This document shows, piece after piece, positions 1 to 64,000 of a stretch of 64,000 nt of DNA. The position numbers and the translations under genes were made by a program. The notes beneath the pieces are model-generated. The model worked only from the letters and a program-made list of their open reading frames with translations, was not told where the DNA came from and made no database searches. Numbering within the stretch: the stretch's first letter is position 1; the number at the start of each line of letters is the position of its first letter. The DNA comes from Eubacteriales bacterium (GTDB lineage: Bacteria; Bacillota; Clostridia; Lachnospirales; JAVBJQ01): positions 129,104 through 193,103 of the forward strand of contig JAVBJQ010000001.1 of NCBI GenBank assembly GCA_031546905.1, written 5' to 3'.

Positions 1-275
1 ATTCCGATAATAATGATGGAGTCAATAAAGTCGCCTTCTGCGGACATCAGTGCAATAACAAAGGAAACTACCGCCGCTATTATGAGTATGATGACCATGT
101 AATCTTTCAACTGCTCAAAAAATTTTGCGATAAATGGTTTTTTCTTTTTGCCTTCAATTTGATTTTCGCCGTACTGTTCCAGTGCTTTTTTTACTTGATC
201 TTCAGTAAGCCCAGTTTGAACGTTACTGGATAAGTTTTTTATTACATCCTGCAATGTTTCCATGTACCATTTCAT
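1..275 (-). CDS. P-type cation-transporting ATPase (Ca2+/Mn2+-type), N-terminal fragment; gene continues past window start
   Basis: Hand translation from ATG 275-273 reads MKWYMETLQDVIKNLSSNVQTGLTEDQVKKALEQYGENQIEGKKKKPFIAKFFEQLKDYMVIILIIAAVVSFVIALMSAEGDFIDSIIIIG. This is the typical Cation_ATPase_N opening plus first TM helix of PMCA/SERCA-like pumps. GGAG lies just upstream (rc of 281-286). Absent from the ORF track because it is truncated. Confidence 0.8.
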   Translation of the reverse strand, partial: MKWYMETLQDVIKNLSSNVQTGLTEDQVKKALEQYGENQIEGKKKKPFIAKFFEQLKDYMVIILIIAAVVSFVIALMSAEGDFIDSIIIIG

Positions 276-299
276 ATCATCACTCCTATACAATGATTA

Positions 300-470
300 T
301 TATTAGTAAAAAAAAGACTTATATACTTATAAGTGTAAAACACTTGCAAAAGTATATAAGTCTTGTCTTTTAAGATTAAACCAGAATAAGTACCATATAA
401 AACAGTAATATTCACGATGTTGATTTAATCCCACAAAAAATTGTGGCGACTACTCCCCTATAGAGAAATA
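300..470 (-). promoter_or_regulatory. yybP-ykoY (Mn2+-type) riboswitch-like leader with intrinsic terminator, upstream of the P-type ATPase
   Basis: The minus-strand RNA reads ..AUAGGGGAGUAGUCGCCACAAUUUUUUGUGGGAUUAAAUCAACAUCG....GGUUUAAUCUUAAAAGACAAGACUUAUAUACUU... The GGGGAGUAG box is rc of 450-458. An AGACAAGAC box runs into the 5' arm of a 15-bp hairpin (364-350 pairs with 328-314), which is followed by a U-run (rc of 308-315) just ahead of the RBS. The conserved boxes are recalled from the L. lactis/B. subtilis consensus and were not checked with a covariance model. Confidence 0.6.
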
Positions 471-601
471 TATAATTAAAGTTATGATACTATGAAAAAA
501 TTATTTTGTAAATACTAAAAATTATTTTCAAACAATAATATAAAAATATCCCAAAGACAAATCCAAAATAAGAATAAAATATAAAAATAGTACAAAAATA
601 A

Positions 602-630
602 TTGACATACATGGCTAAAAAGCGTAAACT
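602..630 (+). promoter_or_regulatory. sigmaA-type promoter for the stefin-like gene
   Basis: TTGACA (602-607), 17-nt spacer, TAAACT (625-630). A perfect 12-nt palindrome GTTATCGATAAC (638-649) sits at the predicted transcript start. Confidence 0.5.
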
Positions 631-756
631 AAAATTAGTTATCGATAACGTTTACAATAATAATTTATACAAACTACTTTATTTTGTGAAAATGGAAAGT
701 TATCTGTTTTCATTAGTTGTTGTGGGAAAACCACGACAGGTGAGGGGGTATTTGTT

Positions 757-1056
757 ATGGAAGGAATTAGAGATGCAGGTGGGTATTCCGAATTTAGGAA
801 GTTAACAAGAGAAGAACAACTTATTTTTGACCAAGCATTAGAGGGGCTTGTGGGCGCAGGCTATACACCATTGTTAGTATCAACACAAGTGGTAGCGGGA
901 CTAAATTATCGTTTTTATTGTGATGCCGTGGGAATTACCAATCCTCCAATGTATTTTAACGCATACGTATATGTTTTCCGTTCTTTAGAAGGAGAAATAA
1001 AACTTACCAAAATAGCAAGAGTCGTGGAAGAAAACATAGAAGAAAGCGCAATATAA
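757..1056 (+). CDS. stefin/cystatin-like small cytoplasmic protein (putative cysteine-protease inhibitor)
   Basis: 99 aa with no signal peptide. It has an N-terminal GG (DAGGYSE), the central STQVVAGLNYRF motif (cystatin Q-x-V-x-G signature followed by NY as in stefins), and VFRSLEGE at the position of the stefin second hairpin. A GAGGGGG RBS lies 9 nt upstream of the ATG. Confidence 0.6.
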   Translation: MEGIRDAGGYSEFRKLTREEQLIFDQALEGLVGAGYTPLLVSTQVVAGLNYRFYCDAVGITNPPMYFNAYVYVFRSLEGEIKLTKIARVVEENIEESAI

Positions 1057-1090
1057 AAAAATTAAAAATACCATTGGGTACATAAAATAG

Positions 1091-1123
1091 AAAAAGGAAT
1101 CCGATACATCGGATTCCTTTTTC
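1091..1123. terminator. bidirectional intrinsic terminator between the stefin-like gene and glmM
   Basis: AAAAAGGAATCCGAT-acat-CGGATTCCTTTTT, a perfect stem with A/T runs on both sides. Confidence 0.8.
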
Positions 1124-1132
1124 TATTTTATA

Positions 1133-2482
1133 TTATTTCAATCGTTCTTCCATTAATGCGGCTAATTTTTCAGCGGCTTTTTGCATTTCTTCTTTGTTTC
1201 TGCCTTCGATCATCACACGGATTTTTGGTTCTGTTCCTGAAACACGAATAAGAACACGGCCTTCACCGGAAAATTGCTGGTCTAATAAATTCATTTCTTT
1301 TTTAATTTCATCATCAAGGAGGTAGTCATCTTTTTTTGCATTGCTAACGTTGGCGTTTACTAGAACTTGTGGTAAAACTTCCATGCAGGAAGCTAGCTCT
1401 GATAATTTTTTGCCTGTTTTCTTCATAATAGAAAGAATTTGAAGGGCTGTTAAAACGCCGTCACCTGTGGTGTTGTGTTCTAAAAAGATAACATGACCTG
1501 ATTGTTCTCCACCAAGAATATAGTGGTCTTCAATCATTTTTTCAAGAACATATCGGTCGCCAACTTTTGTTTGTGCTACGTGGATGTCATTTTTTTCAGC
1601 CATTTGGAAGAAGCCCAAATTACTCATAACAGTTGCAACCACTGTGTTGTTTGTTAGTTTTCCTTCTTGTTTTAAGAAGTTAGCACAAATCGCCATCATT
1701 TGGTCGCCGTCCACTAAATTTCCGTTTTCATCAATACAAAGGCATCTGTCAGCATCCCCATCAAATGCAAAACCAACAGCCGCTTTTGAAGTTTTAACAA
1801 ACGCCATTAAATCTTCCATGTGGGTAGAACCGCATTTTTCGTTGATATTTAAGCCATCAGGTTCGTTGTGGATAACACAAGTTTCTGCATTTAACTCTGA
1901 GAAAATAATAGGAGCTACTTTGTAAGAAGCGCCATTCGCACAGTCCAGTGCCACTGTTAAGCCGTCAAACTTTACATCAACGGTTGTTTTTAAAAATGCT
2001 AAATAATCGTCAAGGGCTTCTTCTACTAAAACCCTGTTGCCTACTAATTTTCCTTCAGGACGAGGAAGGGTGTCTAATTTATTGAACATCACATCTTCGA
2101 TTTCATCTTCTAAATCATCTCTTAATTTATAGCCTTCGTTATTAAAAAATTTAATTCCGTTATATTCCACAGGATTGTGAGAAGCTGAAATCATAACGCC
2201 AGCATCAAGGTTATATTTGCGAACAAGGTATGCAACTGCTGGTGTTGGAACTACCTCAACAGAGAAAGCATGAGCCCCAACAGAACAAATTCCTGCAATA
2301 AGTGCCGCTTCTAACATATCCCCAGAAATTCTGGTATCCATTCCAACTAAAATTTTTGCTGCGTGATGTGTTTCTTTTGTAAGGACATGAGCGCCAGCTC
2401 TACCTAAGTTATAAACCAGTTCGGGAGTAAGTTCTGTATTTGCAACGCCTCTTACACCATCTGTTCCGAATAATCTTCCCAT
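1133..2482 (-). CDS. glmM: phosphoglucosamine mutase
   Basis: MGRLFGTDGVRGVAN..., active-site region ISASHNP, and full-length alpha-D-phosphohexomutase architecture. Start set at ATG 2482 with a GGAGGT RBS (rc of 2489-2494). The longer track ORF start has no RBS. Confidence 0.92.
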   Translation of the reverse strand: MGRLFGTDGVRGVANTELTPELVYNLGRAGAHVLTKETHHAAKILVGMDTRISGDMLEAALIAGICSVGAHAFSVEVVPTPAVAYLVRKYNLDAGVMISASHNPVEYNGIKFFNNEGYKLRDDLEDEIEDVMFNKLDTLPRPEGKLVGNRVLVEEALDDYLAFLKTTVDVKFDGLTVALDCANGASYKVAPIIFSELNAETCVIHNEPDGLNINEKCGSTHMEDLMAFVKTSKAAVGFAFDGDADRCLCIDENGNLVDGDQMMAICANFLKQEGKLTNNTVVATVMSNLGFFQMAEKNDIHVAQTKVGDRYVLEKMIEDHYILGGEQSGHVIFLEHNTTGDGVLTALQILSIMKKTGKKLSELASCMEVLPQVLVNANVSNAKKDDYLLDDEIKKEMNLLDQQFSGEGRVLIRVSGTEPKIRVMIEGRNKEEMQKAAEKLAALMEERLK

Positions 2483-2692
2483 TTTGAACCTCCAAATTTT
2501 AACGATACAACATTGGTTATAATACACCAACGTAATAGATCGATTAGTGCAGTTTAATAAAACTGCTGTAATAGTAATATTATATACTCAAAATAAATTA
2601 AATTCAATATTTTGGATATATGAATCGTAATATTTTTAACATGACGTTGAAAGTTGGGGAATTTTTTCAAGCACAGAATGGTAGCATAAAGA

Positions 2693-3424
2693 TTATAAAA
2701 TGTCAGTACAGAGGGCATACCAACGGGAACATTCTTTTGTTTTCACAAACCCTACGGTTTCATATAATTTTTTTGCTTTTATATTCATAGAGGAAACTTT
2801 TAAAAAAACATTTGGGTATTGCAAGTCAGCAAGTTCATTTAGTATTTTAAAAAGAAAGTCCTTGCCTAAACCAACTCCATGAAATGGTGTTAAAATCCCA
2901 AAGGAAGAAATTTGAGGTATTTTTTCTTCAAAGGAAATTTCAGAAATTCCAAGGGCAGTATGATCTTGAAATGCAATAAAGCATTTGAAATAAAGTTTAT
3001 TTAAAAGTCGTGGGATTTCATCTTCTCCATAAGTGGCACCATTTGGTACATGAAAAAATATTTCATTATACAATTTTAAAAATAGGGGGGCGTTATGTTC
3101 ATTGATTTCTTGTAAAATTATTGTTGGGGAAGTAGGTGCTTTTTTTGAAAGGATTTCCATCTCCTCTATTGTATGCAAAAATGGATAATGAAACTGATTG
3201 GTTATGATTTCATTTTCTGAAAGTTTGATGGAGGTTTCTTTTAGGGTTAAAAATATTTCGGTTGCACCTGCTTCTATACTATACGATGTGGCTAAATCAA
3301 TAAGATCATTTAAGTTTTGTTGGGTGCATTTTTCAATGATAATGTACACTTTTCCTTTTGGTGCTAACTCTGACAGTATTATCCTTCCAGTAGCTCCATT
3401 TAATTGAATATGTTTCTCGTTCAT
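2693..3424 (-). CDS. GNAT-family N-acetyltransferase-like protein
   Basis: The C-terminal half has a GNAT motif A-like segment (FGILTPFHGVGLGKDFLFKILNE...KAKKLYETVGF). A GGAGG RBS is present. The N-terminal half is unassigned. Confidence 0.55.
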   Translation of the reverse strand: MNEKHIQLNGATGRIILSELAPKGKVYIIIEKCTQQNLNDLIDLATSYSIEAGATEIFLTLKETSIKLSENEIITNQFHYPFLHTIEEMEILSKKAPTSPTIILQEINEHNAPLFLKLYNEIFFHVPNGATYGEDEIPRLLNKLYFKCFIAFQDHTALGISEISFEEKIPQISSFGILTPFHGVGLGKDFLFKILNELADLQYPNVFLKVSSMNIKAKKLYETVGFVKTKECSRWYALCTDIL

Positions 3425-3466
3425 ATTTTAGCGCCTCCCATGGTATAATAATCATATAGATTTGGG

Positions 3467-4249
3467 GTGATTGAAATAGATTATTTGGTTCGGTTTATTA
3501 AAAGTGTTTATGATGACGATCTTTTTGGACTTTCAGCACAAACAGCATTTTATTTAATACTTTCTATTTTTCCACTTGCCCTCTTTATTGTTTCGATGCT
3601 CCAGCGGGTATCGGTTACAGATAATTTGCTTTTTTTAGAACCGTTTTTGCCAGAGAGCGTGCTGAAACTCCTTGAGAATACCATTACCTCCATTCCCATA
3701 GGAAAAGACTTGAAAATTATTTCTGCAATTGCCATGATTTGGGCAGCTTCCAATAGCATCTATGCGTTGATGAAAGGCGTCCACAAAGCCTATACCAATG
3801 AGCGCCTTAAATTTACCGTTAAAACCAGAGCTGTTGCTATTATTTTTACCGTGGTTTTTTCAATTGCCATTATTATTTCTTTGAGTATGTTGGTTTTATG
3901 GGAATCTATTTCACAAGGAATTGTTTTTTATTTTGGGTTTTCAACTATTTTTATTAATTTTTTTAGACATATTATTGCTATAGCAGCTATATTTTTGTTT
4001 ATTCTTGCTTTGTATTATTTTACACCAGGATATAAAATTAGGTTAAAATTTATGCTGGTTGGTTCTATTTCCTCTGCGGTGGGCTGGTTTTTTTCCTCTC
4101 AAGTGTTTGAGTTTTATATGCACACCTTTAATCAGTATTCCACCCTTTATGGAAGTATTGGAACATTTTTAGGTCTGGGGTTGTGGCTTTATATTATTAG
4201 TTTTATTGTTTTACTTGGAGCAGAAATAAATGCTTTATTTATAAAATAA
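3467..4249 (+). CDS. YihY/BrkB-family integral membrane protein
   Basis: About six TM helices and the family-typical opening (DDLFGLSAQTAFYLILSIFPLALF...) and end (LGAEINA). GTG start. Confidence 0.7.
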   Translation: MIEIDYLVRFIKSVYDDDLFGLSAQTAFYLILSIFPLALFIVSMLQRVSVTDNLLFLEPFLPESVLKLLENTITSIPIGKDLKIISAIAMIWAASNSIYALMKGVHKAYTNERLKFTVKTRAVAIIFTVVFSIAIIISLSMLVLWESISQGIVFYFGFSTIFINFFRHIIAIAAIFLFILALYYFTPGYKIRLKFMLVGSISSAVGWFFSSQVFEFYMHTFNQYSTLYGSIGTFLGLGLWLYIISFIVLLGAEINALFIK

Positions 4250-4286
4250 CCGTTGAGAAGAGTACCTTTTCAACGGTTATTTTTTA
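4246..4286. terminator. bidirectional terminator (YihY-like gene / uracil permease)
   Basis: ATAACCGTTGAGAAG-agtac-CTTTTCAACGGTTAT followed by a T-run. Confidence 0.75.
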
Positions 4287-5507
4287 TTTATTAGGAAAAA
4301 TTTTATTTAATACAATACCAATAATAGCGGCAAGGGCAATTCCCTCTACGGAAAAATGAACAGAGCCAATAGTAAACGGCAAAGAAGCACCACCAAGTCC
4401 TAACACAAGTATGGAGGCAGAGATTACCAAGTTTCTGGATTTTTTAAAGTCCACTTGATGTTCAACAAGGGTACGTGCACCAATAGAGGCAATCATACCA
4501 AATAATATAATAGAAATGCCCCCTACAATTGATTGGGGAATGGTGGAGATAAATGCACCAAGCTTTGGGATGATTCCTAAAAGAATAGCAAATACAGCTG
4601 CAATTCTAATAATTTGAGGGTTATACACTTTTGTTAAGGCAAGTACGCCTGTATTTTCTGCATAAGTAGTAGCTGCTGGGCCACCAAACATAGAGGAGAC
4701 ACAAATGGCTAAGCCATCTCCTAAAATAGTGCGATGAAGTCCAGGGGATTTTACAAAATCTTTTTCGCAAGTGGCACTAATTGCCATAATATCGCCAATA
4801 TGTTCCACCATAGTAGCAATAGCAACGGGAGCAATTACCATAACAGCCGTTAAGCTAAATTTAGCGGTTGTAAAGGCAGGAACACCAAGGAAGCCAGCTT
4901 TTGCAATAGGAGAGAAATCAATATTTCCGGTTGCCCATGCAAAAAGATATCCGCCTAATAATCCGAATAAAACGGGAAGTACTTGAAAAAATCCTTTGCC
5001 GAACACACTAACAATTACTACAATTCCAAAACTTACGCAAGCTAAGAGCCAATTGGTTTTTGCCATGTCAATGGCAACAGGTGCTAATTTTAAGCCAATT
5101 ACTAAAATAATAGGACCTGTAACAATGGGGGGGAAGAAGCTAATTACTTTTTCTACTCCAAAAATGTGAATAAGCAAGCCAAAAATAAGATAAACGATAC
5201 CTGCAACAAATATTCCACCCTGGGCATAGGCAAGACCTAGGTTTGGCATAGCCGCCACTGCCAGTGTAGGCGCAATAAAGGCAAATGAGGAACCCATAAA
5301 TGCAGGAACCCTACCACGGGTAACAAGGTGAAAAATCAAGGTAGAAATGCCAGCCATAAAAAGGGCAACAGATATGTTCATTCCCGTTAAAATGGGTACG
5401 AGAACTGTTGCGCCAAACATGGTGAAGGTGTGTTGCAAACCTAATATTACTTTCTTATAATTAGGCATAGGATCATTTGGATAGTCGTTCATGAAAACCT
5501 TAAACAT
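4284..5507 (-). CDS. uracil/xanthine permease (NCS2 family)
   Basis: LGLQHTFTMFGATVLVP and AENTGVLALTKV motifs with about 12 TM helices. Start moved to ATG 5507 (GGAG 8 nt upstream), because the track's N-terminal extension runs through the promoter at 5554-5582. Confidence 0.85.
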   Translation of the reverse strand: MFKVFMNDYPNDPMPNYKKVILGLQHTFTMFGATVLVPILTGMNISVALFMAGISTLIFHLVTRGRVPAFMGSSFAFIAPTLAVAAMPNLGLAYAQGGIFVAGIVYLIFGLLIHIFGVEKVISFFPPIVTGPIILVIGLKLAPVAIDMAKTNWLLACVSFGIVVIVSVFGKGFFQVLPVLFGLLGGYLFAWATGNIDFSPIAKAGFLGVPAFTTAKFSLTAVMVIAPVAIATMVEHIGDIMAISATCEKDFVKSPGLHRTILGDGLAICVSSMFGGPAATTYAENTGVLALTKVYNPQIIRIAAVFAILLGIIPKLGAFISTIPQSIVGGISIILFGMIASIGARTLVEHQVDFKKSRNLVISASILVLGLGGASLPFTIGSVHFSVEGIALAAIIGIVLNKIFPNK

Positions 5508-5553
5508 AGGGAATTCTCCAATTCTAAAATTTTTTATTTTTTTATCTTTAGGG

Positions 5554-5582
5554 ATTTTATAGTGCCTTATGACAATTGTCAA
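5554..5582 (-). promoter_or_regulatory. sigmaA-type promoter for the uracil permease gene
   Basis: On the minus strand: TTGACA (rc of 5577-5582), 17 nt, TAAAAT (rc of 5554-5559). Confidence 0.55.
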
Positions 5583-5592
5583 CTATTTTCCA

Positions 5593-5626
5593 CAAAAAAA
5601 GACTGTCCACCACGGACAGCCTTTTT
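5593..5626 (-). terminator. intrinsic terminator after deoB
   Basis: The minus strand reads AAAAAGGCTGTCC-gtggt-GGACAGTCTTTTTTT. Confidence 0.75.
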
Positions 5627-5637
5627 CAAACTTCTTA

Positions 5638-6834
5638 TTATTCAATGATGGGGGACACAATCTCCCCAAGGAAGCTTTCCCCTTTTACATCGGTTAAAAG
5701 TCCCAAATAGTCAGCAATGGTAGCGGCTAAATCTCCAAAAGAACTTCTTGTTCCCAAGTTAAGCCCAGCATGAATGTTTTTTCCATAAACCAAAAGGGGA
5801 ACGTGTTCCCTTGAATGGTCAGTGCTGGCAGTGGTAGGGTCGCAACCATGGTCTGCGGTAATAAATAATAAATCGTCATATTTCATTTCTTTTATTATTT
5901 CTGGTAGCTTAGCATCGAAATACATTAAAGCATCAGAAAATCCAGTAGGATTGTTTCGATGACCATAAAGCATATCGAAGTCAACTAAATTGGTAAAAAT
6001 AATTTGTTGTTTTGAAAAATCCTCTTTTAAGCAGTTAATGGTTGCAGCAATTCCTTCTGCATTATCTTTGGTGTGGATTGCTTTTGTAACACCACGTCCC
6101 GCAAAAATATCTTCGATTTTTCCCACTGCGACAACATCATAGTTTGCTTCTTTGGCATAATCAAGTAATGTCTTGCCAGTTGGTTCTAAAGAAAAGTCGT
6201 GTCTATTTTTGGTTCTGGTGTAAGCATCAGTGGTTCCTGTAAATGGCCTTGCAATTACCCTTGAAATGTTGTGTTCCCCTGTTAACATTTCTCTTGCCAC
6301 AGCACACATTTTGTAAAGTTCGTCAATACTAATCACATCTTCATGAGCTGCAATTTGAAAAACGCTATCGGCAGAAGTATACACAATAGGCTTTCCTGTT
6401 TTCACGTGTTCATCGCCTAAACGCTCAATAATTTCAGTTCCAGATGCAACACAATTGCCTAAAACTTCTCTACCGATTTTTTCGCAAAACGGTTTTAAAA
6501 TTTCATCAGGGAAACCATTTGGATAAGTAGGAAAGGCTTCGTCAATTGTAATGCCGGCAATTTCCCAGTGACCTGTTGTCGTGTCTTTTCCTTTTGATTT
6601 TTCTGCCATTTTTCCGTAACAGCCCGTTACAGTCTGTGCTTTTTCAAACAAATTTTCTCCGTCAATATGGCCTAAACCTAAAGCGCTCATATTACTTAAC
6701 ATGGTGGAAGGAACCATTTTTTTAATATTCATTAATGTGTTGCTTCCTTCGTCATGGTAAAAATTAGCATCGGGAAGTTCGCCTATTCCAACGCCGTCTA
6801 ACACGATAATTATAGCTCGTCTCATGATCATCAT
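5638..6834 (-). CDS. deoB: phosphopentomutase
   Basis: The [19 protein letters not shown] opening, the DHGCDPT metal-binding motif and the length (398 aa) match phosphopentomutase. Confidence 0.9.
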
Positions 6835-7095
6835 TCCTTTTTAAATACAATTCAGATAAAAAACAGTTCAGCAGCAAATTCTCTCTAAACCATTGATATT
6901 TTCGTTTGGGGCTAAGAAAGAATCTATTTTGATTTTTACTTAAAAAACATATATTCATATCATACAGTATATATATTATTAATATAAAATCAATGAGATT
7001 TCAAAAAAAATATTGAAATAGACATATACAAATCAATATAAAAATAAAATGGAACAGAGGTAGTATAGTATCGAAAAAGAAAGGAAGTAATTTTT

Positions 7096-8274
7096 TTGAA
7101 ATATAAAGAAATTGCAATTCAATTTTTTAAGGATACATTTTTTAAAATAGAAGAAAATAATAGTCGATCTAAAAGAATACATAAAAGAAATCGAAAAAAA
7201 CAAATGGTACTATTCCTTAGTGTATTATTATTGGTAACGGTTTGTGTCACTGGGTTAAAAGTAGCAGGAAGAAATGCTGACATAACAGTGGACAAGTTTT
7301 TTAAATTGGTTACAGGAGTAAGTATAAGCAATAAAATAAGTTATATTCATTACATTATCCCGTACACCCAAATATATAGTGATATTTTAGCGGGAGGTAC
7401 AAAATTTATTTCAGAAAATGAAATTGAGCAAAGGAAGCAAGCACAAAAAAAAGCAAAGGAAAAAAACACCGATCCGTCAAGAAAAATATATACCAAAGAA
7501 AATGTAGGTGAGCTTGATGATTTTGATAAAATAAAATCAGCGTTATATACGGTGGATAGCACTGCTTTTGTAACAGCAGATGACTTGAAAATAGACATGC
7601 TTCTCGGCATGGATATGAAAATAAAGTTAGACAATCAAAAACCAAAAGTATTAATTTTTCACACTCATTCACAAGAAGCATTTAAAGACAGTCGAAGTGG
7701 AAAGAAAGAAGATACCATTGTAGGGGTGGGGGAGACACTGGCAGACATTTTGGAAAAAAAATACAACATCCCAGTGTACCATGACGAAGGGGAGTACGAC
7801 ATAAAAGATGGTGTGATGCAACGAGGAACCAGTTATGAAACAATGGAAGCTCCCATCAAAAAAATATTAGAAAAATACCCCTCCATAGAAGTATGTATTG
7901 ATTTGCACCGAGACGGCGTACCTGATAACGTGCATTTAATTACAGAAGTGGACGGAAAACCTACTGCAAAAATAATGTATTTTAATGGAATTTGTTGTGA
8001 AAATAAAAATGGACAACCAAATAAAATTTCTTACTTAGCAAATCCTTACATAAAAGAAAATTTAGCGTTTAGTCTTCAAATGCTACTGGAGACAAACGAA
8101 CTTTACCCCGATTTTGCAAAAAAAAATTACATAAAAGCATATCGATATAGTCTGCACATGAAACCAAAGTCTCTTTTAATTGAAGCCGGTGCAAACACAA
8201 ATACAGTAGGGGAAGTGAAAAATGCCATGTATCCCCTTGCAGAAGTGTTGAACAACGTCATTCACCCCCAATAG
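7096..8274 (+). CDS. spoIIP: stage II sporulation protein P
   Basis: N-terminal TM helix, then VLIFHTHSQEAF and IDLHRDG motifs characteristic of the SpoIIP family. TTG start. Confidence 0.8.
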   Translation: MKYKEIAIQFFKDTFFKIEENNSRSKRIHKRNRKKQMVLFLSVLLLVTVCVTGLKVAGRNADITVDKFFKLVTGVSISNKISYIHYIIPYTQIYSDILAGGTKFISENEIEQRKQAQKKAKEKNTDPSRKIYTKENVGELDDFDKIKSALYTVDSTAFVTADDLKIDMLLGMDMKIKLDNQKPKVLIFHTHSQEAFKDSRSGKKEDTIVGVGETLADILEKKYNIPVYHDEGEYDIKDGVMQRGTSYETMEAPIKKILEKYPSIEVCIDLHRDGVPDNVHLITEVDGKPTAKIMYFNGICCENKNGQPNKISYLANPYIKENLAFSLQMLLETNELYPDFAKKNYIKAYRYSLHMKPKSLLIEAGANTNTVGEVKNAMYPLAEVLNNVIHPQ

Positions 8275-8352
8275 CATAACTGTAAGGTTCGCATAAAAGG
8301 GCTAAATCGTAAAACAAAGTTTATTTTACGATTTAGCCCTTTTATAAAAAAA

Positions 8353-9288
8353 TTAATTACTTTTAACCGTTACATTTCCAGAACTTGCATTTAGTACAAT
8401 ATTATTTTTTGCACTAGGGGCAGTACGACCATTTAATTTATTATGTTTATCGCTTGAGGGGGTAACTGCAAAATCACAGTTAATATTTCCAGAACTGGTT
8501 TTAGCATCAATTGCAAAATTAGAATTTCTTGGCAATGTTAAATCGATGTTACCAGAGCTACAATCTAATTTAACATTATTGTTAAAATCTGCATACTGAA
8601 TATCTAATCCGCCACTAGAAGAACTTGCCTTTAGGTTTGTATGAAGTATGTCTCTCACTTTAATTTTTCCGCTGGATGCTTTTAGTTCCGCAGTGTCCGC
8701 ATCCAAAGAAGCAACATGAATCTGACCACTAGAAGCAGAAACGGCCAACTCCTTACACTTTAAAGGACTGATGTCTATACTGCCACTAGAACTGGAAATA
8801 GATACGTCACCAAGATTGGTTAGGGAAAATTCTGTAGAGCCTGAACTTGTTTGGGAACTAAAATCCCCAACAAAACTCTTTGGAACTTCAATGGTCATAT
8901 TATAGTTAAATAAATGAACGCCAACATTAGGATCCTTGTTAAATTTAATAGACAGGTTATTTCCGTTTTTACTAGCTTGATAATTTGGGGTAGCGGTAGA
9001 AGTTCCATTGATGGAAACCTTTACGTCAGTACCTGTTGTTGGAACAATAAAAAGATTTGCACTTGCAGTAATATTCATTTTAGTCACATTGTCAAGGCTA
9101 ATTACATCTGTCTTAGAAAAGGGTGAATTGTTTAGTCGCGTATATGCAAAAAAACATAATGCTAAAACTGCCAGTATGGCAACGGTAGAAAACAATCCCC
9201 TTTTACGAAATTTCTTTTTTTGTTGATTTTCTGGTTGGACTTCATTTTCATGAAATGGCTGTTGTTGATTATTCGTATTCATATTCAT
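8353..9288 (-). CDS. DUF4097-type beta-strand-repeat protein with N-terminal membrane anchor
   Basis: One TM helix followed by many SSG(S/N)I..-type repeats (SSSGSIDIS, ASSGQIHV, ASSGKIKV, SSSGGLDI, CSSGNIDL, TSSGNINC, ASSGNVTV). The start codon is uncertain (9300, 9288 or 9282). Confidence 0.65.
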   Translation of the reverse strand: MNMNTNNQQQPFHENEVQPENQQKKKFRKRGLFSTVAILAVLALCFFAYTRLNNSPFSKTDVISLDNVTKMNITASANLFIVPTTGTDVKVSINGTSTATPNYQASKNGNNLSIKFNKDPNVGVHLFNYNMTIEVPKSFVGDFSSQTSSGSTEFSLTNLGDVSISSSSGSIDISPLKCKELAVSASSGQIHVASLDADTAELKASSGKIKVRDILHTNLKASSSSGGLDIQYADFNNNVKLDCSSGNIDLTLPRNSNFAIDAKTSSGNINCDFAVTPSSDKHNKLNGRTAPSAKNNIVLNASSGNVTVKSN

Positions 9289-9515
9289 AATCTTGGTCAC
9301 ACTCCTTTTTTTTTAGAAATACGGGGGATTACTGTTATTGTCTGGAAAATATTTTGATTGATAACGAAATCATTGTTAAAAAAACAAATGACAATTCTCT
9401 CCTGCAAAAGTCTCCTTATTTCTTACAAAGTTTCTATAAAATGCTTTCAACACCTATTATTCGAAAAAAAACCAAAAAAAATTTAACAAATTTATAATAA
9501 AAAATTCATAAATAA

Positions 9516-9719
9516 TTGACTCAGACTTTATTTTGGTATAGTATATATAAGCATATGTGTAAATTTCGAAAACCTACTAATTTAGTGAACAAATATATAT
9601 AAATTATTTTCATTGCGTCCGATCGTGTGCTTGTAAACCATTTAAAGTGGATTTTCAAACACATCATTCATCTCAAGCAACGCAACGGCGCACGCTGTAA
9701 AAATAATTTATATTTTTTT
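9516..9719 (+). promoter_or_regulatory. opp promoter plus long structured leader ending in a terminator-like hairpin
   Basis: TTGACT (9516-9521) with TATAGT/TAGTAT (9537-9544). 9601-9617 pairs with 9693-9709 (10 consecutive A-U pairs plus GC closure). This encloses a nested imperfect hairpin (9627-9665) and is followed by a T-run (9713-9719). Confidence 0.45.
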
Positions 9720-9764
9720 AGAAACAAATTGGTATGAGTAAAATTAAAAAGGAGGTGTTTAACG

Positions 9765-10685
9765 ATGTTGATATATATTGCAAAAAGATTTTTATATTCT
9801 CTGCTTACCATTTATATCGTAATAACAATAACGTTTTTCTTAATGCACGCAATCCCTGGAAAGTTCTATGCAGGTGAAAAGGCTTTGCCTGCCAGCGTTA
9901 TGAAAAGTTTGGATGAAAAGTATGGTCTTGATAAACCACTGATGCAACAATACTTTATTAATGTATCAAACATAACAAAACTTGATTTTGGCGTTTCCAT
10001 GTACAAGCGTGGGAGAAGTGTAAACGACATTATAAAACAGCATTTTCCTGTGTCCGCTTTAATTGGAAGTGTTTCCATTATTCTTGCGCTGACATTCGGA
10101 ATTTTGTTTGGTATTATTGCTGCCATGTACCACAATAGATGGCAGGATTATTTGTTTATGTTTATTGCCACAATTGGGGTTACCATTCCTGGGTTTGTTA
10201 TGGCGTCCATTGCACAGTATATTTTTGGTGTTAAATTGGGAATTCTTCCAGTTATGCAACTTAAATCAGTGGCTCATATGGTGATGCCATGTATAACTTT
10301 GTCATTTTTCCCACTTTCTTTTATCACAAGATTAATTAGGTCAAGTATGCTTGAAGTAATGGAACAAGACTACGTAAGAACTGCTCGTTCAAAAGGTCTT
10401 TCTGAAAGACTTGTAGTGTACAAACATGCGCTTAAGAATGCGATACTTCCTGTTATTACGTATTTAGGACCAATGATTGCTTTTATTCTAACTGGTAGCT
10501 TCGTTATTGAAAAAATATTTGCAATTCCGGGGCTTGGAAGATTTTTTATTGAATCAATTGGAAATCGTGACTATACCGTTATCATGGGCACAACAGTTTT
10601 TCTTGCTTCGATTGTTATAGTGATGAATTTTATTGTTGATATTCTCTATTTACTAGTAGACCCAAGAATAAAATTAAATAAATGA
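9765..10685 (+). CDS. oppB: oligopeptide ABC transporter permease
   Basis: Binding-protein-dependent transport inner-membrane component with the EAA-loop region (YVRTARSKGLSE). Strong AGGAGG RBS. Confidence 0.88.
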   Translation: MLIYIAKRFLYSLLTIYIVITITFFLMHAIPGKFYAGEKALPASVMKSLDEKYGLDKPLMQQYFINVSNITKLDFGVSMYKRGRSVNDIIKQHFPVSALIGSVSIILALTFGILFGIIAAMYHNRWQDYLFMFIATIGVTIPGFVMASIAQYIFGVKLGILPVMQLKSVAHMVMPCITLSFFPLSFITRLIRSSMLEVMEQDYVRTARSKGLSERLVVYKHALKNAILPVITYLGPMIAFILTGSFVIEKIFAIPGLGRFFIESIGNRDYTVIMGTTVFLASIVIVMNFIVDILYLLVDPRIKLNK

Positions 10686-10698
10686 AAGTGTGGATAAT

Positions 10699-11664
10699 AT
10701 GAATGATAAATTTGAGCCTATTAATAAAAATGAGATAGCATTAGAACGCCAACTATCTGGACCAAGTTTAACTTATTGGCAAGACGTTTTAAGACGTTTG
10801 CGCAGAAATAAGGTGGCCATGGCAAGTTTGGTTTCTATCATTGTAATAATTTTAGTCGTTATATTTGTGCCTATGTTTATGCCATTTACGTATTCAGACC
10901 AATTAAGAGGGCAAGAAAGTCTTTTCCCTAATATAAATCACATTTTTGGGACAGACCAACTAGGCCGTGATATGTTTGTTCGTATTCTTTATGGGGCTAG
11001 AATTTCGTTGGCAGTAGGCATTGTGGCAGCGATTATTAATCTTACCATTGGGGTTTTGTACGGCGGAATCGCAGGTTATGCTGGTGGGAAAGTAGATACA
11101 GTAATGATGCGTATTGTGGATATTTTATATAGCGTTCCCGATATGCTTTACATCATTTTGCTTATGGTTGTTCTTGGTAGTGCAAAAGAAATTTTTGATG
11201 CACCAGCCTTTGCACTTTTAAAAGGAATTGGCGGAACAAAATTGATTAGCGTTTTCATTGCAATTGGTATTTCTTACTGGCTAGGAATGGCAAGAATTGT
11301 AAGAGGTCAAATCCTTAGCTTAAAGCAACAAGAGTATGTGACTGCGGCAAGGGCTTTAGGTGCAGGCAGACGTAGAATTTTATTTAGACATTTACTTCCT
11401 AACTGTATAGGAACCATTATCGTTACGGTTACGCTTCAAATTCCTACCGCTATATTTACAGAATCTTTTTTAAGCTTCATCGGGTTGGGTGTTGATGCAC
11501 CGATGGCGAGCCTTGGAAGTTTGGCTTCTGACGGGTTGGCTTTGGTGAGAAGTTACCCATATCAATTGATTTTTCCGGCACTTGCAATATGTTTGATTAT
11601 ATTATCTTTTAATCTTTTGGGTGACGGTTTATCAGAAGCATTAGACCCAAGAATGAGAAAGTAG
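10699..11664 (+). CDS. oppC: oligopeptide ABC transporter permease
   Basis: OppC-type N-terminus (SLTYWQDVLRRLRRNKVAM), FGTDQLGRD motif and EAA loop (YVTAARALGAG). Confidence 0.88.
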   Translation: MNDKFEPINKNEIALERQLSGPSLTYWQDVLRRLRRNKVAMASLVSIIVIILVVIFVPMFMPFTYSDQLRGQESLFPNINHIFGTDQLGRDMFVRILYGARISLAVGIVAAIINLTIGVLYGGIAGYAGGKVDTVMMRIVDILYSVPDMLYIILLMVVLGSAKEIFDAPAFALLKGIGGTKLISVFIAIGISYWLGMARIVRGQILSLKQQEYVTAARALGAGRRRILFRHLLPNCIGTIIVTVTLQIPTAIFTESFLSFIGLGVDAPMASLGSLASDGLALVRSYPYQLIFPALAICLIILSFNLLGDGLSEALDPRMRK

Positions 11665-11672
11665 GAAAATTT

Positions 11673-12674
11673 ATGAGTATATTAACAATAGAAAATGTAA
11701 AAACCGAATTTAAAACTTATGCTGGCAGGGTTATGGCGCTGAACGGAATTTCTATTGATGTGGCAGAAGGGGAAGTAATGGGCATCGTTGGAGAATCGGG
11801 AAGTGGTAAAAGTGTTACCATGCTTTCGGTTTTAAAACTCCTTTCTGACAACGGAAGAATGGTTGAGGGAAAAGTAACTTTTCAGGGTAGGGATATTACC
11901 AATTACTCAAAAAAACAAATGCAATCTGTTCGTGGCGGGGAAATAGGAATGATTTTTCAAGACCCCCTTACCAGTTTAAATCCAGTTTTTACAATTGGAA
12001 GCCAGTTGTATGAGCAACTGTTTGCCCACAAAAAAGTAAAAACAAAAGAAGAAGCAAAAAAAAGAGCCATTGAACTTTTGAATCTTGTTGGTATTCCAGA
12101 GCCAGAAAGAAGGCTGAAGCAATATCCTCATGAATTTAGTGGTGGGATGAGACAACGTGTGATGATTGCCATGGCACTTTCTTGTTCACCTAAACTTTTA
12201 ATTGCGGATGAACCTACAACTGCTCTTGATGTTACTATTCAAGCTCAAATTATTGAACTTCTGAAAGAACTGAGAAAAAAATTAAACATGGCGATTATTT
12301 TAATAACCCATGATTTGGGTTTGGTTGCAGATATTTGTGATCGAATTACGGTTATGTACGGTGGAATTGTTTGCGAACAAGGAACCGTCGACCAAATATT
12401 TTACAATCCTTCCCATGAATATACAAAAGGACTACTGAAATGTATTCCGAAGACAGACAGCGATCGAACTGAGAAACTTGTTCCAATTGAGGGACATCCT
12501 CCGAATATGCTTATTCCACAAAAAGGTTGTCCATTTTTAGACCGTTGTGATAGAGCCATGAATGCTTGTAGAACAATGCCAGACAGAACAACGGTGGAAG
12601 CAGGTCATATTACGTATTGTTGGGAATATGTAAGACGTTGCAGTAATGAAAGTGGTGAACAAAAAAATGGCTGA
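11673..12674 (+). CDS. oppD: oligopeptide ABC transporter ATP-binding protein
   Basis: Walker A GESGSGKS, signature FSGGMRQR, Walker B LLIADEPTTALD, and the oligopeptide C-terminal Cys-containing extension. Confidence 0.9.
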   Translation: MSILTIENVKTEFKTYAGRVMALNGISIDVAEGEVMGIVGESGSGKSVTMLSVLKLLSDNGRMVEGKVTFQGRDITNYSKKQMQSVRGGEIGMIFQDPLTSLNPVFTIGSQLYEQLFAHKKVKTKEEAKKRAIELLNLVGIPEPERRLKQYPHEFSGGMRQRVMIAMALSCSPKLLIADEPTTALDVTIQAQIIELLKELRKKLNMAIILITHDLGLVADICDRITVMYGGIVCEQGTVDQIFYNPSHEYTKGLLKCIPKTDSDRTEKLVPIEGHPPNMLIPQKGCPFLDRCDRAMNACRTMPDRTTVEAGHITYCWEYVRRCSNESGEQKNG

Positions 12675-13632
12675 GAAACCTTTAATTGAAGCAAGAAATT
12701 TAAAAAAGTTTTTCAACGTAAAAAGTGGAGCACTGGGAACTGCAACCCAAACATTAAAAGCAGTTGATGATGTAAGTTTTTCCATTAACAAAGGTGAAAC
12801 CCTTGGCATTGTTGGGGAGAGTGGTTGCGGAAAAACCACCACAGGTAGAACACTTATTCGTCTTTATGAACCGACAGCCGGAAGTATTATTTACAACGGG
12901 GAAGATATTACAAAAGTAAAAATGCTTCCTTACCGTAAAAAAATACAAATTATTTTTCAAGATCCATATGCTTCCTTAAATCCTCGTATGACGGTAGAAG
13001 ATATTATTGGTGAACCGTTAGACATTCATAAACTTGCAAAGGGAAAAGACCGTCGTGATAAGATAGCAAGTCTTCTTGACACAGTGGGTTTAAATAAAGA
13101 ACATGCCAATCGCTATCCTCATGAGTTTAGTGGTGGCCAACGTCAAAGAATTGGTATTGCCAGAGCTTTGGCCGTTGAACCTGAGTTAATTGTGTGTGAC
13201 GAACCAATATCCGCATTAGATGTTTCTATTCAAGCTCAAATTATAAATATGTTGGAAGAACTTCAAGATAAAATGGGTCTTGCTTATCTTTTTATTGCCC
13301 ATGACCTTTCTATGGTGAAACATATAAGTAAAAATATCGGGGTTATGTATTTAGGAAAAATGGTGGAAATTGGGGATGCTAACGAAATATATCAAAACCC
13401 AATGCACCCTTATACAAAAGCTTTGCTTTCTGCCAATCCAGTTGCTGACCCTAGGGCAAGCCGTGAAAAAACAAGAATTGTAATTGAAGGTGATTTGCCA
13501 AGTCCTATTAACCCACCTTCGGGTTGCCGTTTTAGAACTCGTTGCCCTTATGCAAAACCTGTTTGTGCGGAACAAGAACCTCCTTTAAAGGAAGTTTCGC
13601 CAGGTCGTAAAGCTGCTTGTCATTTATATTAG
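12667..13632 (+). CDS. oppF: oligopeptide ABC transporter ATP-binding protein
   Basis: Walker A GESGCGKTT, signature FSGGQRQR, Walker B LIVCDEPISALD, C-terminal SGCRFRTRCP. Start placed at ATG 12667, overlapping the oppD stop by 8 nt. Confidence 0.9.
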   Translation: MAEKPLIEARNLKKFFNVKSGALGTATQTLKAVDDVSFSINKGETLGIVGESGCGKTTTGRTLIRLYEPTAGSIIYNGEDITKVKMLPYRKKIQIIFQDPYASLNPRMTVEDIIGEPLDIHKLAKGKDRRDKIASLLDTVGLNKEHANRYPHEFSGGQRQRIGIARALAVEPELIVCDEPISALDVSIQAQIINMLEELQDKMGLAYLFIAHDLSMVKHISKNIGVMYLGKMVEIGDANEIYQNPMHPYTKALLSANPVADPRASREKTRIVIEGDLPSPINPPSGCRFRTRCPYAKPVCAEQEPPLKEVSPGRKAACHLY

Positions 13633-13912
13633 TTAGATTCCTTTTAATGCTTGCAATCAAATGAGCATGAAATGAAGATCAGTTTCTAAATTTCGACAAG
13701 TCAATTCACATTTTTGTAGTATACTGATGAAGGTTTATTATTTATTTTCCTTGACAGTGATATGGTTTATTCAAATGGATGTAGCAATACCTTTAGAAAA
13801 CTAAACTTGCTAAAATTTTATTTTAGCAGATGGAGAAGGGGAGCTTTATAAAGGCTCACCTTTTCCATAAGTTTTAATACAAAATATAAAGAGGGAAGAA
13901 AGGGGAAGTTGT

Positions 13913-15577
13913 ATGTTAAAGAAAAAGCCTTTACTGAAAACGTTGTCTGCTATGTTGGTTGTGACAATGTTAGGGGGAGCTCTTGCAGGATGTGCTGCAA
14001 AGAAAGAAACACCAACTACTGAAACACCAGCAACAGAAACGCCAGCAAAAAATACGGCGCCACAAAAAATTCGTGCCATTGTTGGTGCTGAGCCAAGATT
14101 TCTTGATCCAGGTCTAAACAATGCAAATGATGGTGGAATGTATATTGACCATTGCTTTGAAGGTTTAACCAGAGAAGACAAAGACGGAAAAACTGTTCCA
14201 GGAGTTGCAGAAAGTTGGGATATTTCTCCAGATGGATTAAAGTATACTTTCCATTTAAGAGATACAAAATGGACTGATGGTAAGCCTGTTACTGCAAAAG
14301 ATTTTGAATATTCTTGGAAAAGAGTGCTAGATCCTAAAGTTGCTTCTGAATATTCCTACATAATGTACTACCTTGTGAACGGTGAAGAATATAACAATGA
14401 AAAAGTGGCTGCTGACCAAGTAGGCGTTAAAGCACTTGATGACAAAACACTTGAAGTTAATTTAATTGCACCTACTGCTTATTTCTTACAATTATGTACA
14501 TTTACTACTTTTAAACCAGTTAGATCTGATGTTGTAGAAGCAAACGGCGACGCTTGGGTTCAAAAACCAGAAACTTATATTTCTAACGGTGCTTTCAAAA
14601 TGCAAAAATGGGGTCATAACGAAGAACTTATTCTCGTTAAAAATGACAACTATTGGGATAAAGCAAATGTTCCTTTAGATGAAATTGATTTCGTATTCCA
14701 AGAAGATGATGCAGCTGCGTTAAGTGCTTTTGAAGCTGGCGAAGTTGATGTTAACTATGAACATATGCCTCCTGCTGAAATTCCTAGATTGGTTTCAGAA
14801 GGAAAATACGGCAAAGTTATTTATCCTAACTTAGCGATTTACTATTATGACTTAAACAACAAAAAACCACCACTTGACAATCCTAAAGTTAGGCAAGCAC
14901 TTTCTTTAGCGATTGACAGACAATTTATTGTTGACAAAGTTACCATGGCTGGACAAATTCCTGCAAAAGGCATTATTCCAGACGGCGTTCGTGGAACTGA
15001 AAAAACATTTAGAGAAGAATATCCAAGTTACTTACAACCAACTGCTGATGTAGCAAAAGCAAAAGCTTTACTTGCAGAAGCTGGTTTCCCAGACGGAAAA
15101 GGTTTCCCAACTGACCTTGAAATTTCTTATAACACAAGTGAAGGTCATAAAAAAGTTGCAGAAGCAATTCAACAAATGTGGAAAGATAACTTAGGAGTAG
15201 ATATTAAACTTACAAACTTAGAATGGTCTGTATTCCAAGACAAACGTAAAACAAAAGATTTCGATATGGCGAGAGATGGTTGGACAGCTGACTACGACGA
15301 TCCAATGACATTTATGTTGTTTACTGAAGGTGGCGGAAATAACAATTCTAACTGGTCAAACAAAGCGTATGATGAACAAGTTAAAATTGCAAACACATCT
15401 CCTGACACCAAAACTCGTATGGATGCAATGGCAAAAGCCGAAGAAGTTTTGATGAACGAAATGGGTGTTATGCCTATTTATACTTATGTAGAAAAAGTTT
15501 TGGTAACTCCTAAAGTAAAAGATATGTATATCAGTCCATTAGGAAAAGTAAACTTCATTTACGCTCATATGGAATAA
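13913..15577 (+). CDS. oppA: oligopeptide-binding lipoprotein (family 5 solute-binding protein)
   Basis: Signal peptide with lipobox LAGC, a Thr/Pro linker, then an SBP_bac_5-like body. It is the last gene of the oppBCDFA order and is preceded by a 280-nt spacer. Confidence 0.88.
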   Translation: MLKKKPLLKTLSAMLVVTMLGGALAGCAAKKETPTTETPATETPAKNTAPQKIRAIVGAEPRFLDPGLNNANDGGMYIDHCFEGLTREDKDGKTVPGVAESWDISPDGLKYTFHLRDTKWTDGKPVTAKDFEYSWKRVLDPKVASEYSYIMYYLVNGEEYNNEKVAADQVGVKALDDKTLEVNLIAPTAYFLQLCTFTTFKPVRSDVVEANGDAWVQKPETYISNGAFKMQKWGHNEELILVKNDNYWDKANVPLDEIDFVFQEDDAAALSAFEAGEVDVNYEHMPPAEIPRLVSEGKYGKVIYPNLAIYYYDLNNKKPPLDNPKVRQALSLAIDRQFIVDKVTMAGQIPAKGIIPDGVRGTEKTFREEYPSYLQPTADVAKAKALLAEAGFPDGKGFPTDLEISYNTSEGHKKVAEAIQQMWKDNLGVDIKLTNLEWSVFQDKRKTKDFDMARDGWTADYDDPMTFMLFTEGGGNNNSNWSNKAYDEQVKIANTSPDTKTRMDAMAKAEEVLMNEMGVMPIYTYVEKVLVTPKVKDMYISPLGKVNFIYAHME

Positions 15578-15581
15578 TAAT

Positions 15582-15625
15582 AAAAAAACACACCACTTGC
15601 ATTTTGCAAGTGGTGTGTTTTTTTG
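15582..15625. terminator. bidirectional terminator (oppA / PBP1A)
   Basis: AAAAAAACACACCACTTGCA-ttt-TGCAAGTGGTGTGTTTTTTT. Confidence 0.85.
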
Positions 15626-15646
15626 TGTAATAAATATATTGAAACC

Positions 15647-18343
15647 CTATTGTACAAAATTAAAATTATCAATGCTAGGCGTAGGATTCGGGTCGGTGCT
15701 AGGGCTAGGAGTAACAATGGGTTGCTCAGGTGCAGGTGTTACACCGTTTTGGGTGTTACTGTGTGGATCTTCAATATATAAATCATTGTTTGGAACAATT
15801 GGTTGTTCCGATTCATTTGGTGTAGGTTGGTTGGTAGAAGACTGAGGCCCATGAACCGTACAATAATCTGTTGGTGCTAAGTTTCGTTTTGCGATGTCTT
15901 CTGGTGATAAGTTGGCTGTATTTTGTCCAATGACTTTTACCACTTCTTTTACTAGGTCTGCCGGACAATATTCCGTAGCCAGTTTGTTGGTAGAAGTATC
16001 AATTTTCACCCTTGCATGGACACTGCAACTTTCAGTAGGTTGGGTTCCTGTTGCAAAGTATTCATACCTTACCTTTGAACCAGTTGGGTCGCTGTCACAT
16101 AAGCCATCGACGGCAAGTTTCCCAGAAACCGTACAAAGTTTTACACTTTTAACATCTGCCGGTTTTTCAAAATCTTTGTAGGGAAGATCTTTATGAATTT
16201 GCTCCATAATATTTGACCATAAAAGCAAGTGATAACTTTTATCATATCGTAATGGTTTTGGTTTGTCATGACCAAGCCAAATACCGGCAACATAATAAGG
16301 GGTGAAACCTGCAAACGTAAGGTCTTTGTCGTCGCTTGTTGTTCCTGTTTTTCCTGAAATCGGCATTTTAATTTTTTTAAATGCAGCCAATTTACCTGTT
16401 CCAGAAGTAATAACATCTTTCATCATATCGGTTAACAAAAATGCAGTAGATTTTTTAATAACTTGTCGTGGTGCTGGCACATTTTCAAGAAATACATTGC
16501 CATCGTGGTCCAACACTTTTGTATAAAAAATTGGTTTGTTATACACGCCTTCATTTGCAATTGCAGCATAGGCAGCTGTCATTTCTAAGGGAGTCACGCC
16601 ATCGGTAAGGCCACCAAGGGCAGTTGAAGCAGTTTTATCAGAGAAAACTTGACCATTTCTTTCTTCTGAATCAACTAAAGTAGTGAAGCCTAAATTAATT
16701 AAGTAGTCATAGCAAGTTTGAATTCCTGTGTTCATCATTGTTTTTACAGCCAATATGTTCATGGAATCTCTTATCCCAACTCGAACAGTGGAAGGCCCTC
16801 GATAACCGCTATACCAGTTTTTAGGTTCATAACCTCCAATTTTGTATGGCTCGTCGTTGATGATGGTAGCTGGTGTTACTTTTCCCGTGTCAATGGCTGG
16901 AAGATACGCTGCTAAAACTTTAAAAACGGAACCAGGTTGACGAACTGCTTGGGTTGCACGGTTAAAAGTTCTATCTCCTAGCTTTTCACCTCTGCCTCCA
17001 ACGAGGACTTTTACTTCTCCTGTATGTGGATCCATCAAAACAAAGGCAGATTGGGGTTCAATAATTGCTTCATAGGAATCTTTTACAATTTTATCCCCAG
17101 CATCCGTAAATTCTTTTCGCACACCCGCCACAAAAGTATCAACTTCTCCTTTGTTTTTTACAGTGCCGTCACGTTTTATTACTTCTTGTTTTTTTGTAAT
17201 GGACTTCTCAATATTTGCTCGGTAGGTTATTTTAATAGAATAATCCTTTGGTGGAAAAAGGGCATCGTTTTTATAAGCATTATCGGCAATTTTTTGCATA
17301 TCTGTGTTTTGTGTAGAAACAATAGTTAAACCACCACTGTAAATCAAATTGAAACTTTGGTTTGGACTCATTCCTTTTTGCACTTTTAAATCTTCTGCCA
17401 ATGTTTCGATTAATTGATCCGTGAAATAACTGTGGTGTGACTCGGTTGCTTCCAACTGTTCTGCGGCATTTGCCACTTCTTCGTAGACAGGCTCTGCCAA
17501 CGCTGCATCATGCTCGCTTTGGCTTATCATTTTTAGGTCTAACATTTTTCCGAGCACTAATTTTTGGCGTTCACGATTATTTTCAGGTTTTAAGATTGGC
17601 GTAAACTTAGAGGGATTTTTTGTAATAGCTGCCAAAACAGCACTTTCCCCTAAGGTTAACTCCGAAACATCTTTATTAAAATACCGTTGAGCAGCAGATT
17701 TAACACCACTTAAACCGTGGTTTAGTCCCAAGGTATTTAAGTACAATTCCAAAATATAATCTTTAGCCGCCTTTTTTGAACCCAGCATAGTAGCAAGTTG
17801 CTTCTCATACTCTAAGGCAAGGTATTGTTCTTGTAACTTACGTTTAAACTTTTTTTCGTTATTTTGGATAACGTTATTTTTAATTAATTGCTGTGTAATG
17901 GTACTTGCGCCTTCATCAAGGGATAATGTTTGAATATCTTTTACAACGGCACGCATCATCCCTCTTATATCGATGCCGTTATGGGTGTAAAATCTTTCGT
18001 CTTCAATTGCAATAACGGCATTTTGAAGATTTTTTGGGATTTCAGCAAGGGTTGCATACTCTCTGTTTTCTTCCCCATGAAGCCTGTCTAATTCGTTGCC
18101 ATTTTCATCTACAATAATCGTATTGTAGGATTGAGGAACAATTTGCATTAAATTTAGTGGCGGTGCGCTGTCCACAATTCCTAAATAAATGCCAAGACCT
18201 CCACCAACAACGGCAAAACTTCCTAGTAATATAATGATAATAAAAGTTCGTAATAAAATTGTGCCAACTTTATTTTTTCTTTTTTTTGCTTTTGACCTAT
18301 AATTTTTTTTGCTTTTTTGGTTGGCATCTTTTCCATAGTCCAT
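15647..18343 (-). CDS. class A penicillin-binding protein (glycosyltransferase/transpeptidase, PBP1A type)
   Basis: TM anchor, GT51 motifs (AIEDERFYTHNGID, GASTITQQL), and a transpeptidase module with SVFK, SMN and KTGTT motifs. Pro/Thr/Asn-rich C-terminal tail. Start at ATG 18343 with a GGAGG RBS. Confidence 0.9.
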   Translation of the reverse strand: MDYGKDANQKSKKNYRSKAKKRKNKVGTILLRTFIIIILLGSFAVVGGGLGIYLGIVDSAPPLNLMQIVPQSYNTIIVDENGNELDRLHGEENREYATLAEIPKNLQNAVIAIEDERFYTHNGIDIRGMMRAVVKDIQTLSLDEGASTITQQLIKNNVIQNNEKKFKRKLQEQYLALEYEKQLATMLGSKKAAKDYILELYLNTLGLNHGLSGVKSAAQRYFNKDVSELTLGESAVLAAITKNPSKFTPILKPENNRERQKLVLGKMLDLKMISQSEHDAALAEPVYEEVANAAEQLEATESHHSYFTDQLIETLAEDLKVQKGMSPNQSFNLIYSGGLTIVSTQNTDMQKIADNAYKNDALFPPKDYSIKITYRANIEKSITKKQEVIKRDGTVKNKGEVDTFVAGVRKEFTDAGDKIVKDSYEAIIEPQSAFVLMDPHTGEVKVLVGGRGEKLGDRTFNRATQAVRQPGSVFKVLAAYLPAIDTGKVTPATIINDEPYKIGGYEPKNWYSGYRGPSTVRVGIRDSMNILAVKTMMNTGIQTCYDYLINLGFTTLVDSEERNGQVFSDKTASTALGGLTDGVTPLEMTAAYAAIANEGVYNKPIFYTKVLDHDGNVFLENVPAPRQVIKKSTAFLLTDMMKDVITSGTGKLAAFKKIKMPISGKTGTTSDDKDLTFAGFTPYYVAGIWLGHDKPKPLRYDKSYHLLLWSNIMEQIHKDLPYKDFEKPADVKSVKLCTVSGKLAVDGLCDSDPTGSKVRYEYFATGTQPTESCSVHARVKIDTSTNKLATEYCPADLVKEVVKVIGQNTANLSPEDIAKRNLAPTDYCTVHGPQSSTNQPTPNESEQPIVPNNDLYIEDPHSNTQNGVTPAPEQPIVTPSPSTDPNPTPSIDNFNFVQ

Positions 18344-18596
18344 TTTTAAAAGACCTCCTTTATGCAAGTCAATTATATAATACGGAAGGTTTTACGTAAA
18401 GGGTATTATAAAATCATTTTTATTTACTTTTTTTGTAGAAAAAAATGTTATTGGCAAACATTTTCCTTGATAGATAAATTTGGACGGGTTATAAAAAAAA
18501 TTTCTGAAAATAATAATAAGAGAAATAAAAAAATACGATAGCGTTTATGAGAGGGAACTTTCAAACACGCTATCGTTTTAATAGTGGGGTGAATGA

Positions 18597-18734
18597 ATGA
18601 ATATTAATTGTACGAATAATTGTAGACACCAGGCAGACGGTTTATGTACGCTCACAGAACTCCCATCGTTAAGTCAAATGAGTAATTTTGAAGATGATAT
18701 TGATTGCCCTTATTGTGATCGTGGTACGAATTAG
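18597..18734 (+). CDS. 45-aa cysteine-rich small protein (DUF1540-like C-x3-C-x-H-x5-C pattern)
   Basis: Not in the ORF track because it falls below the length cutoff. Sequence MNINCTNNCRHQADGLCTLTELPSLSQMSNFEDDIDCPYCDRGTN. A GGGGTG RBS-like purine tract lies upstream, and the stop is embedded in the hairpin terminator at 18731-18756. Confidence 0.45.
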   Translation: MNINCTNNCRHQADGLCTLTELPSLSQMSNFEDDIDCPYCDRGTN

Positions 18735-18756
18735 CGTGAATCAATATTCACGCTAA
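18731..18756. terminator. bidirectional hairpin between the sORF and yunB
   Basis: TTAGCGTGAAT-caat-ATTCACGCTAA, a perfect 11-bp stem. Confidence 0.65.
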
Positions 18757-19427
18757 TTGACACTTTTGATAATGGTGCCGTCTTTTGAATTTAAATAAGT
18801 GGAAGGAACTTCTCCGCTAATAATGGTGTTCACCAAAGGTAGTCGTCGTGAAACGGTTATTTCCTCTTGTTTCAAGGGGTTTACAAGTTGCACATGAGTT
18901 TCGATGTTAAGCCAAATTTGAAAATTAATTTGATTAATCCCAACAGACTCAAAGGCAGATTCATAATTTACGACGGCGTTTCCTCGGTGCAAAATAGAAA
19001 TGCCATATTTGGGACCAGTATTTGAAATGGCATCAATGCCTGTTAATGCTCCAATGGGAACCGAAACTTTTTGAGGTTCCATGGTAGAAAGTTGTTGGGA
19101 AATATCTTCCCCCACTTTTCCACAAATTTCATTAATAAGAACGGTGTTAATGGAAATAGATTTATTTTTTTCACTATCATTCACTTCTCGTTTAATAAAG
19201 TCATTAGAAGTAACGTCCATTTGCTGAATTATTTTTTGTACGGAAGTGTTAATGGCAGTATTAATTTGTGTTTTTGTTTTGTTGTCAGAAACAGCAATGA
19301 CAATGGGTAGCATTTTTGTATTAATGTTATTGACTAAATAAACACCGAAAAAAAGTATCAAAACAACGAAGAGCAGCTTTGCAAGAGGAAAGCTGTTTTT
19401 TTTATGGTAGCCCATTGTTTTTCTCAT
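18753..19427 (-). CDS. yunB: sporulation protein YunB-like
   Basis: About 220 aa with a single N-terminal TM helix and the overall YunB-family layout. It lies next to a PBP gene, as is common in clostridia. Assigned from memory of the family, with no diagnostic motif checked. Confidence 0.5.
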   Translation of the reverse strand: MRKTMGYHKKNSFPLAKLLFVVLILFFGVYLVNNINTKMLPIVIAVSDNKTKTQINTAINTSVQKIIQQMDVTSNDFIKREVNDSEKNKSISINTVLINEICGKVGEDISQQLSTMEPQKVSVPIGALTGIDAISNTGPKYGISILHRGNAVVNYESAFESVGINQINFQIWLNIETHVQLVNPLKQEEITVSRRLPLVNTIISGEVPSTYLNSKDGTIIKSVN

Positions 19428-19659
19428 AAAATCACCTGGTTTGATTATACTGCCAACGGTCTGAAATTATTAAGGTGCAGGCCGTTGCAGATAGCTTTAT
19501 ATATATCATATGCAAAGGCTTGCTCAAAAGAGTATCATTTTATTCAAGATGTGCTTATATTACAGTTTCATTTCAAGTTAGACAAAATTCTTCATAGAAA
19601 CTTTTTTTCTGCTATAATTGAAGTAAAAAAGTTTAAAAGATTTTATGGAGGACAATATT

Positions 19660-21906
19660 ATGACAAAAAAAATATCTCAATTTTTCATATCAACATTACT
19701 ATTTTCAGCACTTTTTATCACCGCAGTGAAAGCTGCACCATATATAAATTTAAACCTAACCTATGACGGAACGGCACATAAATATAATGCAGAAAAAGTT
19801 TATTTAAAAATAAATGGGAATGACGTTAGCAACCTTCCCATGGAGCCTGTTATTTTAAATAGCACCACCCTTGTTCCTGCAAAAGAAGTTTTTGAATCTT
19901 TGGGAGCGGTGGTAGATTGGAAAAATGATACAAAAGAAGTGTACATAGGTTATAACGACAACATTGTAGTTTTAAAAATTGATGACAAAAAAGCAAATGT
20001 AAATGGAAACTCCGTGGAGATGTTGGTTGCTCCCAAAATAATTAACAATAAAACAATGATTCCAGCAAAATTTGCAGCAGAATCTATTCATTGTACGGTG
20101 AACTGGGATGCAAAAAATAGAATTGTTTCTATTGCTTCTCCTGATGATAATAGCGACGTAAAGCCCGTTGACACAGATCTTCCTGTTTTGCAAGATGATA
20201 TAAATCAACCGACTGTCACAACTCCCATCGTGACAACACCTGTTATAACAACTCCTGTAGACACTACGACTCCAACCGTTGACAACACCACTTTTCAAGG
20301 TGATAATAAAATTTCAAAAGACGTTTCCCAAAATCAAATAAAACCAGAAGTCAACCCGTTAACGGATATTGTTTCTGTTGAGATACCAACCATAGGCGGA
20401 AGCAACGCGTATAAAATAAATGCTTCTTCCAAAATAACCAGTGTAAGTAAACTTTTGCTTCCCGACAACAGACTGGTGATTGATATTGTAAATTCAAATA
20501 TGGCACTTCCAAAATCTAACATTGAAATACCACAAAGTCCTTTTGTCTCGGCAATTCGGGCAGCACAAAATCAAGTAGAACCTACCAAAGTAACAAGGAT
20601 TGTGTTTGATTTAAAAGCCTACTCAGAATTTTCTGTTGACCTTTCCCCAGACCGAAAAACAATTTCAGTTGAGTTTAAGAAAAACGTCATTACCAGTATT
20701 GGATTTGGAATAAAAGATGGTAGAGAAGGTATTTTGATTTCAGGGCTGATTGCACCAAATGTTAGTATTAGCTATTTGACGAATCCTGATAGAATGGTGA
20801 TGGATGTACCATATGCAGAACTTCAAAATCCAAGTGTTGCCAACTTAATTAACACCGCTGGGGTAGATAGCAATTATTTTTCCGCCTCAAGGGTGGCACA
20901 GTTTGATGCTTCCACGGTTAGAATTGCACTTGACTTAAAAAAACAAACATTTGCAAAAGTTACGTCCACCAATACAACAACGACGGTTTTATTCATTGAC
21001 CCCACCTATAAAAATTTAAGATATGACAGTGCCTCCAAACAACTAATTATTACCAAAGACAACTCCCAACTCATCGGTGCAAAAAATATTGCAGAAACAG
21101 ACTTATACCTTGAGAAAAAATATAACTTTACCCTTCCGTTTAATGCAAGCAACATACTTGGATATGGGGACATTGCAGTGGGTGATAATTACATAGATAC
21201 AATCTCTATACAAAATTATCAAAATAATACCATCATTACAGTAAATGAAAAAAGTATTTTGGCATTTAACATAACAGAAGATAATAATTACATTTATATT
21301 AAAGCGCTCCTACCAAAAGAGAAGTATGGAAAAATAGTAGTAATTGACCCAGGGCACGGGGCAAAAGATAACGGAACCCAGCACAATGGGCTACTAGAAA
21401 AAGATGTAAACTTAGACATTGCCTTGAAATTGTACTCCCAACTTCAAAATGATGGTAGTGTAAAAGTGTATGCCACAAGGTTAACGGATGTGAAGCCAGA
21501 GCTTGACGAGCGTGCTGCTTTTGCAAACGGTGTTGGGGATGTGTTTATTTCTATTCATCAAAACTCCAACGACAACGAAAAAATTAACGGCACAGAAGTT
21601 TATTTTTATAAACATCCAACAGATGTAGAACCTTATCTGACAAGTAAGAAAGTTGCAACGGCGGTGCAAGCCAACTTAATTGCCACACTAGCTTCTAATG
21701 ATAGAAAAGTGAAGGAGCAAACCTTGAAAGAATCCTATGCCGTGTTAAGAAATACAACTATTCCAGCGGTGCTCATTGAAGTTGGATTTGTGTCTAACAA
21801 AGAGGAAGCTGCAAAACTTGCCGCCGATGATTATAGACAAAAAACAGCAGATGCAATTTATAGGTCAATTATTGAAATTTTTACGAAAAACACAATAAAA
21901 CGCTAA
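19660..21906 (+). CDS. N-acetylmuramoyl-L-alanine amidase (Amidase_3) with copper-amine-oxidase-N-like and AMIN-like domains
   Basis: Signal peptide, then a CuAO-N stalk-type repeat (TLVPAKEVFESLGAVVDW... MIPAKFAAESIHCTVNW), a Thr/Pro linker, and a C-terminal Amidase_3 domain (VVIDPGHGAKDNG...SIHQNS...VLIEVGFVSN). Confidence 0.85.
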   Translation: MTKKISQFFISTLLFSALFITAVKAAPYINLNLTYDGTAHKYNAEKVYLKINGNDVSNLPMEPVILNSTTLVPAKEVFESLGAVVDWKNDTKEVYIGYNDNIVVLKIDDKKANVNGNSVEMLVAPKIINNKTMIPAKFAAESIHCTVNWDAKNRIVSIASPDDNSDVKPVDTDLPVLQDDINQPTVTTPIVTTPVITTPVDTTTPTVDNTTFQGDNKISKDVSQNQIKPEVNPLTDIVSVEIPTIGGSNAYKINASSKITSVSKLLLPDNRLVIDIVNSNMALPKSNIEIPQSPFVSAIRAAQNQVEPTKVTRIVFDLKAYSEFSVDLSPDRKTISVEFKKNVITSIGFGIKDGREGILISGLIAPNVSISYLTNPDRMVMDVPYAELQNPSVANLINTAGVDSNYFSASRVAQFDASTVRIALDLKKQTFAKVTSTNTTTTVLFIDPTYKNLRYDSASKQLIITKDNSQLIGAKNIAETDLYLEKKYNFTLPFNASNILGYGDIAVGDNYIDTISIQNYQNNTIITVNEKSILAFNITEDNNYIYIKALLPKEKYGKIVVIDPGHGAKDNGTQHNGLLEKDVNLDIALKLYSQLQNDGSVKVYATRLTDVKPELDERAAFANGVGDVFISIHQNSNDNEKINGTEVYFYKHPTDVEPYLTSKKVATAVQANLIATLASNDRKVKEQTLKESYAVLRNTTIPAVLIEVGFVSNKEEAAKLAADDYRQKTADAIYRSIIEIFTKNTIKR

Positions 21907-22029
21907 AGTTTTGGCAATGATACAAAGAAGCATTGCGAATCCTTATAGATTATGTAAATATATTGGTTGTTAAAAAACTTGTTTACTCTCCAACATTGGA
22001 ATAAAATGGAAACATGGAGAGTGAGCAAG

Positions 22030-22542
22030 ATGATAAACGATAAATTTTTAAATGAGCGATTCGGTATTAAAAAATTTTTAAAAATTTTGTTATTGCTTTT
22101 AATTATTATATTTTTTATTCCCAAAACTGTTTCCGCAGATAATCTTTATAAAGCTTATTTTTATGTAGATCATGATGGTGTTTATGAACCTTATGGAGAA
22201 GACTATATTTTTTATGGGAATTTTCTAGCCATTGAAAAGGGGTATATTTTATTTGACAATGTAGTCCATAACCAAAATGAAAAACTACGAAGTTTTGTAC
22301 CAAAAGGAACCAAGCTACTTAGTATAAAAAAAGAAGAAGATAATTTACTGGTAAACTTTTCAGAAGAAATAAAAAATTATGGTGGTTCTTCGTGGGAGCA
22401 GGATTTAATTAAGCAGTTGGTTTTGACGGGACTTCAAGTAGATGGGGTTGAAAATGTTACCCTATTGATCAACGGAAAATTAGATACGCTAGCAGAAGGC
22501 ACAACCGTTGACAAATTTGAACGAAACGATATTGTATATTGA
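22030..22542 (+). CDS. GerMN-domain (germination protein M-like) protein
   Basis: N-terminal hydrophobic anchor. C-terminal GerMN-like segment (LLVNFSEEIKNYGGSSWEQDLIKQLVLTGLQVDGVENVTLLINGK). Located upstream of rph, as gerM is in B. subtilis. Confidence 0.55.
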   Translation: MINDKFLNERFGIKKFLKILLLLLIIIFFIPKTVSADNLYKAYFYVDHDGVYEPYGEDYIFYGNFLAIEKGYILFDNVVHNQNEKLRSFVPKGTKLLSIKKEEDNLLVNFSEEIKNYGGSSWEQDLIKQLVLTGLQVDGVENVTLLINGKLDTLAEGTTVDKFERNDIVY

Positions 22543-22574
22543 AATAGTTATATTTACGACGCAGGAGGATGAAG

Positions 22575-23294
22575 ATGCAAAGAATAGACGGAAGAAAAAA
22601 TGATATGTTAAGGAACCTTACTTTTACAAGAAATTATATTATGCACCCAGAAGGCTCGGTGCTGATTGAAATGGGAAATACAAAAGTAATTTGTACGGCT
22701 ACCATTGAGGAAAATATTCCTATGTTTAAAAAAAATTCTGGTGAAGGTTGGCTAACAGCTGAATATTCTATGTTGCCAAGGGCAACTGCAACTAGAAATC
22801 AGCGGGATATTTCCAAATTGAGAAATAATCCACGCTCTGTTGAAATTCAGCGGTTAATTGGACGAGCATTAAGGGCATCCATTGATTTAAAATTATTAGG
22901 AGAAAGAACCATTATGTTAGATTGCGATGTTATTCAAGCAGATGGAGGGACAAGAACTGCTTCTATTTCAGGGGCGTTTGTAGCTCTTTATGATGCTTGT
23001 CAAAAATTGGTCAGCAATAATGTGATTAAAAAGTCTCCCATTACGAATTTTGTTTCTGCTATTAGTGTTGGAACTTATCATGGCGAGGCAATTCTTGATT
23101 TGTGCTATGAGGAAGACTTTAAAGCTGGCGTTGACATGAACGTGGTAATGACAGACAAAGGCGAATTTGTAGAAATTCAAGGAACTGGTGAACACAGCAC
23201 TTTTGACAGAAAATTATTAAATGAAATGTTAACCCTTGCAGAAATTGGAAACCATGAAATTATTAGGAAGCAAAAAGAAGTACTAGGGATTTGA
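22575..23294 (+). CDS. rph: ribonuclease PH
   Basis: Near-colinear with E. coli/B. subtilis Rph as I recall them ([31 protein letters not shown]...[16 protein letters not shown]). ATG 22575 lies 6 nt after AGGAGG. Confidence 0.93.
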
Positions 23295-23302
23295 TAACCA
23301 GT

Positions 23303-23365
23303 ATAGTAGAGGGTATGTAAAATAATTATTATTTTGCGTGCCAGCTACTATTTTTTTATTTTTAT
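23303..23365 (+). terminator. intrinsic terminator after rph
   Basis: Long hairpin ATAGTAGAGGGTATGTAAAATAA-ttat-TATTTTGCGTGCCAGCTACTAT (with G-U pairs), followed by TTTTTTTATTTTT. Confidence 0.7.
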
Positions 23366-23455
23366 ATAAAAAGATTGAATGAGTAAGAGGACTATAGTAA
23401 AGTAGTGGTAGTGCAATGATGTTTCATAAAAAAATCACAGAGGTGGATGTGCTTC

Positions 23456-23704
23456 ATGAGAAAAAAAGAATCGATTATTCAACTTACAAAAGAACAAAAA
23501 AATGATACTTCAGAAAAAATAAAGCAATATATAGAAGAAAATTTTGACTGCCAAATCGGAAATCTACAAGCAGAAATTTTTCTTGAGTTCATAACAGAAA
23601 ACATAGGCGCCCAGTATTATAACAAAGCAATTTCGGATGCCATGGCCTACGTAATGGAAAAAGCAGACGATATGTATATATTGATGAAAGAAGAGAAAAA
23701 ATAA
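23456..23704 (+). CDS. DUF2164-like small protein
   Basis: About 82 aa. The pattern IQLTKEQK...IKQYIEENFDCQIGNLQAEIFLEFI...IGAQYYNKAI.DA fits my memory of the DUF2164 family. Confidence 0.5.
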   Translation: MRKKESIIQLTKEQKNDTSEKIKQYIEENFDCQIGNLQAEIFLEFITENIGAQYYNKAISDAMAYVMEKADDMYILMKEEKK

Positions 23705-23726
23705 GGAGAAAAGCAAATAAACGTAC

Positions 23727-23903
23727 ATGGAATTACCCCTTGTTTGTGGTTTGATAATCAAGCCATGGCAACTGGTGCCAAAATGCCTGGACAAGTTGTT
23801 AGCCCAAGAAGATCCAGTAAAATCACAACAGGTGATGGATGCGTTAATGAAAATGGAAAAAATTGATATCAAAACATTATAGCAAGCATATGACGGAAAA
23901 TAA
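23727..23903 (+). pseudogene. internally deleted remnant of a PhnB/YjdN-type (3-demethylubiquinone methyltransferase-like VOC) gene
   Basis: One frame reads GITPCLWFDNQA (family N-terminus). After a frame change it reads WQLVPKCLDKLLAQEDPVKSQQVMDALMKMEKIDIKTL*QAYDGK* (family C-terminus with an in-frame TAG). The roughly 100-codon middle of the gene is absent. Confidence 0.6.
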
Positions 23904-23905
23904 AA

Positions 23906-23940
23906 AACTGGGAGGCGTGATTCAACACCTTCCAGTTTTT
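23906..23940. terminator. bidirectional terminator
   Basis: AAAAACTGGGAGG-cgtgattcaaca-CCTTCCAGTTTTTT. Confidence 0.7.
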
Positions 23941-23944
23941 TATT

Positions 23945-25546
23945 TTAAAATTCCTTCATAAATTTACTTTGTTTAATAATCCGTGGATAACTTAGCCCAG
24001 TAGTTGGTTGTTTCATATCTACCAATTCAATATCTAAATTAAAAACAGATAAATTGTTATACATATCATAGTTTAGATTTTTATATAAAAAAGTCTGTTT
24101 TTTAAGTAAATGTAACTGGGAAAGGGTGTGTTTATCTGCTTTTTTTACTTTTCGTTTGCTGGTAGGAGCCGTATATTCAAGCATTTTATTTTTTTCTGTG
24201 TCTAAGAAAAAGGAGTAATCACTTTTAAATAAATTGGGATCAAATGCTCTGGAAATTTCAGTATGTAAATCATTAAGGGTAGTTGACTCAAGTACTTCTA
24301 TTGTTTTCCAGTAGCGTTTATCTTTGGAAAGTTTTGCCTTTAACACATACACCATTTGGAGGTCAAATGTATCGTCAATAAATGCTTTTAAAGATTGTTT
24401 GCCAATTTCCTTAAATACAGAATTAAAAATTTCATCAACTGTAAACTCGCCTTTAAATTCTTCTAAAATGTAGTCGGTGTAATCTGTTTTTAAAAAGCTG
24501 TTGCCAAAAGAAGTTACGCTATAATAAGAGCATGGCCAAAATAAAGAAGAAATATTATCTTCAGAGCCAGCGTTTTGAATGTTCTCATAAATGCTGTGGA
24601 CTTCTTCCGTAAATTTGTAAACAAAGGAATATAAGGGCTGAATAAGCTTTAAATAACTACCAAACAGGGTAAGAAACCATTGGTCAATTAATATTCCTAA
24701 AATATAAACAGAGGATAAAACGGCACCATCAAACTCATTTAAATCCACGTTAGAGTCGTATTGCTCCCAAAGGTCAAAAATATCGATTCCTAAAGAGGAA
24801 TAAATCCGTTTAAAAAGAAAATCTGGCTCAATTGGCGTTGTTAAAATAGAGTGAACAAGTTCTTTTGAAAAAACATCATCATCAAAGGGGATGGCAGTAG
24901 ATAAATTTTCAGCGCACACTTCAATGGCGGCGTCTACAATTTTTTTCAACACACTGCTTTTACTGCCTTTAAAAAAGTTCTCATAGTCATTTACTGCTTG
25001 GGCTTTATTTGAATAAATAGACGGAATTTTTTTCACTAAATCTAGTTTAAAACAAAGCAATTGGAGAAATATAATGTAAAAAGGGTCGTATAAAGATAAC
25101 TTATCAAGCAGTGTAATGGTTTCTTCATAACGCATATAGTCAGAGTCGTCTAAGTTTAAATCGGGGCGAGAATGTTCCAAAAAAATTTTTAAATCGTCGA
25201 TAATAGGGTGGGATTTTGAGTTATAAACCTCAACACTAAAAGTAAAACCAGTCAGTGCATTATTCACCAAAACGGGCTTTATGTTTGTAACAACAGTAGT
25301 AGATTTATTTTTTTTGGCAACACTTTCTGCCAACAGGTTCACCAGGTTAGCAGGTGTGACAACGGATTCGCCAATCAACGAAGAGTTATACCATTTGTTA
25401 TAAAGCACACCGACATACCGTAAAATTTTATTTTTGTCTTTATATTTAAGAAGCTTATAAGCGTCCATAAAATTGCTAGCAAATAAATTATTTAATTTTA
25501 TAAAATAATCATTATTTTCAATTAAAGTTTTAATATCAGAACTCAT
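23945..25546 (-). CDS. hypothetical 533-aa protein with C-terminal MM3350/pRiA4b-ORF3-like domain
   Basis: The C-terminal ~130 aa reads VYVLKAKLSKDKRYWKTIEVLESTTLNDLHTEISRAFDPNLFKSDYSFFL...GLSYPRII. This resembles the IYQLKV.L....IWRR..VP...TL.DLH..IQ.AMGW motif of the family as I recall it. The N-terminal 400 aa are unassigned. GGAGG RBS present. Confidence 0.5.
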   Translation of the reverse strand: MSSDIKTLIENNDYFIKLNNLFASNFMDAYKLLKYKDKNKILRYVGVLYNKWYNSSLIGESVVTPANLVNLLAESVAKKNKSTTVVTNIKPVLVNNALTGFTFSVEVYNSKSHPIIDDLKIFLEHSRPDLNLDDSDYMRYEETITLLDKLSLYDPFYIIFLQLLCFKLDLVKKIPSIYSNKAQAVNDYENFFKGSKSSVLKKIVDAAIEVCAENLSTAIPFDDDVFSKELVHSILTTPIEPDFLFKRIYSSLGIDIFDLWEQYDSNVDLNEFDGAVLSSVYILGILIDQWFLTLFGSYLKLIQPLYSFVYKFTEEVHSIYENIQNAGSEDNISSLFWPCSYYSVTSFGNSFLKTDYTDYILEEFKGEFTVDEIFNSVFKEIGKQSLKAFIDDTFDLQMVYVLKAKLSKDKRYWKTIEVLESTTLNDLHTEISRAFDPNLFKSDYSFFLDTEKNKMLEYTAPTSKRKVKKADKHTLSQLHLLKKQTFLYKNLNYDMYNNLSVFNLDIELVDMKQPTTGLSYPRIIKQSKFMKEF

Positions 25547-25719
25547 TTTTTCCTCCGAACTGGTTAAGCCATTGTTGCTGAGACTACGCTTAACACATGA
25601 ACAAATAACACCAACTATGTAATTTTAGTTATGTATGTTTTTGCAAACTGCGCTAAAAAATATACTTGCAATATTGTAACAATTAGCAAGGATAAAAGCA
25701 AGCAATTTCCCAGTTATAT

Positions 25720-25748
25720 TTGATTTTTTAGGCACAGTTTAGTATGAT
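25720..25748 (+). promoter_or_regulatory. sigmaA-type promoter for clpS-clpA
   Basis: TTGATT (25720-25725), 17 nt, TATGAT (25743-25748). Confidence 0.5.
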
Positions 25749-25797
25749 AAGGAGAGATATGGGGTGGGAAATAAATTTACAAAAGGAGGCAGCTGTT

Positions 25798-26103
25798 TTG
25801 TCTATGAACATACAGTACCATGAACAGACTGAAACAAAATTAAAACAACCCAATTTGTTTGCGGTAGTTTTGCATAATGACGATTATACGCCCATGGATT
25901 TTGTGGTGGAGATTATTGTAAAAATTTTTAATAAATCTTCGGTGGAAGCGGCAAAAATAATGATGGAGGTTCATGAAAAAGGAAAAAGTGTGGTGGATGT
26001 TTATATTTATGATGTTGCCATGACCAAAAAATTAAATGTTCAAACCATTTCAAAAGACAGAGGATTTCCGCTAAAAGTAACGGTAGAAGAGGCGATTTTA
26101 TGA
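25798..26103 (+). CDS. clpS: ATP-dependent Clp protease adaptor ClpS
   Basis: Core PNLFAVVLHNDDYTPMDFVVEIIVKIF...EAAKIMMEVHEKGKSVV. TTG 25798 lies 8 nt after AGGAGG, and ATG 25804 is the alternative start. The stop overlaps the clpA start (ATGA). Confidence 0.88.
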   Translation: MSMNIQYHEQTETKLKQPNLFAVVLHNDDYTPMDFVVEIIVKIFNKSSVEAAKIMMEVHEKGKSVVDVYIYDVAMTKKLNVQTISKDRGFPLKVTVEEAIL

Positions 26104-28361
26104 ACTTTGATAGCATAACCAACCAAATATATATTGTGGCATTTAATGAAGCAAAACTTCAAATGCACGAGTACCTGTGTCCAGAACATATTTTATATTC
26201 CACGTTGCTGTTTGGATTGGGACGAGAAATGATAGAGCGAAGTGGGGGGAACCCAGAAAAAATAATGCAGGCGTTGCAAACTTTTTTTAATCAGCACGTG
26301 CCAAAAAGAGAGACCGTAGAACCTGTTGAGTCTGCTGGACTTATTTTTTTAATAGAATCAGCAGTAAGACACGCCAATCATTCGGGAAAAAAAGAAGTGA
26401 ACATAGGCGATGTCATTGTTTCTTTTTTTGAACTTCCGGAGTCCTTTGCAGTGTATATTTTAAAAAATAATGGCGTAAATAAGCTTGCCTTGTTAAATTA
26501 CATTGCCCACGGGCTAAAACTTGAAACAGAGCAAAGTCATTCCACCACCAATAAAAAAAATAAAGATCAAGAATTTATGAATACTTATGCCATGAATTTA
26601 ACAGAAAGAGCAAGGGCGGGAAAATTAGATAAATTAATTGGACGAGAAGATATTTTAACAAGAACGATTCAAGTGTTGTGCAGAAGAATAAAAAATAATC
26701 CTATTCATATTGGAGAGCCAGGAGTAGGCAAGACAGCCATTGTAGAAGGCATCGCCCAGTTAATTGCAGGAAATAAAGTGCCAAAGCCCATACAAAATGC
26801 CAATGTTTATTACATTGAAATCAGCAACATCATTGCGGGGACAAAGTACCGAGGGGACTTTGAAGAGCGATTTTTAAAGTTATTGGAACTGATTTCAAAA
26901 GAAGAAAACCCTATTGTTTATATTGATGAAATTCATACGGTGGTGGGAGCCGGGGCTGTTTCAGGAAGTTCAGTAGATGCCGCAGGAATTTTAAAACCGT
27001 ATCTTGCCAAAGGGGAAGTTCGGTTTATTGGTTCTACCACTTTTGATGAATATAAAAAGCATTTTGAAAAAGACAGGGCGTTTTCACGGAGATTTCAAAA
27101 AATAGAAGTTCCGGAGCCAACCGTAGAAGAAACAATTGGTATTATCGAGGGCATAAAAGAAAAGTATGAAGCCTATCACAATGTGGTGTACAAAAAAGAA
27201 ATAATAGAACACGTTTGTAAGTTGGCGGACAAATATATTCAGGATAGATTTCTGCCAGATAAGGCAATTGATATTATTGATGAAACGGCTGCATTGTTGC
27301 GGATGAATGTGCAAACCGAAGCGCCAATTATTATCCAAAAAGAAGATGTTGAAAAAACAATTTCCCTTACGGCCAAAATTCCTACAGAAAGTATTTCTTC
27401 CAACGAAATTGACAAGTTAAGAAATCTCTCTGAAAATTTGAAAAAAGAAATTTTTGGTCAAGATGAAGCAGTAGAAGTCATTGTAAGTGCCATTAAAAGT
27501 GCCAGATCTGGGTTGAATGAATTTGAAAAACCCGTTGCTTCTTTTCTTTTTGTAGGACCAACAGGCGTTGGAAAAACAGAAGTTTCAAAGCAACTTGCAA
27601 ACTTGCTAGGCATTAGTTTACTGCGGTATGACATGAGCGAGTATCAAGAAAAACACGCAGTGTCAAGGTTAATTGGTGCTCCTCCCGGGTACGTTGGTTA
27701 TGAAGAGGGTGGACTTTTAACTGATGCGATTAAACGAACACCTTATTGTGTGTTGCTTTTGGATGAAGTAGAAAAAGCCCATCCGGATATTTTAAACGTT
27801 TTGCTTCAAGTGATGGACTATGGAAGTCTAACAGATAATGCAGGGAAAAAGGCGGACTTTAGAAATGTTATTTTAATTATGACCTCCAATGCAGGTGCAA
27901 CAGAACTAGGCAGAAGAATCATCGGATTTGAAGAAAAAGTTACTAAAAATGAAGTAATTGACAAAGCCGTAAACAAAACTTTCTCTCCTGAGTTTAGAAA
28001 CCGATTAGATGAGATTGTAATTTTTAATGGCATAGATGAAAAAATGGCACACGCCATTGCTATCAAAGCAATTGGGAAGCTTCAAAATAGATTAAAAGAC
28101 AAAAAAATAAAAATGGAAGCTACAGACGATGTAATCAAATATATTGTTGAAAAAGGCATATCCAATATTTATGGTGCCAGGGAAATTATGCGGGTAGTGG
28201 AAAAAGATATTAAGAAAAAGCTAACGGACTATGTTTTGTTTGGCGAACTGGCAGAAGGTAGTAAACTTTATATTGATTTAAGAAATGGAGAAATCCATGT
28301 TTCAAAAAGAAAGAAACGAAAAAGTGAAGCAGATATGAAAAAAATAAACCGTTCTCTATGA
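26100..28361 (+). CDS. clpA: ATP-dependent Clp protease ATP-binding subunit ClpA
   Basis: Clp N-domain, D1 Walker A GEPGVGKTAIVEG, D2 Walker A GPTGVGKTEVSKQLA. No long middle coiled-coil, 753 aa, translationally coupled to clpS. Confidence 0.9.
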   Translation: MNFDSITNQIYIVAFNEAKLQMHEYLCPEHILYSTLLFGLGREMIERSGGNPEKIMQALQTFFNQHVPKRETVEPVESAGLIFLIESAVRHANHSGKKEVNIGDVIVSFFELPESFAVYILKNNGVNKLALLNYIAHGLKLETEQSHSTTNKKNKDQEFMNTYAMNLTERARAGKLDKLIGREDILTRTIQVLCRRIKNNPIHIGEPGVGKTAIVEGIAQLIAGNKVPKPIQNANVYYIEISNIIAGTKYRGDFEERFLKLLELISKEENPIVYIDEIHTVVGAGAVSGSSVDAAGILKPYLAKGEVRFIGSTTFDEYKKHFEKDRAFSRRFQKIEVPEPTVEETIGIIEGIKEKYEAYHNVVYKKEIIEHVCKLADKYIQDRFLPDKAIDIIDETAALLRMNVQTEAPIIIQKEDVEKTISLTAKIPTESISSNEIDKLRNLSENLKKEIFGQDEAVEVIVSAIKSARSGLNEFEKPVASFLFVGPTGVGKTEVSKQLANLLGISLLRYDMSEYQEKHAVSRLIGAPPGYVGYEEGGLLTDAIKRTPYCVLLLDEVEKAHPDILNVLLQVMDYGSLTDNAGKKADFRNVILIMTSNAGATELGRRIIGFEEKVTKNEVIDKAVNKTFSPEFRNRLDEIVIFNGIDEKMAHAIAIKAIGKLQNRLKDKKIKMEATDDVIKYIVEKGISNIYGAREIMRVVEKDIKKKLTDYVLFGELAEGSKLYIDLRNGEIHVSKRKKRKSEADMKKINRSL

Positions 28362-28377
28362 GGCGGTTTATTTTTTT
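28344..28377 (+). terminator. intrinsic terminator at the clpA stop
   Basis: ATAAACCG-ttctctatgagg-CGGTTTAT followed by TTTTTTT. Confidence 0.6.
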
Positions 28378-28574
28378 GTAAAAAATTTGTCAAGGGGTTT
28401 TAAAATGTTTGTGCAAATTTTTTTAAAATTGTTACATTTTTGCTAATATCTTTTTTTAAAAGGACGATAAAAAAGTCGTAAGGAAAAATAAGGGAGATTT
28501 AAACAGTAGGAGGCTGGTGCAAGTGAAAAAGACAATAATGGAATGCCAAACGTAGCATCATCAATGAGTATATT

Positions 28575-28602
28575 TTGACATAATTAACAACGCAACTATA
28601 AA
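28575..28602 (+). promoter_or_regulatory. sigmaA-type promoter for recombinase 1
   Basis: TTGACA (28575-28580), 16 nt, TATAAA (28597-28602). Confidence 0.45.
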
Positions 28603-28629
28603 AATACTTCATGAGGATGGATGATCATT

Positions 28630-29208
28630 ATGGCAACCACAGAACCGATTAAAGATGCAGAAACAATCCAACAAATTAAAGAATATTTGATGATAAAAGA
28701 AGACTACAGAATGTTTTCCTTAATTACCATGGGATTTCACAGTGCCCTTCGAATCGGAGATATTTTAAAGTTTTGCTGGGGAGATGTATACGATTTTAAA
28801 AACAAATTGTTTAAAAAGTATGTCACGCTAAAAGAACAAAAAACCGGAAAAAATGCAAAGGTGGCATTACACACCAATACAATTCGGGCACTGGAAATGT
28901 ACATGGATTCGTTACCACCCATAACAGCAGAGCGGTACATATTTAAAAGTCAAAAGAGTCAGAACAAACCATTATCCCGTATTCAAGCGTACCGAATTAT
29001 GAAAAAAATCGAAACAGATTTGCAAATCGAGACAAATTTTTCGTGTCATTCACTACGAAAAACATTTGGTTATCATGCGTATAAGCAAGGGGCGTCTATT
29101 GCTGTTATTATGAACATATATAACCACTCATCTTTTGAAATTACAAAGCGTTACTTAGGAATATCACAAGATGATAAAGATGAATTATATTTAAATATTA
29201 ATCTTTAA
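28630..29208 (+). CDS. small tyrosine recombinase (catalytic domain only, 192 aa), paralog 1
   Basis: Candidate catalytic residues: R in HSALRIGD, H-x-x-R in CHSLRKTF, H in YNHSS, and Y in ITKRYL. There is no N-terminal SAM-like core-binding domain. Start chosen by colinearity with the paralog at 32867. Confidence 0.85.
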   Translation: MATTEPIKDAETIQQIKEYLMIKEDYRMFSLITMGFHSALRIGDILKFCWGDVYDFKNKLFKKYVTLKEQKTGKNAKVALHTNTIRALEMYMDSLPPITAERYIFKSQKSQNKPLSRIQAYRIMKKIETDLQIETNFSCHSLRKTFGYHAYKQGASIAVIMNIYNHSSFEITKRYLGISQDDKDELYLNINL

Positions 29209-29214
29209 AAAAAT

Positions 29215-29334
29215 AAAAAAAACTGTATTACTTTTAAAATAGAACCTATGTCTTTAAGATATATGATTAAGGAATAATCAAAATGATTACCTTAACAATA
29301 ATAGGTTCTACTTTAAGGGTCTTACAGTTTTTTT
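29215..29334. terminator. 120-nt extended imperfect palindrome acting as a convergent terminator (recombinase 1 / fliB)
   Basis: The 34-nt arm AAAAAAACTGTATTACTTTTAAAATAGAACCTAT (29215-29248) faces ATAGGTTCTACTTTAAGGGTCTTACAGTTTTTTT (29301-29334). A nested hairpin TTAAGGAATAATCA/TGATTACCTTAA lies at 29267-29295. Confidence 0.6.
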
Positions 29335-29371
29335 ATTATTTCAAATTTAGGTGTAATCAAATTTATGTAGG

Positions 29372-30571
29372 TTAAAGAAGATAAACAAGCATGGCTAAAT
29401 CAATGGTTTCGTCATTTTTACAAATATTTTCAATTTGGGTCATTGCTATTTTAGAGTGATTGATTCGGCGGTAGAAATAATAAATACAACTTAAAATATC
29501 TTCATCATTTAAACGACTGCTTTTGTGGTAAATGGATGTTATAAAAAGTTGTAGAAATAAAAATTTTGAGATAAGTGCTTTATAAGCTAAATATAAATTG
29601 TCATAGCCGTAGGGAAATCGAGTAACAAAAACTTCGTTCACCAAATAATTTTCAAATACGTACTCATTTTTTTTCATATATTCATCAAATAAATTTTTCT
29701 TTATTTTATTTAAATCTCTTCCACTTAAATTATCCATTTGCTCATAAAGCTGATGAAGTCGGTCATAAAAATTTGGATTTGAATCGGCTTTTTCAGGTTT
29801 GATAATGGTTTTAATGACTGTCAATATATTGTGGTATACGATGTTACGAATATCAGAATTAACATTTAACTTTTCTTTCATTCCTTTTAAAAGGTCGGCG
29901 TTATCCATTTGACGTTCATAAAAATCTAATTTTTTGAATAAATCATTTTCATAGTCCCCTACAATAGAAACTTTCGAAAGCCCTCTCATGGTTACTCCTA
30001 AATAAATAAGGCGGTCTAACAGGGAATAGTTTCTATTTTGCAATATTTTGGAAAGGACACTACGAATTTCAAAACAAATTTTTTCATTTAAAATAGTTTT
30101 TTTTGATTTGCTTTCTTTTATCATGGTCTCCGTTCTTGTGAAATTCCGAAAAGCCAAGCCCGCCTTGTCGAATAGAAGCAGTTTTGTAACTTCTGGACAA
30201 GACAATCCTAGATGAAGCTCACTGACATCATTAAATAAAGTTTGCCCACGAGGATACGTTTTGCAAGTGGCACATAAATAATCAGCACCAAGGTTTTTAT
30301 GAATTTTACATAGCCCATCGGTGTCCTGCATGGTGCAGTAGCCATCCGCTGTAGCTTTAAATGTTTGTATCTTGTCCTCTTGTTCATAGATTGATTGGCG
30401 CAGTTCGTCGCCAAAAACCCCTTCTATTTCTGTATAACGATTATAAGTATCACGGTCTATGGTAATTGTCCAAGTAGAGATACGACAGCATTTATCTAAG
30501 CAAGCGCTTCCCGTACATTGAAACAAAGTATATTTTTCATAAGTAATGCCATGTCTTTGTGAGGTTGTCAT
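29372..30571 (-). CDS. fliB: flagellin lysine-N-methylase FliB-family protein
   Basis: Cys cluster FQCTGSACLDKCC, then GYCTMQDTDGLCKIHKNLG...CATCKTYPR and LGLSCPEVTKLL. This is colinear with Salmonella FliB as I recall it, and the gene lies immediately downstream of flagellin. Confidence 0.8.
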   Translation of the reverse strand: MTTSQRHGITYEKYTLFQCTGSACLDKCCRISTWTITIDRDTYNRYTEIEGVFGDELRQSIYEQEDKIQTFKATADGYCTMQDTDGLCKIHKNLGADYLCATCKTYPRGQTLFNDVSELHLGLSCPEVTKLLLFDKAGLAFRNFTRTETMIKESKSKKTILNEKICFEIRSVLSKILQNRNYSLLDRLIYLGVTMRGLSKVSIVGDYENDLFKKLDFYERQMDNADLLKGMKEKLNVNSDIRNIVYHNILTVIKTIIKPEKADSNPNFYDRLHQLYEQMDNLSGRDLNKIKKNLFDEYMKKNEYVFENYLVNEVFVTRFPYGYDNLYLAYKALISKFLFLQLFITSIYHKSSRLNDEDILSCIYYFYRRINHSKIAMTQIENICKNDETIDLAMLVYLL

Positions 30572-30601
30572 GATAAGGCTCCTTTTGTGTAATTAAAATT
30601 G

Positions 30602-30640
30602 AAAAACGTGTGAACTGCTGTACGCTGTTCACACGTTTTT
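30602..30640 (-). terminator. intrinsic terminator after fliC
   Basis: AAAAACGTGTGAAC-tgctgtacgc-TGTTCACACGTTTTT. It lies only ~30 nt upstream of the fliB start. Confidence 0.75.
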
Positions 30641-30669
30641 GTTGGCCGTACGTTTTAAAAACGATTTGT

Positions 30670-32436
30670 TTATCTTAAAAGTTGTAATACGTTTTGAGGA
30701 GCTTGATTAGCTTGCGCAAGCATAGAAGTTGCAGCTTGTGAAAGCACGTTTGATTTTGTAAAACTCATCATTTCTTTTGCCATATCAGTATCACGAATAC
30801 GAGATTCAGCAGAAGAAAGATTTTCGGAAGCAACATCCAAGTTTTTAATGGTGTGCTCTAAACGGTTTTGGTATGCGCCAAGTTTAGCACGTTGTTGAGA
30901 CACTTGTTCAAGGGCATTGTCAAGCACTTTGGTAACAGCTGATATTTGTTCTCCACGAGTTTGACTAGTAGAAGAAGAAGTACCAGGAGTTATTGTTGTA
31001 ACATCTTTCGTAGTTTCGGTATCTACAGTGCCATCAACTACGCTAGCGGACATTGTAAGGTCATTTTTTGCAGTTGATTTAAATGAAAATGTATTACCAT
31101 CATTCATTGTTACAGTAACCCCTGCTAGCTTCCAAGCTTCAATTTCATGGGTACCTGTTGTGATTGATTTTAAAATTTCATCATTTGACGCTGGTCCACC
31201 AGAAGCGCCATCCGCTCCACCAGTAATAGAAGCAATGTCAGCAGCATCAATATTAGCAAATGTAATCACAGAATCATCAGAAGAAGTTGCACCTGCAGTT
31301 TTAACCGAGATAGTTTTGTTACTACCACCAGTAGTAAGTGATGAACCACCTGAAAATTCAGACTCTCCAAGGGTTAGGTTGACCCCGTTATCGTCGGCGT
31401 TCATATCTTGATCTCCAGCACCGAAAGGAGAAGTCATTTTACCGACTTGCAACTCACCAGTTGAGGAGATTCCAATAGAAACCCCACCAAAGTTTGCAAT
31501 TGCTTTACCGCCACCACCAGTACTTTCGATGGTGTTGCTTAAATCAGAGAGGAGTTGCTCTTTTGTGTAAGTTCCAGCTGCTAATGTTACATCAGGATTA
31601 TCACTAGGATCATCAGCAACATCGCCATCAGATTTATAGCTTTTAAAGGTCATACTACTACTAATCGTAAGCTTGCCATCTGCTTCAATGGTAAATGAAC
31701 CAGCATTCGTTGTAATTTTTGTAGTTCCGTTTGCTTGAGCAGTACCTAACGCATATTGGGAATCTCCTTTATCAGCAGCAGCCCCCCCAACAGTCGCTGC
31801 AAGTGCTAATGTACCTGGTGTTGTAACAGATTTTGTTGTTGAAGTACCTGCTGTGGTGGTGGTAGTAGTGGTAGGAGCTACCTTGCCAGAAATAACATCT
31901 CCAATAGCCACTTGATCTACCCCTAAAGATTTTGCATTCATACCTTGAATGTTAAAACTCATTCCCTGGTCTTTATTGGCACCAGTTTGAAGATAAAGTT
32001 TAGAATTTTTCCAGCTACCATCAATTAATTTTTTGGTATTAAATTCAGTTTTAGAAGCGATACCGTCAATTTCTGTGGACAATTCGTTAAGTTCTAACGC
32101 AATTTTACCTCTGTCGTCTTCGGTAATCGTGTCGTTAGAGGCTTGCACAGTTAATTCTCTCATACGTTGAATAATGCTATGTGTTTCTGAAAGCGCACCT
32201 TCTGCTGTTTGAATTAAGCTGATACCATCTTGTGCATTTTTAGAAGCTTGGTCTAGCCCTCTAACTTGTGAACGCATTTTTTCAGAAATCGCAAGGCCGG
32301 CTGCATCATCTGCTGCACGGTTAATACGTAAACCACTTGATAACCTTTCCGATGCTCTTGCTTGGCTATCACCTACAACTTTTAAAGATCTTTGACTGTT
32401 TAAAGCTAATGTGTTTGTGTTAATTACTGTACTCAT
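30670..32436 (-). CDS. fliC: flagellin (588 aa, large hypervariable central domain)
   Basis: Conserved N-terminus (INTNTLALNSQRSL...LSSGLRINRAADDAAGLAISEKM) and C-terminus (LGAYQNRLEHTI...AESRIRDTDMAKEMMSFTKSNVLSQAATSMLAQANQAPQNVLQLLR). The middle is rich in Thr, Gly and Ser. Confidence 0.95.
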   Translation of the reverse strand: MSTVINTNTLALNSQRSLKVVGDSQARASERLSSGLRINRAADDAAGLAISEKMRSQVRGLDQASKNAQDGISLIQTAEGALSETHSIIQRMRELTVQASNDTITEDDRGKIALELNELSTEIDGIASKTEFNTKKLIDGSWKNSKLYLQTGANKDQGMSFNIQGMNAKSLGVDQVAIGDVISGKVAPTTTTTTTAGTSTTKSVTTPGTLALAATVGGAAADKGDSQYALGTAQANGTTKITTNAGSFTIEADGKLTISSSMTFKSYKSDGDVADDPSDNPDVTLAAGTYTKEQLLSDLSNTIESTGGGGKAIANFGGVSIGISSTGELQVGKMTSPFGAGDQDMNADDNGVNLTLGESEFSGGSSLTTGGSNKTISVKTAGATSSDDSVITFANIDAADIASITGGADGASGGPASNDEILKSITTGTHEIEAWKLAGVTVTMNDGNTFSFKSTAKNDLTMSASVVDGTVDTETTKDVTTITPGTSSSTSQTRGEQISAVTKVLDNALEQVSQQRAKLGAYQNRLEHTIKNLDVASENLSSAESRIRDTDMAKEMMSFTKSNVLSQAATSMLAQANQAPQNVLQLLR

Positions 32437-32547
32437 ATTAATTCATCCTTCCATTGATGTTTAGGGTCATCCTTTTCCCTTTTAAATAGTTTTTATATTT
32501 ATTTAAACCAAAGTCGGCCTTAACTTTTGGTCAAAATATCAAAATAG

Positions 32548-32733
32548 TTAGACTGCAGTTTCCTCTGCAGTGTGTAAGTTTCGGTCAATAACCGACTCAC
32601 GCAAAATGTTGTAAGACATAGGGGCTTGGATCCCCATACTAATTTGACCACTGCCAGCATCTTTTACATACTTGACAATAATGTCATCTCCGATTTTTAC
32701 ATAGGTTCCTTCTTTTACAGTTAGTGTTAACAT
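32548..32733 (-). CDS. csrA: CsrA-family RNA-binding protein (divergent, 61 aa)
   Basis: MLTLTVKEGTYVKIGDDIIV....GQISMGIQAPMSYNILRESV matches the CsrA fold pattern (MLxLxRK..e...IGd.i.i.v.....g.vrlGI.AP..v.i.R.E). GGAGGG RBS. Located directly upstream of fliC. Confidence 0.75.
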   Translation of the reverse strand: MLTLTVKEGTYVKIGDDIIVKYVKDAGSGQISMGIQAPMSYNILRESVIDRNLHTAEETAV

Positions 32734-32866
32734 AATAAACCCTCCTTGATTTCTCTCTCATATCCTTTTAAAGGCACAATGTAACATTCTGTATAGATTG
32801 TTTCATATTTTTAAGAAATGTAGAGGGGTTTCTGTGTCTTTTGTTACAAAAAGGAGAATGATGAAT

Positions 32867-33445
32867 ATGAGTACCAGCGAACCAATTAGAAGCATTGAGC
32901 AAATTGAACTGTTAGCCGACTATTATTTAGCAAAACATAATTACAGAAACTATGCCTTAATTGTGTCAGGATTGCATACAGCACTGAGAATTAGCGACTT
33001 GCTTAGTTTGAAATGGGGAAATGTATATAATGTAAGAAGTGGGGTAATGAAGGAATATTTGACGCTCACGGAACAAAAGACAGGAAAAAAAAATAAAATA
33101 AGATTGAATACAAAAATTGTACAAGCCTTAACAAAATTTAAAAATAATATTGGGGAAGTAAATGAAGATTCCTATATTTTTAAAAGCCAGAAGGGCGGGA
33201 ATACGCCAATTACAAGGGTACAAGCCTATAAAATTATTAAGAAAGCAGTCAATGAGCTTTCCCTACAAGGAAATGTAAGTTGCCATTCACTCCGAAAAAC
33301 TTTTGGGTACTGGGCGTGGAAAAGTGGTGTGCAAGTTCCTGTTATTATGGATATTTATAATCATTCTTCTTTTGACATAACCAAAAGATATTTGTGTATT
33401 TCACAGGAAGATAAGGATGACGTGTTTAACAATGTAAAATATTAA
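32867..33445 (+). CDS. small tyrosine recombinase (catalytic domain only, 192 aa), paralog 2
   Basis: A gapless hand alignment with the 28630-29208 product gives 95/192 identical residues. The same candidate catalytic motifs are present (HTALRISD, CHSLRKTFGY, YNHSS, ITKRYL). AGGAG lies upstream of ATG 32867, and the track's longer N-terminus has no support. Confidence 0.85.
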   Translation: MSTSEPIRSIEQIELLADYYLAKHNYRNYALIVSGLHTALRISDLLSLKWGNVYNVRSGVMKEYLTLTEQKTGKKNKIRLNTKIVQALTKFKNNIGEVNEDSYIFKSQKGGNTPITRVQAYKIIKKAVNELSLQGNVSCHSLRKTFGYWAWKSGVQVPVIMDIYNHSSFDITKRYLCISQEDKDDVFNNVKY

Positions 33446-33572
33446 AATATTATTTGAGTCTATGAGCCAACTTCACAGGTATTAAACAATGATATGAAAA
33501 TAAATAAAAATTTTTTTCAAAAAAGTGTTAAGTTATTTTTTGTTATGACGATAAATAACTCAGAAGGCAAAA

Positions 33573-33607
33573 AAGGAAACATTTTATACAAAATGTTTCC
33601 TTTTTTA
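33573..33607 (+). terminator. intrinsic terminator downstream of recombinase 2
   Basis: AAGGAAACATTTT-ataca-AAAATGTTTCCTT followed by TTTTT. Confidence 0.75.
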
Positions 33608-33879
33608 TTGTGAGTTTCATAACGTTGCACAATAACTTATTTGTTTTTTTGTATAAAATTACCAAATGAATTAAAACAACTTATTGGTGTTCTTATAATA
33701 GGTTATCCATCTATTTTTTATTTATAGCAGTTCACTTTTCGTCAGCGAAAATTTTTTAAGGCTTGCCAATTTATTTTATTGGCAGGCCTTACATTTTGGA
33801 AAATTCAATTCCGCCTTTGTCGTGGAATTTCTTTGTGGTGTGTGGTATATTTGTTTTGAAAAAATGAAACATTACCTTC

Positions 33880-35004
33880 ATGTTCATGGATATACAAGAA
33901 AAGAAAGATGTGATCATTATTTTGTACGCTTCGATAGATAAGAAAAAAACAAAACGCCTCGTCTTGGCGTTATTAGATTGGTATGAGAAAAACAAAAGAG
34001 ATTTGCCATGGCGAAGGATAAAAAATCCGTATGCCGTTTGGGTATCGGAAATCATGGCACAACAAACAAAAATTGCCACGGTGATTCCTTATTATAATCG
34101 GTTCATGGAACTTTTCCCTACGGTGGAAGCGTTAGCAACTGCTCATGGGGATGATGTGTTAAAAGCATGGGAAGGTCTTGGATATTATTCACGGGCAAAA
34201 AATTTACAAAAAGCAGCTCAAAAAGTAGTCAGTGAGTTTGATGGGAAAATTCCATCCACCATGAAACAAATAATAAGCCTTCCGGGAATCGGAGAATATA
34301 CAGCGGGAGCTATTTTGAGTATTTGTTTTGGGCAAGCTGTTCCAGCGGTGGATGGAAATGTTTTACGGGTTTTTGCAAGGCTGGAAAATAATGAAATGGA
34401 TATTTCGTTGCCAGTAACAAAAACAATGTTAACAGCATATATAAGCGAACTGATTCCAAAAAATCGGGCAGGAGATTTTACACAAGCAGTTATGGAATTG
34501 GGTGCACTGATTTGTATTCCTAAAAATCCAGTTTGTGAGAGCTGTCCTGTGTCGGCATTTTGCAAAGCGTCTGCATTAGGCAGACAGCAATTACTTCCCG
34601 TTAAGTCAGCAAAACTTGCGCCAAAACATATAACAAAAACCATCCTGCTTATACAAGGAAGCAACGACAGACTTCTTATGCGACAGAGGACAGAAAAATT
34701 GCTAAACGGGTTATGGGAATTTTATGCAGTAGAGGAGCAATGGGAGCGGGCGGATGTAAAAAAATATATAGAGACATTGGGCGTAAATAGTGAAAACATT
34801 TTCTCTATTGGAAAAATAAATCATACATTTACCCACATGGTTTGGGAAATGGAAGGATTTTTTTGTGACGTGGGAGAAATGCCTACCCCAGAAGGCTACA
34901 CTTGGATTTTAAAAGATCAAATAAAGTCGCTGGCCATTCCCACAGCCATGCAGTTTTTTGTCCAATATATAATGGGAGAGCGGGACGTACAAATTCAATT
35001 GTAA
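33880..35004 (+). CDS. mutY: A/G-specific adenine DNA glycosylase
   Basis: LLDWYEKNKRDLPWR, HhH-GPD region (LPGIGEYTAGAI), Fe-S Cys cluster (C..C..C.....C), and a C-terminal NUDIX-like domain. The start is uncertain within the first ~3 codons. Confidence 0.9.
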   Translation: MFMDIQEKKDVIIILYASIDKKKTKRLVLALLDWYEKNKRDLPWRRIKNPYAVWVSEIMAQQTKIATVIPYYNRFMELFPTVEALATAHGDDVLKAWEGLGYYSRAKNLQKAAQKVVSEFDGKIPSTMKQIISLPGIGEYTAGAILSICFGQAVPAVDGNVLRVFARLENNEMDISLPVTKTMLTAYISELIPKNRAGDFTQAVMELGALICIPKNPVCESCPVSAFCKASALGRQQLLPVKSAKLAPKHITKTILLIQGSNDRLLMRQRTEKLLNGLWEFYAVEEQWERADVKKYIETLGVNSENIFSIGKINHTFTHMVWEMEGFFCDVGEMPTPEGYTWILKDQIKSLAIPTAMQFFVQYIMGERDVQIQL

Positions 35005-35124
35005 TATTGGTGGTTGAGAAATATTTAATTATTTTGACAATTTTTACAATAGATGATAAGCTTTATGATGAGACAATGTGAGTTTTTACTTGTGTTGGAC
35101 TATATTTTATTGGAGGTTGTTACT

Positions 35125-36075
35125 GTGCCAGACGTTATTACTGTCGGTGAAACTATGGTAATTTTCAATCCTTCGCATAAAGGTTATCTTAGATATGTTG
35201 ACGGTTTTACAAAAGGTATTGCAGGAGCAGAGGCAAATGTTGCTATTGGCTTGGCAAGGCTAGGACATAATTGCGGATATATTTCAAAAGTAGGCAACGA
35301 AGAATTTGGAAAATATATTTTGCGTGAATTAAAGTCTGACGGCGTTGATGTTTCGAGGGTAACGTATGACAGTAATTTGCAGACAGGTTTACTCTTTAAA
35401 GAAATGCTAGAGGGTGGCGACCCAAGAATTTATTACTACAGAAAAAATTCAGCCGCTACTAGCATGACATTTGAGGAACTTGACAAAGACTACATAAAAC
35501 AATGTAAAATTCTGCACCTCACTGGAATAACGCTAGCAATAAGCGAATCATGCAGGGATATGGTTAAAAAGCTTGTTAAGTTTGCAAAAGAAAATAATAT
35601 TTTAGTTAGTTTTGACCCAAATATTCGCTTGAAACTTTGGTCTAAAGAAGTAGCTCGTGAAACAATAAAAGAAATTTTACCTTATGTGGATATTATTTTC
35701 CCAGGGATTTCAGAAGGACAAATTTTATTTAACACTTCTGATGAAAATGAAATAATAAAGCATTGCCTTGATTTAGGAATTAAGACAGTTGTTTTAAAAG
35801 TAGGCATCAGAGGTTCTGTGATTGCTACAAAAGATGAATCTGTTTGTGTGGAAGCATATAGAAAGTTACCTGTTGTTGACACGGTAGGAGCAGGAGATGC
35901 TTTTGCAGCAGGTTTTATCGCAGGGCTTTTGGAAGAACGGAGTCTCACCGAATGTGGTAGATTAGGTGCTATTATGGGAGCGCTGGCGATCAGTGCTTTA
36001 GGTGACACCGAAGGAATTTTAGAAAAAAATGAAATCCTACATTTATTTCACGATGAGGAATACGAATCAAGATAG
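35125..36075 (+). CDS. PfkB-family sugar kinase (2-dehydro-3-deoxygluconokinase-like)
   Basis: ITVGETMVIFNP, GAEANVAIGLARLG and DTVGAGDAFAAGFIAGLL motifs. GTG 35125 lies 8 nt after GGAGG. Confidence 0.75.
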   Translation: MPDVITVGETMVIFNPSHKGYLRYVDGFTKGIAGAEANVAIGLARLGHNCGYISKVGNEEFGKYILRELKSDGVDVSRVTYDSNLQTGLLFKEMLEGGDPRIYYYRKNSAATSMTFEELDKDYIKQCKILHLTGITLAISESCRDMVKKLVKFAKENNILVSFDPNIRLKLWSKEVARETIKEILPYVDIIFPGISEGQILFNTSDENEIIKHCLDLGIKTVVLKVGIRGSVIATKDESVCVEAYRKLPVVDTVGAGDAFAAGFIAGLLEERSLTECGRLGAIMGALAISALGDTEGILEKNEILHLFHDEEYESR

Positions 36076-36245
36076 ACATGAAAAAAGGGCGAAAGCCTTT
36101 TTTTTATGTCTATTTATTTACCGTGAGTTGGGTAATTTTTATTTTGTCAGAAAGTTATACAATAAACTTATAATTTATTGTATAATTACAGTAGGTTAAC
36201 TTGTAAGAAGGAAAGCCATCAGACGGATAGAAAGGGTTGTAAGTT

Positions 36246-37007
36246 TTGAAAACAATACAACAAATAAAAAAAGAATTATCGGAACAACCAATGGAAAATT
36301 TAATGTTAGCTATTCAGGAGTATCAAGATGACACCAGAGAAGGTGTCAAAAAATTACGACTACAATTTGAAAAAAATGTTTCTGCTTATGAAAAAGAATT
36401 ACAAAGAATAGAAGCACTTTCTGTATATGAAAAAAAATATAGAGAGAAAGGCTACCAGTTCATTGGTGGAATTGATGAAGCTGGGCGTGGACCTTTGGCA
36501 GGACCAGTAGTTGCGGCGGCAGTTATTTTGCCTGTTGACTGTGATATATTATACTTGGATGATTCTAAAAAATTATCAGAGAAAAAAAGAAACCAATTAT
36601 TTGCTGAAATAAATGAAAAGGCAGTGGCTGTTTCTGTTGGTATCGTGGACCATGACGAAATTGATAGAATAAATATTTTGCAAGCAACCTATGTAGCCAT
36701 GCAAGAAGCCGTAAAAGGCTTGCCAATAAAACCTGACTGTTTACTGGTAGACGCGGTGACCATACCAAAAATAAATATAATACAAGAACCAATTATAAAA
36801 GGAGATGCAAAAAGTATTTCCATTGCGGCAGCTAGCATTATTGCAAAAGTCACCAGAGATGAAATCATGCTCCAATATGATCAGGAATATCCAGGGTACG
36901 GCTTTGCAGAACATAAAGGATATGGCACTCAAAAGCACATCCATGAAATTTTAAATTATGGATTATGTAAAATCCATAGAAGAACGTTTGTAAAAGGAAT
37001 TATATAG
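36246..37007 (+). CDS. rnhB: ribonuclease HII
   Basis: GIDEAGRGPLAGPVVAAAV..., DDSKKL, and the C-terminal GYG...H.... pattern. TTG start with the long Firmicute-type N-terminal extension. Confidence 0.9.
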   Translation: MKTIQQIKKELSEQPMENLMLAIQEYQDDTREGVKKLRLQFEKNVSAYEKELQRIEALSVYEKKYREKGYQFIGGIDEAGRGPLAGPVVAAAVILPVDCDILYLDDSKKLSEKKRNQLFAEINEKAVAVSVGIVDHDEIDRINILQATYVAMQEAVKGLPIKPDCLLVDAVTIPKINIIQEPIIKGDAKSISIAAASIIAKVTRDEIMLQYDQEYPGYGFAEHKGYGTQKHIHEILNYGLCKIHRRTFVKGII

Positions 37008-37017
37008 AGGTGTTTTT

Positions 37018-38367
37018 ATGCAAATAGGTGGAATAAGTCAAAATACGGGGGCCAGCGGGGCAACTCCTCAAAATCAAAAAAGTATATCTCAGCTTTCAGA
37101 AGGGGAAAAGTTCAAGGCTACCATTTTAGATATAAAGCCCAACCAAGTTACCATACGCCTTGGGGATGGAACACAACTTACTGCAAAAGCATTGGTAACA
37201 CCTGATGCAAGAATTTCTCAAGAAATGACTTTTTCTGTAAAAGAAAATATGCAAGGGCAAGTTTTGTTAGAAATGGTAAAAGCCACTTCTGATCAAACTC
37301 GTCTAGGGGTAATCAAGGAATCGCTACAAGCAGCAGGAATGTACCCCAGTGAAGAAAATAAAGAGCTTGTAAAAGCACTGATGGACAACGGGCTTCCCAT
37401 TGACAAAAACACCCTAGAAAAAGCCGCCTTTTTTAAATATGCAAAAGAGAACATGACACTTGATAAGGTGTTGTTTCTGTTGAAAGAAGATTTTAAGACT
37501 ACGGAAAAAAGTATTGATTCACTGAATCATTTTTTAGAAAAAACAGCAGATGTAAAAAATAATATGAATACTATTTTTAATGAAACACTAAAGTTGCCAG
37601 CTGGTGCTGTTAAAAACAAAATGCTGGAGTTACTGACTGGGGATCAAAAAATGGGGGCATTTGTAGAACTGCTCAACACCAAAGAACCAGCAGAGGCATT
37701 AGCACTGTTAAAAGACAAAGATACCCCATTTCATGATTTAAAAAAGAAAATAGGGGAAGAATTTTTAAAAACAGGAGACATGAAAAAAGCCCTAGTAAAC
37801 AGTGTCCTCCTTGAACTGAAAGACAAAGATTCTTTAAAGGAAATCAATCATTTTTTTAAGCAGTTAAATAACAGCATGGCAGAAGCGACAAAAGTAAGCA
37901 GTGATGTTCCTATGTTAAACAAAGCGGTTCATGACATGAAAGACAATATTGCATTTATGAATCAAATTGACAATTACAAACAGTTGATGCAAATTCCGTT
38001 TACCGTTCAAGGACAGCAAAATGAAAGTGATATATATGTGCTGAAAGGAAAAAAGGGAAGCAAAAACTTAAATGAAAATGCAAGTGTTTTGTTGGCACTG
38101 GATTTAGTTAATTTAGGACATATAGAAGCTTTCATTGTGAAAAATAAAAAAGAAATAACCTGTCAGTTTAGAGTAGAGGATGAAAATATTCAAAAATTGA
38201 TAAAAATAAATGCAGAAAAATTAAATCATTTGCTGCAACAAAACGGTTATGTACTCCAATCTGTAAGTTATAAAAACATACATGAACCATTTACGGTGGT
38301 AGATGATTTGAGTGAAAACAAGGAAGATGCAAAAAATAAACGGTATACTTTTGATATGAGGGTGTAG
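37018..38367 (+). CDS. FliK-like (flagellar hook-length control family) protein, YlqG-position
   Basis: C-terminal Flg_hook-like segment (SVLLALDLVNLGHIEAFIVKNKKEITCQFRVEDENIQKLIKINAEKLNHLLQQNGY). Sits between rnhB and an FlhB-C-like gene. Confidence 0.55.
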   Translation: MQIGGISQNTGASGATPQNQKSISQLSEGEKFKATILDIKPNQVTIRLGDGTQLTAKALVTPDARISQEMTFSVKENMQGQVLLEMVKATSDQTRLGVIKESLQAAGMYPSEENKELVKALMDNGLPIDKNTLEKAAFFKYAKENMTLDKVLFLLKEDFKTTEKSIDSLNHFLEKTADVKNNMNTIFNETLKLPAGAVKNKMLELLTGDQKMGAFVELLNTKEPAEALALLKDKDTPFHDLKKKIGEEFLKTGDMKKALVNSVLLELKDKDSLKEINHFFKQLNNSMAEATKVSSDVPMLNKAVHDMKDNIAFMNQIDNYKQLMQIPFTVQGQQNESDIYVLKGKKGSKNLNENASVLLALDLVNLGHIEAFIVKNKKEITCQFRVEDENIQKLIKINAEKLNHLLQQNGYVLQSVSYKNIHEPFTVVDDLSENKEDAKNKRYTFDMRV

Positions 38368-38369
38368 GC

Positions 38370-38666
38370 ATGGAAAAGAATAAAGAAGCACTTAGAAAAC
38401 AAAAAGCAGTTGCCATTTCATACGAGTCGGGAGACATTGCCCCCAAAGTAATTGCCAAAGGTCAAGGATATGTTGCCGAAAAAATTATTGAAAAAGGGAA
38501 AGCGTTAGAGACTACAGTTTATAAAGATTCTGCCCTGGTGGAAGAACTGACAAAAATCGAAATTGGAGACAATATTCCACCAGAATTATATGAAGTAGTT
38601 GCCCAAGTTCTTATTTTTATTAGCGATTTAGACCGTATGGAGGACTTGAAGCGCCGTGGAAAATAA
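38370..38666 (+). CDS. FlhB C-terminal-domain-like protein (EscU/YscU/HrcU family, YlqH-like)
   Basis: 98 aa reading KAVAISYESGDIAPKVIAKGQGYVAEKIIEKGKALETTVYKDSALVEEL...IPPELYEVVAQVLIFI. This resembles the soluble FlhB-C domain but lacks the NPTH autocleavage site. Confidence 0.7.
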   Translation: MEKNKEALRKQKAVAISYESGDIAPKVIAKGQGYVAEKIIEKGKALETTVYKDSALVEELTKIEIGDNIPPELYEVVAQVLIFISDLDRMEDLKRRGK

Positions 38667-39003
38667 AAAGCGAAAAGGGGATATAGGGGAACATATTGCG
38701 ACAGATTATTTAACCCATAAAAAGTATATTATATTAGAAAATAATTACAGAATTCCTTCAGGTGAAATTGATATTATTGCAAAAGACGGGGAATATATTG
38801 TTTTCGTAGAAGTGAAATTAAGATACAATTTAAACAACGGTTATCCAAGAGAAGCTGTTCATCGACCAAAACAAAAATCAATTATACGGGTGGCACAATA
38901 CTACATTCAGGAGAAACAACTTTTTCATCATGACTTTAGATTTGATGTAATTGAAATTTTAGGAGATAAAGTAGAACATATAGAAAATGCCTTTTGGGCA
39001 TAG
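38656..39003 (+). CDS. YraN-family (UPF0102) endonuclease-like protein
   Basis: KGDIGEHIATDYL...GEIDIIAKDGEYIVFVEVK..R...FDVIEI pattern. Confidence 0.8.
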   Translation: MENKKRKGDIGEHIATDYLTHKKYIILENNYRIPSGEIDIIAKDGEYIVFVEVKLRYNLNNGYPREAVHRPKQKSIIRVAQYYIQEKQLFHHDFRFDVIEILGDKVEHIENAFWA

Positions 39004-39016
39004 CGCGAGGTGTTCC

Positions 39017-39823
39017 ATGATTTTAAATAAAAAAGACAACGTTTTATTTTATACATTTGAAACATTTTCAAAAACAGGCATGGTAAAACATTGCTTTTCT
39101 ACTAGAAAAGGCGGTGTGAGCAGTGGCGTTTTTTCTGAAATGAATTTAGGGTTTCATCGAGGGGATTGTTCTGAACATATAATTCAAAATTTTGAAATTT
39201 TAACGTCAGCCATCCAGAGCCAGGCTGAAAATGTGGTTTTTGCCAATCAAATTCACCAAGACAATGTTTATATTGTTTCCCAAAAAGACAAAGAGAAAGT
39301 ATTTCACGAAAGTGAAAGGATAAAAGATACGGATGCCTTTATTACCAATGAGCAAAATGTTTTATTAACGACCTATCATGCAGATTGTGTTCCCATTTAT
39401 TTGGTAGATCCAGTAAAAAAGGCAATTGGACTTGCTCATGCTGGCTGGCGTGGAACCGCCCTTCAAATTGGAAAAAAGACTGCCCTTGCAATGAAAAATG
39501 TATATGGCTGTGCAGTAGAAGATATTTTAGTAGGCATAGGCCCTTCCATTGGTGGATGCTGTTTTGAGGTAGACTTGCCTGTTGTTACAGAATTTAAAAA
39601 CTTAGTTCCTTTTTGTGAAAAATATATTTCAGATTGCCAAAATGGGAAATATAAAATAAACTTGTGGGGAATTAATCAACAGTCGTTAGAAGAAGTCGGC
39701 ATCAAGACCAGCAATATTGAAGTTGCAGAGATTTGCACCATGTGTGATACGGAGTTATTTTTTTCTCACCGTGCGATGGGTGGGGAGCGAGGGTCTCTTG
39801 TGGCAATGCTAGAGTTGATGTAA
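39017..39823 (+). CDS. pgeF: peptidoglycan editing factor PgeF (YfiH/DUF152 family)
   Basis: FSTRKGGVS...NLGFHRGD, QIHQDNV, TADCVPIYLVDP, LAHAGWRGT and CCFEV motifs. Confidence 0.85.
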   Translation: MILNKKDNVLFYTFETFSKTGMVKHCFSTRKGGVSSGVFSEMNLGFHRGDCSEHIIQNFEILTSAIQSQAENVVFANQIHQDNVYIVSQKDKEKVFHESERIKDTDAFITNEQNVLLTTYHADCVPIYLVDPVKKAIGLAHAGWRGTALQIGKKTALAMKNVYGCAVEDILVGIGPSIGGCCFEVDLPVVTEFKNLVPFCEKYISDCQNGKYKINLWGINQQSLEEVGIKTSNIEVAEICTMCDTELFFSHRAMGGERGSLVAMLELM

Positions 39824-39880
39824 AGAGAAGGACAGCGGGGGGCTTTGCCCTCCATTACAACTAGCCAAGGTTTTAGAATT
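39822..39880 (+). repeat. GC-rich hairpin repeat, copy R1
   Basis: AAAGAGAAGGAC, then hairpin GGGGGGC-ttt-GCCCTCC, then TTACAA, then CCAAGGTTTTAGAATT. It shares the 12-mer and overall layout with 54322-54438, and the hairpin plus CAAGGTTTTA(A/G)AATT with 41209-41280 in inverted orientation. Confidence 0.55.
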
Positions 39881-39892
39881 GGAGTGTAGATT

Positions 39893-41200
39893 TTGAAAAA
39901 AAATGTAATTATACAAATAGAAAAAGAAAGCATAGCAGAAGAAATCGGAGTTGAAAAAGGTGATATTCTCCTTGAAATAAATGGACAAGCAGTGAAAGAT
40001 GTATTTGATTACCGATTTTTAATTGCAGATGAATATATTGAAGTTTTAATAGAGAAGCCAGATGGAGAAGAATGGCTTTTGGAGGTAGAAAAAGAAGAAA
40101 ATGAAGACTTGGGAATTGTTTTTGAAACAGGCTTAATGGATCAGGCAAAGTCTTGTAAAAACAAATGTATATTTTGTTTTATTGACCAACTTCCCAAAAA
40201 TATGAGAGAAACCCTTTATTTTAAAGATGATGACAGTAGACTTTCTTTTTTACAAGGAAATTATGTAACATTAACCAACATGAGTGAAGAGGATATTAAA
40301 CGAATCTTATATTATCACTTATCACCTATTAATGTTTCCGTTCATGCCACGGATCCAATTTTAAGAACAGAAATGTTGAAAAACCCCAACGCAAAAAATA
40401 TAATGAAGGTTATTCAACAATTTAATGATGCGGGAATTTCCATGAACTTTCAAATTGTGTTGTGTAAAGGGGTGAACGATGGCGCTCACCTAGACAAATC
40501 TATTGAAGACTTGTCCCAAATTATTCCTAATGGAAAAAGTCTTTCCATTGTTCCGGTAGGCATTTCCAAATACAGAGACGGCTTGCACCAGTTAGCTCCA
40601 TTTAATAAAGAAGATAGTCTAACTGTCATTGCTCAAACGGAATCATGGCAACAAAAACTAAAAAAACAATACGGCACCAACTTCGTTTACATAGCGGACG
40701 AATTTTATATTAATGCAGAAGTACCTGTTCCAGATTATAAAGTGTATGAGGATTTTCCTCAAATTGAAAATGGGGTGGGAATGATTGCCCTGATGAAAAA
40801 GGAATTTCAAGACCATTTTAAAAAGATGAAGTTTAAAAATAGTGAAAGAGAAGTTTCTATCGCCACAGGGAAAGCTTCCTATGAATTTATCTTATCCTTA
40901 ACCAATCAAATTACAACTGTTTATCCCAACACCAAAATAAATGTGTTCCCCATTGAAAATGAGTTTTTTGGAGAGCATATTACGGTGTCAGGCTTAATGA
41001 CGGGGACCGATATTATGAATCAGCTTAAAAATCGTGTCAGTGGGAAGAAATTGCTGATTCCCCAAAATGCCCTTAGAAGTGACACCGAAATTTTACTAGA
41101 TGACACTACTTTAAAAACCATCAGTCAAAATTTAAACATAAATGTAGAGGCTGTAGAATCAACCGCTATTGATTTTATTACAGCTTGCCTATATAATTAG
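39893..41200 (+). CDS. DUF512/PDZ-domain radical-SAM-like protein
   Basis: N-terminal PDZ-like segment (GVEKGDILLEINGQ), Cys motif CKNKCIFCF, and position upstream of der as in many Firmicutes. TTG start 8 nt after GGAG. Confidence 0.7.
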   Translation: MKKNVIIQIEKESIAEEIGVEKGDILLEINGQAVKDVFDYRFLIADEYIEVLIEKPDGEEWLLEVEKEENEDLGIVFETGLMDQAKSCKNKCIFCFIDQLPKNMRETLYFKDDDSRLSFLQGNYVTLTNMSEEDIKRILYYHLSPINVSVHATDPILRTEMLKNPNAKNIMKVIQQFNDAGISMNFQIVLCKGVNDGAHLDKSIEDLSQIIPNGKSLSIVPVGISKYRDGLHQLAPFNKEDSLTVIAQTESWQQKLKKQYGTNFVYIADEFYINAEVPVPDYKVYEDFPQIENGVGMIALMKKEFQDHFKKMKFKNSEREVSIATGKASYEFILSLTNQITTVYPNTKINVFPIENEFFGEHITVSGLMTGTDIMNQLKNRVSGKKLLIPQNALRSDTEILLDDTTLKTISQNLNINVEAVESTAIDFITACLYN

Positions 41201-41208
41201 AAAAAATT

Positions 41209-41280
41209 AATTTTAAAACCTTGAAGAAACTTTTATCTACCGGCAGAGGACGAGCCAAGGGCAAAACCCTTGTGGAGAAG
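41209..41280 (-). repeat. GC-rich hairpin repeat, copy R2 (inverted relative to R1)
   Basis: AATTTTAAAACCTTG (rc = CAAGGTTTTAAAATT), then hairpin CCAAGGGC-aaaa-CCCTTGTGG, then GAGAAGCAC. Confidence 0.5.
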
Positions 41281-41322
41281 CACAGTCTGGGTCTTAAATC
41301 TTAAATTAACATGGAGGAAAAA

Positions 41323-42648
41323 ATGGCAAAACCGATTGTTGCAATAGTAGGAAGGCCCAACGTAGGAAAATCTACGTTGTTTAATAAATTAGCAGGTGAA
41401 AGACTTTCTATTGTAGAGGATACACCTGGCGTAACAAGAGATAGACTTTATGCAGAAGTAGATTGGCTGAAACACAACTTTACCATTATTGATACCGGCG
41501 GACTAGAACCAGAGTCTAACGACGTCATTTTAAAACAAATGTATGAGCAAGCAGAAATCGCCATGGAAACAGCAGATGTTATTATGTTTATCGTGGATAT
41601 AAAAACAGGAATCACAGAATCAGATATGCAAGTTGCGAATATATTAAGAAGAACAAAAAAACCAATTGTCTTAGTGGTGAATAAAGTAGACAATATGAAA
41701 GAAGAGCCATTGGACATCTATGAATTTTATGGTTTGGGACTTGGAGAACCGATTCCGGTTTCCTCAGGGCAAGCATTGGGCATTGGTGATATGTTAGACG
41801 TTTTGGTTTCTTATTTTCCAGAAGAATCAGATGCAGATGAAGAAGAAGAAGTAATAAAAGTAGCGATTATTGGAAAACCAAATGCAGGTAAATCTTCTCT
41901 TGTGAATAAAATATTAGGAGAAGAAAGGGTAATCGTAAGTGATGTTCCGGGAACAACAAGAGATGCAATCGATACGTATTATGAAAAAGATGGACAAAAA
42001 TATGTATTTATCGACACAGCGGGAATCAGAAGAAAAAATAAAATAAAAGGCAATATAGAACGTTTTAGTATTATAAGAGCCGTTGCTGCAGTGGAACGTG
42101 CAGATGTTTGTTTACTGGTAGTAGATGCAACAGAAGGTGTAACAGAACAAGATACAAAAGTAGCAGGTATTGCCCATGAACGTGGTAAAGGCGTTATTAT
42201 TGTTATTAATAAATGGGATAAAATTGAAAAAGACGATAAGACAATGAACAAATTCATTAAAGATATTGAATTTGAATTGGCTTATATGCTTTATGCACCT
42301 AAAATATTTATTTCTGCCTTAACAGGTCAAAGAGTTGTAAAACTTTTTGATATGATAAAAGCCGTTTCTGAAAATCATGCCCTTAGGGTAAGTACTGGAC
42401 TTTTGAATGATGTTTTAATTGAAGCCATGGCAATGAATCAGCCACCAGCGGAAAAAGGCAGACCTCTTAAAATTTATTATATTACACAAGTTTCCGTTAA
42501 ACCACCAACTTTCGTTATATTTGTAAATGATGCAGAGTTGCTTCATTTCTCTTATAAACGATATATTGAAAATCAATTAAGGCAAGCATTTGGATTTAGT
42601 GGAACACCAATTCATTTTATTACTCGTCAAAAGAGTGAAAGGGATTAG
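41323..42648 (+). CDS. der: ribosome biogenesis GTPase Der (EngA)
   Basis: Two tandem GTPase domains (GRPNVGKST...DTGG...NKVD and GKPNAGKSS...DTAG...NKWD) plus a KH-like C-terminus. Confidence 0.93.
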
Positions 42649-42649
42649 T

Positions 42650-43285
42650 ATGTTTAGACTAATTTGTATTTTAATAGGCTACGCAATTGGCTGTATCCAA
42701 ACTGCGTATTTTGTTGGAAAAATTTTTGGTAACATAGACATAAGAGAACATGGAAGTGGAAATGCTGGTTTTACAAACATGACAAGGGTTTTGGGGAGAA
42801 AAGCAGGTATCATTACTTTTCTTGGTGATATTTTAAAAACGGTTGTGGCTATTTTGATTTGCACTGGGTTATTTAAAGGAACTGGAACTTTTTTATCCTA
42901 TGACAATGCAACCATTGGGGTGTTGGCTGGGCTTTATGCTGGACTTGGTGTTATCATAGGACACAACTGGCCTTTTTATCTTAAATTTATTGGGGGGAAA
43001 GGAATTGCAGCAACCCTGGCTTTAATTCTTTGCTTAGATGTAAGGGTGGCAGCAATTACATTTGGGGCAGGAATTATTGTAGTTGCCATCACTCGATATA
43101 TTTCGGCAGCTTCTTTAATGATTACGCTGTTATTTCCCATTGTAATGTTTTATTTTGGATATCCCATGGAAGTTGTTTTCATCTGTATGTTGGTTACCAT
43201 TAGTGCATATTATAAACATCGTGGAAATATGGAAAGACTGATAAAAGGCACAGAACGTAAATTTAGTTTTTCAAAAAAAGGGTAG
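42650..43285 (+). CDS. plsY: glycerol-3-phosphate acyltransferase PlsY
   Basis: GYAIGCIQTAYFVGK..DIREHGSGNAGFTN and GHNWPFYLKFIGGKG motifs. The ATG lies 1 nt after the der stop. Confidence 0.9.
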   Translation: MFRLICILIGYAIGCIQTAYFVGKIFGNIDIREHGSGNAGFTNMTRVLGRKAGIITFLGDILKTVVAILICTGLFKGTGTFLSYDNATIGVLAGLYAGLGVIIGHNWPFYLKFIGGKGIAATLALILCLDVRVAAITFGAGIIVVAITRYISAASLMITLLFPIVMFYFGYPMEVVFICMLVTISAYYKHRGNMERLIKGTERKFSFSKKG

Positions 43286-43306
43286 CTTATTTTAGGAGTG
43301 ATATTT

Positions 43307-44344
43307 TTGACAAAAGTTTCTGTTTTGGGAGCTGGAAGTTGGGGAACAGCACTTGCATGTTTACTAAATAATAACGGCAATGATGTTACTTTGTGGTCAT
43401 GGCAGGAGTCTGAAGCAAAAAGACTTCGAGAAGATCACGAGAACAAAGAATATCTTGCGGGAGTTTTACTTGATGAAAAAATAAATATTACAAGTGACAT
43501 AGGGGAAGCGGTAAAAAATAAAGACGTAATTGTTTTTGCAGTTCCGTCAAAAACCGTTCGACAAAATGCCAACATGATTCAACCTTTTGTTCATGAGGGG
43601 CAAATTATTGTAAATGTTTCAAAAGGGTTAGAAGAAGAAACACTGCTAACTTTGTCAGAGGTGCTGGAGGAAGAATTGCCACAGTGTAGTATTTCTGTTT
43701 TGTCAGGACCTAGCCATGCGGAAGAAGTGGGAAAAAATATACCTACTACTTGTGTTGTTTCTTCAAAAAGCAAAGAAGTGGCAGAGACCATACAAAGTTT
43801 ATTTATGAATGAAGTTTTTAGGGTGTACACAAATCCAGATATTGTAGGAATTGAACTGGGAGCCGCTCTTAAAAATGTAATTGCGTTGGCTGCCGGTATT
43901 TCCGATGGAATGGGTTTTGGTGACAATACAAAAGCGGCACTTATGACCAGAGGCATTGTCGAAATTTCTCGATTAGGAGTAGCCATGGGTGCAAACGTAA
44001 GAACATTTAATGGGCTAGCAGGAGTTGGGGATTTAATTGTTACGTGCACCAGTATGCACAGTAGAAATAGGCGTGCTGGAATTTTGTTGGGACAAGGAAA
44101 ATCACTAAAAGAGGTTTTGGAGGAAGTTCACATGGTAGTCGAAGGTGTGAATACTGCAAAAGCTGCTTACAATCTTTCGTTAAAATATAATATTAGTATG
44201 CCATTAACAAAAGAAATTTATAAGGTACTGTTTGAAAATAAAAATCCCAGAGATGCCGTTAGTCATTTAATGACAAGAAATAAAACATCAGAACATGAAG
44301 CGGAAGATATTAATATTGATGGGACATACAATGTAAAATGGTAG
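43307..44344 (+). CDS. gpsA: NAD(P)H-dependent glycerol-3-phosphate dehydrogenase
   Basis: VLGAGSWGTALA Rossmann motif and a GpsA-like body (GALKNVIALAAGISDG). TTG 43307 lies 8 nt after AGGAG. Confidence 0.9.
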   Translation: MTKVSVLGAGSWGTALACLLNNNGNDVTLWSWQESEAKRLREDHENKEYLAGVLLDEKINITSDIGEAVKNKDVIVFAVPSKTVRQNANMIQPFVHEGQIIVNVSKGLEEETLLTLSEVLEEELPQCSISVLSGPSHAEEVGKNIPTTCVVSSKSKEVAETIQSLFMNEVFRVYTNPDIVGIELGAALKNVIALAAGISDGMGFGDNTKAALMTRGIVEISRLGVAMGANVRTFNGLAGVGDLIVTCTSMHSRNRRAGILLGQGKSLKEVLEEVHMVVEGVNTAKAAYNLSLKYNISMPLTKEIYKVLFENKNPRDAVSHLMTRNKTSEHEAEDINIDGTYNVKW

Positions 44345-44349
44345 TAAAA

Positions 44350-44403
44350 AATAAAAACCACTATGAAGAGTAGATTTTCTACCAGCCCATGGTGGTTTTT
44401 ATT
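44350..44403 (+). terminator. intrinsic terminator after gpsA
   Basis: AAAACCACTATG-(23-nt loop)-CATGGTGGTTTT followed by a T-run. Confidence 0.6.
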
Positions 44404-44556
44404 TTTATACATGGGCAAGTGTAGTTTATAGTGCACAAGAAAAAAATTTCATAAAAGAAAAATAAAATAGGATGGTCATAGTTGCTAAAAATATAAGTGT
44501 AGATACAATTTTATTCGACAAAAAATGCTAATTTAATTTTTTTTTATACAAAAAAC

Positions 44557-44585
44557 TTGCAATTATAAATTTAAGTCGATATAAT
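44557..44585 (+). promoter_or_regulatory. sigmaA-type promoter for the orphan kinase gene
   Basis: TTGCAA (44557-44562), 17 nt, TATAAT (44580-44585). Confidence 0.55.
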
Positions 44586-44669
44586 ACTATTAGAAACAAA
44601 AAAAAGATACTATAAGAAATAAAAATAGTTCATCAAAATATAAATAATGTTGTTTCGGAGGTTATAGAT

Positions 44670-45470
44670 ATGGACATGTTAACGATTCCTTATGATTATA
44701 AACATAATATTAAAAATTTATTTGATGATACATACGAGGACTATTTTCATGATTTGAAGTCATACAACAATAATATTTATTGTGCTGTTCAGCTAATGGA
44801 ACGTGTGGAGAATAATCCTGAAGAGTTATATTCTTATTTTGAAATTATAAAAAAATCCACTTATAAAATTAATACATTTATCAAAACGGTTTCTATATAC
44901 AGGGCTTTTCCATCCCAAACAGTACTACCAAATTTTAAAAATCATAATATTATTTCTGTTATCGAAGAAACGGTGCTAAATTCCATGCCTCTTGCCAGAC
45001 GAAAAAATATTAACCTATATTTCGACACAAATTGCGAAGAAAAAATAGCCACCATTGATAAAGAAATGATCGAAAGAATTATTTTAAATCTCATTTCCAA
45101 TGCAGTTAAATTTACAGAAAGTAATGGGGAAATTAGTGTAACACTTGATGTTGAAGAAGACAAAGTGCATATCATGGTTTTGGATGACGGTAATGGAATC
45201 GAGAATGAGAATATCGGAAGAGTATTTGAAAGATATGTTAGCTTTGACAATGACAAATCAAGAGGACGAAGTCAAGGTCTTGGGCTTTTTATTGTGAAAC
45301 AGCTTGTTGAACTACACGGCGGAACTGTTTTTATAGAAAGCAAAACGAAAAATGTAAAAGGAACAAAAGTTACTATTTGCATTCCCATTTTTCTGGATAA
45401 TAATGCCGAACGAATTTTTGAAGAGGAAGGTTTTTACTTTGAAAATGTAGTTCAAATGGGTTTCTTCTAA
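44670..45470 (+). CDS. sensor-less cytoplasmic orphan histidine kinase
   Basis: H-box FHDLKS, N-box NLISNAVKF, G1 DDGNGI, G2 GLGLFIV. No TM or recognisable input domain, and no adjacent response regulator. Confidence 0.75.
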   Translation: MDMLTIPYDYKHNIKNLFDDTYEDYFHDLKSYNNNIYCAVQLMERVENNPEELYSYFEIIKKSTYKINTFIKTVSIYRAFPSQTVLPNFKNHNIISVIEETVLNSMPLARRKNINLYFDTNCEEKIATIDKEMIERIILNLISNAVKFTESNGEISVTLDVEEDKVHIMVLDDGNGIENENIGRVFERYVSFDNDKSRGRSQGLGLFIVKQLVELHGGTVFIESKTKNVKGTKVTICIPIFLDNNAERIFEEEGFYFENVVQMGFF

Positions 45471-45481
45471 ATCAAGGCTGT

Positions 45482-45946
45482 TTAATTCCCATCTTCTAAA
45501 TCCTCAGAATCATCCGCTTCAGGGTCTAGCATATCTGTTTTTATGGAAGTGGAAACTCTGAAATAGCCTAGCAATGGTTTTACAATGTTGAGTACTAATT
45601 CAATTTCAACATCATCCAGGTGGCTAAGTAGACTAATTAATTTTTCTCTTTTTGACTTAGCAGTGGGTGGTGCATTTCCCTTTTCGGCCACTCCTAAACG
45701 AAGCCCTTCATCAGCGTCTAATCCAAGATTTTTATTCAAAAGGTCATCTATTGGAATGGATAAACAATCAGAAATATTTTTCATTGTTAGGAGACTTACT
45801 CCCTTTTCGCCATTTTCAAAATTTCGAATATGACTCGGTGTGATGCCTAAATAATCTGAAAATTCTTTTACTTTATAATCTCTTTTTTCTCGTATATACC
45901 TAACGTTACTTCCAATTTTTTTTAGGTTAAGTTTGTCATTCACCAT
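45482..45946 (-). CDS. XRE-family helix-turn-helix transcriptional regulator with acidic C-terminal tail
   Basis: HTH_3-like N-terminus (IGSNVRYIREKRDYKVKEFSDYLGITPSHIRNFENGEKGVSLLTMKNISDCLSIPIDDLL). Confidence 0.8.
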   Translation of the reverse strand: MVNDKLNLKKIGSNVRYIREKRDYKVKEFSDYLGITPSHIRNFENGEKGVSLLTMKNISDCLSIPIDDLLNKNLGLDADEGLRLGVAEKGNAPPTAKSKREKLISLLSHLDDVEIELVLNIVKPLLGYFRVSTSIKTDMLDPEADDSEDLEDGN

Positions 45947-45991
45947 AAAACCTCACAATCTTAAGTTTTTTATAAGTCATAAATAGTAGAA

Positions 45992-46036
45992 TTGTCCGAC
46001 AACTGTTAGTTTTTTATTTTTTTGGTTGTCGAACAA
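45992..46036. promoter_or_regulatory. inverted-repeat operator candidate upstream of the XRE gene
   Basis: TTGTCCGACAAC (45992-46003) and GTTGTCGAACAA (46025-46036) are reverse complements at 11 of 12 positions and are separated by 21 nt. Confidence 0.45.
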
Positions 46037-46211
46037 GTCTATTTAAAAGCAGGGGAGGAACAGTCTTTCATTGCGGTTTAAATTAATTTGTGTCTTATAT
46101 TGAATTAAATTTGATCTAGGATAGAAAAACAGAAGACGGCAATCTGAAAAAATTTTCTACAAGGATCAATGGAAAACTTACAAAGCTCATCATCTTAAAA
46201 GGGTGTTAATT

Positions 46212-46255
46212 AAAAAAAGTTCTTACAAACAATTAATTTTGTGAGAACTTTTTTG
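46212..46255. terminator. bidirectional terminator in the low-coding region
   Basis: AAAAAAAGTTCTTAC-aaacaattaatttt-GTGAGAACTTTTTT. Confidence 0.6.
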
Positions 46256-46315
46256 TTCCATTAATTTATAAAATGAGAAGGATATAAAGCGCCTTTAATT
46301 TTATATGAGAGCGGT

Positions 46316-46547
46316 TTAACCTTTGGTCAAGAAAATTCTATCGTATTTATTAAACAGCAATAATTCAGTAGGAAGAAGCGCTGTATCAAATAATTCAATC
46401 ATTGTAGAATCAACCTCATCTAAGTTCTTTGTTATGGTTCAGCATATTTCGCAGCAGCAGCTTTCTGAAACATTTTTCGTAGTAACCAAAGCCATAATAA
46501 ACATCTCCGCCGAGTTTATCATTATTATGTAGAACATTTATTCCCAT
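46316..46547 (-). other. promoter-fed small ORF broken by a frame change (43 codons plus a ~34-codon continuation)
   Basis: ATG at 46547 gives MGINVLHNNDKLGGDVYYGFGYYEKCFRKLLLRNMLNHNKELR*. The +1 frame continues ..NLDEVDSTMIELFDTALLPTELLLFNKYDRIFLTKG* and ends at 46316. Upstream lie TTGTAT-17 nt-TATAAT (rc of 46560-46588). There is no clear SD sequence. Confidence 0.3.
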
Positions 46548-46764
46548 AATAATAAAAATATTATAGTATTATTCTGCATATTATACAACGATTTTATAAG
46601 GCTTATACAAATTTTTATTTTAAATTTGATAAAACCATGGGAGTTATTGATTTGTAAATTAATAAAGTATATAATAGACTCCATAATAGCAATGAATACT
46701 AATTCGTTTCTAACATTAATTTTTATAAAATTGAATAAATACATAAGGAGAAGCTGTTCGCTAA

Positions 46765-48345
46765 ATGGAGAAAAGAAATAGTGGAAAGCCGAGAAGAACC
46801 AGACGAAGCAAAGGCCCTAAACCTGTTTCAACGAAAAGGAGAAAGGCCAGTACACCAAAAAAAGTACAAGCATCAAAAAGACCATCCAGAAGTAGACGGA
46901 CACAATATGGAAGTAGATTTTTAGCATTTTTTTTATTTGGTGCCATGATTATTTATATATGCGGTTCTTTAGTAACTTTTTTTACAAAAACAAAAACCCC
47001 GGTGGAAATTGCTCAGTTTGGAACTATTGAGCTACCCAAAGTTTATCAAGGGCTAATTGTGCGAGATGAGACTGTTTATAAAAGTAATAAAGCGGGAGAA
47101 ATTACGTATGATGTACTTGAAAACGACAGAGTAAAAAAAGGTGAGCTTATTTGTGCCATTAAAGATACTGGCGCAACAACTGAAATTGAAAAGCAACTGA
47201 CAGATATTGATTCAAATATTTTAAGTATCCAAAACAATCGAAGTGATTTCTCTCTTTTTAAAGATGAAATAAAAAGTAGGAATGTCCAAATTAAAGAAAT
47301 TATTAATAATAGCATACCAAACTATATAGAATTAGACATAGCAAATGTATATAGTTTAAAAGCAAAAGTGCAAAAAAATATTGAAATAAGGAACCAAATG
47401 TTGCTAACAGAAAACAAAGGTAGCCTTAAAAATCTAGTGCAAGAAAAATTTACCTATGAGCAAGATTTGGCAAAAAACATTTCTGCCATGAGAACCAATG
47501 AAAGTGGCATTGTTTCCTTTCAAATTGATGGGTTAGAGGACACCTTAAAAACTGACAAACTGGATAATATTGTAGATGAACAACTGAAAATGAAAGTAGA
47601 CACAGAGGGGTTCATACAAAAAAAGATTTGTAAGGAAGCAGAACCTGTTTTTAAAATCGTGAACTCCAATAATTGGTATATTATTTCTATTTTGCCCATT
47701 GAAAAATCAGCTAACTTAAAAGAAGGGGAAAATGCTGTCCTTTACATAAAGAACCAAGACCAATTAAAGCCCCTTGAGGTGAATGTAGAAAAAGTAAAAA
47801 CCACAGATAAAGATTGTACCATTTATTTTAAAGTAACAAGAGATATGACGGATTATTTAAATGTAAGAAATATTAGTTTTGAGATTGATATCAATACATT
47901 TAATGGAATTAAAATTCCCAACACATCAATTGTAGAGCGAACTCTTTTAAAAATTCCCAGTCAGTATGTGATTGACAATGGTGACGCCGTGGGTGTTTAT
48001 AAAAAATTGGCGGAAGGTAGTGAGTTTATCCCTACTTCCATTTTAATAAAAGATGATGATGAGAAAAATGTGTATGTTCTGCAAGACTTACAAATTTTAA
48101 AACTTGGGGATGAACTTATTTTGTCGAAAGATGACAAAAATACGCCGTACCAAATCAAAGATATTAAAACGTCAAAAGGTGTTTATGTTGTAAATAGTGG
48201 AATTGCTAAATTTAAGTCTATTACAAGTATTGCTGAAAACAAAGACTATTCCATTATTAAAGTGGAGGATATGTACGGTGTGAAGTTGTACGACCGAATT
48301 GTTTCTGACTCAAAAAATGTGGAAGAAAATCAAATTGTGAATTAG
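46765..48345 (+). CDS. membrane-anchored HlyD-like (barrel-sandwich/coiled-coil) protein with highly basic N-terminus
   Basis: An Arg/Lys-rich first 50 aa, one TM helix, a lipoyl-like segment (GLIVRDETVY...VKKGELICAIKD), and long coiled-coil-like stretches. Sits upstream of the ylmE-sepF cluster. Confidence 0.45.
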   Translation: MEKRNSGKPRRTRRSKGPKPVSTKRRKASTPKKVQASKRPSRSRRTQYGSRFLAFFLFGAMIIYICGSLVTFFTKTKTPVEIAQFGTIELPKVYQGLIVRDETVYKSNKAGEITYDVLENDRVKKGELICAIKDTGATTEIEKQLTDIDSNILSIQNNRSDFSLFKDEIKSRNVQIKEIINNSIPNYIELDIANVYSLKAKVQKNIEIRNQMLLTENKGSLKNLVQEKFTYEQDLAKNISAMRTNESGIVSFQIDGLEDTLKTDKLDNIVDEQLKMKVDTEGFIQKKICKEAEPVFKIVNSNNWYIISILPIEKSANLKEGENAVLYIKNQDQLKPLEVNVEKVKTTDKDCTIYFKVTRDMTDYLNVRNISFEIDINTFNGIKIPNTSIVERTLLKIPSQYVIDNGDAVGVYKKLAEGSEFIPTSILIKDDDEKNVYVLQDLQILKLGDELILSKDDKNTPYQIKDIKTSKGVYVVNSGIAKFKSITSIAENKDYSIIKVEDMYGVKLYDRIVSDSKNVEENQIVN

Positions 48346-48382
48346 AGACTGTAAGTATAGCTGTTAAGGGTAAGGTGATCGT

Positions 48383-49072
48383 GTGATTCGTGAAAATCTT
48401 GAAAACATTCAGAAAAAAATAGAAGCTGCCGCAAAAAAATCCGGCAGAAGTGCTTCTGATATTATGTTGCTTGGGGTTACAAAAACCATTGATATAGAAA
48501 GAATAAAGGAACTGTTGTCTCTGGGAATCAAGGATATTGGTGAAAACAAAGTTCAAGAGCTTACGTCAAAATATGAAGTAATCGGAGAGGGTGCAAACTG
48601 GCACTTAATTGGACACTTGCAAACAAACAAAGTAAAATATATGATTGACAAAGTGAAGATGATTCATTCCGTAGACAGTATGAAACTGGCAGTGGAAATC
48701 GACAAAAAATCAAGTGAAAAAAATAAAATTACCAATATTTTAGTGGAAGTGAACGTAGGGGGAGAGGAATCTAAGTTTGGGATAAAACCCGAGGATACCG
48801 TTGCCTTTGTTCAGGATTTAAGTCGATTAAAAAATGTAAAAGTAAAAGGGTTAATGACGGTGGCACCTTTTGTCGAAGATTCAGAGAAAAACAGGGAATC
48901 TTTTAGGCATATGCAAAAATTATTTATTGACATTAAGGCTAAAAGTATTGATAATATAAGTATGGAATTTTTATCTATGGGAATGAGCAACGATTTTGAA
49001 GTTGCCATTGAAGAAGGTTCCAATATTGTTCGTGTTGGAACAGCTATTTTTGGAGAGAGAGATTACTTATAA
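48383..49072 (+). CDS. YggS/YlmE-family pyridoxal-phosphate homeostasis protein
   Basis: LLGVTKT (PLP lysine), GENKVQE, WHLIGHLQTNKVK, SMGMSNDF and VRVGTAIFG motifs. Confidence 0.9.
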   Translation: MIRENLENIQKKIEAAAKKSGRSASDIMLLGVTKTIDIERIKELLSLGIKDIGENKVQELTSKYEVIGEGANWHLIGHLQTNKVKYMIDKVKMIHSVDSMKLAVEIDKKSSEKNKITNILVEVNVGGEESKFGIKPEDTVAFVQDLSRLKNVKVKGLMTVAPFVEDSEKNRESFRHMQKLFIDIKAKSIDNISMEFLSMGMSNDFEVAIEEGSNIVRVGTAIFGERDYL

Positions 49073-49093
49073 AAGTAAAAACCAGGGAGGATT

Positions 49094-49570
49094 ATGATGA
49101 GCAATATTTTTGAAAAAGTGAAAACAGCAATGTTTGGTGAGGCCTATTACGATGAAGATGAATACGATGATGGCTATGAAGATGAAGTCATTGAACATAT
49201 CGAACCAACCATTACAAAAAATAGTACAAAAAAACAAAACGTTGGTAAAGTAGTAAACTTACATAATAATAATGCTCAAACACAAGTTTTTGTAATGGCG
49301 CCAGTTGATTATGAAGATGCACAAGGTGTTTGTGACCATATTAAAGCAAAAAGAGCTGTTGTTGTGAACTTGGAAAATGTAGAGTATCCTACTGCTCAAA
49401 GAATTATGGATTTTTTAAGCGGTGCTTGCTATTCTCTTGAAGGTACCATTCAAAGGGTTTCTAATAATATTTTTATTATTGCGCCAGAAAATGTTGATGT
49501 TTCAGGTTACGTGAAAGAGGAATTGAAGACAAAAGGAATTGTTCTTCCTTGGGTAACCGCATACAAATAA
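49094..49570 (+). CDS. sepF: cell division protein SepF
   Basis: Acidic N-terminal linker and a conserved C-terminal domain (VFVMAPVDYEDAQGVCDHIKAKRAVVVNLENV...AQRIMDFLSGACYSLEGTIQRVSNNIFIIAP). Confidence 0.88.
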   Translation: MMSNIFEKVKTAMFGEAYYDEDEYDDGYEDEVIEHIEPTITKNSTKKQNVGKVVNLHNNNAQTQVFVMAPVDYEDAQGVCDHIKAKRAVVVNLENVEYPTAQRIMDFLSGACYSLEGTIQRVSNNIFIIAPENVDVSGYVKEELKTKGIVLPWVTAYK

Positions 49571-49584
49571 TTGGAGGCTTTTGA

Positions 49585-49881
49585 ATGACGGCGGATTTTT
49601 TACAAGTTATTTTATTTAATGCAGTTACCATTTTTTTTAAATTAATGGAAATGCTCATTTTTGTAAGGGTTATTTTGTCTTGGTTTCCCATTAACAAAAA
49701 CGGAAGTATCATGAAAATAATGTATACCTTGACAGAACCTATTTTACAACCTATTAGAAACATGATTAATAAGTCACCACTTGGTGGCCCTGGTATGATG
49801 TTGGATTTTTCTCCTATTATTGCCTTGTTTTTTTTACAGATTGTAAAAACCGCCTTGGTTTATATTATCGCGTATTTATAA
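49585..49881 (+). CDS. YggT/YlmG-family membrane protein
   Basis: 98 aa with two or three TM helices and the motif FVRVILSWFP...LTEPILQPIR. Confidence 0.85.
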   Translation: MTADFLQVILFNAVTIFFKLMEMLIFVRVILSWFPINKNGSIMKIMYTLTEPILQPIRNMINKSPLGGPGMMLDFSPIIALFFLQIVKTALVYIIAYL

Positions 49882-49972
49882 TTGCATAAACTTGATGTGA
49901 TGGAGGTTGTCTTAATGGCGGTTTAAAAACTGCTTTTTGGACAACCTTTTTTATTTGTATTAAAAGAAAGGA

Positions 49973-50776
49973 ATGTTTTATTTGTTTGACAGACAGCAAC
50001 TCATTAAAAATTTTAAAGAGGCAAAAGACAAAATTGCATTTGCTAAAATATTTGATAAATTTGATTTTTGTGTGAAAACCCACGAAATTACGTTTACAGA
50101 TTTTATGGACCCCAATAAAATTGATATTTTTAGAGAGAACTTTGCATTTATTCAAAACGGTGATGTGGAGATGAGTGTATATGGAGGATTTTCGGAAAGT
50201 GAAAGAAGCATGATTGCTTTTTATCCTTCTTATGCAGGGGTGGAGTTTTCTGATTTCCCCATCGAAGCAATTAAAATTTCTTATAATTCCAATTTTAGTC
50301 ATCAGCTTGACCATCGAGAAGTGCTGGGGGCAATTATTTCTCTTGGACTTGACAGAGGGAAGTTAGGTGACATTCTTTTGAACCACGACAATGCCATTGC
50401 ATTTTGCCACAGAGACATTGGGGGCTATATTACCACTAATCTTGACAAAATTTCAAGGACAAAAGTCTCCACTGAAATGGCAGACCGAGAATCCATTTAT
50501 TTTTTGGAAAAGCCAAAAGTGGAAGTACGAGGGACTGTTTCGTCTTTGCGATTGGACGCTGTTTTGAGTCACGCTTTCAATCTTTCCAGAGGAAAAACCC
50601 AGCAACTTATTTCCGCAGAAAAAGCATTTATTAACTGGCTGACCGTAAGTGATACTGCAAAAATTCTTAAAGAAGGGGATATTATTACGTTACGAGGTTA
50701 TGGCAGAATTGAACTTACTGAAATTTTGGGAAAGACAAAAAAAGATAGGATTGGTATTTTATTTTATAAGTTTTAA
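49973..50776 (+). CDS. YlmH-like RNA-binding (S4-domain) protein
   Basis: C-terminal S4-like segment (LRLDAVLSHAFNLSRGKTQQLISAEKAFINW), in the position after ylmG. Confidence 0.75.
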   Translation: MFYLFDRQQLIKNFKEAKDKIAFAKIFDKFDFCVKTHEITFTDFMDPNKIDIFRENFAFIQNGDVEMSVYGGFSESERSMIAFYPSYAGVEFSDFPIEAIKISYNSNFSHQLDHREVLGAIISLGLDRGKLGDILLNHDNAIAFCHRDIGGYITTNLDKISRTKVSTEMADRESIYFLEKPKVEVRGTVSSLRLDAVLSHAFNLSRGKTQQLISAEKAFINWLTVSDTAKILKEGDIITLRGYGRIELTEILGKTKKDRIGILFYKF

Positions 50777-50905
50777 CTTTTTCTAATTAAATTTTAATCT
50801 TTGACTAATTTTATTTTAACAAATATCGTGTATCATTTTACTAATTGTTACCAATATTGTGAACGGCGTGTAAGTTCGTAATATAGTTTATGAGGAGATG
50901 TGTAT

Positions 50906-52483
50906 ATGTTAAAATCTAAAATAATTAAATTTGGCGTGGTTGTAGTCATATTAGCGGCAGTCGGTAGCGGTGGATATTATTATTGGCAAAAAACAGTGGC
51001 AGCCAAAGAAGCTTCCAAAACCAAGCCAGCGTTTTCTACAAGCGCAGGAATCATGGAGTCAGTGAAAAAAACAGATATCAAAGAAGTTGTTTCCACAACA
51101 GGAACGGTCAACATTGCAAATCAATATAACGTATACCCAGAAGTAAACCGAAAAGTATTAAAAGTAAATGTGAAAGTTGGGGATAAAGTAAAAGTTGGAG
51201 ATGTACTTGTAGCCTATGACGTAAAAGAGGCGAAAGACGACCTTGTGAAAAAAATAAACGAAGCTCAAATTAATTTGGAAAATGCAAAACTTTCCCTTCA
51301 AAATTTGACACTTCCCGTAAGTGAAACAGAAATTTTGCAACTTCAAAGTAGCATTACCCAAGCAGAAAAAAGTATTTATGATTCCCAAAATACATTAAAG
51401 TCTACTGAAACAAAAATAGAGCAAGCGCAGACGGCTAGTGATAATGCCAAAAAAACCATGGAGGATAACAAAGTTTTGTTTGAAGCTGGTGGAATTACAA
51501 AAGATGAGTATGATAAATCAGCAGATGATTATAAAAAAACACTAGATACAATTAACGACTACAATCAAACAAGAGAATCAAACTTAGTTGCCATTGATAA
51601 CAACAAAAAATCATTAGACGATGCAAAAAAGAAATACGAACTTACCATGAACCAAAATGCAGAGGAATCAACTCAAATCAAAGTACAACAACAACAAAAT
51701 CAAATTAAACTTGCAGAACTAAACATTCAAGATTTAAAACAACAACTTGCAGAAATAAAAGATACAACCGTAAGTGCATATGACGGAACCATCACTACGG
51801 TGGACGTAAAAGAAGGTGGAAATGTAACAACAGCAAATTCTATGGTTACGATATCCGACTTGGAACACTTAGTTATCCAATCAGACGTATCAGAATATGA
51901 TGCACCAAAAGTAGTGCTTGGTCAAAAAGTTACTATGACATCCGATGGTCTACCTGGCGAAACTTACGAAGGGGTAGTTAGTAAAATAAATGAAATAGCA
52001 GAAACAAAAACGGTTTCCGGAAGTTCTGAAACAACCGTTGGAGTTGAAATTTCAGTAGATAACAAAGACCAAAAATTAAAACCAGGCTACTCCCTAGACT
52101 TAGAAATCGTAGCAGTGGATAAACCACAAGTGTTGGCAGTATCCATTTCAGCCATTCAAACAGATAAAAAAGAAAATAAAAAATATGTTTTTAAAATTGA
52201 TGAACAAAGAAACTTAAAGAAAACATTTGTTACAGCAGGTACATATGGCGATATGAAAGTGGAAATAACAGAAGGGTTAAATGACGGCGACAGAGTCGTT
52301 ACAAGTCCAACCAGTGATATGCAGGATGGAAAACCCCTTAGCATAAACAGAGGGAATGGAACAGGAACAGGAAAGGGAGGAACGCAAAATGGCAATGGTC
52401 AAAATATCAGAATTAACCAAGGTGTACAAACAGGGGGATTTGGAGGTGGCGGCGCTACAAGGAGTTTCGTTCCAAATAGATAA
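50906..52483 (+). CDS. efflux RND-type periplasmic adaptor (MacA/HlyD-like) with Gly/Asn-rich tail
   Basis: TM anchor, lipoyl-like VKVGDKVKVGDVL, long coiled coil, beta-barrel region, and the tail NRGNGTGTGKGGTQNGNGQ...GGFGGGGATRSFVPNR. The last 95 nt overlap the next gene out of frame. Confidence 0.8.
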   Translation: MLKSKIIKFGVVVVILAAVGSGGYYYWQKTVAAKEASKTKPAFSTSAGIMESVKKTDIKEVVSTTGTVNIANQYNVYPEVNRKVLKVNVKVGDKVKVGDVLVAYDVKEAKDDLVKKINEAQINLENAKLSLQNLTLPVSETEILQLQSSITQAEKSIYDSQNTLKSTETKIEQAQTASDNAKKTMEDNKVLFEAGGITKDEYDKSADDYKKTLDTINDYNQTRESNLVAIDNNKKSLDDAKKKYELTMNQNAEESTQIKVQQQQNQIKLAELNIQDLKQQLAEIKDTTVSAYDGTITTVDVKEGGNVTTANSMVTISDLEHLVIQSDVSEYDAPKVVLGQKVTMTSDGLPGETYEGVVSKINEIAETKTVSGSSETTVGVEISVDNKDQKLKPGYSLDLEIVAVDKPQVLAVSISAIQTDKKENKKYVFKIDEQRNLKKTFVTAGTYGDMKVEITEGLNDGDRVVTSPTSDMQDGKPLSINRGNGTGTGKGGTQNGNGQNIRINQGVQTGGFGGGGATRSFVPNR

Positions 52484-53102
52484 GGGTGAGTTTGTTTCTA
52501 TTATGGGAGCATCAGGCTCTGGAAAATCTACCATGATGAATATACTGGGATGTCTTGATAAGCCCACTGGCGGAGCATATTTTCTTGAAGAGGAAGATGT
52601 TGCAAAGCTAAAGGACAATCAATTGGCGATTATTAGAAATAAAAAAATTGGATTTGTGTTTCAATCCTTTAATCTTTTGCCAAGACTTTCGGCACTGGAA
52701 AACGTTGAACTTCCTATGGTTTATGCAGGGGTTTCTGCTAAAAAACGTCGTGAGCTAGCCATGGATGCGTTAACAAAAGTAAGTTTAGAAGAAAGAGTAA
52801 AACATAAACCAAATGAACTTTCTGGTGGTCAAAGGCAACGGGTTGCGATTGCCAGGGCGTTGGTAAACACACCAAGCATACTTCTAGCAGATGAACCAAC
52901 AGGAAATTTAGACAGCCGCTCTGGGGAAGAAATAATGGGAATTTTTCAACAATTAAACAACGAAGGTGCAACCATTATTATGGTTACCCATGAGCCAGAC
53001 ATAGCCCAACACACCAAAAGAATTGTTACATTTAGAGATGGAAAAATAATCTCCAATGAAAACGTTCAAAATCAAATCATTGCTGGGGGCGGTGCAAATT
53101 GA
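52389..53102 (+). CDS. MacB-type ABC transporter ATP-binding protein
   Basis: Walker A GASGSGKST, signature LSGGQRQR, Walker B LLADEPTGNLD. ATG 52389 lies 8 nt after GGGAGG. Confidence 0.9.
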   Translation: MAMVKISELTKVYKQGDLEVAALQGVSFQIDKGEFVSIMGASGSGKSTMMNILGCLDKPTGGAYFLEEEDVAKLKDNQLAIIRNKKIGFVFQSFNLLPRLSALENVELPMVYAGVSAKKRRELAMDALTKVSLEERVKHKPNELSGGQRQRVAIARALVNTPSILLADEPTGNLDSRSGEEIMGIFQQLNNEGATIIMVTHEPDIAQHTKRIVTFRDGKIISNENVQNQIIAGGGAN

Positions 53103-54310
53103 GTTTTTTTGAGAGTTTAACATCAGCCTTTAAAAGTGTTTTTGCAAATAAAATGAGAGCATTTTTGACAATGCTAGGTATTATTATCGGAATCGGCTCC
53201 GTAATTATTATTACTTCTATTGGGAAGGGCAATCAAGAACAAATTACAAGTTCCTTTGATAAATTAGGGGTTGGTCGTCTTACTGTTCGAGTGAGGAACA
53301 ACAAAAATGCCACCAGAAATGATAATCTAAACATGGCAGACTATGACCTTCTTAAAAAACTTGACCAAGTAAAATATATTTCCCCTGTTTATAGTGGAAA
53401 CAACATGAATGTAAAATTAGAAGACCCTACCAAAACCAAATCTGCCAATGTTTCAGGGGTTTCGGCAGACTATAAAGACATTACGAATCCTGAGATTTCA
53501 TATGGGCGCTACATTTCTGAAAATGATGTGGACACAGGAAATAAAGTGGTTGTCATTAATGACACAACCGCACAAAAGATATTTGGTGTAGATAATGCCG
53601 TTGGGCAAAAAATATCCCTTAAATATCGAAATGGCACACAGAAGTTGACCGTAATCGGCATTTTAAAAAACGCCAATGCTTCTATTGAAAATATGTATGG
53701 CGACCAATATCCGGAAAACCTGGTAATGCCTATTTCAACACTGCAAAAAATGTTTAACACAAAAACCATTTCTCAAATTGAAATTGTGGTCAAAGACACA
53801 GATGTCATTGATGATACATCGGCTCTAATTACAACAAAACTTGAAGAAAAGCACCAAAATGAAGATAAATATTACGTTCAAAATATTATGCAACAAATGG
53901 AACAAATTAACCAAGTAATGTCCTTAATCACCATGTTTATTAGTGCAGTTGCAGGGATATCCCTTGTAGTTGGTGGCATTGGAGTTATGAATATTATGCT
54001 GGTGACCGTGACAGAGCGTACCAGAGAAATCGGCATACGAAAGTCAATTGGAGCAAGGAACAGTGACATTCGGAGTCAATTTATTATTGAAGCCATTATT
54101 TTAACAGGTTCTGGTGGTATTTTAGGAATTTTGTTAGGATGGGGAGGCGGAATTTTCGTTGGGAAGCTGATGAACATTAGCCCTATTATGACACCTCAAT
54201 ATGTTTTAATTGCAGTTGCTATTTCAAGCTTAATTGGAATTGTTTTCGGGGTTTACCCTGCCAACAAAGCAGCAAAACTTGACCCCATTGAGGCCTTGCG
54301 TTATGAATAG
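53099..54310 (+). CDS. MacB/FtsX-type ABC transporter permease
   Basis: MacB_PCD-like extracytoplasmic domain between TM1 and TM2, and a C-terminal FtsX domain (ERTREIGIRKSIGA..., GVYPANKAAKLDPIEALRYE). Confidence 0.88.
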   Translation: MSFFESLTSAFKSVFANKMRAFLTMLGIIIGIGSVIIITSIGKGNQEQITSSFDKLGVGRLTVRVRNNKNATRNDNLNMADYDLLKKLDQVKYISPVYSGNNMNVKLEDPTKTKSANVSGVSADYKDITNPEISYGRYISENDVDTGNKVVVINDTTAQKIFGVDNAVGQKISLKYRNGTQKLTVIGILKNANASIENMYGDQYPENLVMPISTLQKMFNTKTISQIEIVVKDTDVIDDTSALITTKLEEKHQNEDKYYVQNIMQQMEQINQVMSLITMFISAVAGISLVVGGIGVMNIMLVTVTERTREIGIRKSIGARNSDIRSQFIIEAIILTGSGGILGILLGWGGGIFVGKLMNISPIMTPQYVLIAVAISSLIGIVFGVYPANKAAKLDPIEALRYE

Positions 54311-54321
54311 TTAAAAGAGAA

Positions 54322-54438
54322 AAAGAGAAGGACCTTGAGGGCGTTACCCTCAGACTCTTACAAGGGGACACATCCCCTGGCCCCACTCCTTTCCTAAGGT
54401 TCTGTATGAAATAGTAGATTTTGACACAGAACCTTAGG
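54322..54438 (+). repeat. GC-rich hairpin repeat, copy R3 (extended)
   Basis: Starts with the same AAAGAGAAGGAC 12-mer as R1. It continues with hairpin TGAGGG-cgtta-CCCTCA, TTACAA, a second hairpin AGGGGA..TCCCCT, and a 13-bp stem CCTAAGGTTCTGT / ACAGAACCTTAGG (54393-54405 / 54426-54438). Confidence 0.55.
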
Positions 54439-54498
54439 AAAAGAGTAAGATTTTTAAACGGGGTTTGGGGTTTGAGCAGTTTAGAAAGAAGGATTAAG

Positions 54499-55191
54499 AT
54501 GGATTCAAAAAAAATTTTAGTAGTAGAAGACGAAGTGAAAATAGCTCGATTTGTGGAATTAGAACTAAATTATGAAGGATACGAGGTTTCGGTAACGCAT
54601 GATGGGCGTGAAGGTATGAAAATGTTTGGAGAAAAGAAGTATGACCTTATATTGCTTGATTTGATGCTTCCTGGTTTTAATGGTCTTGAAATCTGTCGAA
54701 GAATCAGAAAAGAATCCGATGTTCCAATTATTATGCTGACTGCAAAAGGCGAGGTTATGGATAAAGTAACAGGACTGGATAGTGGTGCAGATGATTATAT
54801 TACAAAACCATTTGCAATTGAAGAACTGCTGGCACGAATGCGTGTAGCATTAAAAAGAAGAAAAGTGAACTTAGACAAAGAAGAAAAAAATATGTTGGGT
54901 TTTAAAGATATCCTCATTGATGTAGATAAAAGAACCGTAAAAGTGGCAACAGATACGATAGAACTAACAAAAAAAGAATATGAACTCATTGTGTATCTCA
55001 TACAAAATAAAAATGTAGTACTGACACGAGAGCAAATTTTAAATCAGGTGTGGGGCTATGACTATTTTGGAGAAACCAATGTAGTGGACGTGTACATCCG
55101 ATATTTAAGGGCAAAACTGGACGAACATTATCAAGTAAAATATATTCATACCATTAGAGGGGTAGGATATTATGTTAAAGATGATGAATAA
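54499..55191 (+). CDS. OmpR-family response regulator
   Basis: Receiver domain (ILVVEDE...DLILLDLMLPG) plus a winged-helix output domain (LTKKEYELIVYL...IHTIRGVGY). Start at ATG 54499 with an RBS. The track's longer ORF runs through repeat R3. Confidence 0.9.
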   Translation: MDSKKILVVEDEVKIARFVELELNYEGYEVSVTHDGREGMKMFGEKKYDLILLDLMLPGFNGLEICRRIRKESDVPIIMLTAKGEVMDKVTGLDSGADDYITKPFAIEELLARMRVALKRRKVNLDKEEKNMLGFKDILIDVDKRTVKVATDTIELTKKEYELIVYLIQNKNVVLTREQILNQVWGYDYFGETNVVDVYIRYLRAKLDEHYQVKYIHTIRGVGYYVKDDE

Positions 55192-56578
55192 GCGAATCAC
55201 ACCATTTAACAAATTGCCTATTTCAACGAAAATAACACTTCTTTATACAGGGGTTTTTATCATAGCGGTGACTTTTATTAGTATCTTTATTATGGGAAAC
55301 TTGGTTTTGTATAATCGAGCGGCGTCCAAAAGTGAGATGGAGCAAACCGCTAAAAAAATAGCAGAGTATATTTCCCTTGGTGGTGAGATTAATGAAGAGA
55401 AAATTAAGGAGTTGAACCCAAATAAATTTGTTCAAGTCCGAATCATTGATGAAGATAAAAACAAAGTTTTTGAAATAGCAACCATTGCTCCCATGCCACC
55501 TAAAAATTATGCGCGGGCAAATAGTTCAAGTGCCGATAATTTTAAGGTGAACAGTTTTAGAAAAGATAAGTTTATGTTTTATGATATGAATGTAAGTTAC
55601 CAAGACAAACAATATACCATTAACTTGTTTCGAATTTATAATTTAGAAACAGAGTTTCGTCAAAGATTGATGAGCTTATTTATTTTTTCCAATATTGTGG
55701 GCATTATCATTTCTCTTTTTGTAGCAAGATACATCAGCAAGACCATGATCAGGCCAATACAAACCATTCGGAAAACAGCAGAGCGAATCAGCATTGAAGA
55801 TTTAAGCCAAAGAATAGCTTATGAAGGCCCCGATGACGAACTGAAAGAATTAGTAGTTACATTTAATGAAATGATTGGACGTCTTGAAGTTTCTTTTAAT
55901 AAACAAAATCAATTTATTTCGGATGCTTCTCATGAATTAAGAACGCCAATTTCTGTTATTCAAGGTTATGCAAATTTAATTAGTCGTTGGGGGAAAAGTG
56001 ACCCCGATATTTTAGAAGAAAGCATTGATAATATTAAATCAGAAACAGAGCATATGACAAAGCTTATTAAAAAGCTGTTGTTTTTGGCAAAGGATGAGCA
56101 AAACAAAAAGCACATTCAAAAAAAGCCACTTTTGTTAAATCAAGTAGCAACAGAGGTTTTGCGTGAAATAGAAATTTTAGAAAGTGAAATAAAAGTAAAC
56201 TTGGTGGATGATGCGCCAGTACTGATCTTTGGTGATTTTGATTTAATCAAACAACTGATGTGGATTTTTATTGAAAATGGGATGAAGTACACAAAGGATA
56301 AAAATACGGAGATTACAGTGAAACTTCATAGCGACGGAAAAAATAGCTACCTTACGATTTCTGATCAAGGAATTGGTATTCCAGAAGAAGAAATTCCATA
56401 TATTTTTAATCGCTTTTATCGGGTAGATAAATCCAGAAATCAAGAAATTTCGGGAACAGGGCTTGGATTATCCATTGCCCAATGGATTGTAAAACAGCAT
56501 AACGGAAAAATTATGGTAAACAGCAAAGAAAATGAAGGTACAGAAATGATGGTGGTTTTTGATTGTTATGGGGAGTAA
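55172..56578 (+). CDS. sensor histidine kinase (two TM helices, HAMP, HisKA, HATPase_c)
   Basis: H-box SDASHELRTPIS, N-box FIENGMKYT, G-boxes DQGIGI and GTGLGLSI. Overlaps the response regulator stop. Confidence 0.9.
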   Translation: MLKMMNKRITPFNKLPISTKITLLYTGVFIIAVTFISIFIMGNLVLYNRAASKSEMEQTAKKIAEYISLGGEINEEKIKELNPNKFVQVRIIDEDKNKVFEIATIAPMPPKNYARANSSSADNFKVNSFRKDKFMFYDMNVSYQDKQYTINLFRIYNLETEFRQRLMSLFIFSNIVGIIISLFVARYISKTMIRPIQTIRKTAERISIEDLSQRIAYEGPDDELKELVVTFNEMIGRLEVSFNKQNQFISDASHELRTPISVIQGYANLISRWGKSDPDILEESIDNIKSETEHMTKLIKKLLFLAKDEQNKKHIQKKPLLLNQVATEVLREIEILESEIKVNLVDDAPVLIFGDFDLIKQLMWIFIENGMKYTKDKNTEITVKLHSDGKNSYLTISDQGIGIPEEEIPYIFNRFYRVDKSRNQEISGTGLGLSIAQWIVKQHNGKIMVNSKENEGTEMMVVFDCYGE

Positions 56579-56638
56579 AGCAATTCCAGCAGTATCTGTA
56601 GTAATGTAGAAAGAAATTTAATAAAAGAAGGTGCCAAC

Positions 56639-57745
56639 ATGAAAAAATGGATGAAAAAATTAGGTTTGGTTTTGACATTTACAATAGGGTTAAATTGTAT
56701 GAATGTTTTTGGGGCAACAACAAAAAAAGAGGTAGTGGAACTTCCTGCCTTAACGATTGATGATGCCACTCAGTTTGCCATTGAAAATAGTTCAGACCTT
56801 GTCAATTTAGACCAAAATAATGATATTAATGAGAAATCAAGAAATGATGCAGCCAGTAACCTGACGGCATCTGTTCCAGATGCAGGAGATGTGCTGGTGA
56901 CCTCTTCAACGAATTTGTCCAATTTATCAAAAATTGTTCAATTAGATATACAACTGGCATCCTACCAATCAGACGTTAAAACCCAAAAAACGTCTATCCA
57001 ATATTCTATTAAACGGTTATTTGGTGGCATTATTTCTGCTGAAAATGATTTGAAGCTTTTTGATGAGTCACTTGCCATTGCAAAAAAACAATTAGAAATT
57101 TCACAACTTAAAAATAAATTAGGACTTATAAGCAACTCCGCGTTCAACACAGAAAAAGTGAACTACGATAAAAAAGTAAAAGAACGTGCTGAAAAGGCTA
57201 CCGCAATTGACAAATCGTATGTTTCTTTAAACAATATAATTGGAAAAGATGCAAATCAAAAATACAAACTTTCCTATGATCCTGAATATAAAAAAATGAA
57301 TGTAGAGGTTCAAACATTGGTAGGGCTTGCACTTGCTGAGAACCCTACGGTGCTTAAAAACAAAGGCAATATTCAATCAGCGGAATTTAATGTAAATGCC
57401 TACTCCTACACAGGTGGTACAGAGTCTTATGATACAAAGTCAGCAAAGCTAGACCAAGCTTATCGTGATTATTCTGATTCTCAAAAAAGCATTAGTGAGA
57501 AAGTTCGCAATGCCTACACCGACATTATGAATGCAGAGTCTCAATATGACAGAAATATAATGGAACTAAGCAAACTAGAAGGTGACTTGCCAATTAAACA
57601 AAAACAACTAGCATTGGGAAAAATAACAGAGCTTGATTTAAGAAACTACCAATACAGCATATCTACTTTAAAAAATACAATACAGTCACAAAAATTTGAC
57701 CACGAATTAAAAGTAATGCAAATTAAAAATTCATTTTTGTTATAA
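56639..57745 (+). CDS. TolC/OEP-family-like secreted protein (short, 368 aa)
   Basis: Signal peptide, then LTIDDATQFAIENSSDLVNLD... and repeated OEP-like coiled segments (..KLGLISNSAFNTEKVNYDKKV..; ..LGKITELDLRNYQYS..). Confidence 0.6.
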   Translation: MKKWMKKLGLVLTFTIGLNCMNVFGATTKKEVVELPALTIDDATQFAIENSSDLVNLDQNNDINEKSRNDAASNLTASVPDAGDVLVTSSTNLSNLSKIVQLDIQLASYQSDVKTQKTSIQYSIKRLFGGIISAENDLKLFDESLAIAKKQLEISQLKNKLGLISNSAFNTEKVNYDKKVKERAEKATAIDKSYVSLNNIIGKDANQKYKLSYDPEYKKMNVEVQTLVGLALAENPTVLKNKGNIQSAEFNVNAYSYTGGTESYDTKSAKLDQAYRDYSDSQKSISEKVRNAYTDIMNAESQYDRNIMELSKLEGDLPIKQKQLALGKITELDLRNYQYSISTLKNTIQSQKFDHELKVMQIKNSFLL

Positions 57746-57780
57746 GAAATAAAAAAATTCCATACGAGGCTTAATCCTAA

Positions 57781-57815
57781 AAAACTATCACGGAATGTTT
57801 GTGATAGTTTTTGTT
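57781..57815 (+). terminator. intrinsic terminator after the TolC-like gene
   Basis: AAAACTATCAC-ggaatgttt-GTGATAGTTTT followed by a T-run. Confidence 0.75.
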
Positions 57816-57875
57816 TTTTCTTTCAAGTTGTGGAGCGGTGGAGTATAATTAAAAAAAGCAAAGGAGAAATGAATT

Positions 57876-58439
57876 TTGAAAACTTTAATTTTAAATGGAT
57901 CTCCAAGAAAAAATGGGGACAGTATGGCGTTGATTTCTGAAATGAAAAATATACTAAAAGGTGAGGTGCAAATGATTTCACCGTATCATGACAATGTTAG
58001 TCCTTGTACAGATTGTAGATATTGCTGGGGCAATGCTGGTTGTTCCATTCAAGATGATATGCAAATTATTTATGACGGAATTGATACGTTTGACAATGTT
58101 ATTATTGCTTCCCCAGTATATAGTTCCAATGTGACAGGACAATTGATGAACCTTGCCAGTCGATTTCAAACATTTTATGCTGCAAGGCATTTTAGAAATG
58201 CCCCAATCAAACAAAAACAAAAAAATGGTGTGTTACTATTGGTTGGCGGTGGTGACGGGGCACCGGAAGATGCCGAACGTTCTGCTAGAAACATATTCAG
58301 ATATTTGAACACAAAGTGTATTGGCAATGTGTATTCGTTACATACCAACCAAATTCCAGCCAAAGAGGATCGGGGAGCCATGGAAAAAGCAAAAGAAATG
58401 GCACATCGTTTAAATGATATGTATTGTAAGATTTTATAG
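57876..58439 (+). CDS. flavodoxin-like NADPH-dependent FMN reductase-family (iron-sulfur flavoprotein-like) protein
   Basis: MKTLILNGSPRKNGDS opening, Cys motif CTDCRYCW..GC, and IIASPVY. TTG start. Confidence 0.7.
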   Translation: MKTLILNGSPRKNGDSMALISEMKNILKGEVQMISPYHDNVSPCTDCRYCWGNAGCSIQDDMQIIYDGIDTFDNVIIASPVYSSNVTGQLMNLASRFQTFYAARHFRNAPIKQKQKNGVLLLVGGGDGAPEDAERSARNIFRYLNTKCIGNVYSLHTNQIPAKEDRGAMEKAKEMAHRLNDMYCKIL

Positions 58440-58506
58440 TTGCCAAAACGCCACACAAATTTAACATAATTGTTATATATTACCCTATAAAAACCGAAAT
58501 ACAATA

Positions 58507-58515
58507 TGGTATAAT
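58507..58515 (+). promoter_or_regulatory. extended -10 promoter element upstream of the SLH operon
   Basis: TGGTATAAT (TGnTATAAT consensus), about 48 nt upstream of ATG 58563. No good -35 element. Confidence 0.45.
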
Positions 58516-58562
58516 ATGCAAAGTGAAATTATCATTTCATTTTTAAAAATTTGGAGGTTACT

Positions 58563-61505
58563 ATGAAAAAAGCATTGTCTATCATCATTACGCTGGTGAT
58601 AAGTCTATCTAGTGTTTTTCCAACGTTTGCATTAACGGATGAAAAGATACTGACGGACCCAATTACAAATATGTATACCGGTCGAACCGAGGCTCAAACG
58701 ATTATAAAAAATATTAATTTTAAAGATGTTCCTGCTACTTTTTGGGCAAGAGAAGCAATTACAAGAAGTGGCGCACTGAATATGGTCAAAGGGTTTAATA
58801 ATAATTACAATCCTTCGGGAACGGTTTCAAAAGAAGAAGCCATCGCTTTTTTAATGCGTGGAGTAGGGCTTGAAATTGCATCGCAACAGGCGGGCATTAC
58901 CGCCATGGCAGCGGCACCAGGTCAAACAGGACTTCAAAATATTTGGTCTCTTGGTTACTTGAACATGGCGTCTCAAATTGGTGTAATAACACCAGCAGAA
59001 TATACAGAGGCGTTAACGGCTACCCCTGTTAATTTTATAAGAACAGCCCCAGCAACAAGAGAAGAAGTTGCCGATTGGTTAGTGAAAGCCATTACATATA
59101 AAGATCCACAAAGTTTTATTTCAAGTGAAACCCAACAAAAAGTATATACATTTACTGATTGGAAACAAATTGATGTAACAAAAGTTTCGGCAGTGGAATC
59201 GATAAGCACCAATAAAATTATGACAGGTACCAATGGGTTATTTAAGCCAAAGGGCAATATTTCAAGAGCAGAAATGGCACAAGTTTTAAAAAATATGGAT
59301 TCTATTTATTTTAAAGCAATGGGAATCGAAAAAAAGATAGGAACAGTAGGCGTATTAAAAGACGCACAGCAAAACCAAACAGGTTCAGCATCTGCATGGA
59401 GAAATATTTATATCAGAACAGATGCAGGAACCATTGATGCAATCCAATACGAGTTACAAAGTAGTTCATCACCTCAAGCAAAAAATAAAGATGCGGTAGT
59501 TTATCTTAATGGAGCAGGAACGATTGGTGGATTAAACCTTCTGGAAGAAGGGCAACAAATAGAATATTTGGTGGATACAGCTACCTCAACCGTTTTGTAT
59601 GTTCAAATGGTAAAAGGTGTTTCAGAATATACATTACAAAGGTTGTTATATTCTTTTGACATAACGGACGGTCAAATCATCACAAAAGATGATACAGGAA
59701 AACAGTTTACGTACCCTGTAGTCAAAGGACTTTATGGAACCAACGGAACAAAAAGTTATTTGGTCATTGACCAAAAAGACAGGGATATGAAAAGCCTTCC
59801 CATCGGTAGTCGGGTAGAGTTAACCATTTTAAATGATGTGGTAAAAGAAATTAAATTTATTGGGCAAAAAGAAATTTACCCAGAAATAAGGGGTATTGTA
59901 GTAGAAAACAACAGTGAATTAGGTTACATTACCATCATTGACAACACAGGAGCAGAAGTAACCAAAAAATATTACAGCGATGACATGGTAGTAGAAAAAC
60001 AACCATATTACACAGAACAAGATGATATTGGCTACTTAAATCAAATGTTTCCTCATTTTCAATATGACCCCAGGTCAACGGTAATTTCTGAAGTGGAACC
60101 TGGGGATATTGTATTTATTTTGCCAGATTCAGAAGACCCAGAAGCAATTACAAGTATCAGTGCTTCAACCAATTACATCATGAAATATGGTAAAATAAAA
60201 CAATTCAAAGCAAATGGCAACGAAGGTCAAGTTTTAATTGAATATGAAGATAAAAGCACTGCATGGTTTGACGTACCCGATGGAATTTTTGTTTCAGAAG
60301 ATGGAAAGCCAAAAAAAGTGTCAGACATTCAAGCCGGAGATTGGGCAAAGCTTCTTGTGAATCAAGCAATTATAGAGCCAGGACACGTGATGCAGTCGGT
60401 AAAAGAAATCACCCTTGAAGGCAGCGAACATTTTATAAGCAACATTGTAAAAGGTCAATTAAATAGTATTAACCCAATACAGAACCAACTGATTCTCCAA
60501 AATGTTCAAACACTGTCAAAAACAGGATGGTCCAATTATACCCAATTAAAACAGTTTAGCCTCTCTGGAAAAGACGTTGAATACTATTACCAAGGAAAAA
60601 GAATTTCTCTTGATTATGCCAATAAGTTTTTAAAACGAAGTGATGGCGATGTGTATGTTGGGTTAGAAAATAGCTATGCGACAGAAAGAGTAAAAATAGT
60701 TACCTTTAGACAAGGTCGTGACGAGCTCCTTCCTTCTGATACGGTTTTAGATGCCAATGGCTCCGGAGCGTTTAGCATTATTACCAATAGCGGTGACATC
60801 AAAACAGACCAAGGAACCATTGTAAGAAGATATGGAAGGCTAGTAGATGGAAATAGTATTATGCCATCAGACTACGCAAGAGTAGCATTAAATGGTGAGA
60901 ATAATGCGGCAGTAGTTGACATTACAGATATGCCAGATATTTCAGGGGTTGTTATTTCAAGAGGTAGAATTGCCACTATTAATGACGATACCAGTTTTAA
61001 AATTCAATCCATGGCGACTTTGGCAGGAACAAGCTGGGCTTTTTCGCCAATCCAACGTGAATTTACAATAGATTATGATACAAAATATTTGGACAGTACA
61101 GGATTAACGGATCCTAAAAAGTTTATTACATACACCACAGATACCAAAGTGGATAAAGTGTATAACATTGTGGTAGACGGAACAAAAGCAACGTATGTTG
61201 TAGATTCACCATACACCACAAAATCAGTAAAAGGAACGATTTACGATATAACAGATACAACGGTTAGTATTAAAGATGCCTATGTTTATAATGAGACAAC
61301 AGGAAAGTGGACGCTGGTAAGCAATACAAATAGTACACTGGTGATTACAGTTCCTACTAATTCTATTATTGTGAAAAATAATAAAGTAGTCACAACCAGT
61401 GGATTGGTAAAAGGTGATAGCATTAGGGTAATGACAGATAAATTAGATGCAAAAGTATTACCAGCTACCAATATTACTGGCTACATTATATTGAACGAAA
61501 AATAA
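58563..61505 (+). CDS. large cell-wall protein with three N-terminal SLH domains
   Basis: Signal peptide, then SLH repeats (FKDVPATFWAREAI...SKEEAIAFLMR; ...TREEVADWLVKAI; FTDWKQID...ISRAEMAQVLKNM). About 700 aa of unassigned beta-rich sequence follow. Confidence 0.8.
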   Translation: MKKALSIIITLVISLSSVFPTFALTDEKILTDPITNMYTGRTEAQTIIKNINFKDVPATFWAREAITRSGALNMVKGFNNNYNPSGTVSKEEAIAFLMRGVGLEIASQQAGITAMAAAPGQTGLQNIWSLGYLNMASQIGVITPAEYTEALTATPVNFIRTAPATREEVADWLVKAITYKDPQSFISSETQQKVYTFTDWKQIDVTKVSAVESISTNKIMTGTNGLFKPKGNISRAEMAQVLKNMDSIYFKAMGIEKKIGTVGVLKDAQQNQTGSASAWRNIYIRTDAGTIDAIQYELQSSSSPQAKNKDAVVYLNGAGTIGGLNLLEEGQQIEYLVDTATSTVLYVQMVKGVSEYTLQRLLYSFDITDGQIITKDDTGKQFTYPVVKGLYGTNGTKSYLVIDQKDRDMKSLPIGSRVELTILNDVVKEIKFIGQKEIYPEIRGIVVENNSELGYITIIDNTGAEVTKKYYSDDMVVEKQPYYTEQDDIGYLNQMFPHFQYDPRSTVISEVEPGDIVFILPDSEDPEAITSISASTNYIMKYGKIKQFKANGNEGQVLIEYEDKSTAWFDVPDGIFVSEDGKPKKVSDIQAGDWAKLLVNQAIIEPGHVMQSVKEITLEGSEHFISNIVKGQLNSINPIQNQLILQNVQTLSKTGWSNYTQLKQFSLSGKDVEYYYQGKRISLDYANKFLKRSDGDVYVGLENSYATERVKIVTFRQGRDELLPSDTVLDANGSGAFSIITNSGDIKTDQGTIVRRYGRLVDGNSIMPSDYARVALNGENNAAVVDITDMPDISGVVISRGRIATINDDTSFKIQSMATLAGTSWAFSPIQREFTIDYDTKYLDSTGLTDPKKFITYTTDTKVDKVYNIVVDGTKATYVVDSPYTTKSVKGTIYDITDTTVSIKDAYVYNETTGKWTLVSNTNSTLVITVPTNSIIVKNNKVVTTSGLVKGDSIRVMTDKLDAKVLPATNITGYIILNEK

Positions 61506-61519
61506 TAAGGAGAATTAAC

Positions 61520-63067
61520 ATGAAAAAGCGTACAGGTGTTATGGGTTTTATCATGGCTTTGTGTTTTTTGTTTCCCGTTTCGGCTCATGCCGAAATGGGT
61601 GACATGGGCTATTTTGGTGGAATTTCAGAAGGCACAAGGCTTCCCAAAACCACAGAAACCATATTGGCAGCTTCTAAAACGTCTACCCAAAAAACAACCC
61701 AAAAAGATTTAGCATATAAAGAAACTGTATTTCTGGATGGCAACCCAGTTGTTTTTGAAGGAGTTTTAAGAGTCAAAACGTCAGCAATCCCAGCAGCTAC
61801 GGTGGGAACTTTTACAGAGAGCTATCAAGTGCTACCTAGTGCATCAACATCACCGGATGTTTCGATTAATCGGAACATCACGCTTACGGTGAATTATAGA
61901 AAAGAAGGCACACAAATTATAAAAGATTCAGAAATGAAAACATGGACAGAGACCATCGCAGTAAGAGGTACGACTTATACACTGGATAAAAGTCAATCCC
62001 ATTATGGTGTTAGTATTATTGAAGATATAACCCCAGGAGTAACTTATTACAAGGGAAATGTTTCTGAGAAAGCAGTTTACACCGGTGGAACGGGATCAAA
62101 TAAAAGAGTGCTTGAAACCAGCGGTTCTATTTATGGGTATAATAGCGCTTGGTCAAGTACAGAAACCCACAGAATAGATGCCCAGCTTTATGCTTCTGGT
62201 GATGCAACATGGCAAATGCAATACCAAATGCGTCCTTCGGTTTCTGTCAGTAAAAAACTTCAATATTCAAAAAATGAACCTACTGCTATTAGTTTTGACG
62301 GGAATTATTATGAAGTAATGAACAATCAAAGCGGGATGGAATACAACATTAATGTCCTACCAGCACAATTTTCATTAACAACGCCAAAAGAAGGGAAGAT
62401 GACAATTTCTTCTAACAATGCGTTTGAGCAATTGGTTGCACCGGATACTGCTTTCTTAAAAGGTAATTTTGCAGAACAAGATATAAAGAAATTGTTTAGT
62501 ATGCAAATTTTAAGCGGAGATCCTAAATTCTACAAACCAAATCAAGCCATTACAAGAGGCCAGTATGTAATGGCTTTGGCGAAGGCGATTAAACTGCCAG
62601 TTGAACTTCCAACAGCCAAAACTACATCAGGCTCTAAAAAAGCACCTATTAATATTATTTTCCCCGATGTTCAGCCAGACAGAGAAGAATACCCTTATAT
62701 CAATGCTTCTTATAAAGCGGGTCTTGCAGTTGGCCGTGACAACGGGCAATTTTACGTAGACTCTCCTATTGAAAGGCAAGAGGCGGTTGTCATTTTAATG
62801 AGGGCATTGGGACTTGCTAATTTAGGTCTTGACCCAACCCCCGTTACTACTTTTACAGACGATGATAAAGTTGCGGCTTGGGCAAAAAGAGAAGTGTACG
62901 CAGCCAATCGCATTGGTATTATTAGTGGTGACCAAAATGGAAACTTCCGTCCAAAAGATAATATTTCAAAAGCAGAGGCGGCTGCATTTATGAATAGAAT
63001 GTTGACGTATATGAGAGAAGATTTACAAATTGATTATACGGAGCACATTGTGCCATACGCTAATTAG
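61520..63067 (+). CDS. cell-wall protein with three C-terminal SLH domains
   Basis: Signal peptide (..FPVSAHA), an unassigned ~300-aa N-domain, then SLH repeats (LKGNFAEQDI...ITRGQYVMALAKAI; FPDVQPDREEY...IERQEAVVILMRAL; FTDDDKVAAWA...ISKAEAAAFMNRML). Confidence 0.8.
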   Translation: MKKRTGVMGFIMALCFLFPVSAHAEMGDMGYFGGISEGTRLPKTTETILAASKTSTQKTTQKDLAYKETVFLDGNPVVFEGVLRVKTSAIPAATVGTFTESYQVLPSASTSPDVSINRNITLTVNYRKEGTQIIKDSEMKTWTETIAVRGTTYTLDKSQSHYGVSIIEDITPGVTYYKGNVSEKAVYTGGTGSNKRVLETSGSIYGYNSAWSSTETHRIDAQLYASGDATWQMQYQMRPSVSVSKKLQYSKNEPTAISFDGNYYEVMNNQSGMEYNINVLPAQFSLTTPKEGKMTISSNNAFEQLVAPDTAFLKGNFAEQDIKKLFSMQILSGDPKFYKPNQAITRGQYVMALAKAIKLPVELPTAKTTSGSKKAPINIIFPDVQPDREEYPYINASYKAGLAVGRDNGQFYVDSPIERQEAVVILMRALGLANLGLDPTPVTTFTDDDKVAAWAKREVYAANRIGIISGDQNGNFRPKDNISKAEAAAFMNRMLTYMREDLQIDYTEHIVPYAN

Positions 63068-63192
63068 CGCATATTATTACTAACATTTTTATACATTGCT
63101 ATCATGAACATACACTGATTAAGGTAATGACGTTGATTATTACGCTTAACAGCGACACATAACATTATATTTTATTTCAGGAGGCTTTTTAG

Positions 63193-64000
63193 ATGAGAAT
63201 TTTAAAAAAGAATATAGTTGTTTTCATCATTACCTTTGTAATGATTTTTGGAGTAGCAACACCACCTCAAGTTTTTGCAGATGTACAGACGCCAAATGAG
63301 CAAAAGCAGAATCTAGCAGATGCCAATGAATTTATGTCTCAGTTGATGTCCTTTATATTAAATAATTATATGGGTGGAGATGTTACACTAGATTCTTTGG
63401 TTGAAGCCTCCGTAAAGGGGATGTTTGGTGCTCTGGACCAATACAGCGAATATTTATCTGCTGAGGACTATGGCAAATTTACAGATTCTCTTTCGGATAA
63501 TTATGTGGGAATTGGCATCGTAACAGCCACAAATGCAGATGGTCGTGCTTATATCAAAAAGATTTTTGAAAACTCTCCTGCTGAAAAAGCAGGATTAAAA
63601 GTAGATGATATTATTTTAAAAATTGATGATAAAGAAATAAATAGTACGGTAGCTGGTGACATAACCTCTTTTGTTCGAGGAGAGCAAGGAACCTCTGTCA
63701 AAATAGCCGTAAAAAGACAAAATGATACAAAGGAATTTACAGTAAATAGAGAAAAAATAAAAATAAGTAGCGTTGATGTAAGCCGGATTGATGAAGTTTT
63801 GAAAAAAACAAAAGGAGTAATCAATGCAGATATGCGATATATTTCCATTGCTTCTATTGATGATCGTGTTGCCGAAGATTTACAAAAGGAGCTTGATAAG
63901 GCAAAAGCAGAAGGTGTTACAAAGCTTATTGTTGACTTACGTGGCGACGGTGGTGGTTATGTAGATGAAGCCCTTGCTATTTGTAAAATGTTAGTTCCCA
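63193..64000 (+). CDS. S41-family C-terminal processing peptidase (partial, continues past window end)
   Basis: Signal peptide, PDZ segment (GIGIV...IKKIFENSPAEKAGLKVDDIILKIDD), then LIVDLRGDGGGY. AGGAGG RBS at 63179-63184. Confidence 0.85.
   Translation, partial: MRILKKNIVVFIITFVMIFGVATPPQVFADVQTPNEQKQNLADANEFMSQLMSFILNNYMGGDVTLDSLVEASVKGMFGALDQYSEYLSAEDYGKFTDSLSDNYVGIGIVTATNADGRAYIKKIFENSPAEKAGLKVDDIILKIDDKEINSTVAGDITSFVRGEQGTSVKIAVKRQNDTKEFTVNREKIKISSVDVSRIDEVLKKTKGVINADMRYISIASIDDRVAEDLQKELDKAKAEGVTKLIVDLRGDGGGYVDEALAICKMLVP

Follow-up and report, generated by a model that had tools for sequence, protein, structure and literature searches.

Do the two tyrosine recombinase genes that flank a flagellin operon between clpA and mutY control this operon, mobilize it, or neither? 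Across the locus, the window (the whole stretch of 64,000 nucleotides that was analyzed) shows the gene order clpA, rec1 (+), fliB (-), fliC (-), csrA (-), rec2 (+), and mutY. A previous inspection of the letters alone, here called the sequence-only reading, had proposed that the 5.5-kb block between the two outer genes is a recombinase-controlled or mobilizable flagellin cassette, and all the genes that it listed were found in place by Pfam and NF038110 matches. ClpS/ClpA (25744-28361) and MutY (33880-35004) were assigned by Pfam; the nearest available relatives of MutY reach only 46-51% identity and have no synteny in common with it. The clpA gene ends in an intrinsic terminator (28344..28380, + strand; hairpin AAACCG...CGGTTT and then a T-run; fold of -14.6 kcal/mol). 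A small CsrA-like gene (32548..32733, - strand; PF02599, 1.2e-12) heads the csrA-fliC-fliB unit, followed on the same strand by the 588-aa flagellin, fliC (30670..32436; Flagellin_N/Flagellin_C, PF00669 at 6e-44 and PF00700 at 5e-29), and the flagellin lysine-N-methylase, fliB (29372..30571; NF038110 equivalog, 234 bits for a cutoff of 85), all three being intact ORFs. A terminator or attenuator hairpin lies 3' of fliC (30601..30636, - strand; ACGTGTGAAC...GTTCACACGT plus TTTTT). Between the convergent rec1 and fliB, a long AT-rich hairpin (29209..29341; 41-nt arms, 80% complementary) is flanked by an A-run and a T-run and folds at -41.7 kcal/mol on one strand and -43.7 kcal/mol on the other, and is a probable bidirectional terminator. 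We consider it likely that the block contains two copies of a self-contained invertible promoter cassette, one apparently intact around rec2 and one decayed around rec1.

Both rec1 (28630..29208, +) and rec2 (32867..33445, +) encode 192-aa tyrosine recombinases consisting of the catalytic domain only, a length counted from family-consistent start codons. Longer upstream starts are present in the ORF list, and the database entry of rec2 is called at 195 aa. A ribosome-binding site (AAAGGAG) precedes the rec2 ATG at 32867 by 10 nt. PF00589 was the sole Pfam match of each protein (80.7 bits for rec1, 85.3 for rec2) and covers residues 15-179 of 192, which leaves no room for an N-terminal core-binding domain, as had been claimed. 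The earlier hand count of 95/192 identical positions agrees with the ungapped BLASTP alignment (96/193; E = 2e-76; ~50%). An alignment of 12 family members shows no variation in the catalytic R, H-x-x-R, H, and Y, nor in the Lys, and these residues also line up with XerA. The proposed FimB/FimE/RecV-like format held only in part: these are tyrosine recombinases of the invertase format, but their layout is not that of FimB/FimE, since a recombinase gene lies inside the predicted invertible segment, as with Salmonella Hin. The scores against NCBIfam FimB/FimE-type models (28-39 bits) are far under the cutoffs (221-222), so neither protein is a member of that subfamily.

The segment holding rec2 (~821 bp; 32780..33600, +) has the order IR-L, rec2, promoter P2, and IR-R, the same anatomy and size as family elements in other genomes. 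The IR-L core site (32780..32805, +) reads TGTAACATTCT-GTAT-AGATTGTTTCA, in which a spacer separates two inverted half-sites, and the IR-R core site (33575..33606, +) reads GGAAACATTTT-ATAC-AAAATGTTTCC plus TTTTTT, which also makes a candidate intrinsic terminator for P2. These are the sole matches to their 22-nt consensus in the 64 kb, where 0.00 are expected by chance. When the ~128,000 window positions were ranked with a half-site matrix derived from foreign elements, the four half-sites took places 1, 20, 33, and 41, the outer half-site of IR-L being the best match in the window. The arms of the 29209..29341 hairpin lack an internal palindrome and score as non-sites with this matrix, and no other family-like site pair was found in the 64 kb. 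The specific recombination sites are solely an inverted pair bracketing rec2 itself, not the operon. The central TGTATA is identical in both arms. The segment can probably flip, and its predicted flipped junctions are CACAATGTAACATTCTGTATAAAATGTTTCCTTTTTTG and AAAAATATGAAACAATCTATACAAAATGTTTCCTTTTTTAT.

P2 (33528..33554, +; TTAAGTTA-N11-GACGATAA), a putative sigma-28/sigma-D promoter, lies just inside IR-R and faces outward. It is the top match in the whole window (16.1) to a promoter matrix trained solely on other genomes (26 foreign flagellin-element promoters), and one of only 2 regex matches on both strands of the 64 kb. Weighing against it, its score falls near the bottom of the values in the training set (12-50) and it has GACGATAA, not CCGATATA. 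Promoter scans revealed no other sigma-D or credible sigma-70 promoter facing csrA or fliC, and no recognizable promoter was found for rec2 itself. As sequenced, P2 points away from csrA-fliC-fliB and into the IR-R terminator. A transcript starting toward mutY would meet the hairpin and U-tract within ~15 nt, which would leave the flagellin operon promoterless (phase OFF) and mutY insulated; a second hairpin (33757..33791, +; -21.7 kcal/mol) is found in the interval between the element and mutY. The IR-R fold is a perfect 17-bp hairpin with a U-tract, and in-silico inversion loses both the stem and the U-tract. Rec2 is predicted to recognize the four half-sites (consensus kGwAACAwTyT), and strand exchange within the TGTATA centre common to both core sites would then flip the 821-bp segment. 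Transcription from P2 would then pass a ~86-nt leader, reach the ribosome-binding site of csrA, and continue across fliC and fliB (phase ON), the hybrid site forming no terminator, and expression would still be subject to sigma-D and probably to translational control by CsrA. This assignment of ON and OFF follows from our reading of the motifs. Because rec2 is inside a probably flipping segment with a flagellar promoter, the flagellin operon is most likely switched on and off, and it is very probable that rec2 acts as a phase-variation switch for flagellin. The idea of recombinase control over flagellin survives in this form, but not as a cassette made of the whole block.

The rec2 arms are only 22/28 identical, versus 93-100% in most family members, which weighs against switching. 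This divergence would fit a history in which both switches are fossil, the rec2 element being fixed and the flagellin operon silent or dependent on an unrecognized promoter, and family loci with a single site or no site do exist (L024, L039, and L087, as well as rec1). We regard such a history as quite unlikely, given that the central TGTATA is the same in both arms, that the four half-sites fall within the top 41 of ~128,000, that csrA, fliC, and fliB are intact, and that the orientation-specific terminator is preserved. Rec2 also keeps 44/44 of the family positions conserved at ≥95%. The phase-variation switch at rec2 is the reading that we retain, and its element presumably continues to flip in the organism of this window.

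The behavior of the family elsewhere is consistent with this reading. It has >5,000 database matches, mostly in Lachnospiraceae, and the linkage between recombinase and flagellin does recur, in 39 of 80 sampled loci, a proportion that does not estimate the whole family without bias, since the sample was made up of the relatives scoring best against the query. A CsrA gene lies between element and flagellin in at least 24 of the 39, and the csrA-flagellin-recombinase layout is also present in the closest NCBI relative (L009). In ~55 of 91 loci, palindromic IRs of 25-35 nt bracket the recombinase gene in elements of 740-990 bp, and some contigs span exactly IR to IR (e.g., the 857-nt scaffold L083, from a cultured isolate). 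Two family elements were observed inverted in other samples. The recombinase is the same in loci L004 and L001 (~99.5% identity at the DNA level), with an 895-bp IR-bounded segment, containing the recombinase gene, inverted relative to both flanks; L108, of a flagellin-linked lineage, shows a junction with a hybrid core site and the crossover in the spacer. Elements of this family do flip. Weighing against, the P0062 and P0059 lineages have a single orientation on every csrA-spanning contig, and some of their contig breaks arise from a duplicated promoter, not inversion.

The placement of P2 is also general, as 23/24 flagellin-linked elements versus 4/18 others (Fisher test; P = 7.5e-7) have a sigma-D promoter in the interval from the stop codon to the right IR. 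Non-flagellin elements have sigma-70-type promoters at the same place, so that promoter class tracks cargo, sigma-D with flagellin and sigma-70 with polysaccharide operons. A T-run occupies the promoter-facing (non-target) flank in 18/24 elements and the target flank in 2/24; in L064, where the promoter faces flagellin, it is on the opposite flank. In L041 and L057 the cassette sits between two flagellin genes. An invertible cassette with its recombinase on board proves to be a common design in gut Clostridia, and our literature search found no description of it.

At the other end of the block, a lone, half-decayed core site (TGCAAATTTTTT-T-AAAATTGTTACA; 28412..28436) was detected with the half-site matrix upstream of P1, its right half ranking 3rd of ~128,000 positions and its left half 467th. 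A search of the window gave no partner for this site and no IR pair bracketing rec1. P1 (28443..28470, +; CTAATA ... GACGATAA), a sigma-28/sigma-D-like promoter identified by the matrix and by a direct repeat, points into rec1 and is the second-best match in the window (11.9). The repeat (28452-28500 and 33536-33584; 71% identical) is the motif that the sequence-only reading had placed in direct orientation at both outer borders. It is not due to chance, since its copies take the top two places of the foreign matrix in the window, but by its -35, -10, and start region it is a sigma-D promoter, not a recombination site, and includes no core site. Recombinases acting on this motif could in principle mobilize, excise, or invert the whole 5.5-kb block: both borders carry it, the core sites of L090 are 6.5 kb apart, which puts larger segments within the reach of the family, and in E. 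coli H17 an integrase is known to excise a flagellin region (PMC3378880). We judge this very improbable. Besides the lack of a core site in the repeat and of any further family-like pair in the 64 kb, neither a tRNA nor att-like sites in direct orientation were found, the recombinases lack arm-binding and core-binding domains, and the centre of the lone site, TTTTTAAA, is incompatible with the TGTATA of the rec2 sites. Unlike for a recently mobile cassette, no close orthologue of either recombinase is found elsewhere (best, 55-56%).

Rec1 itself is either a fossil switch or a second recombinase acting in trans. Most simply, rec1, P1, and the lone site would be the remnant of a second, promoter-only switch, now locked with its sigma-D promoter driving rec1. 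The lone site can be aligned to the left-hand IR of promoter-only invertons. In L031, L078, and L080, promoter-only invertons in the away orientation likewise drive the recombinase, which would fit a two-recombinase switch, in which rec1 acts on the rec2 cassette with a division of labor like that of FimB and FimE; with P1 driving rec1, flagellar regulon activity would influence how fast or in which direction flagellin switches. The rec1 ORF is intact and keeps every catalytic residue, P1 in front of it is the second-best sigma-D promoter match of the window, it has no usable sites of its own, and half-sites are alike across the family (TGTAACAATTTT beside P1, TGTAACATTCTG at IR-L), making cross-recognition plausible. 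In L012, of the closest lineage, a site-less recombinase lies at the 3' end of a flagellin operon that has a core site at its 5' end. We nonetheless find such a role in trans unlikely. Rec1 shares only 50% identity with rec2 and has four substitutions at the positions conserved at ≥95% (40/44 kept), below all 84 foreign members (each ≥41), and a second recombinase occurs in 0/39 other flagellin-linked loci. Nor did a dedicated pair flanking the operon, as once suggested, find support: no second family recombinase was seen within ~6 kb in the 91 loci examined, and the 50% identity between rec1 and rec2 does not exceed their identity to homologues from other genera (up to 55-56%). The decayed, promoter-only switch remains our preferred account of rec1.

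Among known systems, the Hin recombinase gene of Salmonella enterica lies within a ~1-kb invertible segment, the H segment, which also bears an outward-facing promoter 3' of this gene, and the flip connects or disconnects this promoter from the flagellin operon (fljBA). The rec2 element shares the recombinase on board, the outward promoter 3' of the gene, and a flagellin operon as target. The Salmonella invertible promoter is described as serving alternate flagellins (PMC7241687), and Hin is a serine recombinase needing a Fis-bound enhancer (PMC3798978), whereas rec2 belongs to the tyrosine recombinases (PF00589) and its palindromic core sites are loxP/dif-like. The promoter of the element appears to be of the sigma-28/sigma-D type, a CsrA homologue stands first in the operon where the Hin system has the repressor of the other flagellin, and the core site itself would form the predicted OFF-state terminator. 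In E. coli, the 314-bp switch, fimS, does not contain fimB or fimE and is the target of both. The likeness there is in the ~200-aa tyrosine recombinases without a core-binding domain, the surface-appendage promoter, and the two paralogues at the locus, but rec2 is inside its own element and rec1 is without a demonstrated substrate. The roles of FimB and FimE are summarized in PMC5386303. C. difficile Cdi4/RecV, also a tyrosine recombinase system of Clostridia, gives ON/OFF flagellar phase variation by DNA inversion (PMC5386303). That switch (154 bp, with 21-bp IRs) is in the 5' UTR of the early flgB operon and acts after transcription initiation, and RecV is encoded elsewhere and serves several switches (PMC5386303). 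The rec2 element instead would target a late flagellin gene and carries its promoter and recombinase on board. Invertible promoters of Bacteroides capsular polysaccharides rely on the Mpi and Tsr recombinases and have UpxY/NusG-like first genes. Similarly, the polysaccharide-linked members of the rec2 family (L001, L005, and L010) flip a sigma-70 promoter beside CPS or teichoic-type operons, the first genes in L001 being NusG-like. Mpi is a serine recombinase acting globally (PMC5386303), while the family elements are in Firmicutes and self-contained, with one recombinase each. In the flnA region of E. coli H17, the tyrosine recombinase Int1157 is linked to a flagellin gene and to flagellar phase change, through a unilateral, irreversible excision of ~35 kb at diverse sites by a full-length integrase (PMC3378880); the rec2 event is predicted to be a reversible ~0.8-kb inversion at defined core sites. 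In its architecture, the rec2 element thus resembles Salmonella Hin, but with a tyrosine recombinase.

The gene content proposed in the sequence-only reading was borne out in full, since ORF calls and Pfam/NCBIfam family scans agreed on every listed ORF. ClpS and ClpA (25744-28361, plus strand) and MutY (33880-35004, plus strand), all recognized by Pfam, flank a block that starts with the small tyrosine recombinase rec1 (28630-29208, plus strand). The minus-strand genes follow: fliB (29372-30571), a flagellin lysine-N-methylase equivalog scoring 234 bits; a flagellin gene (fliC; 30670-32436) encoding 588 aa with Flagellin_N and Flagellin_C domains; and a CsrA homolog of 61 aa (32548-32733; PF02599). 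The second recombinase, rec2 (32867-33445, plus strand), closes the block. The genes around it are housekeeping and sporulation genes according to the family scans of the window, and the 64-kb window contained no tRNA in a tRNA scan and gave zero matches to Rfam. An FliK-like ORF (37018-38367; Flg_hook domain, 3e-8; DUF6240) stands isolated among housekeeping genes, away from flagellar operons, and a minus-strand ORF of 533 aa directly upstream of clpS (23945-25546) carries a C-terminal PRiA4_ORF3-like domain (5e-7). The csrA-fliC spacer (32437-32547) contains, from a reading of its sequence, a hairpin, CCAAAAGT...ACTTTGG, and the GGA motifs over the fliC Shine-Dalgarno sequence could plausibly be bound by CsrA, as in the case of hag in Bacillus subtilis.

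Both recombinases matched PF00589 (80.7 bits for rec1 and 85.3 bits for rec2; gathering cutoff, 27.1) and nothing else, and neither carries a serine recombinase (resolvase) domain of the Hin/Gin type. The catalytic residues were expected to be kept in both, and they are: R41, K71/K74, H140, R143, H166, and Y175 are invariant in family alignment A1, and the motifs LRISD, HSLRKTF, and NHSS..TKRY align to XerA chain 4a8e. The N-terminal core-binding domain is missing, as had also been proposed, since proteins of only 192 aa have no space for one. The two proteins do align without gaps (96/193 identities). They are not recent duplicates, since they are no nearer to each other than to proteins of other genera. 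Searches with one query per recombinase returned 5,799 and 3,980 homologs at E ≤ 1e-3, nearly all of 191 to 192 aa and, where a source was named, mostly from Lachnospiraceae. The best matches were 191 to 192 aa long at 100% coverage, and no homolog exceeded 56% identity to the recombinases of the window. In a neighbor-joining tree, rec1 and rec2 group with recombinases of termite-gut MAGs labeled Defluviitaleaceae, Clostridiales, or Oscillospiraceae.

We found no curated model for this family of inverton-borne 192-aa recombinases and delimited it here as collinear proteins of 189 to 195 aa that keep 44 positions conserved in at least 95% of members. Foreign members retain 41 to 44 of these positions, rec2 all 44, and rec1 40, the other four being conservative substitutions at near-invariant positions that leave the catalytic residues intact. 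The format had been likened to FimB/FimE/RecV, and the chemistry is indeed that of tyrosine recombinases. Scores against the curated FimB/FimE models NF007370 and NF007371 were 28 to 39 bits (cutoffs, 221 to 222), and rec2 lies inside its own element, whereas both fim recombinases act on a short promoter-only switch from genes located outside it. Among the NCBIfam Xer models (XerA/XerC/XerD/XerS), the best score was 70.7 bits against a cutoff of 220 (XerA), and the matches were confined to the C-terminal half of each model.

In the first contexts examined, the family gene lay beside surface-polysaccharide operons. One such locus, L001, carries an 895-bp segment (9871-10765) that contains the recombinase gene and is bounded by inverted repeats (IRs) of 44 to 51 nt. 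In L004, which encodes the same protein (P0023), this segment is inverted relative to both flanks at ~99.5% identity. IRs bracket the gene in about 55 of the 91 scanned loci, giving elements of 740 to 990 bp; they are 25 to 35 nt long and often perfect. Each arm is itself palindromic (ATGYAACAnnTT-(4-7)-AAnnTGTTRCAT), with a spacer separating two half-sites, as in loxP, FRT, and dif. Some contigs begin precisely at one IR and end at the other, such as L011 and L083 (857 nt), the latter a scaffold from a Parablautia isolate grown in culture, and for many family proteins the longest contig measures only 0.8 to 1.5 kb. Assemblers yield such short IR-bounded contigs when both orientations are present, and the IR-to-IR contigs would fit a sequenced population in which the orientations are mixed; some contig breaks are due instead to a duplicated promoter and not to inversion.

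Both orientations were observed in relatives, in L001 versus L004 and through a hybrid site in L108, a locus of the flagellin-linked lineage P0059. There, the reverse complement of the right flank of L102 is joined to the recombinase through the core site ATGTAACA-C-TTTCTAATAAA-T-TGTTACAT, whose left variant comes from one arm and whose right variant comes from the other. This junction marks a crossover that was site-specific and fell inside the spacer. A duplicated promoter may have made the right part of L108 chimeric. All the csrA-spanning contigs of the P0062 and P0059 lineages share one orientation, L108 alone showing a recombinant junction. A second architecture consists of promoter-only invertons of 160 to 220 bp beside the recombinase (L031:5268-5450, L080:5509-5729, and L078:1410-1568), and in 3/3 the sigma-D promoter now faces into the recombinase gene. 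Family loci with a single site also occur. In L090 (2025-8518), the recombinase and several genes are enclosed by two inverted family core sites (22/26 identical) at a distance of 6.5 kb, so that a far larger segment may be invertible there. Three family recombinases (L002, L015, and L076) are found on one 88.7-kb contig, JAAWEL010000089.1; single genomes therefore carry several such cassettes.

The expectation that the recombinase-flagellin arrangement would recur elsewhere was confirmed: a flagellin gene lies within 6 kb of the recombinase in 39 of 80 loci, which is not an unbiased estimate for the family because these loci are the best-scoring relatives of the query, with one genome per species. 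The usual order is flagellin (minus), a small CsrA gene (minus), and recombinase (plus), as on the rec2 side of the block and in L009, the closest NCBI relative. Between the recombinase stop codon and the right IR of each element, we found a sigma-28/sigma-D promoter (CTAAAGTATTT-N11-CCGATATA..GTGTAAG) in 23/24 flagellin-linked elements versus 4/18 others (Fisher's test; P = 7.5e−7). The remaining elements carry sigma-70-type promoters in the same place, for example, TTGCAT-N17-TATGAT in L001. A T-rich flank accompanies the promoter-facing side in 18 of the 24 flagellin-linked elements and the flagellin side in 2, and in L064, where the promoter points toward flagellin, the T-run is on the opposite side. 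The core-site palindrome and the T-run therefore make a terminator on the nontarget side only. Of the flagellin-linked elements in the reference assemblies, about 22 are directed away from flagellin and 2 toward it (L023 and L064).

Several loci show what can surround such a cassette. In L041 (5500-7100) and L057 (1700-3400), a single core-site-bracketed cassette with a recombinase and a sigma-D promoter is flanked by two divergent flagellin genes whose 5′ ends are nearly the same, making it a candidate biphasic flagellin toggle. The 3′ ends of L104 to L107 and L109, and L108 at 860-1150, break at the UP/−35 part of the element promoter. A ~97%-identical copy of the element promoter lies in front of a further flagellin gene, and the promoter carried by the element thus seems to be copied from a native flagellin promoter. 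The element-adjacent flagellin of L092 (795-2631) and L093 (705-2541) is shortened to 85 aa by the gene of a 525-aa large serine recombinase (Resolvase/Recombinase/Zn_ribbon), and the cargo of the switch was probably disrupted by an inserted mobile element. Finally, L005 and L006/L007 (10580-20579) share the recombinase, the inverton, and the left polysaccharide operon and differ by sample in the right polysaccharide operon, which points to cargo replacement beside the switch.

The rec2 element of the window has the same architecture, namely, inverted core sites bracketing an element of 0.74 to 1.0 kb and an outward promoter matched to its cargo. Its two core sites, TGTAACATTCT-GTAT-AGATTGTTTCA (32780-32805) and GGAAACATTTT-ATAC-AAAATGTTTCC (33575-33600), are inverted and delimit 821 bp. 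They are the sole matches to their own 22-nt consensus in 64 kb (0.00 expected by chance), and their four half-sites rank 1, 20, 33, and 41 among ~128,000 positions scored with a half-site matrix built from foreign elements. Only 22/28 positions of the IR arms are identical; the TGTATA center is the same in both. Directly inside the right site lies P2 (TTAAGTTA-N11-GACGATAA; 33528-33554), a promoter of the sigma-D type, in keeping with its flagellin cargo, and the top match of the window to the foreign promoter matrix, though the match itself is weak. P2 now faces mutY, and its transcript is predicted to fold at once into a perfect 17-bp hairpin followed by U6, which would leave a terminated RNA of ~45 nt with its end at 33601-33606. 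When the segment from 32780 to 33600 is inverted in silico, with predicted junctions CACAATGTAACATTCTGTATAAAATGTTTCCTTTTTTG and AAAAATATGAAACAATCTATACAAAATGTTTCCTTTTTTAT, neither the stem nor the U-tract is kept in the hybrid site. The RNA, predicted to start about 7 nt past GACGATAA, would then run for about 86 nt before meeting the ribosome-binding site of csrA. Neither csrA nor fliC is faced by a further sigma-D promoter or by a credible one of the sigma-70 type, and no promoter was evident for rec2 itself. The direction of P2, the OFF-only terminator, and the lack of another csrA/fliC promoter lead us to read the assembly as phase OFF, that is, with P2 directed away from csrA-fliC-fliB.

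The sequence-only reading had described a motif shared in direct orientation by both borders of the block. The repeat exists, but its copies are not recombination sites: they are the sigma-D-like promoters P2 and P1 (28443-28470), the top two matches of the window to the promoter matrix. P1 is upstream of rec1 and points into it; between them (28508-28555) are a very small ORF of 10 to 12 codons and a ribosome-binding site, AGGAGG, which is strong. P1 is directly preceded by a lone core site (28412-28436) with one strong half-site (rank 3) and one decayed (rank 467). No partner was found for it, nor any other family-like site pair in the 64-kb window. Thus, rec1 lacks bracketing sites, and it also lacks an outward promoter, since P1 is upstream of the gene. 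Other candidate sites were rejected. The arms of a 41-nt IR at 29209-29341, considered as a rec1 mini-inverton, have no internal palindromes and score as nonsites, so this long hairpin reads as a bidirectional terminator. Half-site scores were negative for a putative right relic site from a MAFFT alignment (28590-28612) and for an IR around rec1 (28421-28453/29207-29239; 73% complementary), and a palindrome at the start of mutY (33865-33887) and other loose regex matches were at chance level. The simplest reading of rec1 is that it would be a fossil promoter-only switch locked toward its own gene. In L012, from the closest lineage, a site-less recombinase lies at the far end of the flagellin operon, with a core site at the operon 5′ end. 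It is conceivable, albeit improbable, that the pair forms a two-recombinase circuit made from a widespread, undescribed class of self-contained promoter cassettes with tyrosine recombinases. In such a circuit, rec1, driven by sigma-D and no longer in possession of sites of its own, would work on the rec2 cassette in trans, and flagellar sigma activity would feed back on the direction or rate of flagellin switching. Such a rec1 would exert FimE-like orientational control wired to flagellar assembly.

The proposal that the whole block is a mobilizable or excisable cassette was not supported. Genomic islands are recognized by direct att border repeats, an integrase of full length, and in many cases insertion at a tRNA; here, the border repeats are promoters, there is no tRNA, the recombinases lack the N-terminal DNA-binding domain, and the spacers of the end sites are incompatible. 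The lone site beside rec1 is centered on TTTTTAAA and the rec2 sites on TGTATA, and exchange between the block ends is therefore not expected. A scan of metagenomes for MutY retrieved relatives of only 46 to 51% identity, without synteny to ClpA, recombinase, or flagellin. The invertible-cassette reading, if true, explains the block without mobility.

Among commensal antigens, the flagellins of Lachnospiraceae and related Clostridia are dominant; they are ligands of TLR5 and are recognized by antibodies and T cells in Crohn's disease. To our knowledge, little is known about how their expression is regulated in these bacteria. If our reading is correct, many of them set flagellin expression cell by cell through a portable ~0.8-kb cassette that comes with a recombinase of its own, a promoter for the flagellar sigma factor, and a built-in terminator for the OFF state, and some relatives appear to switch between two flagellins, as Salmonella does. 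The presence of a flagellin gene in a metagenome would then not predict its expression, most reference assemblies having the promoter directed away, and orientation could be read straight from sequencing data. The family would also provide compact, modular, and orthogonal tyrosine-recombinase switches, testable and reusable, whose promoter class is swapped according to the cargo. The window holds one family member and one relic, and its interest lies mainly in the family-wide rules that it exposes.

In a full-text search, neither flagellin invertons of Lachnospiraceae nor tyrosine recombinases carried inside promoter invertons were found to have been described; an earlier mention is possible, the principal inverton survey lying outside the search. 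Instead of excision, as by Int1157 of E. coli, a small reversible inversion is predicted here. The RecV-type switch of Clostridioides difficile, located in the 5′ UTR of flgB and served by a remote recombinase, differs in target, position, mechanism, and recombinase location (PMC5386303). The architectural parallel is with Hin of Salmonella, where the invertible segment likewise contains the recombinase and flagellin is expressed from an outward promoter. This resemblance is architectural only, since Hin is of the serine type, whereas the chemistry here is that of tyrosine recombinases, as in FimB/FimE or RecV.
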